From: an uncultured Chloroflexia bacterium
GTDB lineage: Bacteria > Chloroflexota > Limnocylindria > Limnocylindrales > CSP1-4
Reading direction: 5' to 3'
Assembly: GCA_963720495.1 (NCBI GenBank)
Contig: CAVRFU010000014.1
Span: forward strand, 14,844 to 78,843
DNA: 64,000 nt
Shown piece after piece: positions 1-64,000 of this stretch; positions within the stretch are counted from its first letter, which is position 1; every line of letters starts with the position of its first letter. Under the pieces are notes generated by a model that was not told where the DNA came from, searched no databases, and saw only the letters and a list, made by a program, of their open reading frames with translations. A program made the translations under genes and the position numbers.

Positions 1-263
1 CGGCATCTGCGGCCACCTCGAGGGGTCCGATCGCCAGCGAACGTCGAACCAGAAGGGCGACTAGCGGCTGACGGGCCGCCGGGCCTCGCCGGCAGTCCCG
101 GGTGGTGGTTCGGTACCAAGAAGCGCGCGAGTAAGGATGAACCTCGAAGGAGGCGGGCTGGCAAGCCGTGCTGGAGGTCGGCTGAGGGCGCGCTCCCGAG
201 CGGGCGGAGGTGTACCCTCTGGCCTCTTCGACCATCTGATACGCGAGCGAGGTGACGCGCGAC

Positions 264-1115
264 ATGGCCCGAACCATCCGCGGCGCGCTCGTCCAGGCCA
301 GCTGGACCGGCGACAAGGAATCGATGATCCAGAAGCACGAGGAACGAGCCCACGAGGCGGCCAAGGCCGGGGCCCAGTTCATCCTGTTCCAGGAGCTGTT
401 CTACGGACCGTATTTCTGCCAGGTCCAGGACGCCCAGTACTACAGCTACACGGAGCTGATCCCGGACGGCCCGACGACGAAGCGCATGCAGGACCTCGCG
501 AAGTCGACCGGGATGGTGGTCGTCGCGCCGATGTACGAGGAGGACGAGAAGGCCTCGGGCATCTACTACAACACGGCCGCCGTCATCGACGCCGACGGGA
601 CGTACCTCGGCAAGTACCGCAAGACCCACATCCCGCACGTCAAGGGCTTCTGGGAGAAGTTCTACTTCCGGCCGGGCAACCTGGGCTACCCGGTCTTCGA
701 GACGGCCGTCGGCAAGATCGGCGTGTACATCTGCTACGACCGGCACTTCCCCGAGGGCGCTCGCGCACTGGGGCTCAACGGCGCGGAGATCGTCCTGATC
801 CCGAGCGCCACCTCGCGCGGGCTGTCCGAGTACCTGTGGCGGATCGAGCAGGTCAGCCACGCCGTCGCCAATGGCTACTACGTCGGGACGATCAACCGGG
901 TCGGCATCGAATCCGACTACGGCGACGACGACTTCTACGGGCAGAGCTACTTCGTGAACCCGCGAGGCCAGTTCGTCGGTGACCTCGGATCCGCCCACGA
1001 CGAGGAGCTGATCGTCCGCGACCTCGACCTCGACCTCATCACCGAGGTCCGCAACACCTGGCAGTTCTTCCGCGACCGTCGACCCGACGCATACGCCGAC
1101 TTGACGCGTCCGTAG
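264..1115 (+). CDS. Nitrilase-family C-N hydrolase, likely beta-ureidopropionase (N-carbamoyl-beta-alanine amidohydrolase)
   Basis: Glu-Lys-Cys triad motifs (FQELF, YRKTHIP, ICYDRHFPE); clustered with dihydropyrimidinase; ATG at 264 after GAGG. Confidence 0.88.
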   Translation: MARTIRGALVQASWTGDKESMIQKHEERAHEAAKAGAQFILFQELFYGPYFCQVQDAQYYSYTELIPDGPTTKRMQDLAKSTGMVVVAPMYEEDEKASGIYYNTAAVIDADGTYLGKYRKTHIPHVKGFWEKFYFRPGNLGYPVFETAVGKIGVYICYDRHFPEGARALGLNGAEIVLIPSATSRGLSEYLWRIEQVSHAVANGYYVGTINRVGIESDYGDDDFYGQSYFVNPRGQFVGDLGSAHDEELIVRDLDLDLITEVRNTWQFFRDRRPDAYADLTRP

Positions 1116-1166
1116 TTCGCGCTACCATCCCTCGGGCTCGACCGTCTGGAGGAGGACGGTCGAGCC
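1101..1166 (+). promoter_or_regulatory. Putative sigma70 promoter followed by a 5' hairpin upstream of the LLM gene
   Basis: TTGACG (1101-1106), N16, TACCAT (1123-1128); perfect 12-bp inverted repeat 1135-1146/1155-1166 with a TGGAGGAG loop. Confidence 0.55.
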
Positions 1167-1194
1167 GCTTCATTCCCGGCCGGAGGCACGCGCC

Positions 1195-2187
1195 ATGCAG
1201 TTCGGCTTCACGCTCAAGCCCGAGCACTCGCTCGAGCGGACGCTGGCCCTGACGCGCCAGGCGGAGGCTGCCGGATTCGAGTACGGCTGGCTGTTCGACT
1301 CCCACGTCCTGTGGCGCGACCCGTACCCGCTCCTGACGCTGATGGCCGGCGTGACCGAGCGGATGCGCCTCGGGACCTGCGTCACCAACCCGGGCACGCG
1401 CGAGCCGACCGTGACGGCGTCGGTCCTGGCCACGCTCGACGAGATCTCCGGTGGCCGGATGGACCTCGGCATCGGGCGTGGTGACTCGGCCCGGCGCGTC
1501 CTCGGCAAGCCGCCGATCACGATGGCCAACACGGAGGAGGCGATCCGGGTCATCCGGGCGCTCGTGGCCGGCGAGACGATCGAGTACGAAGGCACGGAGC
1601 TGAGCTTCCCGTGGACGACGGGCTGGACGCTGCCGGTCTGGGTCGCGGGCTACGGGCCGATGGCCCTGGCCATGACCGGCCGCGTCGCCGACGGGCTCAT
1701 CCTCCAGCTGGGCGATCCCGATCTCATCCGCTGGCTCGTCGGGCAGGTCCGCGAGGCGGCCGGCACCGCCGGCCGGGATCCTGCCGCGATCCGCGTCCAG
1801 GCGGCTGCGCCGGCCCACGTGGGCGACATCGCACTCGGCCGGGAGCGCACCCGGTGGTTCCCGGCACTGGTCAGCAACCACGTGGTCGACCTGGTCAACA
1901 AGTACCCGCGCGAGCAGCTGCCCGAGGCGCTCACCGGGTACATCTCGGACCGGTCGGGGTACGACTACCACCACCACGCGGAGGTCGGCTCGGCCAACGC
2001 GTCGTTCGTCGGGGACGACGTCACGGACCGGTTCTGCATCCTCGGCGGGGTCGACGACCACGTCGCGAAGCTGCGCGAGCTGGCGGCGGCCGGCGTCGAC
2101 CAGTTCAACCTGTACCTGATGAACGGCGATGAGGAAGCGCAGCTGGAGGCTTACGGCCGCGACGTCATCCCCGCCGTCCGCGCCTGA
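1195..2187 (+). CDS. LLM-class, probably F420-dependent oxidoreductase (TIGR03842-like)
   Basis: Luciferase-like motifs GFEYGWLFDSH, LGTCVTNP, SGGRMDLGIGRGDS; GGAGG RBS. Confidence 0.85.
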   Translation: MQFGFTLKPEHSLERTLALTRQAEAAGFEYGWLFDSHVLWRDPYPLLTLMAGVTERMRLGTCVTNPGTREPTVTASVLATLDEISGGRMDLGIGRGDSARRVLGKPPITMANTEEAIRVIRALVAGETIEYEGTELSFPWTTGWTLPVWVAGYGPMALAMTGRVADGLILQLGDPDLIRWLVGQVREAAGTAGRDPAAIRVQAAAPAHVGDIALGRERTRWFPALVSNHVVDLVNKYPREQLPEALTGYISDRSGYDYHHHAEVGSANASFVGDDVTDRFCILGGVDDHVAKLRELAAAGVDQFNLYLMNGDEEAQLEAYGRDVIPAVRA

Positions 2188-2244
2188 CCGGTCCATCTGC
2201 CGCGTCCGATTAGCCCGGAGGTCAGGCTGGCGCCGGCCCGCCCC

Positions 2245-2511
2245 GTGCCCGACGATGACCGAGCATCCGGCGACCGGCTCGCGAAGGAGATGAGCGACGG
2301 TCGGATCGATGTGGAGGCAATGGAGATGATCGGTCGACGCCATCGCGATCCCTGGTGGGGCGATGAGGGCAAGGGCGCCAAGCGCACTCGCCGTCGCACG
2401 CAGGTCGAGAGCATGATCGCCCTGGCCCTGGCCATCGGCGCGTGCGGCCTGGCCGCCGCCGTGTGGCTCCGCCAGCTGGCCCCGCTCGCCAACCAGCTCG
2501 GCCTCAGCTGA
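2245..2511 (+). CDS. Small hypothetical protein with a C-terminal transmembrane helix
   Basis: Fills the intergenic gap; hydrophobic MIALALAIGACGLAAAVW; start uncertain (2245, 2290 or 2320). Confidence 0.45.
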   Translation: MPDDDRASGDRLAKEMSDGRIDVEAMEMIGRRHRDPWWGDEGKGAKRTRRRTQVESMIALALAIGACGLAAAVWLRQLAPLANQLGLS

Positions 2512-2562
2512 CCCTCCTCCACCGGTCTACCATCGGCGATCACGGATCGTCGGAGGAGACCG

Positions 2563-3000
2563 GTGATGGACGTTCCCGAGGACGCACGCTCCGCAACAGC
2601 CACCAACATGGGCCGGCCGGGCTGGACGCTTCTCGCGTCGAGTGGCGCCACGAACGGCGCCTTCGAGCTCTTCCAGGAAGTCAGGGCGATGCTCGGCGGC
2701 CCGCCCGCGCACGTCCACCGTGAGCGCGACGAGGCCTTCTACGTGGTCGAGGGTCGGTATGCCTTCACGCGCGACCACGACGAGATCGAGCTCGAGCCGG
2801 GCGGCTTCATCTTCATCCCGCGTGGCACCCGTCACCAGTACCGGACCCTGGACGCGCCTGCCCGGACACTCATCCTCATCGTCCCCGCCGGCCTCGAAGG
2901 GTTCTTCCGCGAGATGGGCGCACGGATCGGCGGTGGCGCGACTGCCCTGGAGGCGATGACCTCCCTCGCGGCGACCTATGATTCCCATCCGGTGGATTGA
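2563..3000 (+). CDS. Cupin domain protein
   Basis: HVH...EAFYVVEG and PRGTRH cupin motifs; GGAGGAG RBS. Confidence 0.8.
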   Translation: MMDVPEDARSATATNMGRPGWTLLASSGATNGAFELFQEVRAMLGGPPAHVHRERDEAFYVVEGRYAFTRDHDEIELEPGGFIFIPRGTRHQYRTLDAPARTLILIVPAGLEGFFREMGARIGGGATALEAMTSLAATYDSHPVD

Positions 3001-3040
3001 CAGGGTCGGCGAGGATCGATCCATCGCGCAGGAGGGACCG

Positions 3041-4435
3041 ATGCGCACGCTGATCACCAACGGCACCATCGTCGGCGCCGACGGTTCGACGGCCGCCGAC
3101 GTGCTGATCGACGGCGAGACGATCGCCCTCATCGGCCGGAACCTGGCAGCGACCGTGACCGCCGACGAGACCCTCGACGCGACCGGCAAGTACGTGATCC
3201 CGGGCGGCATCGACGTCCATACCCACATGGAGCTGCCGTTCGGTGGCACGTTCGCCAAGGACACGTTCGAGAGCGGGACGCGGGCCGCGGCCTTCGGCGG
3301 GACGACCTCGATCGTGGACTTCGCGGTCCAGTCGCGTGGCGCCTCGCTCCGGCAGGGTCTCGACGCGTGGCACGCCAAGGCCGAGGGCAACGCTGTCGCC
3401 GACTACGGCTTCCACATGATCATGAGCGACGTCAACGACGCGACCCTGGCCGAGATGGACGGCCTGGTCGCCGAGGGCGTCCCCGACTTCAAGCTGTTCA
3501 CGGCCTACCCGGGCGTCTTCTACAGCGACGACGGCGCGATCTTCCGGGCGATGCAGCAGACCGCGAAGAACGGCGGGCTGATCATGATGCACGCCGAGAA
3601 CGGCATGGCCATCGACGTCGTCGCAGAGCAGACCGTCGCCGCCGGCACGACCGACCCGATCGGCCACGGCCTGGCCCGCAAGGCGGTCTTCGAGGGCGAG
3701 GCGACCAACCGGGTGATCCGCCTGGCCGAGGCGGCCGGGGTCCCCGTCTACATCGTCCACCTCTCGGCCCGGGAGGCCCTGGCAGAGGTCCGGGCGGCCC
3801 GCGACCGCGGGGCCAAGGCCTTCGCCGAGACCTGCCCGCAGTACCTGTTCCTGTCGCTGGACGACCTCGGGCACGGCTTCAACGGCGCGAAGTTCGTGTG
3901 CTCGCCGCCGCTCCGCTCGAAGGACCAGTGGGAGGATATCTGGTCGGGGCTCGTGACCGACGACCTCCAGATCGTGTCGACCGATCACTGCCCGTTCGAC
4001 TTCCACGGCCAGAAGGAGCTCGGCAAGGGCGACTTCCGCAAGATCCCGAACGGCCTGCCGGGCGTCGAGGATCGGCTCGACCTGCTCCACGACGGCGGCG
4101 TGGTGGCCGGCCGGATCAGCCGCGAGCGCTGGGTCGAGATCGTGTCGACGGCGCCGGCCCGCATGTTCGGGATGTACCCGCGCAAGGGTGCGGTGGCCAT
4201 CGGGTCGGATGCCGACCTCGTCATCTACGACCCGGCACGCAAGCACAAGATCTCGGCCAAGACCCACCACATGGACGTCGACTACTCGTGCTACGAGGGC
4301 CGGACCGTCCAGGGCGGCAGCGACGTCGTCCTGAGCCGGGGCTCGGTGATCGTCCGCGACGGCGAGTTCACCGGCCGCAAGGGCCACGGCCGCTTCATCC
4401 AGCGCGCACCGGCCGACCACGCCCGGCTGGCCTGA
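3041..4435 (+). CDS. hydA: Dihydropyrimidinase / D-hydantoinase
   Basis: PGGIDVHTH, GGTTSIVDF, FKLF (carbamylated Lys), MHAENG, VSTDHCPF; AGGAGG RBS before ATG 3041. Confidence 0.93.
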   Translation: MRTLITNGTIVGADGSTAADVLIDGETIALIGRNLAATVTADETLDATGKYVIPGGIDVHTHMELPFGGTFAKDTFESGTRAAAFGGTTSIVDFAVQSRGASLRQGLDAWHAKAEGNAVADYGFHMIMSDVNDATLAEMDGLVAEGVPDFKLFTAYPGVFYSDDGAIFRAMQQTAKNGGLIMMHAENGMAIDVVAEQTVAAGTTDPIGHGLARKAVFEGEATNRVIRLAEAAGVPVYIVHLSAREALAEVRAARDRGAKAFAETCPQYLFLSLDDLGHGFNGAKFVCSPPLRSKDQWEDIWSGLVTDDLQIVSTDHCPFDFHGQKELGKGDFRKIPNGLPGVEDRLDLLHDGGVVAGRISRERWVEIVSTAPARMFGMYPRKGAVAIGSDADLVIYDPARKHKISAKTHHMDVDYSCYEGRTVQGGSDVVLSRGSVIVRDGEFTGRKGHGRFIQRAPADHARLA

Positions 4436-4442
4436 CCGGACC

Positions 4443-5381
4443 ATGGACGGCGCGGACGACGGCCGGATCGTCGTCCTCGACGGCGGGCTCGCGACCGAGC
4501 TCGAGGCGCGCGGCCACGACCTGTCGGACCGGCTCTGGTCGGCGCGGCTGCTGCTGACGGATCCGGGCGCGATCGAGGACGTCCATCTCGACTATTTCCG
4601 GGCCGGAGCGACGGTCGCCACGACGGCCAGCTACCAGGCCACGCTGCCGGGCTTCGCGGCGGCCGGGCTCGACCGGACGGCCGCGCTCGGCGCCATCCGC
4701 GACAGCGTCACGCTCGCCCGGCGCGCCCGCGACCGGTACGCGGCGGAGGCCGGTCGGGAGGACGCCACGAACCTCCTCGTCGCCGGGTCGGTCGGGCCGT
4801 ACGGCGCGATGCTGGCCGACGGCTCCGAGTACCGCGGCGACTACGATCCGGGCGAGACGGTGCTCCGCGAGGTCCACGCGCCGCGGATCGAGGCGTTGCT
4901 CGACGCCGGCGTCGACCTGCTCGCGTTCGAGACGATCCCGACCGTCCGCGAGGCGGAGGTGCTGGTCGGGCTGCTCGACGAGTTCGAGGCGCAAGCCTGG
5001 CTGAGCTATTCGTGCCGCGACGGATCGTCGACCTCGGCCGGCGAGCCCATCGCGGCTGCGATCGCGGTGGGAGACCATCCGGGGGTCGCCGCCGTCGGCA
5101 TCAACTGCACCCCGCCCCGCTGGCTGCCGGCGCTGCTGGCGGCCGCGCGATCGGCGACGGGAAAGCCCCTCATCGCATACCCGAACCGGGGCGACCGGTG
5201 GGACCCGGATGCCCGGCGGTGGCTCGCGGATGATGAGGGCGGACGGTTCGACGCCGGCACGGTGGCGTCGTGGACGGATCTCGGGGCGAGCTGGCTGGGT
5301 GGCTGCTGCGGGACCGGACCGGCGGATATCGCCGCCCTGGCCGATCACCTCGAGCGCCCGCCCGCGGCTCGCGTCTCCTGA
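4443..5381 (+). CDS. mmuM: Homocysteine S-methyltransferase
   Basis: LDGGLATELE, VAGSVGPYGA, FETIP, GINC and GGCC zinc ligands. Confidence 0.9.
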   Translation: MDGADDGRIVVLDGGLATELEARGHDLSDRLWSARLLLTDPGAIEDVHLDYFRAGATVATTASYQATLPGFAAAGLDRTAALGAIRDSVTLARRARDRYAAEAGREDATNLLVAGSVGPYGAMLADGSEYRGDYDPGETVLREVHAPRIEALLDAGVDLLAFETIPTVREAEVLVGLLDEFEAQAWLSYSCRDGSSTSAGEPIAAAIAVGDHPGVAAVGINCTPPRWLPALLAAARSATGKPLIAYPNRGDRWDPDARRWLADDEGGRFDAGTVASWTDLGASWLGGCCGTGPADIAALADHLERPPAARVS

Positions 5382-5471
5382 GGCTTTCCGGACGCACGAA
5401 CGCGGACGCGCCTCCCGCAACGTCCGCGTTCGAGTGGTGGGGATTCGGGCGTGGGCCGCCCGGTCGTCGCC

Positions 5472-5900
5472 TTAGACCGTTTCGGGTCGCCGGGCGAAGA
5501 TCCGGATGCCCGCCAGGATGATCGCCTCGACGAGCGTCCAGGCGATGAGCGCGACGAGGGCCGCGATGTCGAACACGGAGCCCTGGTCGGCGGTCACGCG
5601 GTTGAGCGAGAACATGCCGAGGAACGGCTCGACGAACGGCTGGGTCACGTTGAAGATCAGCTGGACGACGTCATTGCCGGGGTTCGCGACGAGCAGCAGG
5701 AGGACGATCCGGAGGATCAGCAGGACCTGCAGGATCCCGAACGCGAAGGTCACGATCCGTGCGGCGAGCGTCGCGCCGCCCGGTCCGGCGGGCGCATAGG
5801 CGGTGTCGGTCGTCCGAACGCTCGTCACGGCGGGTGCCGGGGCGGCGTACGGGTCGACGGTCTGGGTCTCGCGGGTGGTCGTTGTCTGGTAGTCGGTCAT
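5472..5900 (-). CDS. YggT-family membrane protein
   Basis: LLILRIVLLLLVANPGN...VTQPFVEPF pattern; GGAGGG RBS. Confidence 0.75.
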   Translation of the reverse strand: MTDYQTTTTRETQTVDPYAAPAPAVTSVRTTDTAYAPAGPGGATLAARIVTFAFGILQVLLILRIVLLLLVANPGNDVVQLIFNVTQPFVEPFLGMFSLNRVTADQGSVFDIAALVALIAWTLVEAIILAGIRIFARRPETV

Positions 5901-5996
5901 ACCGAGCCCTCCGTAGGGGGTGCCTGGACCCCAAGGCTGGGCTCGAGCGCATCACCGGCGGATGCGACGGCGTGGGACCGGCCGTTGCAATCCTGT

Positions 5997-6015
5997 GTCA
6001 CCGCCTCGCGGTGAC
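5997..6015 (-). terminator. Hairpin, putative terminator of mmsA
   Basis: GTCACCGC-ctc-GCGGTGAC just downstream of the mmsA stop. Confidence 0.45.
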
Positions 6016-6022
6016 GACGGGG

Positions 6023-7564
6023 CTAGCGCGTGCGCGGGAAGCCGAGATCGATCTTGCTGGTGCCCGGATCCGGCCAGCGCGACGTCACGATCTTGGCCCG
6101 GGTATAGAACTGGACGCCCTCGGGACCGTACATGTGCAGGTCGCCGAACAGGGAGTTCTTCCAGCCCCCGAAGCTGTAGTAGGCGACCGGCACCGGGATC
6201 GGCACGTTGATCCCGACCATCCCCGCCTCGACCTCGAACTGGAACTGGCGCGCCGCGCCGCCGTCGCGGGTGAAGATCGCGGTGCCGTTGCCGTACGGGT
6301 TGTCGTTGACGAGCCGGACCGCCTCCTCGTAGGTCTTGACCCGCATGACGGTCAGGACCGGCCCGAAGATCTCGTCCTTGTAGGCGTCCATCGCCGGCGT
6401 GACATGGTCGATCAGCGAGACGCCCAGGAAGAACCCGTCCGACTCGTCGTAGAGCGGGTGCTGGCGGCCGTCGGTGACGACCGTGGCGCCCTGGGCGGGG
6501 CCGCTGTCGAGGTACGACGCGACCTTGTCGCGATGCTGCTTCGTGACGAGCGGGCCCATCTCCGAGGCCGGATCGCTGCCGGGCCCGACGGTGATCCCGG
6601 GCAGGCGCGCCTGGATCGCCTCCACGAGCGGGTCGGCCACGTCGCCCACGGCGACGATCGTGGCGACCGCCATGCAGCGCTCGCCGGCGGAGCCGTAGCC
6701 GGCCGAGACCGCCGCGTCCGCCGCCATCTCGATGTCCGCATCCGGGAGCACGATCATGTGGTTCTTGGCGCCACCCAGCGCCTGCACCCGCTTGCCGGCC
6801 GCCGTGCCGGTCTCGTAGATGTAGCGCGCGATGGGCGTCGACCCGACGAACGAGACCGCGGCGATGTCCGGGTGCGCGAGGATCGCGTCGACCGCGACCT
6901 TGTCGCCGTGGACGACGTTGAAGACACCGGCCGGGACGCCGGCCTCGTCCAGCAGCTCGGCCAGGAAGTTCGCCGCGGACGGGTCCTTCTCCGACGGCTT
7001 GAGGATGAACGTGTTGCCGGTCGCGATGGCCGTCGCGAACATCCACATCGGGACCATCGCCGGGAAGTTGAAGGGCGTGATCCCGGCCACCACTCCCAGC
7101 GGCTGGCGGATCTGGTAGACGTCGACCCCGCCCGAGACCTGCTCGGAGAAGCCGCCCTTGAGCAGGCTCGGGATGCCGCACGCGAACTCGAGGTTCTCGA
7201 GACCCCGGGCGATCTCGCCCAGGGCGTCCGAGGGGACCTTGCCGTGCTCCGCGGTCAGCAGCGCGGCGATGTCCGTCCGGTGCGCCTCGACCAGGTTCCG
7301 GATCCTGAACATGATGTCGGTGCGCTTGGAGAGCGATGTCGCCCGCCAGGCGGGAAAGGCCGCCTTGGCCGCCGCGACGGCCGCGTCGACGTCCGCGCTC
7401 GACGCGAAGTCGACGTGCTTCGTCAGACGACCGGTGGCCGGGTCGTAGACCGGACCTTCCCGGCCCGCGGTGCCGGCCACGATCCGCCCGCCGATCCAGT
7501 GGCTGATCCGGCCGGGCTCGGGCGCATCGGCGCGGCTGGCGTTGGGGGCTTCGACCTGTGTCAT
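6023..7564 (-). CDS. mmsA: CoA-acylating (methyl)malonate-semialdehyde dehydrogenase
   Basis: GITPFNFP, LKPSE, FVGST, GGAKNH, GERCMA (catalytic Cys), EIFGP; real start is MTQVEAP inside the long ORF. Confidence 0.93.
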   Translation of the reverse strand: MTQVEAPNASRADAPEPGRISHWIGGRIVAGTAGREGPVYDPATGRLTKHVDFASSADVDAAVAAAKAAFPAWRATSLSKRTDIMFRIRNLVEAHRTDIAALLTAEHGKVPSDALGEIARGLENLEFACGIPSLLKGGFSEQVSGGVDVYQIRQPLGVVAGITPFNFPAMVPMWMFATAIATGNTFILKPSEKDPSAANFLAELLDEAGVPAGVFNVVHGDKVAVDAILAHPDIAAVSFVGSTPIARYIYETGTAAGKRVQALGGAKNHMIVLPDADIEMAADAAVSAGYGSAGERCMAVATIVAVGDVADPLVEAIQARLPGITVGPGSDPASEMGPLVTKQHRDKVASYLDSGPAQGATVVTDGRQHPLYDESDGFFLGVSLIDHVTPAMDAYKDEIFGPVLTVMRVKTYEEAVRLVNDNPYGNGTAIFTRDGGAARQFQFEVEAGMVGINVPIPVPVAYYSFGGWKNSLFGDLHMYGPEGVQFYTRAKIVTSRWPDPGTSKIDLGFPRTR

Positions 7565-7608
7565 GGGCTGGACCTCGACGGTTGGGGTCCCCTCACGATA
7601 CTCCGTGC

Positions 7609-7651
7609 CCCCTGCGGGCGGGTCGGCGTTCCCCTGCGGGCGGGTCGGCGT
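7609..7651. repeat. 22-bp tandem duplication in the mmsA upstream region
   Basis: CCCCTGCGGGCGGGTCGGCGT twice (7609-7629, 7631-7651). Confidence 0.85.
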
Positions 7652-7659
7652 CCCTCTCC

Positions 7660-8535
7660 TCAGGACGCCGAGGGCGGCTCCGGATCGGGCCAGGCGACGT
7701 CGAGCCCGCCGGCGGGCGTCGCGTCCGCGCGTCCGGCCGTCCGGTGGCGGCGTGCGGTGAGGACCACGAGCGCCACGGCGCAGGTCACTGCGATGGCGAT
7801 CGCGATGAGCCCGGCCGCGTTGAGGTTGCCGGTCACGGCCGGGTCCCGCCACGTGGTCGAGACCAGCGCCCGCGCCACCGCCCACAGCCCGATCGCAGCG
7901 AAGAACAGCGATCCGTCCCGGCGCCCGAAGGCCCCGACGATGAGGACCACGGTCAGGACGGCGAGGATCGCCAGCGTCGCGACACCCTCGATGGCCTGCG
8001 ACGGCACCGACGGCAGGGCCGGCAGAAGCGACCCCCACGGGCCCGGCGGGAGGTACGCGGTGGCCCACGTTTCCCGGCTCGGCACGCCCTGTCCGGCACC
8101 GGTCAGGACCATGGTCAGCTTGCCGGCCCCGAGGACGAACAGGGCCGGGGCCGCCGCCAGGTGCAGCCAGCGCCCGATCGTGCCGCCGAGGAGGCTCGCC
8201 ACGTAGGCGCCGCTGATGAACCCGCCCACGACCGCCAGCCCGAGCTCCAGACCGCCGAGGGCCGGGTCGAGCAGCCGGTCCAGGGCGCCCGCGTAGTACG
8301 TCTCGTGCAGGAGGAGGTAGCCGAGCCGGCCACCGATGACCGCACCCGGCACGATGCCGACCGCGACGAACGCGACGTCGTCGGCGCGGAGCCCGCCCGA
8401 TCGGGCCAGGATCCCGGCCAGGATGAGAGCCGTGACGATCACGGCGATCAGGGCGAGAGTCCCCCACCGGACCATGAGGCCGCCGAACAGCTCGGTGTAG
8501 GGATCGAACTGGAACGTCAGGACGGCGATCGGCAC
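7660..8535 (-). CDS. Lgt-family membrane protein with degenerate catalytic motifs
   Basis: FQFDP N-terminus, GAVIGGRLGY, 7-TM pattern; the RxGNFxNxE and HPxQLYE motifs are replaced; start uncertain (8535 or 8556). Confidence 0.7.
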   Translation of the reverse strand: MPIAVLTFQFDPYTELFGGLMVRWGTLALIAVIVTALILAGILARSGGLRADDVAFVAVGIVPGAVIGGRLGYLLLHETYYAGALDRLLDPALGGLELGLAVVGGFISGAYVASLLGGTIGRWLHLAAAPALFVLGAGKLTMVLTGAGQGVPSRETWATAYLPPGPWGSLLPALPSVPSQAIEGVATLAILAVLTVVLIVGAFGRRDGSLFFAAIGLWAVARALVSTTWRDPAVTGNLNAAGLIAIAIAVTCAVALVVLTARRHRTAGRADATPAGGLDVAWPDPEPPSAS

Positions 8536-8718
8536 GGTGGCGATGAGTGTAGCCAACGTGAGACTGTCGGCTTGCCGACAGCTGGGCTGTCGGCGCACGA
8601 CTCGCCCGGTCGCGGTCGCTCGGACATCATCCGGCCTAACGGGGAATCGGACGCGGGACGTCCGTCCCTCGCGGCCAATCCGTTGCGACGGGTCTGGGGG
8701 CCCGGCCGCACGCGATCT

Positions 8719-8755
8719 GCACGTCCGGCCCAGGGTTGGGGAGGGCCGGACGTGC
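8719..8755. promoter_or_regulatory. 13-bp perfect inverted repeat upstream of the SARP gene
   Basis: GCACGTCCGGCCC - 11 nt - GGGCCGGACGTGC. Confidence 0.5.
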
Positions 8756-8774
8756 GCCACTGATCGGAACGACG

Positions 8775-9584
8775 ATGGCGACCGTCATCTCCTGTCCATC
8801 CGTCAGGCTGCGGGTCGATCTGCTCGGCCGCCTCGATGCGCGGACGGCGGACGGCCGGCCCATCCGGCTCACCGGCCGGCACGCCCAGGCACTCTTCGCC
8901 CTGCTCGTGCTGGCCCGCCGGCCGCGCTCCCGGGAAGCCATCGCCGCGGACCTGTGGCCGGACGCGGACGGGACATCCGCCGGCTCGCTGCGCCAGGCGC
9001 TCTGGCTGGTCCGGCAGGGCCTGGCCGACGCGGGGTTCGGCGCCGGGGCCGTCCTGGACATCGAGGCGGACACGGTCGGGATCCGGCTGGACGCGTCGAT
9101 CGACCTCGACGTCGACCGGTTCGAGGCGATGACCACCGACGCCCTGGGGGCCGAGGCCGCCGTCGAGCTCTACCACGGCGACCTGCTCGAGGGGCTCGGA
9201 CACGAGTGCTTCGCGGCGGAGCGGGAGCGCCTGTCGGACCGGTTCGAGGACGCCCTGGCGATCGTCGCGGAACGGCGCCTGGCCGACGGCGACGCGGCCG
9301 GTGCGCAGGCCGCGGCCGACCGGCTGCTCGAACGCGATCCCCTGCGCGAGGAGGCCCACGCGGTGCTCATCGCCGTCCACGGCCTCATCGGCTCGCGATC
9401 GCAGGTCGTCCGCCAGTACCGGCGCCTCCACGACGTCCTGTCGCGCGAGCTCGACGAGACGCCGTTGCCGGACACCGAGGCGATCTACCGCCTGGCCCTC
9501 GACCAGACCATGCGCCGGGCGACGGAACGGGCGGCGGAGCTCGATGCGGAGCGAAGCCCGCAGCTCCGGGCCGTCCGCGGCTGA
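8775..9584 (+). CDS. Small SARP/AfsR-type transcriptional activator (winged HTH + BTAD)
   Basis: LLGRL, SREAIAADLWP, SLRQALW, DVDRFE, LYHGDLLEG, DPLREEAH. Confidence 0.85.
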   Translation: MATVISCPSVRLRVDLLGRLDARTADGRPIRLTGRHAQALFALLVLARRPRSREAIAADLWPDADGTSAGSLRQALWLVRQGLADAGFGAGAVLDIEADTVGIRLDASIDLDVDRFEAMTTDALGAEAAVELYHGDLLEGLGHECFAAERERLSDRFEDALAIVAERRLADGDAAGAQAAADRLLERDPLREEAHAVLIAVHGLIGSRSQVVRQYRRLHDVLSRELDETPLPDTEAIYRLALDQTMRRATERAAELDAERSPQLRAVRG

Positions 9585-9659
9585 GCCCCGGTATCCGGGG
9601 GCCGGGCCGGAACCATCCGGCGCCGGGAACGTCCTTCAGGCATGCGCTACCCTCCGGCC

Positions 9660-10064
9660 ATGTCCGCCATCCGGTTCGTCCTCGTCGCCGCCCTGGTCGT
9701 CGTGGCCGGCTGTTCGGCCGCATCGTCATCGCCCGGCCAGGGCTCGCTGACGCCGTCGAGCGAGCAGCCCGGCGCAAGCCAGCCCGCAGGCTCTGGCACG
9801 TCCGGCCTTCCCGCCACGATCACCGACCCGATCATCGTGGACGTCGCGGGGCTCGCGGGCGTCGCGATCGACGGCGTGACGCTGGTGTCGGCCGAGGCGG
9901 TCACGTTCCCGGATGGCAGCCTCGGCTGCCCGGAACCGGGCATGGCCTACTCGCAGGTCGTGACCGATGGCTACAAGATCGTCCTGACCGCGGGTGGCAA
10001 GACGTACGACTACCGGGGGACCGGCCCGGGCACCTTCCGTCGCTGCACGAACCCCCCGAGCTGA
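9660..10064 (+). CDS. Putative lipoprotein
   Basis: Hydrophobic signal ending in lipobox VAGC; Ser/Pro linker; conserved-looking FPDGSLGCPEPGMAY domain. Confidence 0.75.
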   Translation: MSAIRFVLVAALVVVAGCSAASSSPGQGSLTPSSEQPGASQPAGSGTSGLPATITDPIIVDVAGLAGVAIDGVTLVSAEAVTFPDGSLGCPEPGMAYSQVVTDGYKIVLTAGGKTYDYRGTGPGTFRRCTNPPS

Positions 10065-10081
10065 CCGGCCCGCCGGCCGGG

Positions 10082-10133
10082 AACGAGAAACGGCCTCAAC
10101 GAGAAACGGCCTCGGCGGTGCCGAGGCCGTTTC
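10082..10133. terminator. Bidirectional terminator hairpin with a duplicated left arm
   Basis: 14-bp stem 10103-10116/10120-10133; AACGAGAAACGGCCTC tandem twice (10082-10113); lies between convergent genes. Confidence 0.7.
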
Positions 10134-10150
10134 GCTGATCGTGCGGGTGG

Positions 10151-10435
10151 CTAGTTGCGGTGGATCTTGATCGGCACCGACAGCGCGCTCGGCGCGGTCG
10201 GTGGTCCGAGCTGGAGCTCACCGAAGTAGTCCTGTCCGGCGGTCATCGCCTTCGAGAACGCGACGTGGATGGTGACCACCGTCCCGGCCGGGACCGCGCC
10301 GGCGGGACACCGCTCACGGTCATGTCGGTGCCCTGGATGGCGTCGATCGTGAGCGGGAAGGTGGGCGTCCCGGTCACGGCGAAGCCCTGCACCCAGGCCT
10401 GGTAGTTCCCGTCGCCGGGGGCGACCAGGGTGAAG
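10151..10435 (-). pseudogene. Orphan 3' fragment of a secreted beta-sandwich protein (PPC-like or S8-peptidase tail)
   Basis: Reads FTLVAPGDGNYQAWVQGFAVTGTPTFPLTIDAIQGTDMTVSGVP, one indel, then GTVVTIHVAFSKAMTAGQDYFGELQLGPPTAPSALSVPIKIHRN*; native codon bias; no start codon at its 5' end. Confidence 0.6.
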
Positions 10436-10558
10436 CCTCTCCCTGGACGACCGTCGCGATCGGAGGCCGAAAGTACTCCCGGGCCGATGCGCGGGTCAAC
10501 GGTCCGGTGGCGGTCCGCCGTCGCCGCCGGTGCCTCGACGCACCGCGGACTCGGCGCC

Positions 10559-11521
<963 letters not shown>

Positions 11522-11651
11522 TCATTGTAGGACCGGCACCGCGGATGGTCGTCGTTCATGGGGTGGCCGGATGGACGGTCGTCGATGGTGGCGGACCCGG
11601 TCGGCGCGCGACCCTCGTGCCTGACCACCTCACCCACCAGGAGTCCCGACC

Positions 11652-11819
11652 GTGACGCTCACCCCCGGCCTCACCCTGCTTGGTCTCGTCCTCGTCCTCG
11701 CCTCGATCCCGCTCGCGTTCAGCCTCGGCCCGCTCGTGATCGGCGCGATCATCCTGGTCTACGCCGTGCGGCGTGCCCACCTCGAGCTCGCCGAGCCGCC
11801 GTCCGTCAGCCTCACCTGA
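11652..11819 (+). CDS. 55-aa two-TM small membrane protein missed by the ORF track
   Basis: AGGAG RBS, GTG 11652, MTLTPGLTLLGLVLVLASIPLAFSLGPLVIGAIILVYAVRRAHLELAEPPSVSLT*. Confidence 0.65.
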   Translation: MTLTPGLTLLGLVLVLASIPLAFSLGPLVIGAIILVYAVRRAHLELAEPPSVSLT

Positions 11820-11829
11820 CGCCGAAGGG

Positions 11830-13429
11830 TCAGCCGGCGGCGTCCGCCCCGGGTGCGCCCGGCCCGGCGGCCGCGATGGCCGGGGGCACGCCGTCGGCGA
11901 AGGCCGCGAAGTTGGCCCGCGAACATCGCCGCCAGCCGGGTCGCGGCCGCGTCGTAGGCGGCCGGGTCGGACCACGTCCCGCGCGGGTCGAGGAACGCGT
12001 CCGGCACGTCCGGGCAGTGGAGCGGCACGGCCAGCCCGAAGTTGGGATCGAGCCGGGTCGGCACCGTCGCGAGCGCGCCGTCGAGGGCGGCCCGGACCAT
12101 GGCCCGGGTGTGGGCGATGTTCATCCGCTCGCCGACCCCGTACGGCCCGCCGGTCCAGCCGGTGTTGACCAGCCAGACCGGGACGTCGTCCCGCTCCAGC
12201 CGCTCGACGAGCATCGCCGCGTACTCGCCCGGGTGGCGCGGCATGAACGGCGCCCCGAAGCAGGCCGAGAACGTCGCGGTCGGCTCCTTGACGCCGACCT
12301 CGGTGCCGGCCAGCTTGGCCGTGTAGCCGCTGATGAAGTGATAGGCCGCCTGTTCGCGGGTGAGCCGCGAGATCGGCGGCAGCACGCCGAACGCGTCGGC
12401 GGTCAGGAAGACGACCGCCCGCGGCGTGCCGGCGATCCCGGTCTCGTCGGCGTTGCCGATGAAGTCGAGCGGGTAGGCGCCCCGGGTGTTCTCGGTGAAG
12501 CGCTCCGAGTCGAGGTCGAGCTCGCGCGTCCGTGGGTCGAGGTCGACGTTCTCGAGGACCGTCCCGAAGCGGCGCGTCGTCTGGAAGATGTCGGGCTCGT
12601 ACATCGGCGACAGGCGGATGGTCTTGGCGTAGCAGCCGCCCTCGAAGTTGAACGTGACGCCGTCGCCCCAGCCGTGCTCGTCATCGCCGATCAGGCTCCG
12701 GCGCGGGTCGGCGGAGAGGGTCGTCTTGCCCGTCCCCGAGAGCCCGAAGAAGACCGCCGCGTCGCCGTCCTGGCCGATGTTGATGGCCGAGTGCATCGGC
12801 AGCACGCCCTCGTCGGGCATCAGGTAGTTCATGACCGTGAACGCGCTCTTCTTGATCTCGCCGGCGTACTCGGTGCCGACGATCAGGATCTCCATCCGGC
12901 GCAGGTGGACCAGGATGGCCGTCCCGGTGCGCGTCCCCTCGGTCTCGGGGTCGGCCTGGAACGAGGGCACGCAGATGATCGTGAAGTTGGGGGCGAAGTC
13001 GCGGAGCCCCTCCGCGCTCGGTCGGCGGAACAGGTTGCGCGAGAACATGCTCGCCCAGGCGGTCTCGGTGTAGACCCGCAGCGACCGCCGGTGGGCGGGC
13101 GCGGCGCCGATGAAGCAGTCCTGGCTGTACAGGTCCTTCGACGCCGCGTACTCGACGAGGCGCGCCCGGAGGCGATCGTAGTTCGCCTCGGAGATCGGGC
13201 GGTTGACCTTGCCCCACCAGATCGCCGCATGGCTCGATGGCTCGTCGACGATGAACTTGTCCTCGGGCGACCGGCCGGTGTGCTTGCCGGTCCGGACGAC
13301 GAGGGGCCCGTCGGCCGCGAGGAGGCCCTCGCCGTGGCGGATGGCGTCCTCGTACAGCTCGGCGGTGGACAGGTTGGCCCTGACGGAACGGCCCAGGGCG
13401 GGGCGCTTGGTCGGCGCGGTGGTGGCCAT
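11830..13429 (-). CDS. pckA: Phosphoenolpyruvate carboxykinase (ATP)
   Basis: HTGRSPEDK, YAGEIKK, GLSGTGKTTLS, IGDDEHGW, NFEGGCYAK; indel near 11915, restored frame ends NFAAFADG...DAAG* at 11830. Confidence 0.95.
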
Positions 13430-13642
13430 CTGCGGTGGACTCCCGGTGCACAGGCGATCACGGTGATCGACCGGCCGCGCGTGATGCGGGCCCCAAGGCT
13501 CGCAGGAGTCGGCTTCCGCAGTCGTGTTCCGGCGATGCTAGCACGTTGCGGGCGGGTTGCGAAGCGGGACCTCCGTCCGCAACCTTGGGACCCGATCGGC
13601 CATGCCGGTGGTGCCGATAAGCACCAGGTGACCGACCCGGGG

Positions 13643-14155
13643 TAGACTCCCGTCCGAGCGATCCGTCCTGAGTGCCCGCCACACGCGCGGCGCGACAACG
13701 GGTCGACGGTCTCGCCGACGCGCCGTGCGCGAGAGCTGGACCCGCGGACGCCGGGTTCGTCCGCATCGACCGTCCCGGGCCGTCGACCGACGGTACCCGA
13801 TGCGGTCGCGTCGATCGTCGTCATGCGATCGCATGGTCCAGCCGCCCGCGATGGGTCGCGACCCGTCGTGTCGCCCGCGGTGCCCCGCCGGCCGTCGTCC
13901 AGATCCCTGGACGTTCCGGGAAGCCCCAGCTTCCCTCGCGCCCCGTCGCCGCCCCAGGCCGCCCCGTATCCGTCGCCGCCGCAGGCCGCCCCGTATCCGT
14001 CGCCGCCCCTCGCCGCCCCGTCACCCCAGCGCTCATCGCGGTCGTCCCGCGATGTCCCGGCAGAGAGGAGCTCCATTTGTCCGCCCGGTCCCACGGCGCC
14101 CAGCGGGCGTCAGTCCGAACCCCCCGATGCCGCCCGCGCGGCGCCGCATCGGAGG
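13643..14155 (+). ncRNA. Candidate long structured leader or ncRNA
   Basis: TAGACT -10 at 13643; nested helices 13692-13705/13859-13874 and 13735-13742/13835-13842; hairpins 13744-13764, 13896-13913, 13918-13935, 14034-14054, 14124-14152. Confidence 0.35.
13943..14023. repeat. 27-bp tandem repeat, three copies
   Basis: Units of about CCGTCGCCGCC(C/G)CAGGCCGCCCCGTAT at 13943, 13970 and a degenerate third at 13997. Confidence 0.85.
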
Positions 14156-14163
14156 CCTGAACC

Positions 14164-14544
14164 ATGCCCGATGCCGCCTACTATCGAGCCTGGCGCGCCG
14201 CCCACCCCGAATACCGCGCCCGCCAGAACCACCTCCGCAACGAGCGTCGCAGACGCCACGGACGGGGCGACCGAACCGCCGAATACGCCCGGCGCCTCAG
14301 CCGCGCGATCCCGTCGGTGCCCGGCCTGCACCTCGGCCATGACCTCTTCGAGCAGGCCCGCCGCATCGTCGGTCCGAGACGGACCGGGCTGACGACCCTG
14401 TACGACCCGCTGTACGACGACCTGCTGTCGGAGGCGACGCTGGCTCTCCTCGAGGGTCGCGATCCGGCCGATGCCATCCGGCATTACCGAACCAGTGAAC
14501 AGGTCTTCGGTCGGGTCACGCGTCCGCTGGACGAGGCCGCCTGA
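14164..14544 (+). CDS. Hypothetical 126-aa protein with an Arg-rich N-terminus
   Basis: GGAGG RBS at 14151; protein-like composition; followed by a strong hairpin. Confidence 0.7.
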   Translation: MPDAAYYRAWRAAHPEYRARQNHLRNERRRRHGRGDRTAEYARRLSRAIPSVPGLHLGHDLFEQARRIVGPRRTGLTTLYDPLYDDLLSEATLALLEGRDPADAIRHYRTSEQVFGRVTRPLDEAA

Positions 14545-14546
14545 CC

Positions 14547-14593
14547 CGAGCCGCCCGCCCGCGTTGACAGAGCGGGCGGGCGGCTCGTAGCAT
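14547..14593 (+). promoter_or_regulatory. 16-bp hairpin overlapping the sigma70 promoter of the SAM riboswitch operon
   Basis: Stem 14547-14562/14572-14587; TTGACA (14564-14569) in the loop; TAGCAT 14588-14593 with an 18-bp spacer. Confidence 0.7.
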
Positions 14594-14611
14594 CCGCACA
14601 CAACCGAAGAG

Positions 14612-14715
14612 CTCTTATCAAGAGTGGCAGAGGGACCGGCCCGATGAAGCCACGACAACCTACCGACGAATCGGCAAGGTGCCAAGTCCGGGCAGGTCCT
14701 CCTGCACGATAAGGG
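14612..14715 (+). ncRNA. SAM-I riboswitch (S-box)
   Basis: CTTATCAAGAG...GAGGGACCGGCCCGATGAAGCC...CAACC...GGTGCCAAGTCC...GATAAG matches the S-box consensus; P1 is CTTATC/GATAAG. Confidence 0.93.
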
Positions 14716-14800
14716 AACCTCCCTTCGGAGACCCCCTTTCTGTCCAAGGCGGTCGCCCATCCCCGGTCCCGCGGCAGCTCCCGTATGCCCCGGAGAACCC

Positions 14801-16113
14801 ATGGCGATCGAGATCCTCCCCACCCCGGCAACCGCCCCGCCGACAGAGCGGATCCGTGGCCTGCGCTGTCGCGACTGCGGCGCCACCCAGCCGATCGGGC
14901 TGTCGTACGTCTGTCCGAGCTGTTTCGGGCCGCTCGAGGTCGACTACGACTACGCGGTCGTCGGAGCCACGCTCACCCGCGAGACGATCGCCGGCGCGCG
15001 CGCCCGGGATCTGGCGATACGCCGAGCTGCTGCCGGTCGACGCGCCACCGACGCGCGGGCTGCCGGTCGGATCCACGCCGCTCCTCGCCGCCGATCGCCT
15101 CGCCGCCGGCCCTCGGGCTCGACCAGCTCTGGATCAAGGACGACACGCGCAACCCGTCGCTGAGCTTCAAGGACCGCGCGGTCGCCGTGGCGGCGGCCCG
15201 GGCGGTCGCCTTCGGGGTCGAGGCCCTGGCCTGCGCCTCGACCGGCAACCTGGCCGGCGCCACCGCCGCCGCCGCGGCCGTCCTCGGGCTGCCGGCGTAC
15301 GTGTTCATCCCGGCCGACCTCGAGCCGGCCAAGATCGATCACGCGCTGGCCTACGGCGCGACCGTCGTCCCGATCGACGGCACCTACGACGACGTCAACC
15401 GGCTCTGTCTCGAGGTCGCCGACGAGACCGGCTGGGGCTTCGTCAACATCAACCTGCGGCCGTTCTACGCCGAGGGCTCCAAGACGCTCGCGTACGAGAT
15501 CGCCGAGTCGCTCGGCTGGCGCTCGCCGGACGTCGATCGTCGCGCCGGTCGCGTCGGGGGCGATGTTCACCCGGGTCGCGCGCGGCTTCGAGGAGCTGGT
15601 CGAGCTCGGCCTCATCGCCCGCCGCCCGATCCGGTTCGTCGGCGGCCAGGCCGCCGGCTGCGCGCCCGGTCGCCACGGCGTGGGCGGCCGGCACGGACGT
15701 CATCGAGCCGGTCCGGACGCCGGACACGATCGTCCGCTCGCTCGCCATCGGCAACCCGGCCGACGGCCGCTACGCGGTCGGGCTCGCCAACGACACGGGT
15801 GGGTCGATCGAGGCGATCGAGGACACGGTCACCGCCGAGGCCATCCGGGACGTCGCCCGGCTCGAGGGCATCTACCCGGAGACGGCCGGCGGCGTGACCC
15901 TGGCCGCGGCCGCCGCGGCCCGCCGGCGCGGCGTGATCCGGCGACGGCGACGAGGTCGTGGCGCTGCTCACCGGGAACGGCCTCAAGACGCCCGACGCCC
16001 GCTCGCTCGGGCTCGGCGATGGGGTCGCCCGACCCGGCCAGCCCGGGCTCGCTCCGGTCATCCGACCCAGCCTGTCCGCCTTCGAGCGCTGGCTCGAGGG
16101 GGACGCGTCGTGA
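14801..16113 (+). CDS. Threonine-synthase-like PLP enzyme, probably MetM-type homocysteine synthase; frameshifted in this sequence
   Basis: N-terminal CxxC/CxxC, NPSLSFKDR (PLP Lys), CASTGNLA, EGSKTLAYE, SLAIGNPADG, LLTGNGLKT, spread across frames. Confidence 0.85.
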
Positions 16114-16384
16114 GCACGGTGCGGATCCCGCCGACGCTCCGGACGGCGACCGGTGGCGAGAAGCGCGTCGACGGTCGATGGAGCGACCGTCCGCGAGCGT
16201 CGTGACCGCGCTCGTCGTGGAGCACCCGGGTCTCGAGGCCCAGCTCATCGGCCAGGACGGCGACCTCAACCCGTTCGTCAACGCGTTCCTCAACGACACG
16301 GACATCCGGCACCTGGAGGGCCTGGACACGCCGGTCACCGATCGGGACACGCTGTCGCTGCTGCCGGCGATGGCCGGCGGCTGA
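16110..16384 (+). CDS. MoaD/ThiS/CysO-family ubiquitin-like sulfur carrier; one frameshift
   Basis: GTGA overlap with the upstream stop; VRIPPTLR...FVNAFLNDTDIRHLEGLDT...LPAMAGG* with C-terminal Gly-Gly. Confidence 0.88.
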
Positions 16385-16406
16385 CCCTCAGCCCGCGGCC
16401 AACCGG

Positions 16407-16522
16407 GTGCGTCCACCGGACGCACGATCGCGACAGCCGAGCGTGACGGCGGCGATTCGCGCTCGCGTGACGAATCCGGCGCGGACCACGCTCGGCCATC
16501 GGAATCGCGTCTCAGGACGCGC
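16407..16522. repeat. Cluster of palindromes (REP-like) between convergent operons
   Basis: GTGCGTCC/GGACGCAC; GCCGAGCGTG/CACGCTCGGC enclosing GATTCG/CGAATC; CGCGTC/GACGCG. Confidence 0.45.
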
Positions 16523-16548
16523 GGCCGAGGCGGTCGCCTGCGCTGGCT

Positions 16549-18327
<1,779 letters not shown>

Positions 18328-19758
18328 TCAGTGCCGGCCGTCGCGGCGATGGGCCAGGTACTCGAGCACGTCGAGCCGGGTGACGACGCCGACCGGGCGC
18401 TCGCCGCTCGTCGCGATGACGGCCGACGAGCCATCGGACAGCAGCGCGAACGCCTCGTCGAGGCTCGCGTCGAGACGTCGACGAGCGGCAGCGGCCGGTC
18501 CATCACCTCGCCGACGGTCCGCTCGACGATCGACGGGTCGCGGAAGGCCCGGTCGAGCAGGCCCTTCTCGGTGATCGAGCCGACGATGCCCTCGAGCGCG
18601 TCGTCGTCGGGCCGCTCCGAGACCGGCAGCTGGCTGATCCCGATACTCCTGGAGGATCGCGATGGCCTCGCCGACCCGCTGGGTCGTCCGGGCGATGACG
18701 AGGTCCGGCAGCGGCCCGGCGTGGTGCCGGTCGTCGAGGAGGTCGTCGACGCGGATGACGGCGCCGGTCGTCGCCAGCAGGCCGTTGACCCGCATCCACT
18801 CGTCGTTGTAGATCTTGGACAGGTAGCTCCGGCCGCTGTCGGGCAGCAGCACGACGACGACGCCGTCGCGCCCCGTCGGGCGTCGCCGCCAGCTCGCGGA
18901 CGACCTGCAGCGCGGCGACCATCGCGGTCCCGCACGAGCCGCCCGGCGAGGATCCCCTCCTCGCGGGTGAGCCGGCGGGCCATCGCGAACGCGTCGCGGT
19001 CGCTGACGCGGACCCAGCGGTCGATGACCGACGGGTCGTAGGTGCCCGGGACGAAGTCCTCCCCCACTCCCTCGGTCAGGTACGGCCGGGCGGTGTCGCC
19101 GGACAGGACGCTGCCTTCCGGGTCCGCCCCGATCGACCTGGATCGCCGGATTGCGCGCCTTGAGCACGCGCGCGGCGCCGGAGATCGTCCCGCCCGTGCC
19201 CGACGCTCGCGACGAAGTGGGTGATCCGGCCGTCGGTCTGGTCCCACAGCTCCGGACCGGTCGTCCGCTCGTGGGCGGCCGGGTTCTCCGGCGTTCCAGT
19301 ACTGGTCGGGCTTGAACGCACCGGGGATGTCGCGGGCGAGACGCGCCGCCACCGAGTAGTAGCTCTCGGGCGACTCGGGCGCGACGTTGGTCGGGCACAG
19401 CACGACCTCGGCGCCGTACGCCCGCAGGAGCTGCTGCTTCTCGGACGACTGCTTGTCGGCCATGACGAAGATGCAGCGGTAGCCCTTGAGCGCGGCCGCG
19501 ATCGCCAGGCCGTGACCGGTGTTGCCGGACGTCGGCTCGATGATCGTGCCGCCCGGCTTGAGCAGGCCGGCGCGTTCGGCCGCCTCGATCATCGGCAGCC
19601 CGATCCGGTCCTTGACCGAGCCGCCCGGGTTGAGCATCTCGAGCTTGGCGAGCAGGAGCGGCTGGCGGTCGCGCCGGGCCGAGATCGCCGGTCAGTCGCG
19701 TGATCCGGACGAGCGGGGTCTCGCCGACCAGGTCGAGGATCGACTCGGCGTACTGCAT
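18328..19758 (-). CDS. cbs: Cystathionine beta-synthase with a C-terminal CBS pair; frameshifted
   Basis: [49 protein letters not shown], then CBS domains. Confidence 0.9.
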
Positions 19759-19807
19759 CGCGGCCGAGTATACGGGTGGACCTCCCGACCGGACGGCCGG
19801 CGCCGGC

Positions 19808-20693
19808 TCAGCCGTCCCGATCGAGCCGGCCGGGCCGGAGCAGCAGCCAGGTCAGGCGCTTGCAGTCGCCGCGGATGCTCGGGCGGATCGATCGTCCCCG
19901 GGTAGAGCTCCTCGACGGCCGGGTCCGAGGATCGCCGCCAGGGCGTCGCTCATCCGGCGCGCCGTGTCGAGCTCCTCGCGCGATCCGGGCGGCGGCAGGG
20001 CCGCATCCGGTGCCAGACCGGCGAGGGCGCGCGCCGACGTGACCGGCAGGACCCGCGAGGCCATCCGGCGGCCGAGGTACAGCTCCTCGGTGCCGGCGAT
20101 CGCCAGCGGCACGATCGGCGCGTCCGTGCGCAGGGCGATGACCGCCCAGCCGGTGCGGAACGGTCCGATCCGTCCGGCTGGTCCGCTGACGGTGCCCTCC
20201 GGCATCTGGGCGAAGACCGCCCGTTGGCGATGACGGCCCGCGCCGACGCGACGTGCTGGTCGATCCCGACCCCGCCGCGCCAGACCGGCAGAAGCCCGCC
20301 GACGCGATGGATGAGCCGCTCGCGCCAGCGCGACGTGAAGGTCGACGGTGCGCTGCCGAGGAACCAGGCCCGCGGCTGCGCCGGGATCGCGTGCATCACG
20401 ACGAACGGATCCATCCAGCCGCGGTGCGCCGCCGCGACCAGGAGGTAGCCGCCGCGCGGCAGGTGCTCCTGCCCGGATGTCGCGATCTGGAACCGGAAGA
20501 CGCCGAAGATGAGGAAACGCCCGACGAGACGGAGCAGCCGATACAGGATCGACGCCTTCGCCTCGGGCGGCCGGCCGAGCCAGGCCAGGCCCTCGACGGC
20601 GCCGCCGCGCCCCGCCGCGAGCGCCTCGGGCGAGACGCGACCGGGCGGTGGCCGGCGCCGGCCGCTGTCGGGCGACGGCTCGGGACCGGTCAT
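19808..20693 (-). CDS. Lysophospholipid acyltransferase (PlsC family); frameshifted
   Basis: HRGWMD (HxxxxD), MPEGT, PIVPLAIAG. Confidence 0.8.
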
Positions 20694-20694
20694 C

Positions 20695-21857
20695 TCAGGT
20701 CACGGCCGAGCCAGGTCCCTCGTTCGTGGCCGGCGGCGACGACGGCCGGTCCTCGGCCGGATCGTCCTCGGCCGGGTCGCCGTCGTCGTCGAGGTCGTGG
20801 TCCTCCACGCGGTCGGTGCCGAACTCGTCGCTGCCGTCGTCGTCGGGTTCCTCGTCGGTCGTCGGCTTCGTCGCCGTCGTCGTCCGTCGTCGTCGTCGTC
20901 GTCGTCCTCGTCGCCGGCTTCCTCGTCGTCGTCGTAGTCGTCGTCGTCGTCATCGTCATCGTCGTCGTCATCGAGCTCGTCGGGGTCGACCGGCCGCCCG
21001 ATGGCGCCCCACGTCTGGTCCGCCGGGAACGTGGCCGGGTCGTCCAGGGGTGCACCGGACCGGTGCCGCCAGAACAGGATGACCAGCGCCCCGAGGATGA
21101 ACAGGGTGGACACGATCTGCGCGGTCGGGACGCCGAAGAACGTCCAGTTGTCCTCGCGGAACGTCTCGAGCGTGAACCGCACGGCGCCGTACCAGACGAA
21201 GAAGACCAGCAGCAGGTCGCCCGGCCGCAGCCGCTTGCGGGCGTGGAAGCCGAGCCAGATGAGGACGATCGCGCCGAGCGCCCCGGACAGCGACTCGTAC
21301 AGGAACAGCGGGTGGAAGCGCGTCGTCTCGGGCAGGACCGCGCACGTGTAGTCGAAGCCGGCCCCGGCGATCCGGTGCGCGCAATCGATCGGGATGCCCC
21401 ACGGCAGGGTCGTCGGCGAGCCGTACAGCTCCTGGTTGAAGAAGTTGCCCCAGCGCGCGATGGCCTGCATCACGAACAGGCCCGGCGCGATGATGTCCGC
21501 CCAGCGCAGGAACGGGACCTTCTTGTAGCGCGCGTACAGCCACGCGGCGATCGTGCCCGTGATGATCCCGCCGTAGACGCCGAGGCCGGAGTACGGCGGC
21601 AGGAAGATCTTGATCGGGTCGTCCTTGTACAGCGCCCACTGGTCGATGACGTGGTAGGCGCGGCCGCCGATCAGCGCCGCGACCGCGACGATGATCATGC
21701 CGTTGCCCAGGATGTCCGCGTCCTCGCCGGCTCGCCTGGCCAGCCAGATCATGACCAGGTAGGCGGCCGCGAGACCGACGGCGTAGCCGATCCCGTACCA
21801 GTAGACGGGGATCGGACCGAGCGTGAAGGCGATCGGATCCGGGGTGAAATCGAGCAT
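20695..21857 (-). CDS. lgt: Prolipoprotein diacylglyceryl transferase with a long acidic tail
   Basis: PVYWYG, IGGRAYHV, RWGNFFNQELYG, FHPLFLYE, RFTLETFR; indel in the Asp tract, restored frame ends ...GPGSAVT* at 20695. Confidence 0.92.
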
Positions 21858-21863
21858 CCGAGG

Positions 21864-21889
21864 AGTGTAGCGGCGGCGCTGCCTATACT
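21864..21889. promoter_or_regulatory. Back-to-back -10 boxes of two divergent leaderless genes
   Basis: TACACT (- strand, 21864-21869) 6 nt from the lgt ATG; TATACT (+ strand, 21884-21889) 9 nt from GTG 21899; no SD for either. Confidence 0.6.
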
Positions 21890-21898
21890 TCGCCGCGG

Positions 21899-22261
21899 GT
21901 GAATGCCGAGTTCAACGTCTGGCTGCTCATCGTCGGGCTCGTCGTGGGAGCCGGGCTGGTTTGGCTCGTCATCCTCGATTCACGACGACGCGAGTCCGAG
22001 ATCGACGAGGTCGAGCGGCTCGGCGAGGCCGCCTGGCTGTCCGCGGTCATGGCCGAGGAAGGCGTCGAGGTCAGCCCCGATACGGCCGATCGCATGCTCC
22101 AGCTGCACCGCGCCTACCTGGAGGCACCGCCACCGGATGGCGCCATCGGCGGAACGGCGGCGACGGTGACGGACGAGCCGGCGGCGGATCAGCCGGCGCC
22201 CGAGGACGCCGGGTCAGAGCCCGCCGAGGAGGACCGGGTCGGTCTCGAGGGTGGTGCCTGA
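21899..22261 (+). CDS. Hypothetical single-TM protein
   Basis: N-terminal hydrophobic helix, acidic tail. Confidence 0.7.
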   Translation: MNAEFNVWLLIVGLVVGAGLVWLVILDSRRRESEIDEVERLGEAAWLSAVMAEEGVEVSPDTADRMLQLHRAYLEAPPPDGAIGGTAATVTDEPAADQPAPEDAGSEPAEEDRVGLEGGA

Positions 22262-23105
22262 GACGCCGACCAGGGACACCCCGAAGGTCGCGCCCGTCGA
22301 GACGTCCGAGATGGCCGGCGCCGGGCCGACCCAGTAGGCGATGTCCTCCGCGAAGAACATCTTGCCGATCCGCTGACGCGAGCCCTCGACGCTGACCCAG
22401 CAGCGGTACTCGTAACCGGCGGGCGGCGGCACGAGACCCGTGGCCACGACCACCAGCTCGGTGGTCGACGGCGAGAAGACCAGGTTGCCGTCGGCGGCCG
22501 GGTCCGTGACGCCGGCCAGCGTGACGTGCTCGGCGTCGGGCTGGGCGATCACCGCCATCGTCGTGACCGTGACGTCCTCGAGCGCCGAGATCGTCTCGGC
22601 CTGGGCGGCCAGCTGGGCATCCACCCGGGAGCCGACGACGAGCGTCGTGGTCAGCACGGACAGGACGACGGCCGCGGCGATCGTGGCGACCATGCCGAGA
22701 GCCGGCCAGGTCCGCCGCCCGGCTCGCGGCGCGACGACGACCGCCGGCAGGTGGCGAGGCCGGCGCCCCGGCGGCCGGAGGCGTCGTGGAGAGGGCCGCG
22801 GCTGCCGCGACGTCTCCGGCGCCGGCCGGCGCCGCGGCGGCCGCCAGCGGGCGCGGCACGCCCTCGGCACGCACGGCGGCGAGGGTCCGGGCCCGAAGGT
22901 CGTCGGGCGGAAGCTCGCGGACCGCGGATCGGATGAGCGCGACCGAGCGCTGCAGCCGGACGAGCTCCTGGCTGCACTCGTCGCAGCCGGCGAGGTGCGC
23001 GGCGACCGCCTGGGCCGTGGCGGTGTCGCCGGCCATCAGGCGCTCGAGGCCGCCCGGCTCGGCCGCGGCCAGGTCGAGCTGTTCGCGCGTGGCGTCGTGG
23101 TCCAT
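22214..23105 (-). CDS. Zinc-binding (ZAS) membrane anti-sigma factor, RskA-like; frameshifted
   Basis: HLAGCDEC (HxxxCxxC), TM helix, YRCWV...FGVSL C-terminal domain; directly after the ECF sigma gene. Confidence 0.8.
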
Positions 23106-23112
23106 CGTGTCC

Positions 23113-23787
23113 TTATCGATCTTCGCCGGCGGGCACCGGCATCATGGCATCGGCGGCGGGGCCGAACTCGGCCCCGAGGCCGGCCCGCAGCCGTTGGAGC
23201 GCCCGGCGCGTCCGCGTCTTGACCGTGCCGAGCGGCCAGCCCAGTCGGGCCGCGATCTCGGCCTGTGAGAGCTCTTCCTGATAGGCCAGGAGGATGACCG
23301 TGCGCTCGTCCTCCGGCATGACCGCGACCGCTTCCCGGATCGCATCCCGCAGCCCCACCGCCGCGAACGCGTCCTCCGGACTGGCGGGGGCGCTCGCGCC
23401 GGCGATCACCGACCCGCTGGACGCCAGTCGCTCGAGCGCCTGCGTCGCGTCCTCGTCGGTGCCGGCCGCCGAGGTGAGGTCGATGAGGTTCGGACGGCGA
23501 CCGGCCGCCCGAAGACGGTCGATCGCCCTGTTGCGCGCGATCGCGTGGAGCCACGCACCGAGCGACCCGGTCCCGGGATCGAAGGTCTCCGCGCGGTTCC
23601 ACAGGATGAGGAATGTCTCCTGCACGACTTCCTCAGCTGTCCCTCTGTCCGATGTGAGGCGATAGGCGGCGGCGAAGATCGCCGATCCGTAACGGTCATA
23701 GAGCGTCTCGAGGGCGGCCTCCGACCCTGCCGCCATCCGGAGGACGACCACAGCGTCATCGGTCGACCCCTCTCGACCATTCGTCAT
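23113..23787 (-). CDS. ECF sigma-70 factor (SigK-like)
   Basis: AEEVVQETF, WLHAIARNRAIDRLR, SQAEIAARLGWPLGTVKTR. Confidence 0.92.
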   Translation of the reverse strand: MTNGREGSTDDAVVVLRMAAGSEAALETLYDRYGSAIFAAAYRLTSDRGTAEEVVQETFLILWNRAETFDPGTGSLGAWLHAIARNRAIDRLRAAGRRPNLIDLTSAAGTDEDATQALERLASSGSVIAGASAPASPEDAFAAVGLRDAIREAVAVMPEDERTVILLAYQEELSQAEIAARLGWPLGTVKTRTRRALQRLRAGLGAEFGPAADAMMPVPAGEDR

Positions 23788-23862
23788 GGCATACGTGCCG
23801 GCGCGTCCATCGGATTTCCCTCCGCGAGGCGATAGCCTACCCCGGAGAGGCCGGATGGGCGC

Positions 23863-24183
23863 TCACCACGTCCCGGCCGCGCGGCGAGCGACCCGATCGA
23901 GGGTCCCGGCCGGCCGGTGCGCCTCGAGGCAGGCCACGCCACCCGGTCCGACGACGGCGTCGTGGCTCGTGCCCGCCGGCAGCTCGAGGCGGTCGCCCGC
24001 GGCCAGGTCGACCGCCGTGTCGGTCGTGCCCGTCCCCGGCAGACCGAAGCGGATCGAGCCACGCTCGACGACGATGACCTTGTCGTAGCCGTGGTCGTGC
24101 GCGGCGTAGCGGTCGCCCGGTCCGTTCGACCAGCCGGTGGGGTCGAGGCCTTCGGCGCGAAGCCGTGCGGTGAGATCGGCCAT
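23863..24183 (-). CDS. Small cupin protein
   Basis: YAAHDHGYDK and LPAGTSH motifs; start at MADL. Confidence 0.75.
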   Translation of the reverse strand: MADLTARLRAEGLDPTGWSNGPGDRYAAHDHGYDKVIVVERGSIRFGLPGTGTTDTAVDLAAGDRLELPAGTSHDAVVGPGGVACLEAHRPAGTLDRVARRAAGTW

Positions 24184-24197
24184 CGGGTCCGGGCCGC

Positions 24198-25379
24198 TCA
24201 GACCGCGCCCACGCCGATGATCGAGCCGATCAGGTAGGTCACGAGGGCCGCGGCCAGCCCGATGCCGAGCTGCCGGAAGCCGGAGAAGATCAGGCCGCGT
24301 CCGGTCAGCAGGCTCACCGCGGCGCCGACCGCGAACAGGGCCACGAGGCTGAGGCCGAGGCTGACCAGGAGGACCGCGGTCCCGCCCCCGAACAGATACG
24401 GGATGACCGGGATGATCGCGCCGATGGCGAAGGCGACGAAGGAGCCGGCGGCCGCCTTCCACGGCGAGCCGAGCTCGTCCGGATCGAGCCCGAGCTCCTC
24501 GCGGACGAGCGTGTCGAGGGCCGTCGCCGGGTCGCCGAAGATCCGGTGGGCGATCCCCGCCGCCTCGTCGGGCGCGAAGCCCTTGGCCCGGTAGGCGGCG
24601 GCCAGCTCGGCCTCCTCCTCCTCGGGCATCGCCTCCATCTCGGCCCGCTCGAGCGCGATCTGGCGCTCGAACAGCTCGCGCTGGCTCTGCATCGAGATGT
24701 ACTCGCCGGCGGCCATGCTGAACGCCCCGGCGAGCAGACCGGCGATCCCGGCGAGCAGGATGAAGCTCGGGTTGCCGGACGAGGCACCGGCCACGCCCAT
24801 GACGAGGGAGAGGTTGCTGACGAGGCCGTCGCTCACCCCGAAGATCACCGCGCGCAGCGTCCCGGAACGGCCGCCGGTGCGATGCCAGGCTTCACGGCTG
24901 CCGATCTCGGCGGCGCTGGTGGCCCGGCCGGCGATGGCCACGCCGTCCCGGCCATCCCCGGTCACGTCGCCGAACTGGTCGCCCGCCTTGAGCTGGTCCC
25001 AGATGATCGCGTGCTGGCGTTCGTCGGCGGCGATGGCGGCCACCTCGGGCGACGCGCCCTGGGCGACGTACAGGCCCTCCTCGTCGCCCTCGAGGGCCTT
25101 GACCAGGTCGGCCACCGCACCGGTGCCGAGGAGGCGGGCCGCGACGATGATGAACCGGACGCGCATCCGCGGCCGGTCGGGCGCCGGCACGGTCGCGCCG
25201 AGCTCGCGCAGCTTGCCCGCCCAGATCTCGGCGTGCCGCCGCTCGTTGCCGGCGATCCGCCGGAACGCGTCGGCGCGGCGGGGATCCTTCTCGATGCCGG
25301 CCAGCGCGTCGTACAGGACGATCGCGTCGCGTTCCAGCTTGAGGTTGTCCAGGCTCTGGTCGACGTCGATCGGGGGCAC
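24198..25379 (-). CDS. Ferritin/rubrerythrin-like domain fused to a VIT1/CCC1 transporter (MbfA-like)
   Basis: ERRH and ERQH diiron motifs; FGVSDGLVS, AFSMAAGEYISM; likely leaderless GTG 25379. Confidence 0.88.
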   Translation of the reverse strand: MPPIDVDQSLDNLKLERDAIVLYDALAGIEKDPRRADAFRRIAGNERRHAEIWAGKLRELGATVPAPDRPRMRVRFIIVAARLLGTGAVADLVKALEGDEEGLYVAQGASPEVAAIAADERQHAIIWDQLKAGDQFGDVTGDGRDGVAIAGRATSAAEIGSREAWHRTGGRSGTLRAVIFGVSDGLVSNLSLVMGVAGASSGNPSFILLAGIAGLLAGAFSMAAGEYISMQSQRELFERQIALERAEMEAMPEEEEAELAAAYRAKGFAPDEAAGIAHRIFGDPATALDTLVREELGLDPDELGSPWKAAAGSFVAFAIGAIIPVIPYLFGGGTAVLLVSLGLSLVALFAVGAAVSLLTGRGLIFSGFRQLGIGLAAALVTYLIGSIIGVGAV

Positions 25380-25421
25380 GGCCGCATCGTAGGCCATCAC
25401 CGGCGGGTAGACTCGCGACCC

Positions 25422-26423
25422 ATGACCACCCCCGACCTCCGCCCGCTCCGCTACCTGTCCGCCGCCGACGTCATGGCGGCCATGCCGGACCTCGACGCTC
25501 GGCTGGACCTCGCCGAACGGACCATGACCGCCCTGGTCGCGGACGCGGAGCTGCCGCCCAAGATCGGCATCCACCCGCGACCCGACGATTCGGCGGTCCA
25601 CGCGATGCCCGCGTTCCTGCGCGGCGCGGACGGGACGGGCCGGGACGACCGGATCGGCATGAAGTGGGTCGCGATCTTCCCGAGCAACAACGCCATCGGG
25701 CTGCCGGCCATCCACGGCCTGGTCGTCCTCAACGATGCGTTGACCGGCCGGCCGCAGGCGATCCTCGACGGCGGCCCGATCACCGCGCTCCGGACCGCCG
25801 CCATCAGCGGTGCGGCCATCCGGCGCTTCGCCCCGGTCGTCACGGGTCGCGCGCCCCGGGCCGCCCTGATCGGCGCCGGCATCCAGGGACACGGCCACCT
25901 GCCGGTCCTCGGGCGGCTCCTGCCGGGCGTGGCCGTCTCGCTGTTCGACCGGCACCCCGACCGCCTGGAGACCCTGGCCGCGGCGGCACGCACGACCGAC
26001 GGGATCGGCAGCGTGACGTCCGCCCCGGACGCCCGGTCGGCCATCGCGGACGCGGACGTCGTCGTGACCACGGCATCGTTCGGGCCGGTCCGCCAGGTGA
26101 TGACGTCCGACTGGCTGACCGATGACGCGCTCGTCGTGCCGGTCGACTACGCGACGTTCTGCGCGGCCGACGTCGCCCGCGGCGCGGCCCTGTTCCTCGT
26201 CGACGACCGCGAGCAGTTCCTGGCCAATCGGGACGCGGGCCTGTTCGACGGCTACCCGGATCCCACCGCGATGCTGGGCGAGGCCTTCCTTGCCGGCACG
26301 CCGCGGCCGGCGTCGGGCCGGGTCGTCGCGACCCACCTGGGCGTCGGGCTCGCCGACGTCATCCTCGCGTCGGCCGTCCTCGAGCGCGCGGAGTCGCTCG
26401 GTCTGGGCGTCGAGCTGCCCTGA
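25422..26423 (+). CDS. Ornithine cyclodeaminase / mu-crystallin family protein
   Basis: HAMPA, GMKWV, ITALRTAA, LIGAGIQG, HLGVGLAD. Confidence 0.87.
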   Translation: MTTPDLRPLRYLSAADVMAAMPDLDARLDLAERTMTALVADAELPPKIGIHPRPDDSAVHAMPAFLRGADGTGRDDRIGMKWVAIFPSNNAIGLPAIHGLVVLNDALTGRPQAILDGGPITALRTAAISGAAIRRFAPVVTGRAPRAALIGAGIQGHGHLPVLGRLLPGVAVSLFDRHPDRLETLAAAARTTDGIGSVTSAPDARSAIADADVVVTTASFGPVRQVMTSDWLTDDALVVPVDYATFCAADVARGAALFLVDDREQFLANRDAGLFDGYPDPTAMLGEAFLAGTPRPASGRVVATHLGVGLADVILASAVLERAESLGLGVELP

Positions 26424-26504
26424 CCGCCTCGGTCAGAACGGCCAGATGACCCGCGCGAGGACGACCACGACCAGCAAGAAGTGTCAACTTCGTGAAGGGG
26501 ACCG

Positions 26505-29127
26505 GTGCGGATCCTGAAGCGCGGCCTCGGGTTGCTGCTCGTCGTCGTGCTGGTGGCGGTGGTCGCCGCGGCCGGCTTCCTCACCTGGGTCACCGTTCGC
26601 GCGATGCCGGAGACGACCGGGACGATCGCCGCGACCGGGCTCGGGGCACCGGTGACGGTCGCCCGCGACGCGGCCGGGATCGCGCACATCACCGCCGACA
26701 CGCCACACGACCTCTTCTTCGCCCAGGGCTACGTCCACGCCAGCGAGCGGATGTGGCAGATGGAGGTCTGGCGGCACATCTCGGCCGGCCGGCTGGCCGA
26801 GGTGTTCGGGGCGAGCCAGCTCGACACGGACAAGTTCATCCGGACCCTCGGCTGGCGCGTCGCGGCCCAGCGCGACCTCGACGCCGTCGCGCCGCCCGCC
26901 CGGGCCGTCCTCGATGCGTACACGCAGGGCGTCAACGCGTGGCTGGACACGCATCGCGGGTCGCTCGGGCTGGCGTTCCTCGTCGCCGGCGTCACGCCGG
27001 AGCCGTGGACGAACCTCGACACGATCGCGTGGGGCAAGGTCCAGGCGTGGAACCTCGGCGGCAACTTCGACTCCGAGGTGTTCCGGTACCTGGCCGACCG
27101 GCAGCTGGGCGACCCGGCCCGGACGGATGAGCTCTTCCCCGCCTACCGCGACGGCGCTCCGATCATCACCCCGACCGGCCTGCCCGGGTCGGGCGGCGCG
27201 GGCAACCCGCGCGCGAAGCCACCGACGGGCTCGGGTCCGACGGGGACGACGGCGGCCCCCGGCGACACGACGGCCGTCCGCCACCCCGAACGCGGCGCCC
27301 TCCCTCGGCCCCGATGAGGCCGCCGCCTGGCATGCGGTCGCCGGCCTCGGCCAGGGCCTCCTCCAGACGGCCGGATTGGACGCGGCGGCCGGCCTCGCCT
27401 CGGACCACGGGATCGGCTCCAACGACTGGGTCGTCGGCCCGACCATGTCGGCCAGCCGCGGCGCGCTGCTCGCGAACGACCCGCACCTGGGCATCTCGAT
27501 GCCGTCGATCTGGTACCTCAACGGGCTGCACTGCCGGACCGTGTCGACCGCCTGCCCGTACGACGTTGCCGGCGTCTCGTTCCCGGGCGTGCCGGGTGTG
27601 GTCCTCGGCCACAACGCCCGGATCGCGTGGGGTGCCACGAACATCGACCCGGACGTCCAGGACCTCGTCATCGAGAAGGTCGACCCGGCCGACCCGGGCG
27701 CCTACCTGCACGACGGCGCCTCCGTGCCGTTCACGGTCCGCCACGAGCAGATCAAGGTCAGCGGCGCGGCCCCCGTCGATCTCGAGATCCGCTCCACCGT
27801 CCACGGTCCCATCCTCAACGGGGTCGACGACCGCCTGGCCGACGCCCCGCCGATGGCCATCCGCTGGACCGCGAACCTCGAGGCGGACCGGACGTTCGAG
27901 GCCATCCTCGGCCTGGACACGGCGGCGAGCTTCGCCGACTTCCGTGCGTCACTGGCGCTGTACGGCGCGCCCGCCCAGAACTTCGTCTACGCCGACGTCG
28001 ACGGCCACATCGGCTACCAGTTCCCGGGCTACGTCCCGATCCGCTCGGAGAAGACGGACCGCGGCGATCGACCGGTCCGTGGCGATGACGGCAGCGGCGA
28101 GTGGACCGGTCGCGTGCCGTTCGACGACCTGCCCTGGCAGTTCGATCCCGTGGACGGCGTCGTGGTCACCGCCAACAACGCCGCAGTCGACGGCGAGTAT
28201 CCCCATTTCGTCGCCCAGGAATGGGATCCGGGCTATCGCGCTGAGCGCATCCTCGACCTCATCGCGCAGGCCGGGGCGGATGGCCTGACCGTCCCCGAGA
28301 TGGGGCAGATCCAGTTCGACGGGTCACCGCTGGCCGCCCGGGACGTGGTCCAGTTCCTCGAAGGCGCCCCGACGACCGCCGACGGCGCGCTCATCGCGAC
28401 TCGCATCGCGGACTGGGACGGGGTCTGTGACGAAGCGAGCGTCGGCTGCGCGGCGTTCAACGCCTGGCAGTACCGCGTCCTGCGCGACATCTTCGACGAC
28501 GACCTGGGGCCGCTCGCGCGGGACTACGTCGGCAGCCCGTTCTCGTGGGTCGTGCTCCAGGGGCTGCTCGACGACCCGACGTCGGCCTGGTGGGACGACA
28601 CCGGCACGACCGGCGTGACCGAGACCGCGGACGACATCGTCAGCCGCGCGATGGACGAGGCCGGTGCAGAGCTGCGCGCGGCGGTCGGGGCGCCCGACGG
28701 CTGGACGTGGGGCCGCCTGCACACGGCCACCTTCCGCGAGGCGACCCTGGGCACGAGCGGGATCGCACCACTGGAGTGGTACTTCAACGACGGTCCCCAC
28801 CCGGTCTCCGGCACGGCCGGGGCGATCAACAACACGTACGTCCGGTTCGCGTCGGCCTATCCGGACCCGGACGACCCGACGGTCGTGCCGGTGGGCATCG
28901 ACCACGTCTTCGACATGACCAACATGCCGAGCTATCGGCTGACCATCGACATGAGCGACCTCGATGGTGCCCGGGTGGTGATCACCACCGGCCAGTCCGG
29001 CAACCCGTTCGACCGGCACTACGCCGACCAGGTCGGGCCGTGGCGGCGCGGCGAGACCGTGCCGTTGCCGTTCACGGCGACCGCCATCGAGGGTGCGACT
29101 GTTGCGACGCTGACCCTGACGCCCTAG
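26505..29127 (+). CDS. Penicillin acylase (peptidase S45, Ntn hydrolase); frameshift in the spacer
   Basis: N-terminal TM, RDAAGIAHI, AQGYVHA, GSNDWV (Ser nucleophile), LANDPHL, GQSGNP. Confidence 0.9.
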
Positions 29128-29140
29128 GCGTCACGACCGG

Positions 29141-29698
29141 TCAGGCGCTCGGCGTGCCGGTGAAGTCCTTCTGGAGCCGCGCCGCGAACGGTGAGCGGAC
29201 GGGTACGTCCGGGAACACCGATGCCGCCTCGGTGGTCGGCGAGATCCATTCGACGAGGAGGCGATTGACGATGATCGTCGGCAGGTCGCGGGCGACGATC
29301 GCGCCGGCGACCTCGTAGGCGATCGTCGCATTGGTGAGCGGCACCATGGGGTCGCGCTTGAGGACGTCGGCGACCGCGTCGCTGCCGGGCTTCGTGTGCA
29401 ACCGGCCGAGGACCATGTACGGCCCGATCGAGAGGTGCAGCCGGTTGGTCTGGAGCGACACCCGCTGCTTCTCGTTGCCGCGCGGTCCGGTGGCGACGAC
29501 CGCGAGCAGGTCGCTCCGTTCGATGGACACGCTGTCGATGGCTGCCTTGTGGCCGTCCTCGAGGCTCTCGCACTCGACGTGGTGGACCAGGTAGCGCTCC
29601 TGGCCGTTGAGGAAGTCGGTCAGGCGCTCGCCGAACATGGTCATCTTGCCCATGATCGTGCAATCGGCGGCGAAACCGAGGAATTCGATCGGTTGCAT
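29141..29698 (-). CDS. Hypothetical protein with two DUF6812-like repeats
   Basis: RLTDFLN...SIERSDL and GRLH...VPLTNAT...IIVNR halves; native codon bias. Confidence 0.65.
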   Translation of the reverse strand: MQPIEFLGFAADCTIMGKMTMFGERLTDFLNGQERYLVHHVECESLEDGHKAAIDSVSIERSDLLAVVATGPRGNEKQRVSLQTNRLHLSIGPYMVLGRLHTKPGSDAVADVLKRDPMVPLTNATIAYEVAGAIVARDLPTIIVNRLLVEWISPTTEAASVFPDVPVRSPFAARLQKDFTGTPSA

Positions 29699-29766
29699 GG
29701 TCGCGCCACGCTAGCCCCGGACGATGGCCCCTCGATACGGGTCATTCGTACCACGGCCCGAGAGCC

Positions 29767-30102
29767 TCACTCGTTCACCTCGAGCGGGCCGTCGGGAACC
29801 TCGATCAGGATCCGTCCATCCTCGACGACCACGAAATAGACCGCGAGCGGCAGCTCCGCGGGTGGATCGAGCGGCTCGCCGCTCTCGAGGTCGAAGCGCG
29901 ACAGGTGCAGCGCGCAGGTCAGGGTGCCGGCCGTCAGGAAGCCCTTGTCGAGCTCGAAGTACTCGTGGCTGCAGATGCCCTGGACGGCGCGGAGGTCGCC
30001 GTTGGAGTTGACCACCAGGACCTGGTCGGTGCCATCCACCCAGGCCATCTTCATCGTGCCCGGCGGGACCTCGTCGACCCCCAGGAGGTCGATCCGTCTC
30101 AC
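29767..30102 (-). CDS. Rieske [2Fe-2S] ferredoxin
   Basis: CSH and CALH ligands, SRFDL; GTGA overlap with sufD. Confidence 0.88.
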   Translation of the reverse strand: MRRIDLLGVDEVPPGTMKMAWVDGTDQVLVVNSNGDLRAVQGICSHEYFELDKGFLTAGTLTCALHLSRFDLESGEPLDPPAELPLAVYFVVVEDGRILIEVPDGPLEVNE

Positions 30103-31478
30103 GCGGCGGCGACGCCACCCGTGCCGAGGCCCGCGCCGGCGTCCCACTTCGCGTCGAGACGTTCGCGCAGCCGATCCTGGGCCTCGACGAGCGGGACGCG
30201 GGCGACGACGGGCTCGAGGAAGCCGAGGACGATGAACTTGCGCGCCTCGTCGGGTGGGATGCCGCGGCTCTCGAGGTAGAACAGCTGGCTCTCGTCGATC
30301 GGACCGACCGAGCTCGCGTGGGCCGCCCGGCGGCAGTCGGGCTGGTCGATCTCGAGGCTCGGGATGGCGACCGACCGGGTCGCCTTGGACAGGTTCATCC
30401 CGAACTCGCCCAGGTAGCTGTCGGTCCCGACCGCGGTCTTCTCGATGACGATCATGCCCTTCATGAAGGACTTGGCCTTGTCCATGAGGGCGCCCTTCGA
30501 CAGCAGGTTGCCGGTCGTGTCGCGGCCGTGGTGACGCGTGTAGGAGGTCAGGTCGAAGAGCTGGTCCTCGCCGCCGAACACGATCTCGACCTGCTCGACC
30601 GAGCTCCGGTCGCCGTCGAGGACGTTGTCCACCCGGCTCCGAACGAGCCGGGCACCGAGCTGGGCGACCGCCCAGTGGAGGGTCGCCCCCTCGCCGACGA
30701 CCGCGTGGCGATGCTGGAAGGCGACCGTCGAGACGGGCAGCTCCTGGAGGCTCGAGACCGACAGCTTCGCCTCCCGGCCGAGCGTCACCTCCATCGTCCC
30801 GGTGAAGAGACCCGGCCGATCGTCGACCTCCGAACCCGACGAGACGAGCTCCTCGAGCAGGCTGATCTCGGCCCCGTCGCCGAGCTCGACGATCGTGCGG
30901 GTGAGGAGCGCCCGATCCGGCGCGCCGACCGCCCAGCGGATGACGATGGGCTCCGCCAGGCGCACGCCGGCGGGGACGCGCAGGACGACGCCGTGGGTCC
31001 AGCCCGCGCGGGTCAGCTGGGCGAGCTTGTCGTCCTCGGGCAGGGAGCCGGCTCGGGCGACCAGCGCCTCGGCGGCGTCATCGTCGATGAACTCGCCGAG
31101 CGGCTCGAGCGTGACGCCGGCGTCCGACGCGGTGGCGTCGAGCGCGAGGATCTCGACCCCGTCCTCGCGGAAGGAGGCGAGGCCGGCCGTCCCGGCGTCG
31201 GGCTCGGTGCCGCGCGGGAGCAGGTCGTCCGCGTGCGGTCGCGGGTACGGGTCGACGGCGTCGAGGACCGCCGTGCGCAGGTCGACGTAGGTCGTGTAGA
31301 GCATGTTCGACTCGATCGGCAGCGCCTCGAACCGGGCGAGGGCCGCCCGCCGGTCGGCACCGAGCCAGGCGGGCTCGCCGTCGGTGATCCGATCGACGGA
31401 CGCGCCGTCGATCGTGAACGAGAGGTCCGAGGGCGAGCGACGGGCGGGCCGGACGCGTGACGCCGGAGCGTCGGTCAT
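30099..31478 (-). CDS. sufD: Fe-S cluster assembly protein SufD
   Basis: IPSLEI...AAHASSVG, FYLESRGI; ATGA overlap with sufB. Confidence 0.88.
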   Translation of the reverse strand: MTDAPASRVRPARRSPSDLSFTIDGASVDRITDGEPAWLGADRRAALARFEALPIESNMLYTTYVDLRTAVLDAVDPYPRPHADDLLPRGTEPDAGTAGLASFREDGVEILALDATASDAGVTLEPLGEFIDDDAAEALVARAGSLPEDDKLAQLTRAGWTHGVVLRVPAGVRLAEPIVIRWAVGAPDRALLTRTIVELGDGAEISLLEELVSSGSEVDDRPGLFTGTMEVTLGREAKLSVSSLQELPVSTVAFQHRHAVVGEGATLHWAVAQLGARLVRSRVDNVLDGDRSSVEQVEIVFGGEDQLFDLTSYTRHHGRDTTGNLLSKGALMDKAKSFMKGMIVIEKTAVGTDSYLGEFGMNLSKATRSVAIPSLEIDQPDCRRAAHASSVGPIDESQLFYLESRGIPPDEARKFIVLGFLEPVVARVPLVEAQDRLRERLDAKWDAGAGLGTGGVAAA

Positions 31479-32878
31479 CCGAGCGACCCCTCCATCTCGA
31501 GCTTGACCAGCCGGTTGAACTCGATGGCGTACTCCATCGGGAGCTCCTTCGTGAAGACCTCGAGGAAGCCCTGCACGATGAGGTTGGTCGCCTCGTTCTC
31601 GGTCAGCCCGCGGCTCATCAGGTAGAAGACCTGGTCCGCGCTGACCTTGCCGACGGTCGCCTCGTGGGTCATCGAGGTGTCGTCTTCCTGGATGTCGATG
31701 TACGGATACGTGTCGCTCCGGCTGATGTCGTCCATCATCAGCGCGTCGCAGCGGACGCTGGCCACGACGTTGGTGGCACCCGGCGAGACCTTGAGCTGGC
31801 CGCGATAGGTCGCCCGGCCGCCGTCCTTGGAGACGGACTTGCTGACGATCCGCGAGCGGGTGTTCGGGGCGAGGTGGACGGCCTTGGCGCCGGTGTCCTG
31901 GTGCTGGCCCTTGCCGGCGACCGCGACGCTGATGATGTCCGCCGTGGCGCCCTCGCCGCGCAGGTAGATGGCCGGGAACTTGACCGTCTTGCGCGAGCCG
32001 GTGTTCGCGTCGATCCACTCGACCGTCGAGTTCTCGTAGGCGTGCGCCCGCTTGGTCACGAGGTTGTAGACGTCGTTCGACCAGTTCTGGATGGTCGTGT
32101 AGCGGACCTTGGAGCCGGGCAGCGCGACGACCTCGACGACGGCCACGTGGAGCGACTCGGTGGCGTAGATCGGGGCGGTGCAGCCCTCGATGTAGTGGAC
32201 CTTGGCGCCCTCGTCGACGACGATCAGCGTCCGCTCGAACTGGCCGGTGTTCTCGCCGTTGATCCGGAAGTAGGCCTGCAGCGGGAGCGGGACCTCGACG
32301 CCCTTGGGCACGTAGACGAACGAGCCGCCGGACCAGACCGCCGCGTTGAGGGCGGAGAACTTGTTGTCCTCGGCGGGCACGACCGTGCCGAAATGCTTGC
32401 GGAAGATCTCCGGGTACTCGACCAGCGCCTGGTCCGTGCCCATGAACACGACGCCGAGCTTGGACAGCTCTTCCTTGACCGAGTGGTAGACCACCTCGGA
32501 GTCGTACTGGGCGCCGACCCCGGCCAGGAACTTGCGCTCCGCCTCGGGGATGCCCAGCCGCTCGAACGTCGCCTTGATCTGGTCCGGGACGTCGTCCCAC
32601 GACTTCTCTTCGCGCTCGGACGGCTTGCGGTAGTAGACGATGTTGTCGAAGTTGATCCGGTCGAGCCCGTCCGTCCAGGTCGGCAGCGGGCGCTTCATGA
32701 AGTGCTCGTAGGCACGCAGCCGGTACTGGAGCATCCAGTCCGGCTCGTTCTTGAAGCCGCTGATCTCCTCGACCGTCGCGCGCGTCAGGCCGCGCTTGGT
32801 CTCGGCGAGGTAGGCGATGTCGTCGTGGAAGGCGAATTGATCGCGCTGGTCGGTGACGATCTCGCGGGTGGCGGTCAT
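31475..32878 (-). CDS. sufB: Fe-S cluster assembly protein SufB
   Basis: AQYDSEVVYH, WSGGSFVYVP, GQFERTLI, YIEGCTAP, CDAL, HEATV. Confidence 0.96.
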   Translation of the reverse strand: MTATREIVTDQRDQFAFHDDIAYLAETKRGLTRATVEEISGFKNEPDWMLQYRLRAYEHFMKRPLPTWTDGLDRINFDNIVYYRKPSEREEKSWDDVPDQIKATFERLGIPEAERKFLAGVGAQYDSEVVYHSVKEELSKLGVVFMGTDQALVEYPEIFRKHFGTVVPAEDNKFSALNAAVWSGGSFVYVPKGVEVPLPLQAYFRINGENTGQFERTLIVVDEGAKVHYIEGCTAPIYATESLHVAVVEVVALPGSKVRYTTIQNWSNDVYNLVTKRAHAYENSTVEWIDANTGSRKTVKFPAIYLRGEGATADIISVAVAGKGQHQDTGAKAVHLAPNTRSRIVSKSVSKDGGRATYRGQLKVSPGATNVVASVRCDALMMDDISRSDTYPYIDIQEDDTSMTHEATVGKVSADQVFYLMSRGLTENEATNLIVQGFLEVFTKELPMEYAIEFNRLVKLEMEGSLG

Positions 32879-32944
32879 CGGGTCTCCGGTCGTGGGTGGA
32901 GGCGGCGCTTCGAGCGTCGCGGGCGGGCTCGCGGGGCCTGTGTC

Positions 32945-32987
32945 TAATTCCGAGTCAGATTATCGGGATTAACGGCCGAAGCGTCAA
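32945..32987 (-). promoter_or_regulatory. suf promoter overlapped by an Rrf2/IscR-like palindromic operator
   Basis: TTGACG (32987-32982), N17, GATAAT (32964-32959); palindrome TAATTCCGA-N9-TCGGGATTA at 32945-32971, AT-rich against a high-GC background. Confidence 0.72.
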
Positions 32988-33101
32988 CGCGGGCGTCTTG
33001 CGCGACTTCGGCGGATGATGTCCCGGACGCCGACCAGCCACCGGGCGCGGAAGGGCTCGTCCGGTCGTGGGCCGGGTAGATGGAGGTGCCCCATGGGTGC
33101 C

Positions 33102-34537
33102 ATGAGTCCCATCGACACGCGCGTCGAGACCGAGGTCGCCCCGCGCACGCCACCGGCCAACGGCGGGCGGGCCGCCCCGCCGCCGACCGTCGAGCGCAGA
33201 CCGGAGCGCACGACCGCGGTCGCCCCCACGCCGGACGCGTCGGCGCGGCGCCGGGCCATCGCGGCGGCCATCGTCGACATCGTGGACGGGGCCATCGCAG
33301 ATCGCGACGCGCTCGAGATCGTGCTGGCAGGCCCGGGGGATGCACGGACCAGGGGCGCGCGGTCGCGGGTCGTCGTCAAGGGACCGGACGCGGTGGCCCA
33401 CCTGCTGCTCCCGCCGAGCGGCGACGCGTTCGCCGAGGCGTACCTCCGCGGCGAGGTCGAGATCGAGGGCGACGTGATGGCCACGGTGGTCGCGGCGGAG
33501 TCGATCGACGTCCGGCGCCTCCACCCGGCGGACCTCCGCCGGATCGTCCGCTGGCTGCCCGAGCTCCGACGGGACGCCGCATCGGTCCCCGGCCTCCAGC
33601 GGACCTCGCGGATGCGCGGCCCGCTCCATTCGCGGGCCCGGGACATGGCCGCGATCCGCTTCCACTACGACGTCGGTGAGGCGTTCTACTCGCTCTGGCT
33701 CGACGCCCGGCTGGCCTATTCGTGTGCCTACTTCCCCGGGGACGCGACCACGCTCACTGCGCCCGGCCTCCTCGACGAGGCACAGGAAGGCAAGCTGGAA
33801 CTGATCGCGCGCAAGCTGCGCCTCGGTCCGGACACGCACCTGCTCGACATCGGCTGCGGCTGGGGCTCGTTGATCGGCTTCGCCGCCGAGCGCTATGGGA
33901 CGCCGTCCGTCGGCGTCACCCTCAGCCAGCGCCAGGCCGACGAGGCCAACGGCCGTGCCGATCCGAGCGGGCGTCGGCCGGCTCGTGGACGCTCGAGTCC
34001 TCGACTATCGCGACATGGGCGGTCTGGGTCGATTCGATGCGGTCGCTTCGGTCGGTATGTTCGAGCACGTCGGGCGGGCGAACCTGGCGACATACTTCCG
34101 GGCCGCGTACGACGCGCTCGAGCCGGGTGGGCTGTTCCTCAACCACGGCATCGCCGGCGCCGGGACGAGGCGCCGGCCGTCCGGCCTGCGCCCGCACGGC
34201 AACCGGTTCCTCCAGCGCTATGTCTTCCCGGACGGCGAGCTGGTTGCCGTCGAGGATGCCGTCGCGTTCGCACGGGCGGCCGGGTTCGAGGTCGCTGGAC
34301 GTCCAGTCGCTCCGGCCCCATTACGCGCTGACCCTCGCCGCGTGGGTCGCTCGCCTGGAGGCGAACTGGCCGGCCGCGGTCGCCGCGGCGGGCGACGAGG
34401 TCGCCCGGACATGGCGCCTGTACATGTCGGCGGCCCGGCTCGGGTTCGAGCGGGGCGAGCTGGACGTCTGCCAGCTCCTCCTCGCGAAGCCCGCTGACGG
34501 CCGGCCGGCCGAGCTCCCGCTTCGACCGTGGTGGTGA
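33102..34537 (+). CDS. Cyclopropane-fatty-acyl-phospholipid synthase family methyltransferase; frameshifted
   Basis: FHYDVG, YSCAYF, LDIGCGWG, SVGMFEHVG, YVFPDG, HYALTL. Confidence 0.87.
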
Positions 34538-34621
34538 GGGCTGTCGACGCCTGACATGCATCGAGCCCGGCCGCGACGCGGTCCGGGCTCGACTCTCGTG
34601 CGGCGCGCCGAAGCGCCTCGC

Positions 34622-35254
34622 CTACGTCCCGGACGGGGTCGTCGCCTCGGCCTCGGCGGCCGCTTCCTTGATCGCCCCGGCGGTGGCCTCGTCGACCGGA
34701 ACGGTCTTGACCTCCTCGGCATCGGGCATCTTCGCCTCGACGGCCGGGGCGTCCGCAGCGGTCACGAGGGCGAGGATCCCGGACGTGCCCGGCGTGATGA
34801 CGCCCTTGAGGTCCTCCTCGACATCGAGCCGATGCGAGAGGTTGCGCGCCTTGCCGGCGGCCGCACCCGCGACACCGAGGGTCACCGCGCCGGCGACCAG
34901 GGTGGCCGGCAGGAAGACCGCGGCGACGACGCCGCCGACGATCCCCCACTTGAGCCCGGTCCGCGTGCTGTGGTCGGTCATCTTCTCGACGTGGATGCGG
35001 CCGTCGTCGTCGGCCTTGACGACGAGGACGCCGTCGATGTGGAGCGAGCCGTCGACCTCGCCGGCGAGCAGGTTGTCGTAGATCGCGCGTGCCGACGTCG
35101 TGTCGGCGAACCGGGCGACGACCAGCGCGTGGTCGCCCTCGACCGCGATGGCGCCCTCAGCCAGCACGCCGTACTCGTCGCTGACCTGCCCGGCGATGAT
35201 CGTGGTGTCGCCGCCCTGGGTGATCGTCGTGGTCTCCTTGGATCCCTCGGTCAT
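34622..35254 (-). CDS. DUF1269-like protein
   Basis: DGVLVVKADDDGRIHV, GLKWGIVGGVV, PGTSGILAL; AAGGAGG RBS. Confidence 0.7.
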   Translation of the reverse strand: MTEGSKETTTITQGGDTTIIAGQVSDEYGVLAEGAIAVEGDHALVVARFADTTSARAIYDNLLAGEVDGSLHIDGVLVVKADDDGRIHVEKMTDHSTRTGLKWGIVGGVVAAVFLPATLVAGAVTLGVAGAAAGKARNLSHRLDVEEDLKGVITPGTSGILALVTAADAPAVEAKMPDAEEVKTVPVDEATAGAIKEAAAEAEATTPSGT

Positions 35255-35489
35255 GACCGTCCTCCTTCTCCCGCCACAACGGCGGTCCACCCCTGTTCGC
35301 GCGTCATCGATCGGTCGGGCGTTAGGGCCACGAAGCGGCGGTCGAGCGCAAGCGGAAGCGCCATCCTAGCAACCCACGGACCGCGAGGTGTTTTCATCCG
35401 TTCGGGAGGATGCGGCGCCGCCTATCCTGTGACGAGAGTGTGAGCAGGATCGGGAGATCAGATCCGGGACGGATGGAGGGCCAACAGCG

Positions 35490-37665
35490 ATGAGCCGACT
35501 GATCGGCTTCTACGAGACACAGCTGCGCGTGCTGTGGGAGTGGCGCGGCGGCCGTGTGGCGCTCCTGAAGCGACTCCTGATCACACTGATCGTGGCGACC
35601 GTCTCCTTTCTGGCCACGGCCGCCATCTTCGGCTCCAGGTTCCAGGTCGACCGGGTCATCGACGGCGTCATCGCGGTCATCCTGATGTCGCTGTTCAACG
35701 CCGTCATCCGGCCGGTGATCCTGACGCTGGCGGCCCCGGTCTCCCTGATCCTCGTCGCGGTCCTCGTGCTCGTCCTGCAGGTCGTGACCTTCCTGGTGGT
35801 GGCCCAGCTGGCCCCCGGCGTCCATCTCTCGGGCTTCCTGGTCGCGCTCCTGGCCTCGTTCGTGTACGCCATCATCAACACGGTCCTGACCGCTATCCTC
35901 GGCGTCGACACCGGCGGTTCCTACTACGGGCTCCTGGTCCAGCGGCTGATGGTCCAGCGGTCGCAGGGCCACACCGACAAGCCGGGCCTGGTCATCATCC
36001 AGATCGACGGGCTGGCCCACCCGATCCTGGCCGGCCGCATGCGCGCCGGCTCGGTCAACACGATGTCCGGCCTTGTCCGCGATGGCAGCCACAAGCTGTC
36101 GAAGTGGGAGGCGATCCTGCCGTCGATGACGTCCGGCAGCCAGGCCGGGATCCTGCACGGCAACAACGACGGCATCCCGGCCTTCCGCTGGTACGAGCGG
36201 GATCGCGCGCACCTGATGGCGTCCAGCAACCCAGCCGACGCCGAACTGATCGTGTCGCGGATCACCAACGGCGAGGGCCTGCTGTCCAACAACGGCGCGA
36301 GCATCTGCAACCTCATGACGGGCGACGCGACCCGGTCGTACCTGACCACGGCCGCGATCAAGGCCGAAGGTGGAGGCATCGGCGACAGCCAGGCCTTCAC
36401 GTCGTTCTTCTTCAGCCCGAGCGGCTACCTGCGCTCGTTCACGCTGTTCCTCGGCGAGTTCCTCAAGGAGCTGACGCAGGCCCGACGCACGCGCCGCGCC
36501 GGGATCAGGCCGCAGATGCACCGCGGCCTCAAGTACGCGGGGATGCGCGCGGCCAGCAACGTGCTCCTGCGTGACGTCAACACGTCGCTGATCATCGAGG
36601 AGATGTACCGCGGCACCAACGTGATCTATGCCGACTTCACCGACTACGACGAGCTGGCCCATCACTGCGGGCCCGAGCGGGTCGAGTCCTTCGAGGCCCT
36701 CGACGGCGTCGATGGGGCGATCGCGAACCTCATCAAGGCGATCGACGATGCGCCGCGACCGTACAAGCTCGTCGTCCTGTCCGACCACGGACAGAGCCTT
36801 GGCGAGACGTTCCTCCAGCGCTATGGCGTCAGCCTCGGCGAGTATGTCCGGAGCCTCATGAGTGGGCGCGCCACGCTGATCCAGACCAAGACCAAGGCCG
36901 AAGGATCGGTGTTCGTCAACTCATTGCTCTCGGAGATCACCCGGAGCAAGGGCGTCGGACCGACCGTCGCGCGGGCGGCGCTCGCGAGCAAGACCGGCGC
37001 AGATGGCGTCGTCGACCTCGACGCGGATCGAGGAGGAACCGACCGAGGCCGATGCCAGCTCGATCGCCGTCGTGGGCTCCGGCAACCTCGGGTCTCGTCT
37101 GGTTCACCGGCCACGATCACCGGCTGACCGTCGAGGAGCTCGAGGAGCTCCATCCCGGCCTGTCGCGTCGGTCGCGGCGCATCCGGGCGTCGGGCTGATG
37201 CTCGTCCGGTCGAAGGAGTTCGGCGCCGTGGTGTTCGGCCCGAACGGAACCCGGTTCCTCGATCAGGACAAGGTCGAAGGCGAGGACCCGACGACGCTGT
37301 TCGGACCGCACACGATCATGAGCCTCAAGCGCGAGGACGAGATGGTCCACGCCCCGGACCTGCTGCTGCTCAGCCAGTACGACCCGAACCTCGGCGAGGT
37401 GGCCGCGTTCGAGGAGCTGATCGGCTCGCACGGCGGGCTGGGCGGACCGCAGACCGAGCCGTTCATCCTCCACCCGGTGGAGTGGACGCTCGACGAGGAG
37501 GTGCCGCTGGGCGCGCCGGCCATCTATCGCAACATCCGGCGCTGGCTCGACTCGATCGGGATCGAGCTCGGCAAGCCGGCGGCCTCGCCGGCAGCGGCGA
37601 CCTCGTCGCCGCCGGCGTCACCCGGTGCTGACGACCGGACACCGGAGCCCGCCCCCGCCGCCTGA
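35490..37665 (+). CDS. 4-TM phage-holin-like domain fused to an alkaline-phosphatase-superfamily phosphodiesterase; frameshifted
   Basis: FNAVIRPV holin-like motif; QIDG, SMTSGSQ (Thr nucleophile), YDELAHHCG, VLSDHGQ, GSHGGLGG. Confidence 0.82.
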
Positions 37666-37777
37666 CCCCGCGCCAAGGCGCCTGCGATCGTCGGACGGTC
37701 GAATGCGCCGGCGCCACGCCATGCACTACGGACGACGATGGCGAACTCGGCGACCTCGACTGGCATAAGGTTGGCGC

Positions 37778-39968
37778 TTGGATACGACCCCGAACGCACC
37801 GCCGCCGTCCCAGTCCATCTGGAACGTCCCCAGCTGGTTGACGCGCCTCGCCGCGATCGGCTGGCGGGTGCTGGTCACGGTCGCCTTCGCGGCGATCGTC
37901 ATCGGGTTCGCCGCCTACCTCTCGACCGTGACGCTGTCGATCCTGTTCGCGGTCATCGCGGTCGCGACGCTTGCACCCATCGATGAACGATTGCGTGCGC
38001 GCGGCTGGGGCCGCGCGAAAGCCGCCGGAGGCACGATCGCCGTCACCGTCGTGGTCGTCGGCGGTGCGCTCCTCCTGATCGGCCTCGCGCTGATCCCGTT
38101 CCTGGCAGAGCTGACGAGCTTCCTTCACGAGGGGCTCGAGCGTCTGAGCTCGGAGCTCACCAGCGCCAACCTGCCGGCTGACACCGTCACGACCCTCGAG
38201 ACGGTCATCCAGCGGGTCGAGAGCTGGCTGTCCGAACAGGGTTCGGCGATCGTCGATTCACTGGTCGAAGCCGGCGCGATCGTGATGCTCGGTCTCTTCC
38301 TGACCTTCTACCTGCTCCTCGACGGGGACAAGGCCTGGGACGTCGGACTCGCCGGGCTCGGCGGCTGGCAAAGCGACCGGATCCGGGACGCGGGCGAGGA
38401 AGCCATGCGACGCGCCGGCGGGTACGTGCGCGGGACGGCGGCCATCGCGGCAGTCGATGCGATCGTGAGCTTCGTCGTCCTGACGCTTGTCGGCGTCTCG
38501 TTCGCGGGACCCTTGGCCGTGCTCGTGCTCGCTGCCGGGTTCATCCCATACATCGGCGGTCTTTTCGTGGCGGCGATCCTGGGCCTCGCCGGCCTCGCGA
38601 TCGGCGGGGTCCCGACCGCTCTCCTGCTCCTGGCGCTTGCGATCATCCTGAAGGTCATCGAGAAACGGCTGCTGGGTCGGTTCCTGTCAGATCGGACCCT
38701 CGGGCTGCACCCCGCGGTGATCCTCCTGGCCCTCCTCGTCGGCTACACGATGGGCGGACTGGCGGGCATGTTCGTGGCCGTGCCGACAGTCGCCTTCGTG
38801 ATGGCGATCAGCGGCGCCGTCCTCGACGTGCTCGGGACGTCCGGCAGGGTCCGGGTGTCCGTGCGCGGCGACATCCCCGCCTGGCTCGACCGCCTCGCAC
38901 AGTGGAGCTGGCGACTTCTCGTGGCCGTCGGCCTCATCGCTCTCGCGGTCGCCATCCTGTCGCAGTTCCCGGTCGTCGTCGGCCCGATCGTGGTCGCGAT
39001 CACGCTCGCGGCAACGTTCCTGCCTGCTGTCAAGACGCTGGAGGGGCGCGGCTGGTCACGCGGTCGTGCCTCGTTCGTGGTGAGCGTTGCCGTGTGGGCG
39101 ACCGTGACGGTCGTGACGTGGCTGTCCGTGTCGGCTCTCGGCGCATCCGTCCAGGAGTCGATCCAGGCGGCCGGGACCGGGGCGAACATCGCGGATGGGG
39201 CCCTGCCCGCGGGTGTGTCCGGCGTCGTCGGACGGCTGACGGTCCTTGTGGGCTCTGGGTTGCTCGGCGCCGTCGCGTCCGTCGCGACCGGTCTCGCCTC
39301 GGCGGTCGTGTTCCTCGTGGTCACGGCGCTGCTCGCCTATTTCATGCTGCGCGACGGCGACCGGGGATGGGCGTGGATCACGTCGCATCTCGATGGCTGG
39401 CGCCGGACGGAGGTCACGCTCGCGGGCGATCGGGCGGTGACGATGCTCGGCGGCTACATGATCGCGACCGGCGTGCTCGGGGCCTTCAACGCGGTGACCG
39501 GGTTCATCGTCATGACCCTGCTCGGCCTGCCGCTGGCGCTGCCCGTTGCGATCCTCTCGTTCTTCGGGGGGTTCATCCCGTACATCGGCCAGTTCGTCAC
39601 CAGCGTCATCGCCTTCCTGGTCGCGATCGCGTTCGGGAGTACCCAGGACGTCATCATCATGGGGATCTGGACGGCCGTGTTCAACGTCGTCCAGGGCAGC
39701 GTCATCGCGCCCCTGGTCTACGGCCGGGCGGTGAGCCTCCATCCCGCGATCGTGCTCATCGTGATCCCGGCGGGTGGAGCGCTGGCCGGCGTCCTCGGGA
39801 TGTTCCTCGCCGTGCCGCTGGTCGGGATCGTCGGCGCGGTCTGGCGGCACATCCTGGCCGCGATCGGCGAGGTCCCGCCGCCGGTCCCGGACGCCGATCG
39901 AGGATGCGGAAGCACCGCCGGCCGGGATCCTGGCGCCGGAGGCCCCACCCGGCAACGCCCTCGCCTGA
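37778..39968 (+). CDS. Double-length AI-2E (UPF0118) family permease
   Basis: Motif set FYLLLDG / FIPYIG / LHPA occurs twice; TTG start; C-terminal indel. Confidence 0.82.
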
Positions 39969-39980
39969 CGAGCCGGTGGA

Positions 39981-40343
39981 CTAGGTCGCCAACGCCTTGG
40001 CCTTGGCCGCCTCGAACTCCTCGGGCGTCAGCGTGCCCGCATCGCGGAGCTTGCCCAGCTTCTCGATCTCATCGGCCGCGGAGTAGCCGGACGCACGTCG
40101 CTGGGCCGCCTGCGCGGCGGCGATCGCCTGCTTGTCCTGCTCGGTCATCTTCGGCCGGGCGATGATGTAGATCAGGGCGCCCACGAACGGGATGAGGAAG
40201 ATCAGCACGATCCAGCCGGCCTTGGCCAGCCCGTGGATGTCATTGCGCCGGAAGATGTCCGCGAAGACGGCGATGAAGATCCAGATCGCCATGAACCAGA
40301 AGAAGAAGACGACGAAGGACGCGAAGATGTCGCTGAAGCTCAT
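39981..40343 (-). CDS. PLDc_N-like 2-TM protein with a SHOCT domain
   Basis: DIFRRNDI...KAGW...PFVGALIY; DEIEKLGKLRDAGTLTPEEFEAAKAK. Confidence 0.85.
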   Translation of the reverse strand: MSFSDIFASFVVFFFWFMAIWIFIAVFADIFRRNDIHGLAKAGWIVLIFLIPFVGALIYIIARPKMTEQDKQAIAAAQAAQRRASGYSAADEIEKLGKLRDAGTLTPEEFEAAKAKALAT

Positions 40344-40437
40344 CGGTGGGGCGCTCCTCGGGGGTGGCTGCCGGCAGCTGGGTCCGGCGGATCGCGCGGG
40401 GCCAGTCTAGCGGGCGCCACTCGGCGACGAACATGGA

Positions 40438-40463
40438 ACGACCCGCGGAAGCCCGCGGGTCGT
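40438..40463 (-). terminator. Putative terminator hairpin
   Basis: ACGACCCGCGG-aagc-CCGCGGGTCGT. Confidence 0.5.
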
Positions 40464-40483
40464 CATGTCAGGGCGATGGGGCG

Positions 40484-41066
40484 TCAGGAGGGCCGGCCGG
40501 TCTCCTCGAAGGCCGGGAGTCCGGTCGCCGTTCTCCGCGCCGAGCCCGTCGGGGTAGGCGGTCGCGTCGAACGAGGTCGTCTCGGTGTACGGGGGTGGCT
40601 CGATCGCGGCGGTCTCGGCGGCGTCGAAGGCGATCGGGTCGTCGACATCGATCTCGAGGATCTCGTCGTCGACCTCGCGCATCGTCATGAGCCGATCGCG
40701 CACGCCACTCACGGCCTTGGCCAGTCGTGCGCGAATGCCCTCGTTCGAGAGGACAGCGACGACGGCGCCGGCGACGATCAGGCCACCGACGGCGAGCGGC
40801 CAGCGCGGGCGCCGGGCGCGCCGTCCGATGTTGACGGCCGCGGCCGCGCCGGCCAGGGCCTTCGGGACGTCGACCGAGGCCAAATCGATACGGGGCCACT
40901 CGAACTTCGCGACCGCGTCGGGCAGCTCCACCTTCGGTCGCTGGAGCTTCGACAGGTCGGTGTCGGGCAGGTGGATCTCGGACAGCGCTCGCACGATGTC
41001 GTCACGATCGATCTCGGGCAGCCGGAGCGCCGGCGGCCGGGCATCCTTGACGGGGAGGTCAGGCAT
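40484..41066 (-). CDS. Hypothetical single-TM protein
   Basis: AAGGAGG RBS before MPDLP; central TM; probable indel near the end (stop at 40484 or 40407). Confidence 0.65.
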
Positions 41067-41139
41067 CTGACGCCCTCCTTCGCTGGGGTTCGTTGACCAC
41101 GAGGATACCCCCGGCACCAACCCGCAGGCGCCACCGGGG

Positions 41140-41168
41140 AGTTACAGTATCCCGTGCCGAAGTTACAG
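41140..41168. promoter_or_regulatory. Direct repeat, candidate regulator binding site
   Basis: AGTTACAG at 41140 and 41161 (21-bp period) in a divergent intergenic region. Confidence 0.45.
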
Positions 41169-41252
41169 ACGCGGGTCGCCCCGCGTGGCCACCGGCACGC
41201 CAACGAGGGGGACCGGATTGCCTGACCCCACCGCGGATCGGAGGGATCGCCG

Positions 41253-42581
41253 ATGACCCGACGCCGGACGATCGCGCTCGGTGCCGGGCTGGCCGCGACC
41301 GGGGCGATGCTCCGTCGCCGCAGCGCGCGGGTCCCCACCGATCCATTCGACCCGGACGCCATCCGGGCCGAGACGGCCGCGGCCCGCACCGCCGAGATCG
41401 TCGGCCGTCCGCGGGTCCGCCGCGTCGACCTGGCCCAGACCTATGCGCCGGCGATCGCGACCGCGGTCGACCCCCTGCTCCACGGCCGGCGTTACTTCCC
41501 GCGGATGCTGGACGACATCGCAGCCGCGACCGACCACGTCCACCTGCTCATCTACGGCTACAAGGCGGGCGACATCGGCGAGACCTTCCTGACCGCGCTG
41601 GCCGACCGGGTCGCGGCGGGCGTGGAGGTCCGATTGTCGGTCGACGCCATCGGCAGCGAGGTCGACTTCGGCAGCAAGGACCTGTTCCGGCGGCTGCTCG
41701 CGGCGGGCGTCGAGGTCGTGGCCCAGGACGGGATCGCCGTCATCCGGACCGGCGACCTCGCGGACCGCTCGTTCCGGCCACGTGGCGAGGACCTCCTCCA
41801 CTTCGATCATCGCAAGATGGCCGTCATCGACGGCCGGGTCGGCTACGTCGGTGGCAGCGGCATCGAGGACCACTACAACGACGAGCGCTTCTACGACGTC
41901 ATGTGCCGGGTGGAGGGACCGATCGTCGCCCAGCTCCAGTCGGTCTTCCTGCTGAGCTGGCGTCACCACGACGGGCCGGCCCCGGCGGATCCCGCCCTGG
42001 ACCGGTACTTCCCGATCGAGACGTTGCGGGTCGCTCCGGACGCGGCCTTCCAGGCGCCGACGACGGTCCTGTGGAACGTTCCAGGCACCGGCCATCACCC
42101 GATCAGCGACGCGATCGAGACCGCCCTGGAAGACGCCGCCGAGCAGATCCACATCGTCAACCCGTACATCTCCAACCGGGCCATCCTCGAGCGGATCCTT
42201 GCGGCGGCGCTGCGCGGGGTCCGGGTGCGGCTGATCGCACCCGGCAAGCCCACGCCGCCCTACCCAGCCGCTGCGTTCCGGCACTGGTACGGACGGCTCC
42301 TGGATGCAGGCGCGGAGATCCTGCTGCACCCGCAGATGGCCCATGCCAAGGTCCTGCGCATCGATGACCAGGTCTTCGTCGGGGGCTGCAACCTCGACGA
42401 CCTGTCGCTCTTCCGCAACGACGAGCTGGACCTGCTGTTCGCGGACCCGGCCGTCGCGGAGCTGACGGAGCACAGCATCTTCGACGAGCTCTCGGGCATG
42501 TCGACCCCGGCCGTGGCCTCGACCAACCCCAGGGCACGTGCCTGGAACGCCACCATGGACCGCGTCTCGCGGTTCCTGTAG
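41253..42581 (+). CDS. Phospholipase D / cardiolipin-synthase family protein
   Basis: Two HKD motifs, HRKMAVID and HAKVLRID; VDAIGS; NPY. Confidence 0.88.
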   Translation: MTRRRTIALGAGLAATGAMLRRRSARVPTDPFDPDAIRAETAAARTAEIVGRPRVRRVDLAQTYAPAIATAVDPLLHGRRYFPRMLDDIAAATDHVHLLIYGYKAGDIGETFLTALADRVAAGVEVRLSVDAIGSEVDFGSKDLFRRLLAAGVEVVAQDGIAVIRTGDLADRSFRPRGEDLLHFDHRKMAVIDGRVGYVGGSGIEDHYNDERFYDVMCRVEGPIVAQLQSVFLLSWRHHDGPAPADPALDRYFPIETLRVAPDAAFQAPTTVLWNVPGTGHHPISDAIETALEDAAEQIHIVNPYISNRAILERILAAALRGVRVRLIAPGKPTPPYPAAAFRHWYGRLLDAGAEILLHPQMAHAKVLRIDDQVFVGGCNLDDLSLFRNDELDLLFADPAVAELTEHSIFDELSGMSTPAVASTNPRARAWNATMDRVSRFL

Positions 42582-42629
42582 CCGCCCGGTGCGGCGCATA
42601 CTTGTCGGCCAAGGATTGAAGGAGAAGGC

Positions 42630-43052
42630 ATGAGCATCGGTCCCGTCGAATACATCGCGATCGCGTTCCCGGGGAACAAGTTCTCCGGCGAGATCATCCC
42701 GGCCATCCGGGAGCTCCAGGACTCCGGCACCATCCGCGTGCTCGACCTGGTGCTCATCACCAAGGACGACGACGGCAACGTCGCGTCGATCGAGCTGAAC
42801 GAGGCCAGCCCCGAGACGCAGGCGACGTTCGCGGCGCTCGGTATCGAGAACCGGAACCTGCTCGGCCAGGAGGACTTCGAGGACATCGGCAGCGCGCTCG
42901 ACCCGAACAGCACGGCGGCCCTGATGATCTGGGAGAACGTCTGGGCGGAGCGATTCGCGACGTCCCTCCGCAACGCCGACGGCATCCTCGTCGCCAACGG
43001 CCGGATCCCGGCCGCCCTGGTCGAGGAGATCATGGCCGAGTCGGTCTCCTAA
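42630..43052 (+). CDS. DUF6325-like protein
   Basis: GPVEYIAIAFPGNKF, GTIRVLDL, WENVWA, GRIP. Confidence 0.8.
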   Translation: MSIGPVEYIAIAFPGNKFSGEIIPAIRELQDSGTIRVLDLVLITKDDDGNVASIELNEASPETQATFAALGIENRNLLGQEDFEDIGSALDPNSTAALMIWENVWAERFATSLRNADGILVANGRIPAALVEEIMAESVS

Positions 43053-43085
43053 GCCCCGTCACCCGATCCGAAAGGAGCGCCCCAG

Positions 43086-43397
43086 ATGATGCGACGACGA
43101 GGTGGCCTGGTCCGGGCTGCCGCAACGACCGCGGTGGTCGCCGGCACGGCCGGTGCCGTGTCCCACCATCAGCAGCAGAAGTACGCGCAGCAGGCCGAGG
43201 CCCAGGCGTACGAGCAGCAGCAGGCTGCCCCGCCCCCGCAGGCGTATGCGCCGCCCCCGGCGCCGGCCCCCGCGGCCCCGGCCGCGGAAGTCGACCCGCA
43301 GACGGCTCAGCTCCAGAAGCTGGCCGACCTCCACGCTCAGGGCATCCTCACGGACGACGAGTTCGCAGCCGCCAAGGCAAAGGCCCTCGGGATCTGA
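43086..43397 (+). CDS. SHOCT domain protein
   Basis: ATTAVVAGTA N-terminus, Gln/Pro linker, LADLHAQGILTDDEFAAAKAK. Confidence 0.85.
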   Translation: MMRRRGGLVRAAATTAVVAGTAGAVSHHQQQKYAQQAEAQAYEQQQAAPPPQAYAPPPAPAPAAPAAEVDPQTAQLQKLADLHAQGILTDDEFAAAKAKALGI

Positions 43398-43534
43398 TCC
43401 CGGCCTGACCACACGCGCGACGACGCGAGACGGACCCGCGACGCGGGACCCGGCTCGCGTCGTTTCATGTCCGGATCCGGATCCCGCGCGCTGGCACGCC
43501 GACGTGGGTGATCGCGCCGGGCGCAGAGTCCCGG

Positions 43535-45718
43535 CTAGGGTGTGATGGTCGTCGCCTGGGTCGCCGGCGGCGCCGCGCCATCGGCGATCGCGCTCACGCT
43601 GTCACTCTCGTCGTAGGCCCCGACGGGCTCGGTGTCGAGGACCCGCAGGACGGTCCGCCAGACCGTGGCGATCACACCGAGGAACGGCACGACCAGGAAC
43701 ATGCCGATGACCCCGGCAACCGCGTTCCCGGCCGGGATCGCGACGAGGACGACCGCCGGGTGGAGGCTCACGACCCGGCTGTAGACGATCGGCGCGACGA
43801 TGTTGCCCTGCACGATGTTGAAGACGATCGTGAAGATGGCCATGATCAGGATGTCCTGGGGCGATCCGGTCGCGACGGTGACGAGGAATGCGAGACCGGT
43901 GGTGATCAGCGACCCGATGTACGGGATGAACCCGCCGAAGACGGCCAGGATCGCCAGCGGCAACGCCAGCGGGATGCCCGAGGACGGCCATGATCAGGAA
44001 CTGGGTCGCGGCGCCGAAGACCGAGATCGCACCCGTCCCGAGCATGTAGCCGCCGAGCACGTTGACCGCGCGTGTCCCGGCCGCGTCGATGTACGACCGC
44101 CGGCCCGGCTCGATACGCCGCAGGAACGTCGCCCAGAACGTATCGCCGTCGCGCAGGAAGTAGAACGTCAGGAGGACGGCCAGGAACACGATCACCCCCA
44201 GCCCTGCGAGGCTCTGGAGGACGCCGATGCGATCGTGAGCAGGACGCCGGCGCCGAAGTCTTCCACGAGCGCGACGAGCGCTCCCCCTTGCCCGCCCAGG
44301 GCATCGCTCGACGAGGTCGCACCGGCGGCGGCGTTCGAGACGATGTCGCTCGCTGGTCCCGCCAGCGCGACGATCGTGAGGCCGACGATCAGGACCACGC
44401 CCAGGGTCGCTCCGAGCGTCGCGCCGAGTGCCGCCCGGCCCTTGCTCCAGCCGCGGGCCTCGAGGCGCCGTGACAGAGGCAGGAGCGTCGAGGCCAGGAC
44501 GATGCCGAGCACGAGCGGCAGGACCACGATCGGCACCTGGACGGCGGCCGCGATGCCGACGGCCAGCAGCGCCAGCGCGACCAGCAATCGCCAGCTCCAC
44601 TGACCGAGCCGATCCAGCCAGATCGGGACGAGCGGGTTGGCGGTCGAACGAGCCGTCGGATCGACACCGAGGACCTCGATCGCCGCGCCCGTGATGGCGA
44701 GGGCAAAGGCGACCACGGGGATCGCCACGAAGAGCCCGACGATCCCGGCCAGGGCGGCCCCGGCCGGCAGCGCGGTGAGCACGATCGCCGGGTGGATGTG
44801 GACGGTCTTGTTGTAGATGGCCGGGGCCAGGAACTTGCCCTGGATCACGTTGAGGATCGAGATCAGAACGAGGAGGATGAATGCGGCCGTCGTCCCCTGC
44901 GACGCCAGGGTCACGGAGAGCAACAGAAGCGTCGTGACCAGGCCACCGATGTACGGGATGAACCGACCGAAGAAGACGATGACCGCGAGCGGGAGAGCGT
45001 GCGGAACACCGAGGATCAGGAGGAACAGGCCCTCGAACAGGCCGTCGAACGCGGCGATGACGGCGGTCCCGCGCAGGTAGCCGCCGACACGCTCGAGTGC
45101 GACGTGCCCAGACGTGGTGATCGCCTCCCGGCGCCACTCGTTGGCCGAGGACAGCACCCAGACCCAGGCCTTGTCACCGTCCATCATGAAGAAGAAGGTC
45201 AGGAACGTCGCGAGGAGCCCGATCGTGAAGACGATCCCGATGGTGCCGGCGATGTCGGTGGCGGAGGACGACAGCCACGCCTCCACGCCGTTCGCGGCGT
45301 TCTCGACCGCGCTCGCGACCTCAGGCGGGACGTTGTAGTCGGTCAGGAGGGTCTTCACGGCCGCGATGCCGGCATGGAGGTCCGTGACGACATCCTTGAT
45401 GTACGGGAGGAAGGCCAACGCGATGATGGCCAGGGTCGCGATGATCACCACGGCCGCGCCGAGGAAGACCGCGGCCGCGGCCTTGATCCGCGACCAGCCA
45501 CGGTTGCGCAGGGCCAGCACGAACGGGGCGAACGTCGCAGCGACGATGGCAGCCACGAGCACGGAGGCGGTGACCGTCGAGAGGATGCTCAGGATCCCGA
45601 TGAGGACCACGACGAGGGCGACCGCCGCGAGGAGCCGCCAGCCGACGGCGGCCAGCCGCTGCAGCCAGCCGGGGACGAGGCCGTCGTCCGGCGGCAGGGC
45701 CGTAGCGATCTCGCTCAT
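43535..45718 (-). CDS. Second double-length AI-2E family permease; frameshifted
   Basis: Same duplicated motifs (FFMMDGD / FIPYIG / IHPA, then YFLRDGD / FIPYIG / LHPA); paralog of 37778-39968. Confidence 0.82.
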
Positions 45719-45878
45719 ATTCTGGGGGTCTCCTCCGACGGTCGCGTCCGGGACGCGGCGCGCTAGGAGTCTACCCCGACGGTCACCGCCTCAGAACGGC
45801 GAGGCGGTGCGTGGGACTGCCGGGCAAGCGGCGGACGGCGGGCCGACGGCCGGAGTCGGGCCTGCGCCCGGGTCCGTG

Positions 45879-48800
45879 TCAGCCGGCGGCCGGCGTCCCC
45901 GCCACCTCCGGCGAGGGACCCGCCGCGTCCTGGCCCGACCCGAGCCGTCGTGCGACCCGGACCTTGAGGCTGTCGACCAGCGAGTACACGACCGGGATGA
46001 CCAGCAGCGTCAGGAACGTCGAGCTGAAGAGCCCGCCGATGACGACCGTGCCGAGCTCCGCGGCGATGATCGACCCCTGGTTGAACCCCGCCGCGAGCGG
46101 GATCAACGCCAGGATCGTGGCGATCGCGGTCATCAGGATCGGGCGGACACGCGTCCGCCCGCCGACGATGAGGGCCTGCTTCGTGGACATCCCCTCGGAG
46201 CGCAGCCGTTCGACGAGGTCGAGCAGCACGATGGCGTTCGTGACGACGATGCCGATGAGCATCAGGAAGCCGATCAGGGCGCTGACGCCGATCGGGCGGC
46301 CGGTCAGGTACAGGGCCGGGAAGGCGCCGATCGTCGCGAGCGGCAGCGTGAACAGGATGACGAACGGCGTCACCAGCGAGTTGAAGGTGAGCACCATCAT
46401 CACGTAGACCAGCAGGATCGCCACGCCCATCGAGGCGAACAGCCCGCCGAACGCTTCGCTCTGCTGCTGGCTGACACCCGCCAGCTCCGCGGTCGTGCCT
46501 GCCGGGAAGGCGCCGGCGGCCGCGAGCTGGTCGAGCTCGGTCTGGACCGATGCCGACACGGCACCGGTGTCGTCACCGGCGATCTCGGCCGTGATCGACG
46601 CCGCGGGCCGCTCGTCGATCCGGGTGATGCTGCCCTGGACCTCGACCTGCTCGACCGTCGAGATCGTCCCGAGCGGCACGACCGCGACCGTCCCGACCGG
46701 CAGCGCCTTGAGCGCGTCGACCGAGTCGACCGCCGCCGGATCGAGCTGGACGACCACCTGGACCGTCTGGCCGTCGGCGGACTGGATGCTGGTCGCCGGC
46801 TGCGCGACGAGCGCCGCGCGGACCTGGCCGGCCACCTGGGCGGCCGTCATGCCGACGGTGATCGCCTTGTTCGGATCGACCGTGACCTGGACCTCCGGGG
46901 TCGCCTTGACGAGGTCGCTCTTGAGGTTGACGAGGTCGGGCTGGTCCTTGAGCGCCTCGAGGATCGCCGTCGTCGCCTTGTCGACGTCGGCGGCGGTCTG
47001 GCCCGTCACGATGACGTTGAGGCCGCCGGCGGAGAACCCGCCCGACGAGACCGTGGCGTCGTACCCGTCGGTCCGGACCGGTTCGAGCGACGTCGCGATC
47101 CGCGCGGAGGTCTCGTCGACGTCGGCAGTCGTCCTTGAGCCGGATGGTCATCGTCGCGCTGTTGGCAGCCCGGCCCTGGAGGGCGGACTGGAAGACCTGC
47201 GAGCTCGTGTCGCCCTCGGCCGGGATGCTCGTCTGGACGAGCTCGACCGCGGGGTCGGCCAGCAGGATGGTCTCGGCCTGGATGGTCTTCTCGAGGACGG
47301 CCGCCGAGCTCGCGCCCGTCGGCGGCGCGATGGTCACGATCAGGGTCTTCTCGGACCCGGCGTTGATGAACTGGGTCGGCAGCAGCGGTGCGAGCGCCGC
47401 CGAGGCGAAGAACAGCACGGCCGCGACGACGACGACGCGCGAGCTTGGTCAGCCGGCCGCGCAGGACGAAGCGTGATGATCGGGGTGTACAGGCCGGACC
47501 CAGATCGACCGCCGTGGGCTCGCCGTCCTCGTCGACCGCGGACTTGACGTCCCGGATCAGGAAGTAGGCCAGGACCGGGACGACGGTCAGCGCGCAGACC
47601 AGCGAGGCGAGCAGCGCGAACGTCACGGTCAGCGCGAACGGCAGGAAGAACTGCGAGACGAGACCGCCGACGAACCCGAGCGGCAGGAAGACCGCGACGG
47701 TCGTGAGCGTGCTGGCGGTGATCGCCCCGGCGACCTCGCGCGGGACCGTTGATGGCCGCGCGTCAGGCGGTCCTCGCCGAGCGCCCGGTGCCGGTAGATG
47801 TTCTCGAGGACGACGATCGCGTCGTCCACCACTCTGCCCACGGCGACCGCGAGGCCGCCCAGGGTCATGATGTTGATGGTCACCCCGGTCAGCTGCATGA
47901 TCACGAGCGCGGTCAGGATCGAGAGCGGGATGCTGATCGCGGCGACGATCGTCGCGCGGATGCTGAACAGGAACAGGAAGATCGTCAGGATCGCGAAGAT
48001 GGCGCCGAGGCCGCCCTCGCGGACGAGGCCGTCGCGCGACTCCTTGATGAACACGGACAGGTCGGCGACGGTCGTGACCGTCATCTGGTCCGCGTGCCGG
48101 CTCTGGATCTCGGCCAGCTTGGCCTGGACCGCGTCGGCCACTTCGACCGTGTTGGCGTTCGATGCCTTGGAGACGGTCAGCGTCAGCGCCTGGTCGCCGT
48201 TGGTCCGGCCGTAGCCGGTCGTGGCGACGAGGTCGGGCTCGACCGTGCCGAGGTCGCCGATCGTGATCGGCTTCGGCGCGACCGGCGCGGCGGAGGGCGC
48301 GACGCTCGGTCCGGACGACGGCGCGGCGCTGCCGGCCGGCGCGGACGCAGCCGGGGCGGACGCGACCGGGGCGGGCACCACCGGCGCGGCGCGCTCGAAG
48401 CCGACGACGAGGCCGCGGATCTGATCGACTCGACGTCAGCTCGCCGATGGTCGAGACCGGGACCTTCGAGCCGTCGGCGGGCAGCTGGCCCGAGGGCAGG
48501 GTGAGGTTGTTGGCCTGGAGGACGCCGACGATCTGCTGGCTGGTGATGGTCGCTGCCGCCATCTTGGCCGGGTCCAGCGTGATGAAGACCCGCTCCTCGA
48601 GGCCGCCGGTCACGTCGGCCCGGGCGACGCCTTCGATCCCTCAGGATCTCCGGGACGATCTCGGTCCGGGCGATCTCGCGCGACTCCTGGAGACCGTCGG
48701 ACCCGCTCGCGGCGATCGACGAGATGACCACCGGCGAGGCGTTGATGTTGAGCGCCTGGACGGTCGGCTGCGGCCGACGCGGGCAGGTTCGCCTTGGCGA

Positions 48801-49137
48801 TCGCCTCGTGATGGCCTGTGTCGTCGCCTTGACGTCGGTCCCGAACGAGAACTGGGTGACGACCAGCGAGATCGAGTTGGACGAGGTCGACTGGATGGTC
48901 TCGAGCCGCGGCACGCCGCTGATGGCGTTCTCGATCGGCTTCGTCACCTGCTCGGTGACGTCGGACGAGCCGGCGCCCGGGTAGGGCGTGACCACCGTGA
49001 TGACCGGGAAGTCGATGTCCGGCAGGAGCTCCTGCTTGAGGCTGCCCCAGGCGGAGGCCCCGGCGATGAACAGGGCGCCCGGCGAACAGGAGCGTGACGC
49101 TCCGCTTGCTCAGGGCCAGGCGGCTCAGGCGACTCAC
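45879..49137 (-). CDS. RND (AcrB/SwrC-like) efflux transporter; several frameshifts
   Basis: LLPDIDFP, VTKPIE, GRVVDDAIVVLENI, GIVVTNAIV, RVRPILMT. Confidence 0.9.
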
Positions 49138-49602
49138 GGTCGTGTCTCCGATTCCTGGTGTCTGGGGCTGGATGGTCGTGTGGATGTGGCGGACGGGGCG
49201 CTTGTCGAGGCCGCGGCGGCTCGGTCGATGGCCAAGTCGAGGATCCCCATGGACCGTTCGACGATGGCCAGCTCCGCGGCGTCCAGACGGGACAGGAGGT
49301 CGCGCAGCTGGCGCACGTTGAGCTCGCGGAAGCGTTCGAGAAGAGCCTCCGCATCGGGCGTGGCGGTGACCACGACCTGGCGGCGGTCGTCGGCATCGGT
49401 GTGCCGCTCGAGCAGGCCCAGCTCGACGAGCCGGTCGACCAGCTCGCTGGCGGACGACGAGCCGATCCCGAGGCGGGCGGCGAGCTCGGACATGCGCAGC
49501 CGCCCGGCGGCCATGCACGACGTACAGGACCTTGGCCTGGGCCATCGTGATGCCGACCTCGGTGAACTCCGAGGCGTGGCTGACGACGAGCCGGTGCATC
49601 AT
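49134..49602 (-). CDS. MarR-family regulator; frameshifted, start uncertain
   Basis: ITMAQAKVL, MSELAARLG, LVDRLVELGLLER...DRR; overlaps the RND start. Confidence 0.8.
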
Positions 49603-49750
49603 CCGCTCGTAGCCGGCGAGGACCCGCTCGATGTCTCCCGAGCCCGGTCCGCTGTTAGCGTCAGATGGAATGTTCGGGAACTCCGTACAGTTCGGTCGGC
49701 CCACACTATATCGCGTCGTGCCGGCGGGTGCGTCCCGTACCATCGGCCCG

Positions 49751-50992
49751 GTGACCCCAGCCCTCCAGCTCGACCGGGCGACCGCGCGCCGGTTCCTCGC
49801 GACCCGCCACCTGCTGGCTCCCCCGCGGTCGCTGCCGCCGGAGCCGGCCTCCGTCATGCGCGTGGTGGACCGGCTCGGCTCCCTGCAGTTCGACCCGCTC
49901 GAGATCACCGGTCGCAACCACGACCTGGTGCTGGCTGCCCGGATCGCGGGCTACCGGCGCTCGTGGACCGATAACTTCCTGTACGCCACGCGCGAGCTGT
50001 ATGAGACCTACAACAAGGGCCTGTCGATCGTGCCGACCGCCGAGCTGCCGTGGTATCGCATCGCCTGGGACGAGAGCCGCCGAGATCACGATGGAGCCAC
50101 GTTCGACGAGCACGCCCCGCTCGTGGCGGAGCTGCTGGACCGGATCCGGCGGGAGGGGCCGCTGGCCTCGACGGACTTCGAGCCGCGGGCGGCCATCGAG
50201 TGGTACTGGCGACCGACCAACCAGATCCGCGCGATCCTCGAGGCGCTGGCGGAGGCGGGCATCCTCGGGCTGGCCAGGCGCGACGGCAACCGGAGGGTCT
50301 ACGACCTCGCGGAGCGGCTGTTCCCCGCCTCGCTCCTCGAGGGCCGGCCCGCCGAGCGCGAGCAACGCCGGCACAAGCTGCTGTCGCGCTATCGCGCCCA
50401 CGGCCTCCTCGGGCGCTCGGGGAGTGCCGAGCTGTGGTCCGGCATCCGGCCGTGGCGGACCGAGCTCCTGGCGGAGCTCGTCGAGGACGGGGCCCTCCTC
50501 CCGGTGAACGTCGAGGGCGTCCGCGGCGAGCGGTTCATGCTGCCCGCGGAGATCGGCCTGCTCGAGGCGCCGGAACCCGCGGGACGGCCCGGCGTGGCGT
50601 TCCTGGCACCGCTCGATCCGTTCGTCTGGGACCGCGACTTCCTGCGCGCGCTGTACGACTTCGACTACGTCTGGGAGGTCTATGTCCCGGCTGCCAGGCG
50701 GCGGTGGGGGTACTACGTGCTGCCGATCCTCTTCGGCGATCGGCTGGTCGGCCGGCTCGAGCCGCGGTTCGACCGACGAGCCGGGACGCTGCGCGTGCTC
50801 GACCTGTGGTGGGAGGACGGCTTCGAACCGCTGGCCGCAGCCGGCTTCGTCGAGGCTCTGACCGACGCGCTGGATGCCCACGCGCGGTTCGGCGAGGTCG
50901 GCCGGATCGTCCTGCCCCGAGCGGCTCGCCATCGGCCGCTCGCGTCGGCCATCCGCGCCCGACTCGGGACGCGGGGCCGGATCAGGGGATGA
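49751..50992 (+). CDS. ycaQ: YcaQ/AlkZ-family interstrand-crosslink DNA glycosylase
   Basis: LQFDP (QxD), LAPLDPFVWDR, YVWEVY, GYYVLPIL. Confidence 0.85.
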   Translation: MTPALQLDRATARRFLATRHLLAPPRSLPPEPASVMRVVDRLGSLQFDPLEITGRNHDLVLAARIAGYRRSWTDNFLYATRELYETYNKGLSIVPTAELPWYRIAWDESRRDHDGATFDEHAPLVAELLDRIRREGPLASTDFEPRAAIEWYWRPTNQIRAILEALAEAGILGLARRDGNRRVYDLAERLFPASLLEGRPAEREQRRHKLLSRYRAHGLLGRSGSAELWSGIRPWRTELLAELVEDGALLPVNVEGVRGERFMLPAEIGLLEAPEPAGRPGVAFLAPLDPFVWDRDFLRALYDFDYVWEVYVPAARRRWGYYVLPILFGDRLVGRLEPRFDRRAGTLRVLDLWWEDGFEPLAAAGFVEALTDALDAHARFGEVGRIVLPRAARHRPLASAIRARLGTRGRIRG

Positions 50993-51794
50993 TGTGGATG
51001 GTGTGCCAGGCGCCCCAGTTGCCGGCCCTGTCCCGGGCCCTGATCCGGACGTAGTAGTTGGTGCCGCGACTCCAGGTCGTGGCGTGACTGGTCTTGGTCG
51101 TCGGGCCCCACGACACCCAGTCAGTCCCACTGCGCCTGGCCTGGACGTCGAAGTAGCGCAACCCTGCGGTCAGGACCTGGAGGCGGGTGTCGGCGCCCGA
51201 CCAGTGGATCGTGACGCGGACGTGTCGGGCATCGACCGATCGCTTCGTGACCGACCCGAACTTCGACCAGGCGCCCGTCTTGTCGCGCTGCTTGACGAAG
51301 ACGCCGGCGAAGTAGCGCTTGCCGCTGGCGGAGACGGCTGCCCCGTACCCGACGTAGTTGTAGTTCGTCGAGAGCATGATCGCGCGGTGGCCGGAGGAGG
51401 CCATCCAGGCGGCGATCGTCCCCTTCACGGCATCGTACATGTCAGGCTCGAACCGGTAGGAGATGATCTCGCCGGCCGCGTACCACTGGATCGCGTCGGC
51501 GGAGAGCCGGTCGTAGACCTTCGTGCCGTTCGGCTCGGTGTGGCTGAGCACGTCGTTCGCGGCCATCACCTTCGCCCGATCCTGGGCGATCTGCATGAGG
51601 TCGCCGTCCTGACGGAGTGCGACCAGACCGTGGGCTGTGCGCTTCTGGTTCGTCAACCGCACGAGATCGGTTCCGGCCCTGGTCAGGTCGGCCGCGCTGA
51701 CCGCGTTCGTCCCGGCGGCCGCCGGCACAGCTTGCGGCACGAGCAGGAGTCCGGCGAGCAGGAATGGAGTGAGGCGGCGGGTCAAGGTGAGCAC
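50982..51794 (-). CDS. Secreted CAP/SCP-domain protein with an Fn3-like C-terminus
   Basis: Signal peptide; TNQKR, LSH, AGEII, WMASSGHRAIML; YYVRIRARDRAGNWG. Confidence 0.8.
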   Translation of the reverse strand: MLTLTRRLTPFLLAGLLLVPQAVPAAAGTNAVSAADLTRAGTDLVRLTNQKRTAHGLVALRQDGDLMQIAQDRAKVMAANDVLSHTEPNGTKVYDRLSADAIQWYAAGEIISYRFEPDMYDAVKGTIAAWMASSGHRAIMLSTNYNYVGYGAAVSASGKRYFAGVFVKQRDKTGAWSKFGSVTKRSVDARHVRVTIHWSGADTRLQVLTAGLRYFDVQARRSGTDWVSWGPTTKTSHATTWSRGTNYYVRIRARDRAGNWGAWHTIHIIP

Positions 51795-51989
51795 GGGTCG
51801 ATCCTCCCTCGCGAACACCTCTGGTGACATGGGCAGGCTGTCACGGGCGTCCGGCGCGTTGGTACCCCGCCCGGAATCATGCACACCAGACCGGACTACC
51901 GCAAACCGCACCGGACCGCACCGGACGAACGGGCGGCGGCTGTGGGACGATGCGTCCACCGACCCCTGCGACCCAACGGAGGTAGACCC

Positions 51990-52433
51990 ATGTCCGCCAT
52001 TCGACGCGCCGAGGCCACCTGGTCCGGCGCCCTGACCACCGGCTCCGGGAACGTCTCGGCGATCTCGTCGGGCTCGTTCACGAGCCTGCCCGTCTCGTGG
52101 GCCGCCCGGACCGAGTCGTCCGATGGCAAGACGAGCCCGGAGGAGCTGGTCGCGGCCGCCCATGCCTCCTGCTTCGCGATGGCGCTGTCGGGCGCCCTGG
52201 GACGCGCCGGGACGCCGCCGGACCGCCTGGACGTCTCGGCCGAGGTCACCTTCGACAAGCTGGAGGCGGGCTGGCGGGTCGTGTCCAGCGCGCTGACCGT
52301 CCGGGGCGTCGTGCCCGGCATGTCCCGCGAGGACTTCGTCGCGGCCGCCGAGGCGACCCGGGATGGCTGCCCGATCAGCGTCGCGCTGGCCGGCAACGTC
52401 GCGCTCAGCGTCGAGGCGACCCTCGAGGGCTGA
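51990..52433 (+). CDS. osmC: OsmC-family peroxiredoxin
   Basis: SPEELVAAAHASCF and CPIS; GGAGG RBS. Confidence 0.9.
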   Translation: MSAIRRAEATWSGALTTGSGNVSAISSGSFTSLPVSWAARTESSDGKTSPEELVAAAHASCFAMALSGALGRAGTPPDRLDVSAEVTFDKLEAGWRVVSSALTVRGVVPGMSREDFVAAAEATRDGCPISVALAGNVALSVEATLEG

Positions 52434-52446
52434 CCCTCCCGGCGGT

Positions 52447-53386
52447 CTACCCGATCGTCAGGAGCCGTCGCGGGTTCGCGACCGTCATCGCGTCGATCTC
52501 GGCGTCCGAGACGCCGGCTCCGCGGAGTCGGGGCAGGAACGACTCCGCCAGGTAGGTGTACCCGTTGCCCTCGTAGCGCTTCAGCTGCGAGTCGTGGCAG
52601 ACGTCCTGGCTGAGCAGGATCCGGTCGGCGTGGCCGCGTGCCAGGAGCTCGCAGAGGAGCTCGACCACGCGGCTTTCGCCGAGCCGCTCGACGGCACTGA
52701 ACGACATCCCGAGGAAGTCGAACTCGATCGACGCACCGCGCTCGATGATCGCGAGGTAGTGGTCGAGGCTCGGGTACGAGTCGGCGTGGCCGATGACGAC
52801 CCGTCCCGGATCGGCCCCCTCCTCCTCGAAGATCCGGAGCTGGGCGAGACCGACGTCGGACAGCACGGCGTGGGTGGTGATCGCGAGGCCGGTCCGCCGG
52901 GCCGCCCGCGCAGCCGCTCGATGCACCCGCTCCTCGGCCGGTGAGACCCACGGCTTGTCCGTCCCGATCTCGCCGATGATCCCGGGCCGGACCCCGCTGT
53001 CCCCCACCCCGCCCTCGATCTCGGCGACCAGCTCGTCGGCGAGGTCGTCTGCCGACCGTCGATCGATGAGGGCCTCGGGCGGGTAGTAGGCCGTGCGGTA
53101 CCAGCCGCAGCCCATCACGAGGTTGAGCCCGCTCGCCCCGGCCAGGCCGCGCAGCCAGGCCGGGTCACGACCGACGCCCGGCAGGGTCAGGTCCACGAGG
53201 CTCCGCCCGCCGGCCGCGCGGAACCGGCGCGAGCTCCTCGAGGATGACCGGCTCGTCGCGGGTGAGCTGCCAGTAGTCCCAGCGCGACTGGATGTGCCAC
53301 AGCGCGATCTGCGTGTGCTCGTGCGGCAGGGTGAACCCGAGGTCGGTCGGGTCGATCGGGCCGAGGACGGTCTGGACGTGGGCCAT
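52447..53386 (-). CDS. Phosphotriesterase-related amidohydrolase; one frameshift
   Basis: VQTVLG, TLPHEH, GIIGEIG, ITTH, VIGH, LSQD. Confidence 0.87.
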
Positions 53387-53397
53387 GGGTGGCGATG

Positions 53398-54051
53398 CTA
53401 CGCCGTCGGCAGTGGCTCCGGGACGTTCGGCCGCGATGCACCCGCGGCCGCGAGCAGGAGCTCGACGATGGCGCCGGCGCGGCGCTCGAGATCGGCCGGC
53501 CGGTAGGCCGGACCGGCCTCGATCCTCTGGAGCAGCAGGCCGTCCAGCAGCGCCAGCAGGCCGCGCGTCACGGCGTCGACGTCGAGCCCGGCCGGGAGCT
53601 CGCCGGCGAGCACGCCCTGCCGCAGGAGGAGCTGGCCGGCACCGGCCAGCCGTTCGCGACGGGCCGCCAGCATCTCGCGGACGCCCGGCTCGCGATCCGC
53701 CTCCGCCCAGGCCTGGACGAGCGAGACCTGGCCCGGGTCGCCGTCGTAGTCGTCGATCGTCTCGACGTACAGCGCGACCGCGATCGCGAGCCGTTCCGCT
53801 GTAGTCCGCGCGGGCGCGAGGCGATGAGCGAGCTCGTCCAGGCCGCGCGTCGCGAGCTCGTCGCAGGTCAGCCGGATGAGCTCGTCCTTGCCCGAGAAGT
53901 GGCTGTAGATGGCCCCGACCGACAGACCGCTCTCGCGGACGATGTCCGCGATGGTCGAGCTGTGGTAGCCCTTCTGGCTGAAGACGCGGGCCGCGGCGGA
54001 CAGGATCCGGTCCCGGACCTCCTGCTCGTGGGCGGCGCTGACACGGGGCAC
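53398..54051 (-). CDS. TetR/AcrR-family regulator
   Basis: ILSAAARVF...TIADI...SVGAIYSHFSGKDEL. Confidence 0.9.
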   Translation of the reverse strand: MPRVSAAHEQEVRDRILSAAARVFSQKGYHSSTIADIVRESGLSVGAIYSHFSGKDELIRLTCDELATRGLDELAHRLAPARTTAERLAIAVALYVETIDDYDGDPGQVSLVQAWAEADREPGVREMLAARRERLAGAGQLLLRQGVLAGELPAGLDVDAVTRGLLALLDGLLLQRIEAGPAYRPADLERRAGAIVELLLAAAGASRPNVPEPLPTA

Positions 54052-54067
54052 GATCGACTCCCAAAGA

Positions 54068-54153
54068 GAATGGACGTTCATCGCAATCTAGCGCACGGTC
54101 GTGCGGAGCGCAACCATCACGTCTTGACAAAACGAATGGTCATTCTCTATCTT
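54068..54153. promoter_or_regulatory. Two TetR-type operators and the MMPL promoter
   Basis: GAATGGACGTTC (54068-54079) and GAATGGTCATTC (54134-54145); the second lies between TTGACA (54124) and TATCTT (54148). Confidence 0.72.
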
Positions 54154-54187
54154 CCTCGGGTCCGACCTTGTCCCGAGAGGAACTCCG

Positions 54188-56525
54188 ATGTTCAGCCGCT
54201 GGGGAGCGTTCGTCTACCGCTTCCGTCGACCCGTCGCCCTCGTCGCCGTCATCATCGCGATCGCCAGCTCCGTGCTCGCGACGCAGACCTCATCGGCCCT
54301 GTCGGCAGGCGGCTGGCTCGATGCCGATTCCGAATCGGCGGCCGTCGCGGCCCGCCTGGACACCGAGTTCGGCGCCGGCAAGAGCTCGGTCATCGCGCTC
54401 TTCCGGTCAGAGACGCCCGGGGCCGACGCGAAGTCCGACGAGTTCCAGGGGGCGATCAAGACGGCGACCGCCGGGTTGTCGACCGTGCCCGAGGTCACCG
54501 GCATCATCGGCTACGCCGAGACCGGCGATCCGCGCTTCATCAGCACCGCCGGGGACGCCGCGTACATCGTCGTCGAGCTGAACGTCACCGACGAGCAGTC
54601 GGTCGAGGTCGTCGACCCGATCCGCGCGGCGATCGTCCCGCCGGCCGGCTACACGGTCGCGCTGACCGGCTACGGGCCGATCACGAAGGACTCTGCGGAG
54701 CAGTCCGAGAAGGACCTCCAGAAGGCGGAGATCGTCTCGCTGCCGGTCGTCGCGCTGGTGCTGATCCTCGTCTTCGCCTCGATCGTGGCCGCCGGGATGC
54801 CGCTGCTCGTCGCCGGCCTGGCGATCCCGAGCAGCCTGGCCCTCATCTACCTCGTCGCCCAGCAGGTCGAGATGAGCATCTTCGTCCTCAACATCGCGAC
54901 GATGCTCGGGCTGGCCCTTGCCATCGACTACTCGCTCTTCATCGTCAGCCGGTACCGCGAGGAATTGCGGCGCGGCCGGACCGTCGCCGAGGCCGTCGAA
55001 CGAGCGGTGTCCACCGCCGGCAAGGCCATCGCGTTCAGCGGGGTCGCCGTCGCGATCGGCCTGTCCGGCCTGCTGCTGTTCGAGGCACCCGCGATCCGGT
55101 CGATCGGCATCGCCGGCGCGATCGTCGTCCTGTGCTCGGTCGTCTTCGCCCTGACCTTCCTGCCGGCGATCCTCGGGATGCTCGGCCACCGCGTGAACGC
55201 GTTGTCGCTGAGCGGTCTCCGCCACCGATTCCGGCCGGTCGCCGACGGCGTCGAGCCGGCCCGCACCGCCCGCTGGGAGCGCGTCGCGCACGCCGTCATG
55301 CGCCGGCCCGATCGCGGTCCTCGTCCCGACACTGGCCTTCCTGCTCATCGTCGGCAGCCCGTTCCTCCGTCTGGAGCAGGGCGTGCCCGGCGCCGAGATC
55401 TACCCGCCCGGCGTGGAGAGCCGGGACGCATACGTCGCCCTCCAGACCGAGTTCGCTCCGGGCGAGACGACCCCGATCATCGTCCTCGCCGACGTCCAGG
55501 GCTCGCCCACCGACCTCGCCAACATCAAGGCCCTCGACGCCTACGCCGCACAGGTGGACGGGCTCGAGGGGATCGACCGGGTCGAGAGCCCGTTCACCAT
55601 CCACGACCCGACGACCGGCGCCGTGCTGACGCCCGAACAGGTCGCGGCGCTCTACGCCCAGCCCGTCGGCCAGCGCCCGGCCGGTCTCGAGGCCCTCCTC
55701 GCGCAGTACGTCCGCGGCAGCACGGTCCGGCTCGACGCGATCAGCCCGCTCCCGCCCTCGCGTCCGGAGGCGACCGACCTGATCCCGGTCATCCGCGCGA
55801 TCCCGGCCGGCGACGGGATCACGACCCAGGTCGGCGGCAGCGCCGCGACCGGCCACGATTTCCTCGTGTCGCAGGCGGAGCGCGCGCCGTACGCGGTCGG
55901 GCTGACCCTCCTGGCCAGCGGCTTCATCCTGTTCCTGCTGTTCGGGTCTCTCACCATCCCGTTCAAGGCCATCGTCATGACCCTGCTGTCGATCACCGCC
56001 AGCTTCGGCGCGTTGGTCTGGATCTTCCAGGAAGGCAACCTGTCGAACCTGCTCAACTTCGAGCCGCTCGGGTACACCATCGCGGGCAACCCGATCATCA
56101 TGTTCAGCGTGATCTTCGGGCTGTCCATGGACTACGAGGTCCTCCTGCTCTCGAGGATCCAGGAGGCCTACCGACGGACCGGCGACAACACGGCGTCGGT
56201 GGCCGAGGGACTGTCGAAGACCGCCGGGGTGATCACCGGCGCGGCCCTGATCATGGTCTCCGTCTTCGCGGCCTTCGCCCTGGCCGAGGTCATCACGATC
56301 AAGAGCATCGGCGTCGGCATGGCCATCGCCGTGGCGGTCGACGCCACGATCGTCCGGGTCCTGCTCGTGCCGGCCACCATGCGCCTCATGGGCAAGTGGA
56401 ACTGGTGGGCGCCCGGGATCCTCGGGCGGTTCGTCGATCGGCTCGGCTTCAGCCACGTCGAGGACGCCGAGGACGAGGCGAGCACGGGGACACCGGGGGC
56501 CTCACCGCGCCTCGCCGGCTCGTAG
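54188..56525 (+). CDS. MMPL-family transporter; frameshift near 55310
   Basis: GLALAIDYSLFIVSRYREE, FGLSMDYEVLLLSRI, ITGAALIM, DATIVR. Confidence 0.9.
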
Positions 56526-56582
56526 GCTCGCCGGCTCGCGACCGTCGTTCTCGCGTCGGGGGCGGACGCTATCGTTGACGCG

Positions 56583-57569
56583 ATGCGCCTGATCCTCGAC
56601 GCCGAGATCCGCCCCGAGACCGTCGGGCGCATGCAGGCGCTTGCGCCCGGGCTCGAGGTCGTCGACGTCTTCGGGAGGGCGTTCGACGCCGCAACCCTGG
56701 CCGATCCCGAGGTCGAGATCCTTGTCGGCGGACGGGCGCCGGCGGACCTGTCCGGCGTCCCGAAGCTACGCTGGCTGCAGGTCCGCTCGGCCGGCGTCGA
56801 CCATCTGCTGGCCGATCCGCCCTGGCGCAAGGGACTGCTCGTGACGAACTCCCGCGGCGTCTTCGCCGTGCCGATCGGCGAGTACGTCACCGGGATGGTC
56901 CTGCGGATCCACCAGCCGACGACGACGTGGACCGCCGATCAGGCCGCCCACCACTGGCCGACGAGCGAGCCGCCGACCCTCGAGATGGTCCGCGACCGGC
57001 GCGCGGTGATCGCGGGCTACGGCGCGATCGGCCGCGAGGTCGCCCGCCAGCTGTCCGCGCTCGGGATGCGCATCGTCGCGGTCAAGCCACGGCCGGAGAA
57101 CCGCGCCGACACCGGCTACTTCGTGCCGGGCACGGGCGACCCGGACGGCTCGATCCCGGAGCGGATCGTCGGCGACGCGCTGCTGGCGGAGGTCTGTCGT
57201 GACGCCGACGTCCTCATCCTGACCATGCCGCTGACCGATGCGTCGCGCGGGACCATCAGCGCGGCGGTCATCGCGGCGCTGCCGGCGCACGCCTGGCTGA
57301 TCAACGTGGCGCGCGGTCCGCTCGTCGACGAGCCGGCCCTGCTCGAGGCGCTGCGCGGCGGCCGGCTCGCAGGCGCGGTCCTGGACGTCTTCGCCGAGGA
57401 GCCGTTGCCGGTCGACAGCCCGTGGTGGGACCAGCCCAACGTCATCGTCACGCCGCACGTCTCGGGCACGTCGGCGCGGTACTTCGACGACCTGCTCGTC
57501 GAGAACCTCCGCCGCTACCTGGCCGGCGGATCGTTGCTCAACCAGATCGACCCCGAGCGCGGATACTAG
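56583..57569 (+). CDS. D-2-hydroxyacid dehydrogenase
   Basis: SAGVD, GYGAIG, INVARG, LDVFAEEPL, TPHVSG. Confidence 0.9.
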   Translation: MRLILDAEIRPETVGRMQALAPGLEVVDVFGRAFDAATLADPEVEILVGGRAPADLSGVPKLRWLQVRSAGVDHLLADPPWRKGLLVTNSRGVFAVPIGEYVTGMVLRIHQPTTTWTADQAAHHWPTSEPPTLEMVRDRRAVIAGYGAIGREVARQLSALGMRIVAVKPRPENRADTGYFVPGTGDPDGSIPERIVGDALLAEVCRDADVLILTMPLTDASRGTISAAVIAALPAHAWLINVARGPLVDEPALLEALRGGRLAGAVLDVFAEEPLPVDSPWWDQPNVIVTPHVSGTSARYFDDLLVENLRRYLAGGSLLNQIDPERGY

Positions 57570-57586
57570 GTCCGGGAGGCCCATCC

Positions 57587-58162
57587 ATGGACGACAAGCA
57601 GGAACCGGTGACGCGCCTCGGGCCGGACAGCGGGGGGCGCATGCCCGGCGAACCGTCCGTCCGCGTCTACCACTGGGAATGGGGTCCGGACGACACCCGC
57701 CGGCCCGGTCTGCCCTGGATCGGCATCTTCCTGCTGGTGTTCGGGGGGCTGCTCCTGATCCAGCAGCTGGTGCCGCAGGCGGCCCCGGCAAGCTCGCTGA
57801 TCGTGCTGGCGATCGGCCTGGCATTCCTGATCAAGTGGGCGATCGACCGCGGCACGGGCTCGCTCTACGCCGGCGCGATCATCACCGCGCTCGCGGTGCC
57901 CGGTCTCCTCAACGCGGCCGGCATCGACAACGACGGCCTCAGCACGTTCAGCTTCGGGGTCGCGTTCCTGTTCATCGCCCTGGTCCGTGTCGTCAGCGGC
58001 GGCGGCTGGGGCTGGCAGCTGTGGTTCGGCGGCCTCCTGGCGCTCGTCGGGGCGGCCAACATCGCCGGCGCGTCGTTCGCGGGACTGCTCCTGCCGATCA
58101 TCCTGCTGGCGCTCGGGGCGTTCCTGCTGATCGGCGCGAACCGCGGCTCGCGCTCGCCGTAG
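57587..58162 (+). CDS. Hypothetical multi-TM membrane protein
   Basis: GGAGG RBS; about 6 hydrophobic helices. Confidence 0.72.
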   Translation: MDDKQEPVTRLGPDSGGRMPGEPSVRVYHWEWGPDDTRRPGLPWIGIFLLVFGGLLLIQQLVPQAAPASSLIVLAIGLAFLIKWAIDRGTGSLYAGAIITALAVPGLLNAAGIDNDGLSTFSFGVAFLFIALVRVVSGGGWGWQLWFGGLLALVGAANIAGASFAGLLLPIILLALGAFLLIGANRGSRSP

Positions 58163-58165
58163 CCT

Positions 58166-59528
58166 CTAGCCCGCGACGGCTTCGCCGGCCGGCGCCGGGG
58201 ACGCGGCCACGGCCTCGATCGTGTCGGCCAGCACGGCCGCGATCCGGTCCAGCTCCGCGTCGGTCACGATGAACGGCGGCCCGAGGAGGATCGTGTCGCC
58301 GTCGACGCCGTTGGCGTTGCCGGTCCCGGAGTAGAGCAGCACGCCCCGCTCACGGGCGCCCCGGACGACGGCCTCGGCGATCCGGTCGCCACGCGGGAAC
58401 GGCGCGCGGGTCTCGCGATCGGCCACCAGCTCGATGCCGACCAGCAGGCCGCGACCGCGGATCTCCCCGACGGCCGGGTGGCCCCCGATCGCCTCCTCCA
58501 GCAGGCCGAGCAATCGATGCACCCTTGGCGGCGCTCGCCGCGATGAGGTCCTCCGTCTCGAGGATGCGCAGCACCTCGCGGGCGACCGCTGCGCCGATCG
58601 GGGCATGCGAGTACGTGAAGCCGTGGACGAAACCGGCGCCGCCGCCCGTCACCGCCTCGTAGACCTCCTCCGAGGCCGCCACGAACCCGAACGGCCAGTA
58701 GCCCGACGACGCGCCCTTGGCCGCGACGAGGATGTCCGCGCGGACGCCGAAGTGGTCCAGCGCGAACCACCGGCCGGTCCGCCCGAACCCGGTCATGACC
58801 TCGTCGGCGATGAGCAGCACGCCGTGACGCCGGCAGACCTCCGCGATCGCCGGCCAGTAGCCCTCGGGCGGGACCGCGGCGGCCAGCGTGGCCCCGACGA
58901 TCGGTTCCGCCACGAACGCGGCGACCGTCCCGGGACCGGCGGCGGCGAACGCGCGATCGAGCTCGGCGGCCAGCTCATCGGCCGTGCCCAGGGCGTTCGC
59001 GCCGGGGAAGTCCGCCCGGTACGGATAGGCCGCCGACACGTGCCGGAAACGCCCGAGCCAGCCCTCGTACGGCCGGCGGAGCGGCTTGCGCCCGGACAGG
59101 TCGAGCGCGCCCAGCGTGTTGCCGTGGTAGCTCCCCCACCGGGCGAAGACGATCAGGCGATCCGCCTCCCCGCGCGCGAGGTGGTACGCCCGGGCGAGCT
59201 TGAGCGCGGTCTCGATCGCCTCCGAACCGCCGGACACCGGGTAGATCGCGGGACCGTCGACCGGCAGGTACCGGGCGACCTCCCGCGCATACGCCTCGAG
59301 CGGCTCGGTCGTGAAGGCGCTGCCGTGGGCGTAGGCCAGGCGACCGGCCTGGGCCGCCATCGCGGCGGCGATCTCGGGACGGCCGTGGCCCACGTTGACG
59401 ACGATGGCCCCGCCGGCCGCGTCGAGGTACTCCTTGCCTTCGGCGTCCCGGATCGTCGACCCGGAGGCCTCGACGGCGACGGGCGGTTCGGCGGCGCTCG
59501 AGCGGCGAAAGACGCGACCGGTGTTCAC
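58166..59528 (-). CDS. Class-III PLP aminotransferase; one frameshift
   Basis: YLDAAGG, SGGSEA, SYHG, AEPI, ADEVMTGFGRTG, AAKG, HGFTY, RGRGLL. Confidence 0.9.
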
Positions 59529-59580
59529 GGCCGCATCGTAGCCGACGCGACCGCCGAGCCGGCACGACGGGCCCCGGGAC

Positions 59581-60330
59581 TCAGATCGTCCGGTTGGCGA
59601 TCGCCAGCTCGCGTGCGGTCCAGGAACGGAGCGCGCCGAGCCGTCGGGCATCGAGCCGCTCGCACGCCCAATCCCAGTGGATCGCGATGTCGTCGCCCGG
59701 GATCGGCGCGTCGATGAAGCCGAGACCGTCGGACCAGCAGCGGATCGTCTCGACCCGCGCCGGACCCAGTCGCAGCTTGCCCCCGGCCCACTCGAGCGGC
59801 ACCGCATCGACCAGCAGGTCCGCCCCGATCCGGTCCCGGACGACCCCCCACCGGATCCGGCAGCGGTCGATGACACCGAGCACGTCGTCCGACGGACCGC
59901 CACGCAACAGACCGACCACCGGGAAGACGTCGAGGACGTGGAAGGCGTGGACCGGGTGAGCGCCGTCGGGGGCCTTGGTCGCGAGCCAGCGCCAGGCCGA
60001 CGCGCGGGCGCGCGGGCGGAAGCGCAGCTCGTTCGAGCGGGCGAAGGCGCCCGGCGGGACCGCCTCGAGCAGCTCGCTGCCGAGCCAGTACGCCTCCACG
60101 ACACGGTCGTCGAGCGGGTCGGCGATCCCGTTGGAGCGCGCGATCAGCTCGAGGTAGGGCCACGCTCCCTCGAAACCCTGGGCCAGCTCCCGGATCCGGC
60201 GCAGGTCGCCGCCGGCCGCGGCTTCGCCGAGCAGCTCGTCGGCGGCATCGGGACCGCAGTAGCCGAGCCGGTTCGGACCGTACGCGTAGCGGGCGAAGCG
60301 GATCGGGCCGGGGACGTCGGTCGCGATCAT
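59581..60330 (-). CDS. DUF6390-like protein
   Basis: FARYAYGPNRLGYCGP, FEGAWPYLELIA, VVEAYWLG, HAFHV, CRIRWG, IHWDWAC. Confidence 0.8.
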   Translation of the reverse strand: MIATDVPGPIRFARYAYGPNRLGYCGPDAADELLGEAAAGGDLRRIRELAQGFEGAWPYLELIARSNGIADPLDDRVVEAYWLGSELLEAVPPGAFARSNELRFRPRARASAWRWLATKAPDGAHPVHAFHVLDVFPVVGLLRGGPSDDVLGVIDRCRIRWGVVRDRIGADLLVDAVPLEWAGGKLRLGPARVETIRCWSDGLGFIDAPIPGDDIAIHWDWACERLDARRLGALRSWTARELAIANRTI

Positions 60331-61287
60331 CGGATCACGCGGCGACGACCCGCATCGCGCCGCGACCGCATCGCGACGATAACGACGATGACGACGGCGA
60401 CGGCCATGATGCGCCTGCCCCAGCACCACGCTCGGTGCCGGCAGCGTGCCGTTGACGGCGGCGGCCAGCGCGGCCGTGATCGGGGCGCCGATGACGAGGA
60501 CGCTCGCAACGATCGAGGCGTCTGCCCGGCGCAGGGCGGCCAGCCAGGTCCCCGTGTAGACGGCGAGCAGTGCGCCCGTCCCCAGGCCCCATGCCCATTG
60601 CGTCGCGGTCAACCCGACCAGGGTCGGCAGGCGGCCGCTGACCGCGAGGTAGCCGACGAGGACGACCAGACCGATCCCGAGCCGGGCCGCGCCAACGACC
60701 GGCGAAGGCACATCCGCGACGAGCAGTCGCCGGGCGAGGATCACCTCGACGGCCCACAGCAGCGTCGCGGCCAGGATCATCGTCTCGCCGGTCCCCCAGA
60801 CGACGCCGGTCGGCGGCGCCGCCAGGACCTGGCCGGCCAGCAGGATGCCGAGGGCGGCGATCGGGAACCAGCCCAGTCGCTCGCCGAGGAACGGCACGGC
60901 CAGGACGGCCACCCACACGAAGAGCGTCTTGTGGATGAACGCCGCGGTCGGCGCGCTCGCGATGGCCAGGCCGCTGAAGAACAGGATGAAGGGGACGCTG
61001 CCGCCGATGACCCCGATGGCCGTCATCCCGGCCCACGCCCGACGATCGAGAGCGCGGATCTCGGACCGCCGGACGACGAGGAGCGCGGCACCGATGAGCA
61101 GGATGGCGGCGACACCGTTCTTGAGCGTCGTGTACACCGCGGCGTCGGGCACCTGCTTGACGGCATACCCGTTGACGAAGACGGAGATCCCGCTGACGAG
61201 CGCCACGCCGAACGCCAGGGCGATGCCCCAGCCGGTCGTGACGGGGATGCGCGGCCGGACGGTCGCGGGCTCACGCTCGATGGTCAT
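60327..61287 (-). CDS. EamA/DMT-family transporter; indel near 60415
   Basis: 10-TM two-repeat pattern; AGGAGG RBS; restored frame ends with an ATGA overlap into the next gene. Confidence 0.82.
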
Positions 61288-61507
61288 CGGGGTCCTCCTG
61301 GCGCGCGGCATCGATGGCGGTGCGGATGGCGGCCGCCTCGTCCGCGGCGACGCGGTCGATGACGGTCCCGGCGGAGACGTACACCCACTCCCCGACCGCG
61401 AGGTCGGGGAGCAGCAGCGTGTTCGCGCGCCGGCGACGCCCGTCGGACTCGACGGTGGCGCCGTCCGGGTCGATCGCGACGACGAGGCCCGGGGCACCGA
61501 GGCACAT
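61271..61507 (-). CDS. hypC: HypC/HybG/HupF-family chaperone with the conserved His missing
   Basis: MCLGAPGLVV N-terminus; VGEWVYVSAG; DEAAA helix. Confidence 0.8.
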   Translation of the reverse strand: MCLGAPGLVVAIDPDGATVESDGRRRRANTLLLPDLAVGEWVYVSAGTVIDRVAADEAAAIRTAIDAARQEDPDDHRA

Positions 61508-61510
61508 GGC

Positions 61511-63187
61511 TCAGGCACCCACCGCCACGCCGGCGAGCTCCTGGAGGGTCCGCCAGCCGGCCAGCCGATCGGCGGCGGTGGCGACGATCTCGTCGGTCGG
61601 TGTCCCGTCGGGACCGAAGTGCGGGGCGAACCGTCCCTCGGTACGCGCGAATGTCAGGAAGTCGACCGGGCTGCCGTCCGGGGCCGTCGCCCAGTCGCCC
61701 TTGAGCGCCGGGTTGCCCTGGAGGGACAGGCGCTCGGCGATGGTCGCACCACGTCGTGGGTCGTAGGTGAAGAGCGGGAAGGCGCGGGACTCGACCGCGA
61801 GCCTGGACTGCCGCGCTGAGGCGTCGTCGGCGATGCCGTGCTCCGGCTGGCATGGGGTATAGGCGATGACCACGGCGGGGCCGGGGTAGGCGTTCGCCTC
61901 CATGATCGTCCGCAGGAAATGGTTGATGTGCGCCGGCGTGGTCTGCGCGACGTACGCCTCGCCGTGGGCGATAAGGATCCGGCCGAGCTCCTTGCGGGGC
62001 TCGTTCCGACCGTGGATCGCCTTCCCGAACGCGGACAGCTTCGTCACCTGGCCGCCGAATGACGCCGTCGAGGCCTGGCCGCCGGTGTTCGAGTAGACCT
62101 GCGTGTCGAGGACGAGCACCTTGATGTCGGCGCCGGAGGCGACCATCCGCGACAGCGCGCCGAACCCGATGTCGAACATCGCCCCGTCGCCGCCGATCAC
62201 CCACAGGCGTCGCTCCGGATGGCCCGCCTGGTCCCAGCGGGCGCGGATGCCCATCGCGACCGTCGGCGCATTCTCGAACAGCGAGTTCGTCCACGGAACG
62301 AGGTACGGGTTGAACGGATAGGTGCTGCCGTAGACCGTGTTGCAGCCGGTGGCCGCGACGATCCCCATGGACTCCGGGCCGTGCACCTGGCGGGTGGCCG
62401 CGACCATCTGGCGGATCGCGGTCGCCTCGCCGCAGCCGGCGCACGAGCCGGCCCCGCCGACGTATCCGATCGCGTTCTCGCCGAGAAGGAGATCGGCCAG
62501 AGCCTTCTCGTTGCGGTAGACGTCGGGGGTCGGCGGCAGCGAGCGGAAGAACCGCATGTCGCGTGCGTAGCGCTCGACGGTCCCCTCTCCGCTCGGCTCC
62601 TCGGCGACCTTGTCGATCATCACCAGGGCGTCATGACCCAGCGCCGCGCAGACCTCGACGCACTCGGCGCAGCCCTTGCAGTGGACCGGGTCCACGAAGA
62701 TCCCGAACGAGCCGCGTTCGTGGCCCTTGCGCGCCGGCACGTCGCCGTACTTGGTCGTCGGGGCGAAGTGCGTCTGTCCCGTCGCCGTCGCGACGGCTGG
62801 GTCCGGCTGTCCGGCGGCGAACGTGGCGAGCAGCGGACGAACCTCCGTTTCCGGCACGACCCGGGCGAGGATGGCCGTGTCGGGGCAGGCCGCGACGCAG
62901 GCCATGCAGCCGACGCACTTGTCGAGCAGGAACTCGGGGATGCGCGGCGCGAGCCGGCTGAAATCGCGTGTCGCGGCGGTCCCGGGCGGGATGATCGAGC
63001 GGGCCAGACCGGCATCGGCCGGGAGCTCCATGTCGGCCACGCCACGCCGATAGGCGGGCACGACGGACCGACCGAAGTCCTCGACGTAGGCGTGCATGTC
63101 GAGGACCGGCAGGGCGGCCCCCAGGCGGGTCTCGTGCAGCTCCTTCGGCTCGCCGGCGACCTTGAGGAGCGGTTCGCTATCGGACAT
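61511..63187 (-). CDS. Pyruvate:ferredoxin oxidoreductase C-terminal subunit (2x[4Fe-4S] + TPP domain)
   Basis: CVGCMACVAACP, CKGCAECVEVC, SCAGCGE, ATGC, GGDG...YSNTGGQAS, YTPC. Confidence 0.9.
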   Translation of the reverse strand: MSDSEPLLKVAGEPKELHETRLGAALPVLDMHAYVEDFGRSVVPAYRRGVADMELPADAGLARSIIPPGTAATRDFSRLAPRIPEFLLDKCVGCMACVAACPDTAILARVVPETEVRPLLATFAAGQPDPAVATATGQTHFAPTTKYGDVPARKGHERGSFGIFVDPVHCKGCAECVEVCAALGHDALVMIDKVAEEPSGEGTVERYARDMRFFRSLPPTPDVYRNEKALADLLLGENAIGYVGGAGSCAGCGEATAIRQMVAATRQVHGPESMGIVAATGCNTVYGSTYPFNPYLVPWTNSLFENAPTVAMGIRARWDQAGHPERRLWVIGGDGAMFDIGFGALSRMVASGADIKVLVLDTQVYSNTGGQASTASFGGQVTKLSAFGKAIHGRNEPRKELGRILIAHGEAYVAQTTPAHINHFLRTIMEANAYPGPAVVIAYTPCQPEHGIADDASARQSRLAVESRAFPLFTYDPRRGATIAERLSLQGNPALKGDWATAPDGSPVDFLTFARTEGRFAPHFGPDGTPTDEIVATAADRLAGWRTLQELAGVAVGA

Positions 63188-63626
63188 GGTCGTCTCCCTG
63201 GCGCGCGTCGCGCGCGAGGCGGGCCATGTCGTGCACGAGGTCGGTCGTCGACAGGATCCCGATCGGGATCGTCTCGTCATCGTCGGCGACGACGACCAGG
63301 CGGTGGATGTGATCGCGCTCCATCCTCGCGGCCGCGACCGACAGGGGCGTCGAGCGCGTGACCGTGATCGGCGGGGCGGTCATCAGGTGTCGGACCGCGA
63401 GGCCGGGCCAGTTGACCCAGAGGTACTCGGTCGACCGCGCCCGGACGAGGTCGGTCTGGCTGACGACGCCGACGAGCGTGCCGGCGGAGTCGACGACGGG
63501 CAGGCCGCTGACGCGGTGGTGGTCCATGAGCTCGGCCGCCTGCTCCAGCGGCGCATCGGCACGCACGACGATGAGGTCGAGCGCCATGACATCGGCGACG
63601 GTCGTCGCCCGGGCGGCGGTGGTCAT
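63177..63626 (-). CDS. Stand-alone CBS-pair protein
   Basis: VSGLPVVD...GVVSQTD and IHRLVV...GILSTTD; overlaps both neighbours. Confidence 0.88.
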   Translation of the reverse strand: MTTAARATTVADVMALDLIVVRADAPLEQAAELMDHHRVSGLPVVDSAGTLVGVVSQTDLVRARSTEYLWVNWPGLAVRHLMTAPPITVTRSTPLSVAAARMERDHIHRLVVVADDDETIPIGILSTTDLVHDMARLARDARQGDDHVR

Positions 63627-64000
63627 CGAACGGCTCCTTCCGGTTCACGGGCTTCGGGAGCGGACACCGGATCGACGCCGGTCGGCAGGTCGAGTGCCGC
63701 GGAGACATCGACCAGGCCGTCATAGGCGGCTTCGATGACCGCGAGGTTGGCCTCCACGACCGCCCCGCCACGCTTGCCGAAGAAGCGCCCCAGGCGATCC
63801 CGGACGGCATGCATGAGGGCGTCGCGATCCATGCCCGCCCGCGCCGCGAACGGCGAGACCTTCAGGAAGACCCCGACCAGGGCCACGCCCTGCATCCGGA
63901 TCAGGAGGTCGGGGGTGGGCGCGTAGGCGGCCGCGAGGCTGACCGTGTCGAGTGCGGTCACCCGGATGCGGCGGGCGACGAGCTCCGCCCGGACGGGCGC
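63623..64000 (-). CDS. 3' end of the PFOR alpha/gamma subunit; runs off the window
   Basis: RMQGVALVGVF...FFGKRG...VVEANL, typical of POR gamma-domain ends; adjacent to the beta subunit. Confidence 0.72.
   Translation of the reverse strand, partial: APVRAELVARRIRVTALDTVSLAAAYAPTPDLLIRMQGVALVGVFLKVSPFAARAGMDRDALMHAVRDRLGRFFGKRGGAVVEANLAVIEAAYDGLVDVSAALDLPTGVDPVSAPEAREPEGAVR

Follow-up and report, generated by a model that had tools for sequence, protein, structure and literature searches.

The genes hypC, eamA and DUF6390 belong together as accessory genes that are conserved in [NiFe]-hydrogenase operons, and there appear to be bacteria carrying this set that are without the standard machinery for the [NiFe] metal centre. 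In the window, by which we mean the whole stretch of 64,000 nucleotides that was analysed and that ends at C14:78843, the set directly follows the genes of a pyruvate:ferredoxin oxidoreductase (PFOR), and a preliminary description of this DNA had coupled it to that enzyme. The sequence beyond the window and the related loci place it with a hydrogenase.

The minus-strand operon and its continuation beyond the window

All six genes described at the end of the window were confirmed by ORF and profile searches and all of them are on the minus strand. The gene for PFOR alpha/gamma is present with its 3' part (63623..64000); the full gene, at C14:78466-80442 with a window-equivalent end of 65599, encodes 658 amino acids with the domains POR_N (206.6 bits), PFOR_II (65.7 bits) and POR (86.5 bits), and its match to TIGR02176 (366 bits) is under the equivalog cut-off. 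Between this gene and that of the PFOR delta/beta fusion lies the gene of a 149 amino acid CBS-pair protein (63177..63626; PF00571, 104.3 bits in two stretches), which was also found by tblastn at the equivalent place in the related loci L023-L025. The delta/beta fusion (61511..63190; 559 amino acids) has two 4Fe-4S motifs and a TPP-binding domain, and it matches TPP_enzyme_C at 53.6 bits, several Fer4 models and, under the cut-off, PorB at 153.7 bits. With alpha, gamma, delta and beta domains and the TPP site all recognizable in the sequence, the two proteins are predicted to be a pyruvate/2-oxoacid:ferredoxin oxidoreductase. Then come the genes of a HypC-family chaperone (61271..61507; 78 amino acids), of an EamA/DMT permease (60327..61287; PF00892, 72.7 bits, two EamA repeats) and of DUF6390 (59581..60330; 249 amino acids). 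The junctions in the window are a 4-nt overlap, a 14-nt overlap, a 3-nt gap and a 17-nt overlap. Contigs from the RNA-library run X15 lie over 22 of the 30 bins of this stretch, although contigs cannot show transcription.

The tight coupling of six genes was described correctly as to genes and junctions, but EamA and DUF6390 are not separate open reading frames in the window: they are read as a single ORF (59581-61518) with no intervening stop codon because the window has two 1-nt insertions. When aligned to five relatives, the last ~90 nt of eamA, which encode the last helix, are out of register, and public contigs from three DNA runs of three studies are without both extra bases, having one base fewer at 60412/60413 and one fewer at 60353/60354. 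The insertions are probably assembly errors, and the natural C-terminus of EamA is most likely ...RVVAA with its stop codon 4 nt ahead of the DUF6390 start codon.

The earlier statement that the window has no hydrogenase gene is correct to the letter but misleads, as inspection of the sequence past position 64000 revealed an operon for a group-3b-type [NiFe]-hydrogenase and its maturation protease, which is on the same strand and begins 1.7 kb after the window stops. The protease, an endopeptidase, is encoded at C14:80546-81100 and the large subunit at C14:81055-82311, both on the minus strand. The gene order is that of a cNMP-binding protein, the group-3b-type cytosolic hydrogenase, the maturation endopeptidase, the two-gene PFOR with the CBS protein, and hypC-eamA-DUF6390. 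The hydrogenase consists of a fused HydB/HydG, a HydD-like small subunit and a HydA/ShyA-like large subunit that has a C-terminal extension and keeps both CxxC motifs (RICGICP and DPCISCATH). The stretch in the window is the 3' end of this one long hydrogenase operon, and hypC-eamA-DUF6390 is therefore the tail of a hydrogenase operon and not a PFOR module. Like the group 3b enzymes, which include the Pyrococcus sulfhydrogenases and, in the sections of PMC11879354 dealing with it, Frankia synton-4, the window's enzyme is cytosolic with an NAD(P)-binding module, but it differs from them by its fused beta and gamma subunits, and the best NCBIfam matches of the four subunit types (ShyA/HydA, ShyD/HydD, HydB and HydG) are all under the equivalog cut-offs. 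In those same sections the Frankia 3b gene set is described as having no hyp genes of its own, as thought to borrow Hyp proteins, and as never being the sole hydrogenase (PMC11879354), whereas the window's hydrogenase is the only one of its genome and HypDEF were not found there.

Related loci were searched with a 13-row alignment and belong, according to their database records, to Chloroflexota, Actinomycetota and Dormibacterota. In 69 of 80 loci the gene immediately upstream of DUF6390 is eamA, which bears out the proposal that HypC, EamA and DUF6390 are a module and shows its gene order to be kept. The proposed coupling to PFOR was not supported: 53 of the 80 loci have a [NiFe] large subunit upstream, encoded on the same strand, whereas only 7 have a close PFOR homologue within 10 kb and only 4 have PFOR between the protease and hypC, and the triad therefore belongs to the hydrogenase. 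PFOR, which directly precedes hypC-eamA-DUF6390 in L023-L025 also, is a lineage-specific insertion in this operon. DUF6390 is found as well in group-1-type hydrogenase operons of HypD-less genomes, and one contig carries two hydrogenases together with two DUF6390 genes. In a set of 108 DUF6390 loci a transporter adjoins the gene in 83: in 76 it is EamA, at most 2 kb away, and in 7 it is an SBP_bac_5 ABC system at most 3 kb away. HypA is present in 20 of the loci.

DUF6390 and the free HypC

The DUF6390 protein of the window matches PF19927 at 273 bits (gathering cut-off 25) over model positions 3-240 of 244, and its structure model has a pLDDT of 95.5. It is laid out as a helical N-domain (~1-157) with Cys25, His128 and His131, and an OB domain (~157-245) with Cys157, His218 and Cys223; the motifs YCGP, HAFH, CRI and GDDIAIHWDWAC are present as the preliminary description quoted them. 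All six of these Cys and His residues are invariant or almost invariant in the family alignment, Cys25 and His128 of the N-domain fully so. That the C-terminus resembles HypC, as was noted earlier, is borne out by four kinds of comparison. The OB domain aligns with HypC in hhalign at a probability of 95.7% (E 9.4e-9; 0.1% for the N-domain as control), the top 5 Foldseek matches of the model are all HypC, VIA ranks HypC first (Z 5.5, rmsd 2.0 A over 71/71 residues), and a PDB sequence search gave four weak matches of which the three best are HypC with Cys and His aligned. Cys157 aligns to Cys2 of HypC and His218 to His51. The Pfam HypC model PF01455 gives no match to DUF6390 at E<=0.01. On these profile and model comparisons DUF6390 is a derivative of HypC, predicted to consist of a helical domain for which no known fold was detected and, C-terminal to it, a true HypC-type OB domain. 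It shares with HypC/HybG/HupF the OB fold, the C-terminal helix and the aligned Cys and His, but its Cys is not N-terminal but internal at 157, behind a helical domain of 156 residues, and its OB domain has an insertion of ~20 residues. The N-domain folded alone (pLDDT 85.8) was not assigned to a known fold: its best Foldseek match had E 4.4, acyl-carrier-like helical bundles reached at best a VIA Z of 3.9, which is within noise, and an ESM Atlas search with residues 1-156, PF19927 excluded, gave no usable match. When DUF6390 was compared by hhalign to three HypD sequences, no likeness was found (probability 0.1% for the N-domain and 0.0% for the full length).

The DUF6390 family, searched at 136-436 amino acids, has at least 1202 cluster representatives, and the ~150 listed are mostly ~250 amino acids long. 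An EamA-DUF6390 fusion protein was found once (P0202), and 5 of the 10 longer members that were scanned have a DNA-binding domain (PadR twice, GntR, XRE-type HTH and MarR). The HTH fusions and the adjacency to transporters would also suit a role in nickel handling or in sensing. Literature searches returned nothing on DUF6390.

The HypC of the window, the sole HypC of its genome, is a member of the HypC/HybG/HupF family (PDB 2z1c, 3vyr, 2ot2), scoring above the curated cut-offs of PF01455 (62.9 bits; 28.5) and TIGR00074 (55.4 bits; 48), but with Ser in place of the conserved His (E. coli H51, in G-D-W-V-L-V-H). The motifs MCLGAP and VGEWVYVSAG are as quoted before. The N-terminal Met-Cys is present (MCLGAPG), and Cys2 is invariant across 46 aligned sequences. 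Among 43 HypC proteins adjoining DUF6390, 21 have the His and 22 do not (Ala 14, Ser 4, Gly 2, Glu 1, Gln 1); a check confirmed that its loss is conserved across the window's clade, whereas HypC adjoining DUF6390 in Actinomycetota retains it. The division of Cys and His over two proteins that had been suggested is not general, since DUF6390 has both Cys157 and His218 and the actinomycetotal HypC keeps its His. In the part of PMC9002611 that concerns it, the H51A mutation lowers the HypC-HypD interaction. The His-less HypC of the clade is consistent with a lost HypD contact, and the His may have been lost there because it mainly serves this contact. A complex of DUF6390 with HypC was predicted, with runs agreeing in at least 80% of contacts and partner pLDDT of at least 79, and its score of 0.58 (best of 3 controls, 0.03) gives weak support, for although solved complexes attained the score mark in 58 of 80 cases and mismatched pairs in 2 of 110, only 7 of the 80 solved complexes and both passing mismatches met it at 0.60 or under.

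Distribution of HypD, HypE and HypF

Canonical HypD, HypE and HypF were not found in the window's genome (76% complete) or its genus by profile searches, and tblastn of that genome with actinobacterial HypD/E/F gave no match at E<=0.01; HypA was not found in this genome either, and HypB only under the cut-off. Among 41 genomes that represent the genus and order, the 14 with DUF6390 are the very ones with HypC and with the large subunit, and HypD, HypE and HypF were over the cut-off in none of the 41, although five of the module-bearing ones are at least 91% complete. In 48 other DUF6390 genomes HypD and HypF were each found once, in the sole exception G087, which has both. Neither HypD nor HypF turned up in a closed 3.1-Mb chromosome and three isolates whose only large subunit is linked to the module, and HypE was found in none of five DUF6390 genomes with a single large subunit each, which include this chromosome and these isolates.

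Of 301 sampled Chloroflexota, 138 give a HypD match of E about 1e-150 in the same search and 174 have a large subunit; 135 of these 174 have only HypD, 32 only DUF6390, 7 neither and none both, counts in which related genomes are not independent samples. In the Actinomycetota sample, by contrast, 9 of 15 DUF6390 genomes have HypD, and in one (G559) the two genes are directly adjacent, so DUF6390 is not a strict replacement of HypD. Independence from HypD, as first proposed, accordingly holds for the window's lineage but not for the family, and the mutual exclusion seen in Chloroflexota does not extend to Actinomycetota. On a tree built from 77 DUF6390 sequences, the rows with HypD are dispersed (7 changes against a shuffled mean of 8.7); a division into HypD-linked and HypD-less subfamilies is unsupported by it outside the Chloroflexota clade. 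The organisms proposed to be free of HypDEF are the Limnocylindria, other Chloroflexota and several Actinomycetota, including the cultured Pedococcus, Fodinibacter and Nocardioides. Pedococcus cremeus, Fodinibacter luteus and Nocardioides aquiterrae are HypD-less isolates with this operon. No relevant literature was found on hydrogenases without HypD or on genomes without HypCDEF, the latter judged by title and abstract.

Proposed role of the triad and alternative explanations

That hypC-eamA-DUF6390 serves the hydrogenase is very probable, and that DUF6390 handles a metal is somewhat more probable than the opposite. Our best overall explanation, to which we give about an even chance, is that the triad is a hydrogenase accessory set in which DUF6390 is a metal-holding HypC derivative that cooperates with the free HypC. 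DUF6390 would hold a metal centre between its two domains, most likely iron destined for the active site, as an intramolecular counterpart of the HypC-HypD pair, and together with the free HypC it would load the large subunit ahead of cleavage by the endopeptidase. The EamA permease would supply or remove the metal or a small molecule involved, and PFOR may feed low-potential electrons from pyruvate into the same fermentative metabolism of H2. In HypD-less lineages DUF6390 would work without the HypCD scaffold, although that it substitutes for this scaffold is doubtful. In the HypC-HypD scaffold for Fe(CN)2CO, known from E. coli and T. kodakarensis, a Cys of HypD pairs with Cys2 of HypC; by analogy a second-domain Cys of DUF6390 could pair with its HypC-type Cys, and DUF6390 occupies the usual place of hypD after hypC. 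The N-domain, however, has no sequence likeness to HypD, and DUF6390 has no 4Fe-4S motif. HypE and HypF feed cyanide to HypCD, and these too were not found in the window's genome. DUF6390 alone cannot account for the origin of the CN and CO ligands. We know of no EamA/DMT member linked to hydrogenase maturation.

A different possibility is that nickel or a nickel chelate enters through EamA or, at other loci, through a NikA-type ABC importer, and that DUF6390 is a cytoplasmic Cys/His acceptor which hands nickel to the large subunit, standing in for or assisting HypA/HypB and not HypD. This resembles nickel delivery by HypA/HypB/SlyD with NikABCDE, in that a soluble Cys/His-rich protein lies beside an importer in a hydrogenase operon, and it draws on the adjoining transporters, the fusion P0202, the conserved Cys and His, and the failure to find HypA, or HypB over the cut-off, in the window's genome. 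It is nevertheless unlikely: the nickel delivery proteins have no homology to DUF6390, HypA co-occurs in 20 of the 108 loci and DUF6390 is therefore no simple HypA replacement, its OB domain derives from the iron chaperone HypC and retains the iron-linked Cys and His, the lack of HypD/E/F stays unexplained, and no EamA-family nickel transporter is known to us. Less probable again is that DUF6390 is a ligand- or metal-sensing domain which controls the expression of the hydrogenase or the activity of the transporter and has no part in maturation. The joining of a single domain to HTH domains of several families, as in the longer members, is typical of effector-binding domains, but the window's DUF6390 and most relatives have no DNA-binding domain, each hydrogenase operon can have its own copy as it can of HypC, and the gene stands among those for maturation, behind hypC and the protease gene.

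It is very improbable that nothing is unusual here, with canonical hypD/E/F missed through incompleteness or divergence and DUF6390 a minor accessory. The window's genome is incomplete, many relatives are MAGs, and the Frankia 3b set, in the portion of PMC11879354 cited above, is thought to borrow its Hyp proteins; yet the three were over the cut-off in none of the 41 genomes of the genus and order, the most complete ones included, HypD and HypF from the closed chromosome and the isolates as well, the same search detects HypD readily in other Chloroflexota, and tblastn was likewise negative. There is hardly any likelihood that HypC, EamA and DUF6390 build a metallocofactor for or with PFOR, independently of a hydrogenase and with Cys and His divided between HypC and DUF6390. 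The position of the triad directly behind PFOR in the window and in L023-L025 and the His-less HypC suggested it, but against it are the rarity of PFOR beside the frequency of the large subunit in the related loci, the co-occurrence of module and large subunit in 14 of 14 genomes, the presence of both Cys and His within DUF6390, and the His retained by HypC beside DUF6390 in Actinomycetota.

In the portion of PMC12130793 that treats this, the cofactor of every [NiFe]-hydrogenase is said to be made by six Hyp proteins (A to F). Many genomes in which HypD/E/F were not found keep a hydrogenase that has its metal ligands intact and a protease of its own and is accompanied by DUF6390. Should these enzymes be active, their CN and CO ligands must have another source and their iron scaffold must be a different one. 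As a tentative proposal, many soil bacteria may assemble active group 3b and group 1 [NiFe]-hydrogenases without HypD/E/F, with DUF6390 as the iron scaffold together with the free HypC and a dedicated permease. DUF6390, a so far unstudied Pfam DUF, thereby gains a lead to its function, and with three of the organisms in culture collections, a long-standing assumption on the Hyp machinery becomes testable.

Genes of the hydrogenase operon and their order in relatives

All genes considered here are tightly packed on the minus strand. The PFOR alpha/gamma gene, which ends at 63623, overlaps by 4 nt the gene of a CBS-pair protein (63177-63626; 104 bits), and this in turn overlaps by 14 nt the PFOR delta/beta gene (61511-63190; TPP and ferredoxin domains), from which hypC (61271-61507; PF01455, 62.9 bits; TIGR00074, 55.4 bits) is separated by a 3-nt gap. 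The eamA gene starts at 61287, 17 nt inside hypC, and codes for two EamA repeats (72.7 bits), and the DUF6390 gene occupies 59581-60330 (273 bits). These family assignments, made by profile matching, are secure and every motif quoted in the preliminary description is present. The CBS-pair gene (63177-63626, minus strand) is wedged between the two PFOR genes and has the same placement in three related loci (L023-L025), and its protein was also matched in L022, a locus without PFOR; it may be a nucleotide-sensing regulator of the PFOR enzyme.

The genes and motifs described before are thus real, but their reading as a module coupled to PFOR placed them in the wrong context. The window covers G000:C14:14844-78843, and just past its end, upstream of the PFOR genes and on the same strand, lies a complete group-3b-type hydrogenase operon (L004, G000:C14:80546-85769, equivalent to window positions 65703-70926). 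It codes for a cNMP-binding protein, a 689-aa HydB-like/HydG-like fusion, a small subunit resembling HydD/ShyD, a large subunit of 418 aa and a maturation endopeptidase (TIGR00072, 54.6 bits against a cut-off of 47.45). The fusion contains 4Fe-4S dicluster, NAD-binding and DHODB Fe-S domains. The large subunit, which scored best with ShyA (240 bits) and HydA (216 bits), has RICGICP close to the N-terminus and DPCISCATH, after which ten more residues follow. Judged by sequence, the enzyme is a cytosolic [NiFe]-hydrogenase of the group-3b type and, since all equivalog scores were under the cut-off, a distant member of that group. The genes hypC, eamA and DUF6390 are the final genes of this operon.

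A scan of one genome per species gave 578 loci with a DUF6390 relative, and in the best 80 of the 578 the order of these genes was examined by tblastn with the operon proteins. By title, the 80 belong to Limnocylindria and other Chloroflexota, to Actinomycetota (Pedococcus, Fodinibacter, Nocardioides, Acidimicrobiia) and to Dormibacterota. The part of the gene order that is conserved among these 80 is that of the hydrogenase: EamA was directly upstream of DUF6390 in 69 and a large subunit was upstream on the same strand in 53; for 11 of those lacking a large subunit, the upstream DNA is shorter than 7 kb. Upstream HypC was detected in 43, which is an underestimate because the E-value limit missed some; protease and HypC were seen by eye in actinobacterial loci. 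The position of PFOR, in contrast, is not conserved: a close PFOR alpha/gamma homologue was found anywhere in the locus in only 7 of the 80, and between protease and hypC in 4, and therefore PFOR is a local insertion. It would plausibly be useful by feeding pyruvate-derived electrons into fermentative H2 metabolism. DUF6390 was also found 2-4 kb from full-length group-1-type large subunits in HypD-less Chloroflexota, in operons with a cytochrome b gene, or with genes for Rieske, DUF6084 and DUF5947 proteins. One contig (L109, G270:C27:1-20000) encodes a pair of [NiFe] large subunits along with two copies of DUF6390; beside one copy are genes for Rieske, DUF5947 and DUF6084 proteins and for a protein of 420-478 aa without a Pfam family.

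In the window there is no stop between eamA and DUF6390, so that a single ORF extends over 61518 to 59581. A second frame contains a last membrane helix of the usual kind and a third the end ...RVVAA*; when aligned with five close relatives (L022-L026), the window departs from their register over the final ~90 nt of eamA. Public contigs matched at 90% likeness came from three DNA runs of three studies (X1, X2 and X3) and from an RNA-library run (X15). One base at 60412/60413 was absent from contigs making up a depth of 3.56 of 3.56 in X1, 3.1 of 3.1 in X2 and 4.97 of 9.28 in X3; a base at 60353/60354 was absent in 3.56 of 8.68, 3.1 plus 3.3 of 6.4, and 4.97 of 4.97, respectively, and also in 3.53 of 6.23 in X15. 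At least two other genes in the window are split over two frames. A class-III aminotransferase (58166-59564, minus strand; one frame covers Pfam positions 12-294, the other 326-402) has an apparent frameshift near 58600, and an MMPL-family transporter (54188-56525, plus strand; frames 54188-55350 and 55383-56525) has another near 55350, which suggests that the assembly is indel-prone. From the register of the relatives, the public contigs and these split genes we read the apparent fusion as two assembly indels, and the natural end of eamA is most likely 4 nt before the DUF6390 start codon. A genuine EamA-DUF6390 fusion does exist in another family member, P0202.

The HypC-like domain of DUF6390

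When the DUF6390 protein of the window was aligned with 71 full-length representatives picked among 150 listed, nine residues were invariant (Pro19, Cys25, Gly26, Phe53, His128, Val132, Cys157, Gly212 and His218), and the near-invariant ones include His131, Arg158, Trp219 and Cys223. The AlphaFold model is confident (pLDDT 95.5, pTM 0.93) and consists of helices from 8 to 157, then a small beta barrel (160-226) and, at the C-terminus, a further helix. In a Foldseek search of the PDB, places 1-5 were taken by T. kodakarensis HypC (E 0.02-0.04, target TM 0.60-0.81, identity 21-25%), and an independent aligner ranked HypC first (2z1c_A; Z 5.5, rmsd 2.0 A, 71/71 residues, over model positions 155-245), followed by the HypC of E. 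coli (Z 4.4). When PDB sequences were searched with a profile, four weak matches resulted, with HypC in the best three places (E 0.06-0.2) and then a ribosomal protein (E 0.99); the profile alignment places Cys157 on Cys2 and His218 on the His of HypC. With hhalign, the C-domain matched the 43 HypC from the loci at a probability of 95.7% (E 9.4e-9, 62 columns) and the N-domain, as a control, at 0.1%. The N-domain folded alone gave no convincing structural match and has no likeness to HypD.

A complex of DUF6390 and HypC, both given as alignments, was predicted with a score of 0.58, the best of three controls reaching 0.03; at least 80% of contacts agree between runs and partner pLDDT is at least 79. 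Of 80 solved complexes 58 reached the mark set for this score, as did 2 of 110 mismatched pairs, and among the pairs reaching it, values of 0.60 or below belong to only 7 of the 80 solved complexes and to both passing mismatches. We count the predicted complex as a small plus only, lending weak support.

HypD, HypE and HypF in genomes with DUF6390

HypD, HypE and HypF, noticed before to be missing from the window, were not found in the rest of its own genome either (76% complete): profile searches gave no match to HypD or HypA and only sub-threshold matches to HypE, HypF and HypB in paralogous domains, and tblastn with actinobacterial HypD, HypE and HypF gave nothing at E<=0.01. In a set of 41 genomes (its own, 24 of the genus and 16 of the order), one and the same 14 have DUF6390, HypC and a large subunit over the cut-off, five of the 14 being 91-95% complete, and HypD, HypE and HypF were over the cut-off in none of the 41. 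The genomes of 48 of the 80 loci, chosen for long contigs or named isolates, were also searched. HypD and HypF were each found in one, G087, side by side; the other 47 were negative for both, including Pedococcus cremeus, P. bigeumensis, Fodinibacter luteus, Nocardioides aquiterrae and a 3.1-Mb chromosome 1 (OY970185.1). HypE was over the cut-off in none of five (the OY970185.1 chromosome, three isolates and a 97%-complete MAG), each of which has a single large subunit, the 3b one.

Of 301 Chloroflexota genomes drawn evenly, all except G000 at least 85% complete, 174 had a large subunit; HypD without DUF6390 was found in 135, DUF6390 without HypD in 32, both in none and neither in 7. These counts come from related genomes that are not independent (DUF6390 occurs in 23 genera, HypD in 82), and leaving out three unpublished genomes, all HypD-positive (G343, G249, G126), they are 132, 32, 0 and 7 of 171. 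The seven with neither are G102, G158, G194, G218, G274, G308 and G324. In this sample the two proteins never occur together; in Actinomycetota they do. DUF6390 was found in 17 of 351 genomes of an even Actinomycetota sample and, after exclusion of G530, which is unpublished, and of G067, whose negative status was known beforehand, HypD was present in 9 of the 15; it directly adjoins DUF6390 in G559 and a DUF6390 fragment in G615. On a tree of the 77 DUF6390 sequences of known HypD status, out of 109 extracted, the 9 HypD-positive ones are dispersed (7 changes; 8.7 when labels are shuffled), and a Chloroflexota clade of 39 (support 99) is HypD-negative throughout. Since HypD is present beside DUF6390 in some Actinomycetota and absent in other genomes, DUF6390 would work with or without the canonical machinery, and the co-occurrence speaks against a simple replacement of HypD.

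The His-to-Ser change in the HypC of the window could have been a sequencing error. However, among the 43 HypC genes adjoining DUF6390 the His is absent in 22 (Ala 14, Ser 4, Gly 2, Glu 1, Gln 1) and kept in 21, and such recurrence shows that it is not. All 22 come from Chloroflexota loci, most of them 3b operons related to that of the window; the His is kept in HypC of HypD-less Actinomycetota, for example as GDWLLCHSG in Pedococcus cremeus. In E. coli this His is part of the surface where HypC and HypD meet, and HypD is bound less strongly by the H51A variant (PMC9002611). The simplest explanation of its loss is relaxed selection after the loss of HypD. The proposal that Cys and His are split over two proteins is unneeded because DUF6390 has both.

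Possible role of DUF6390

Among 108 DUF6390 loci, a sample in which relatives of the window's protein are over-represented, EamA is no more than 2 kb from DUF6390 in 76 and a NikA-type (SBP_bac_5) ABC importer no more than 3 kb away in 7, so that one or the other is found in 83; 20 of the loci contain HypA. In six Chloroflexota loci (L117, L118, L119, L120, L107 and L116) the NikA-like transporter stands directly beside DUF6390, replacing EamA. Ten longer family members were scanned: one is the EamA fusion, four have no extra domain and five (P0148, P0236, P0128, P0241, P0158) are DNA-binding fusions with PadR (2), GntR, an XRE-type HTH and MarR. These neighbours and fusions speak for a domain that binds a metal or small ligand, a role in nickel handling being still in play.

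The literature searched gave no mention of DUF6390 and no description of hydrogenases matured without HypD. A group-3b gene set of Frankia has no hyp genes, yet it is never the sole hydrogenase and borrowing is assumed (PMC11879354); for the genomes of the present analysis that way out is closed. We infer that DUF6390 is the best candidate for the missing scaffold in the lineage without HypD, HypE and HypF, an argument made weaker because HypD co-occurs in Actinomycetota and because DUF6390 would not by itself account for the CN and CO ligands. Most likely, DUF6390 is a HypC-derived, metal-handling maturation factor.
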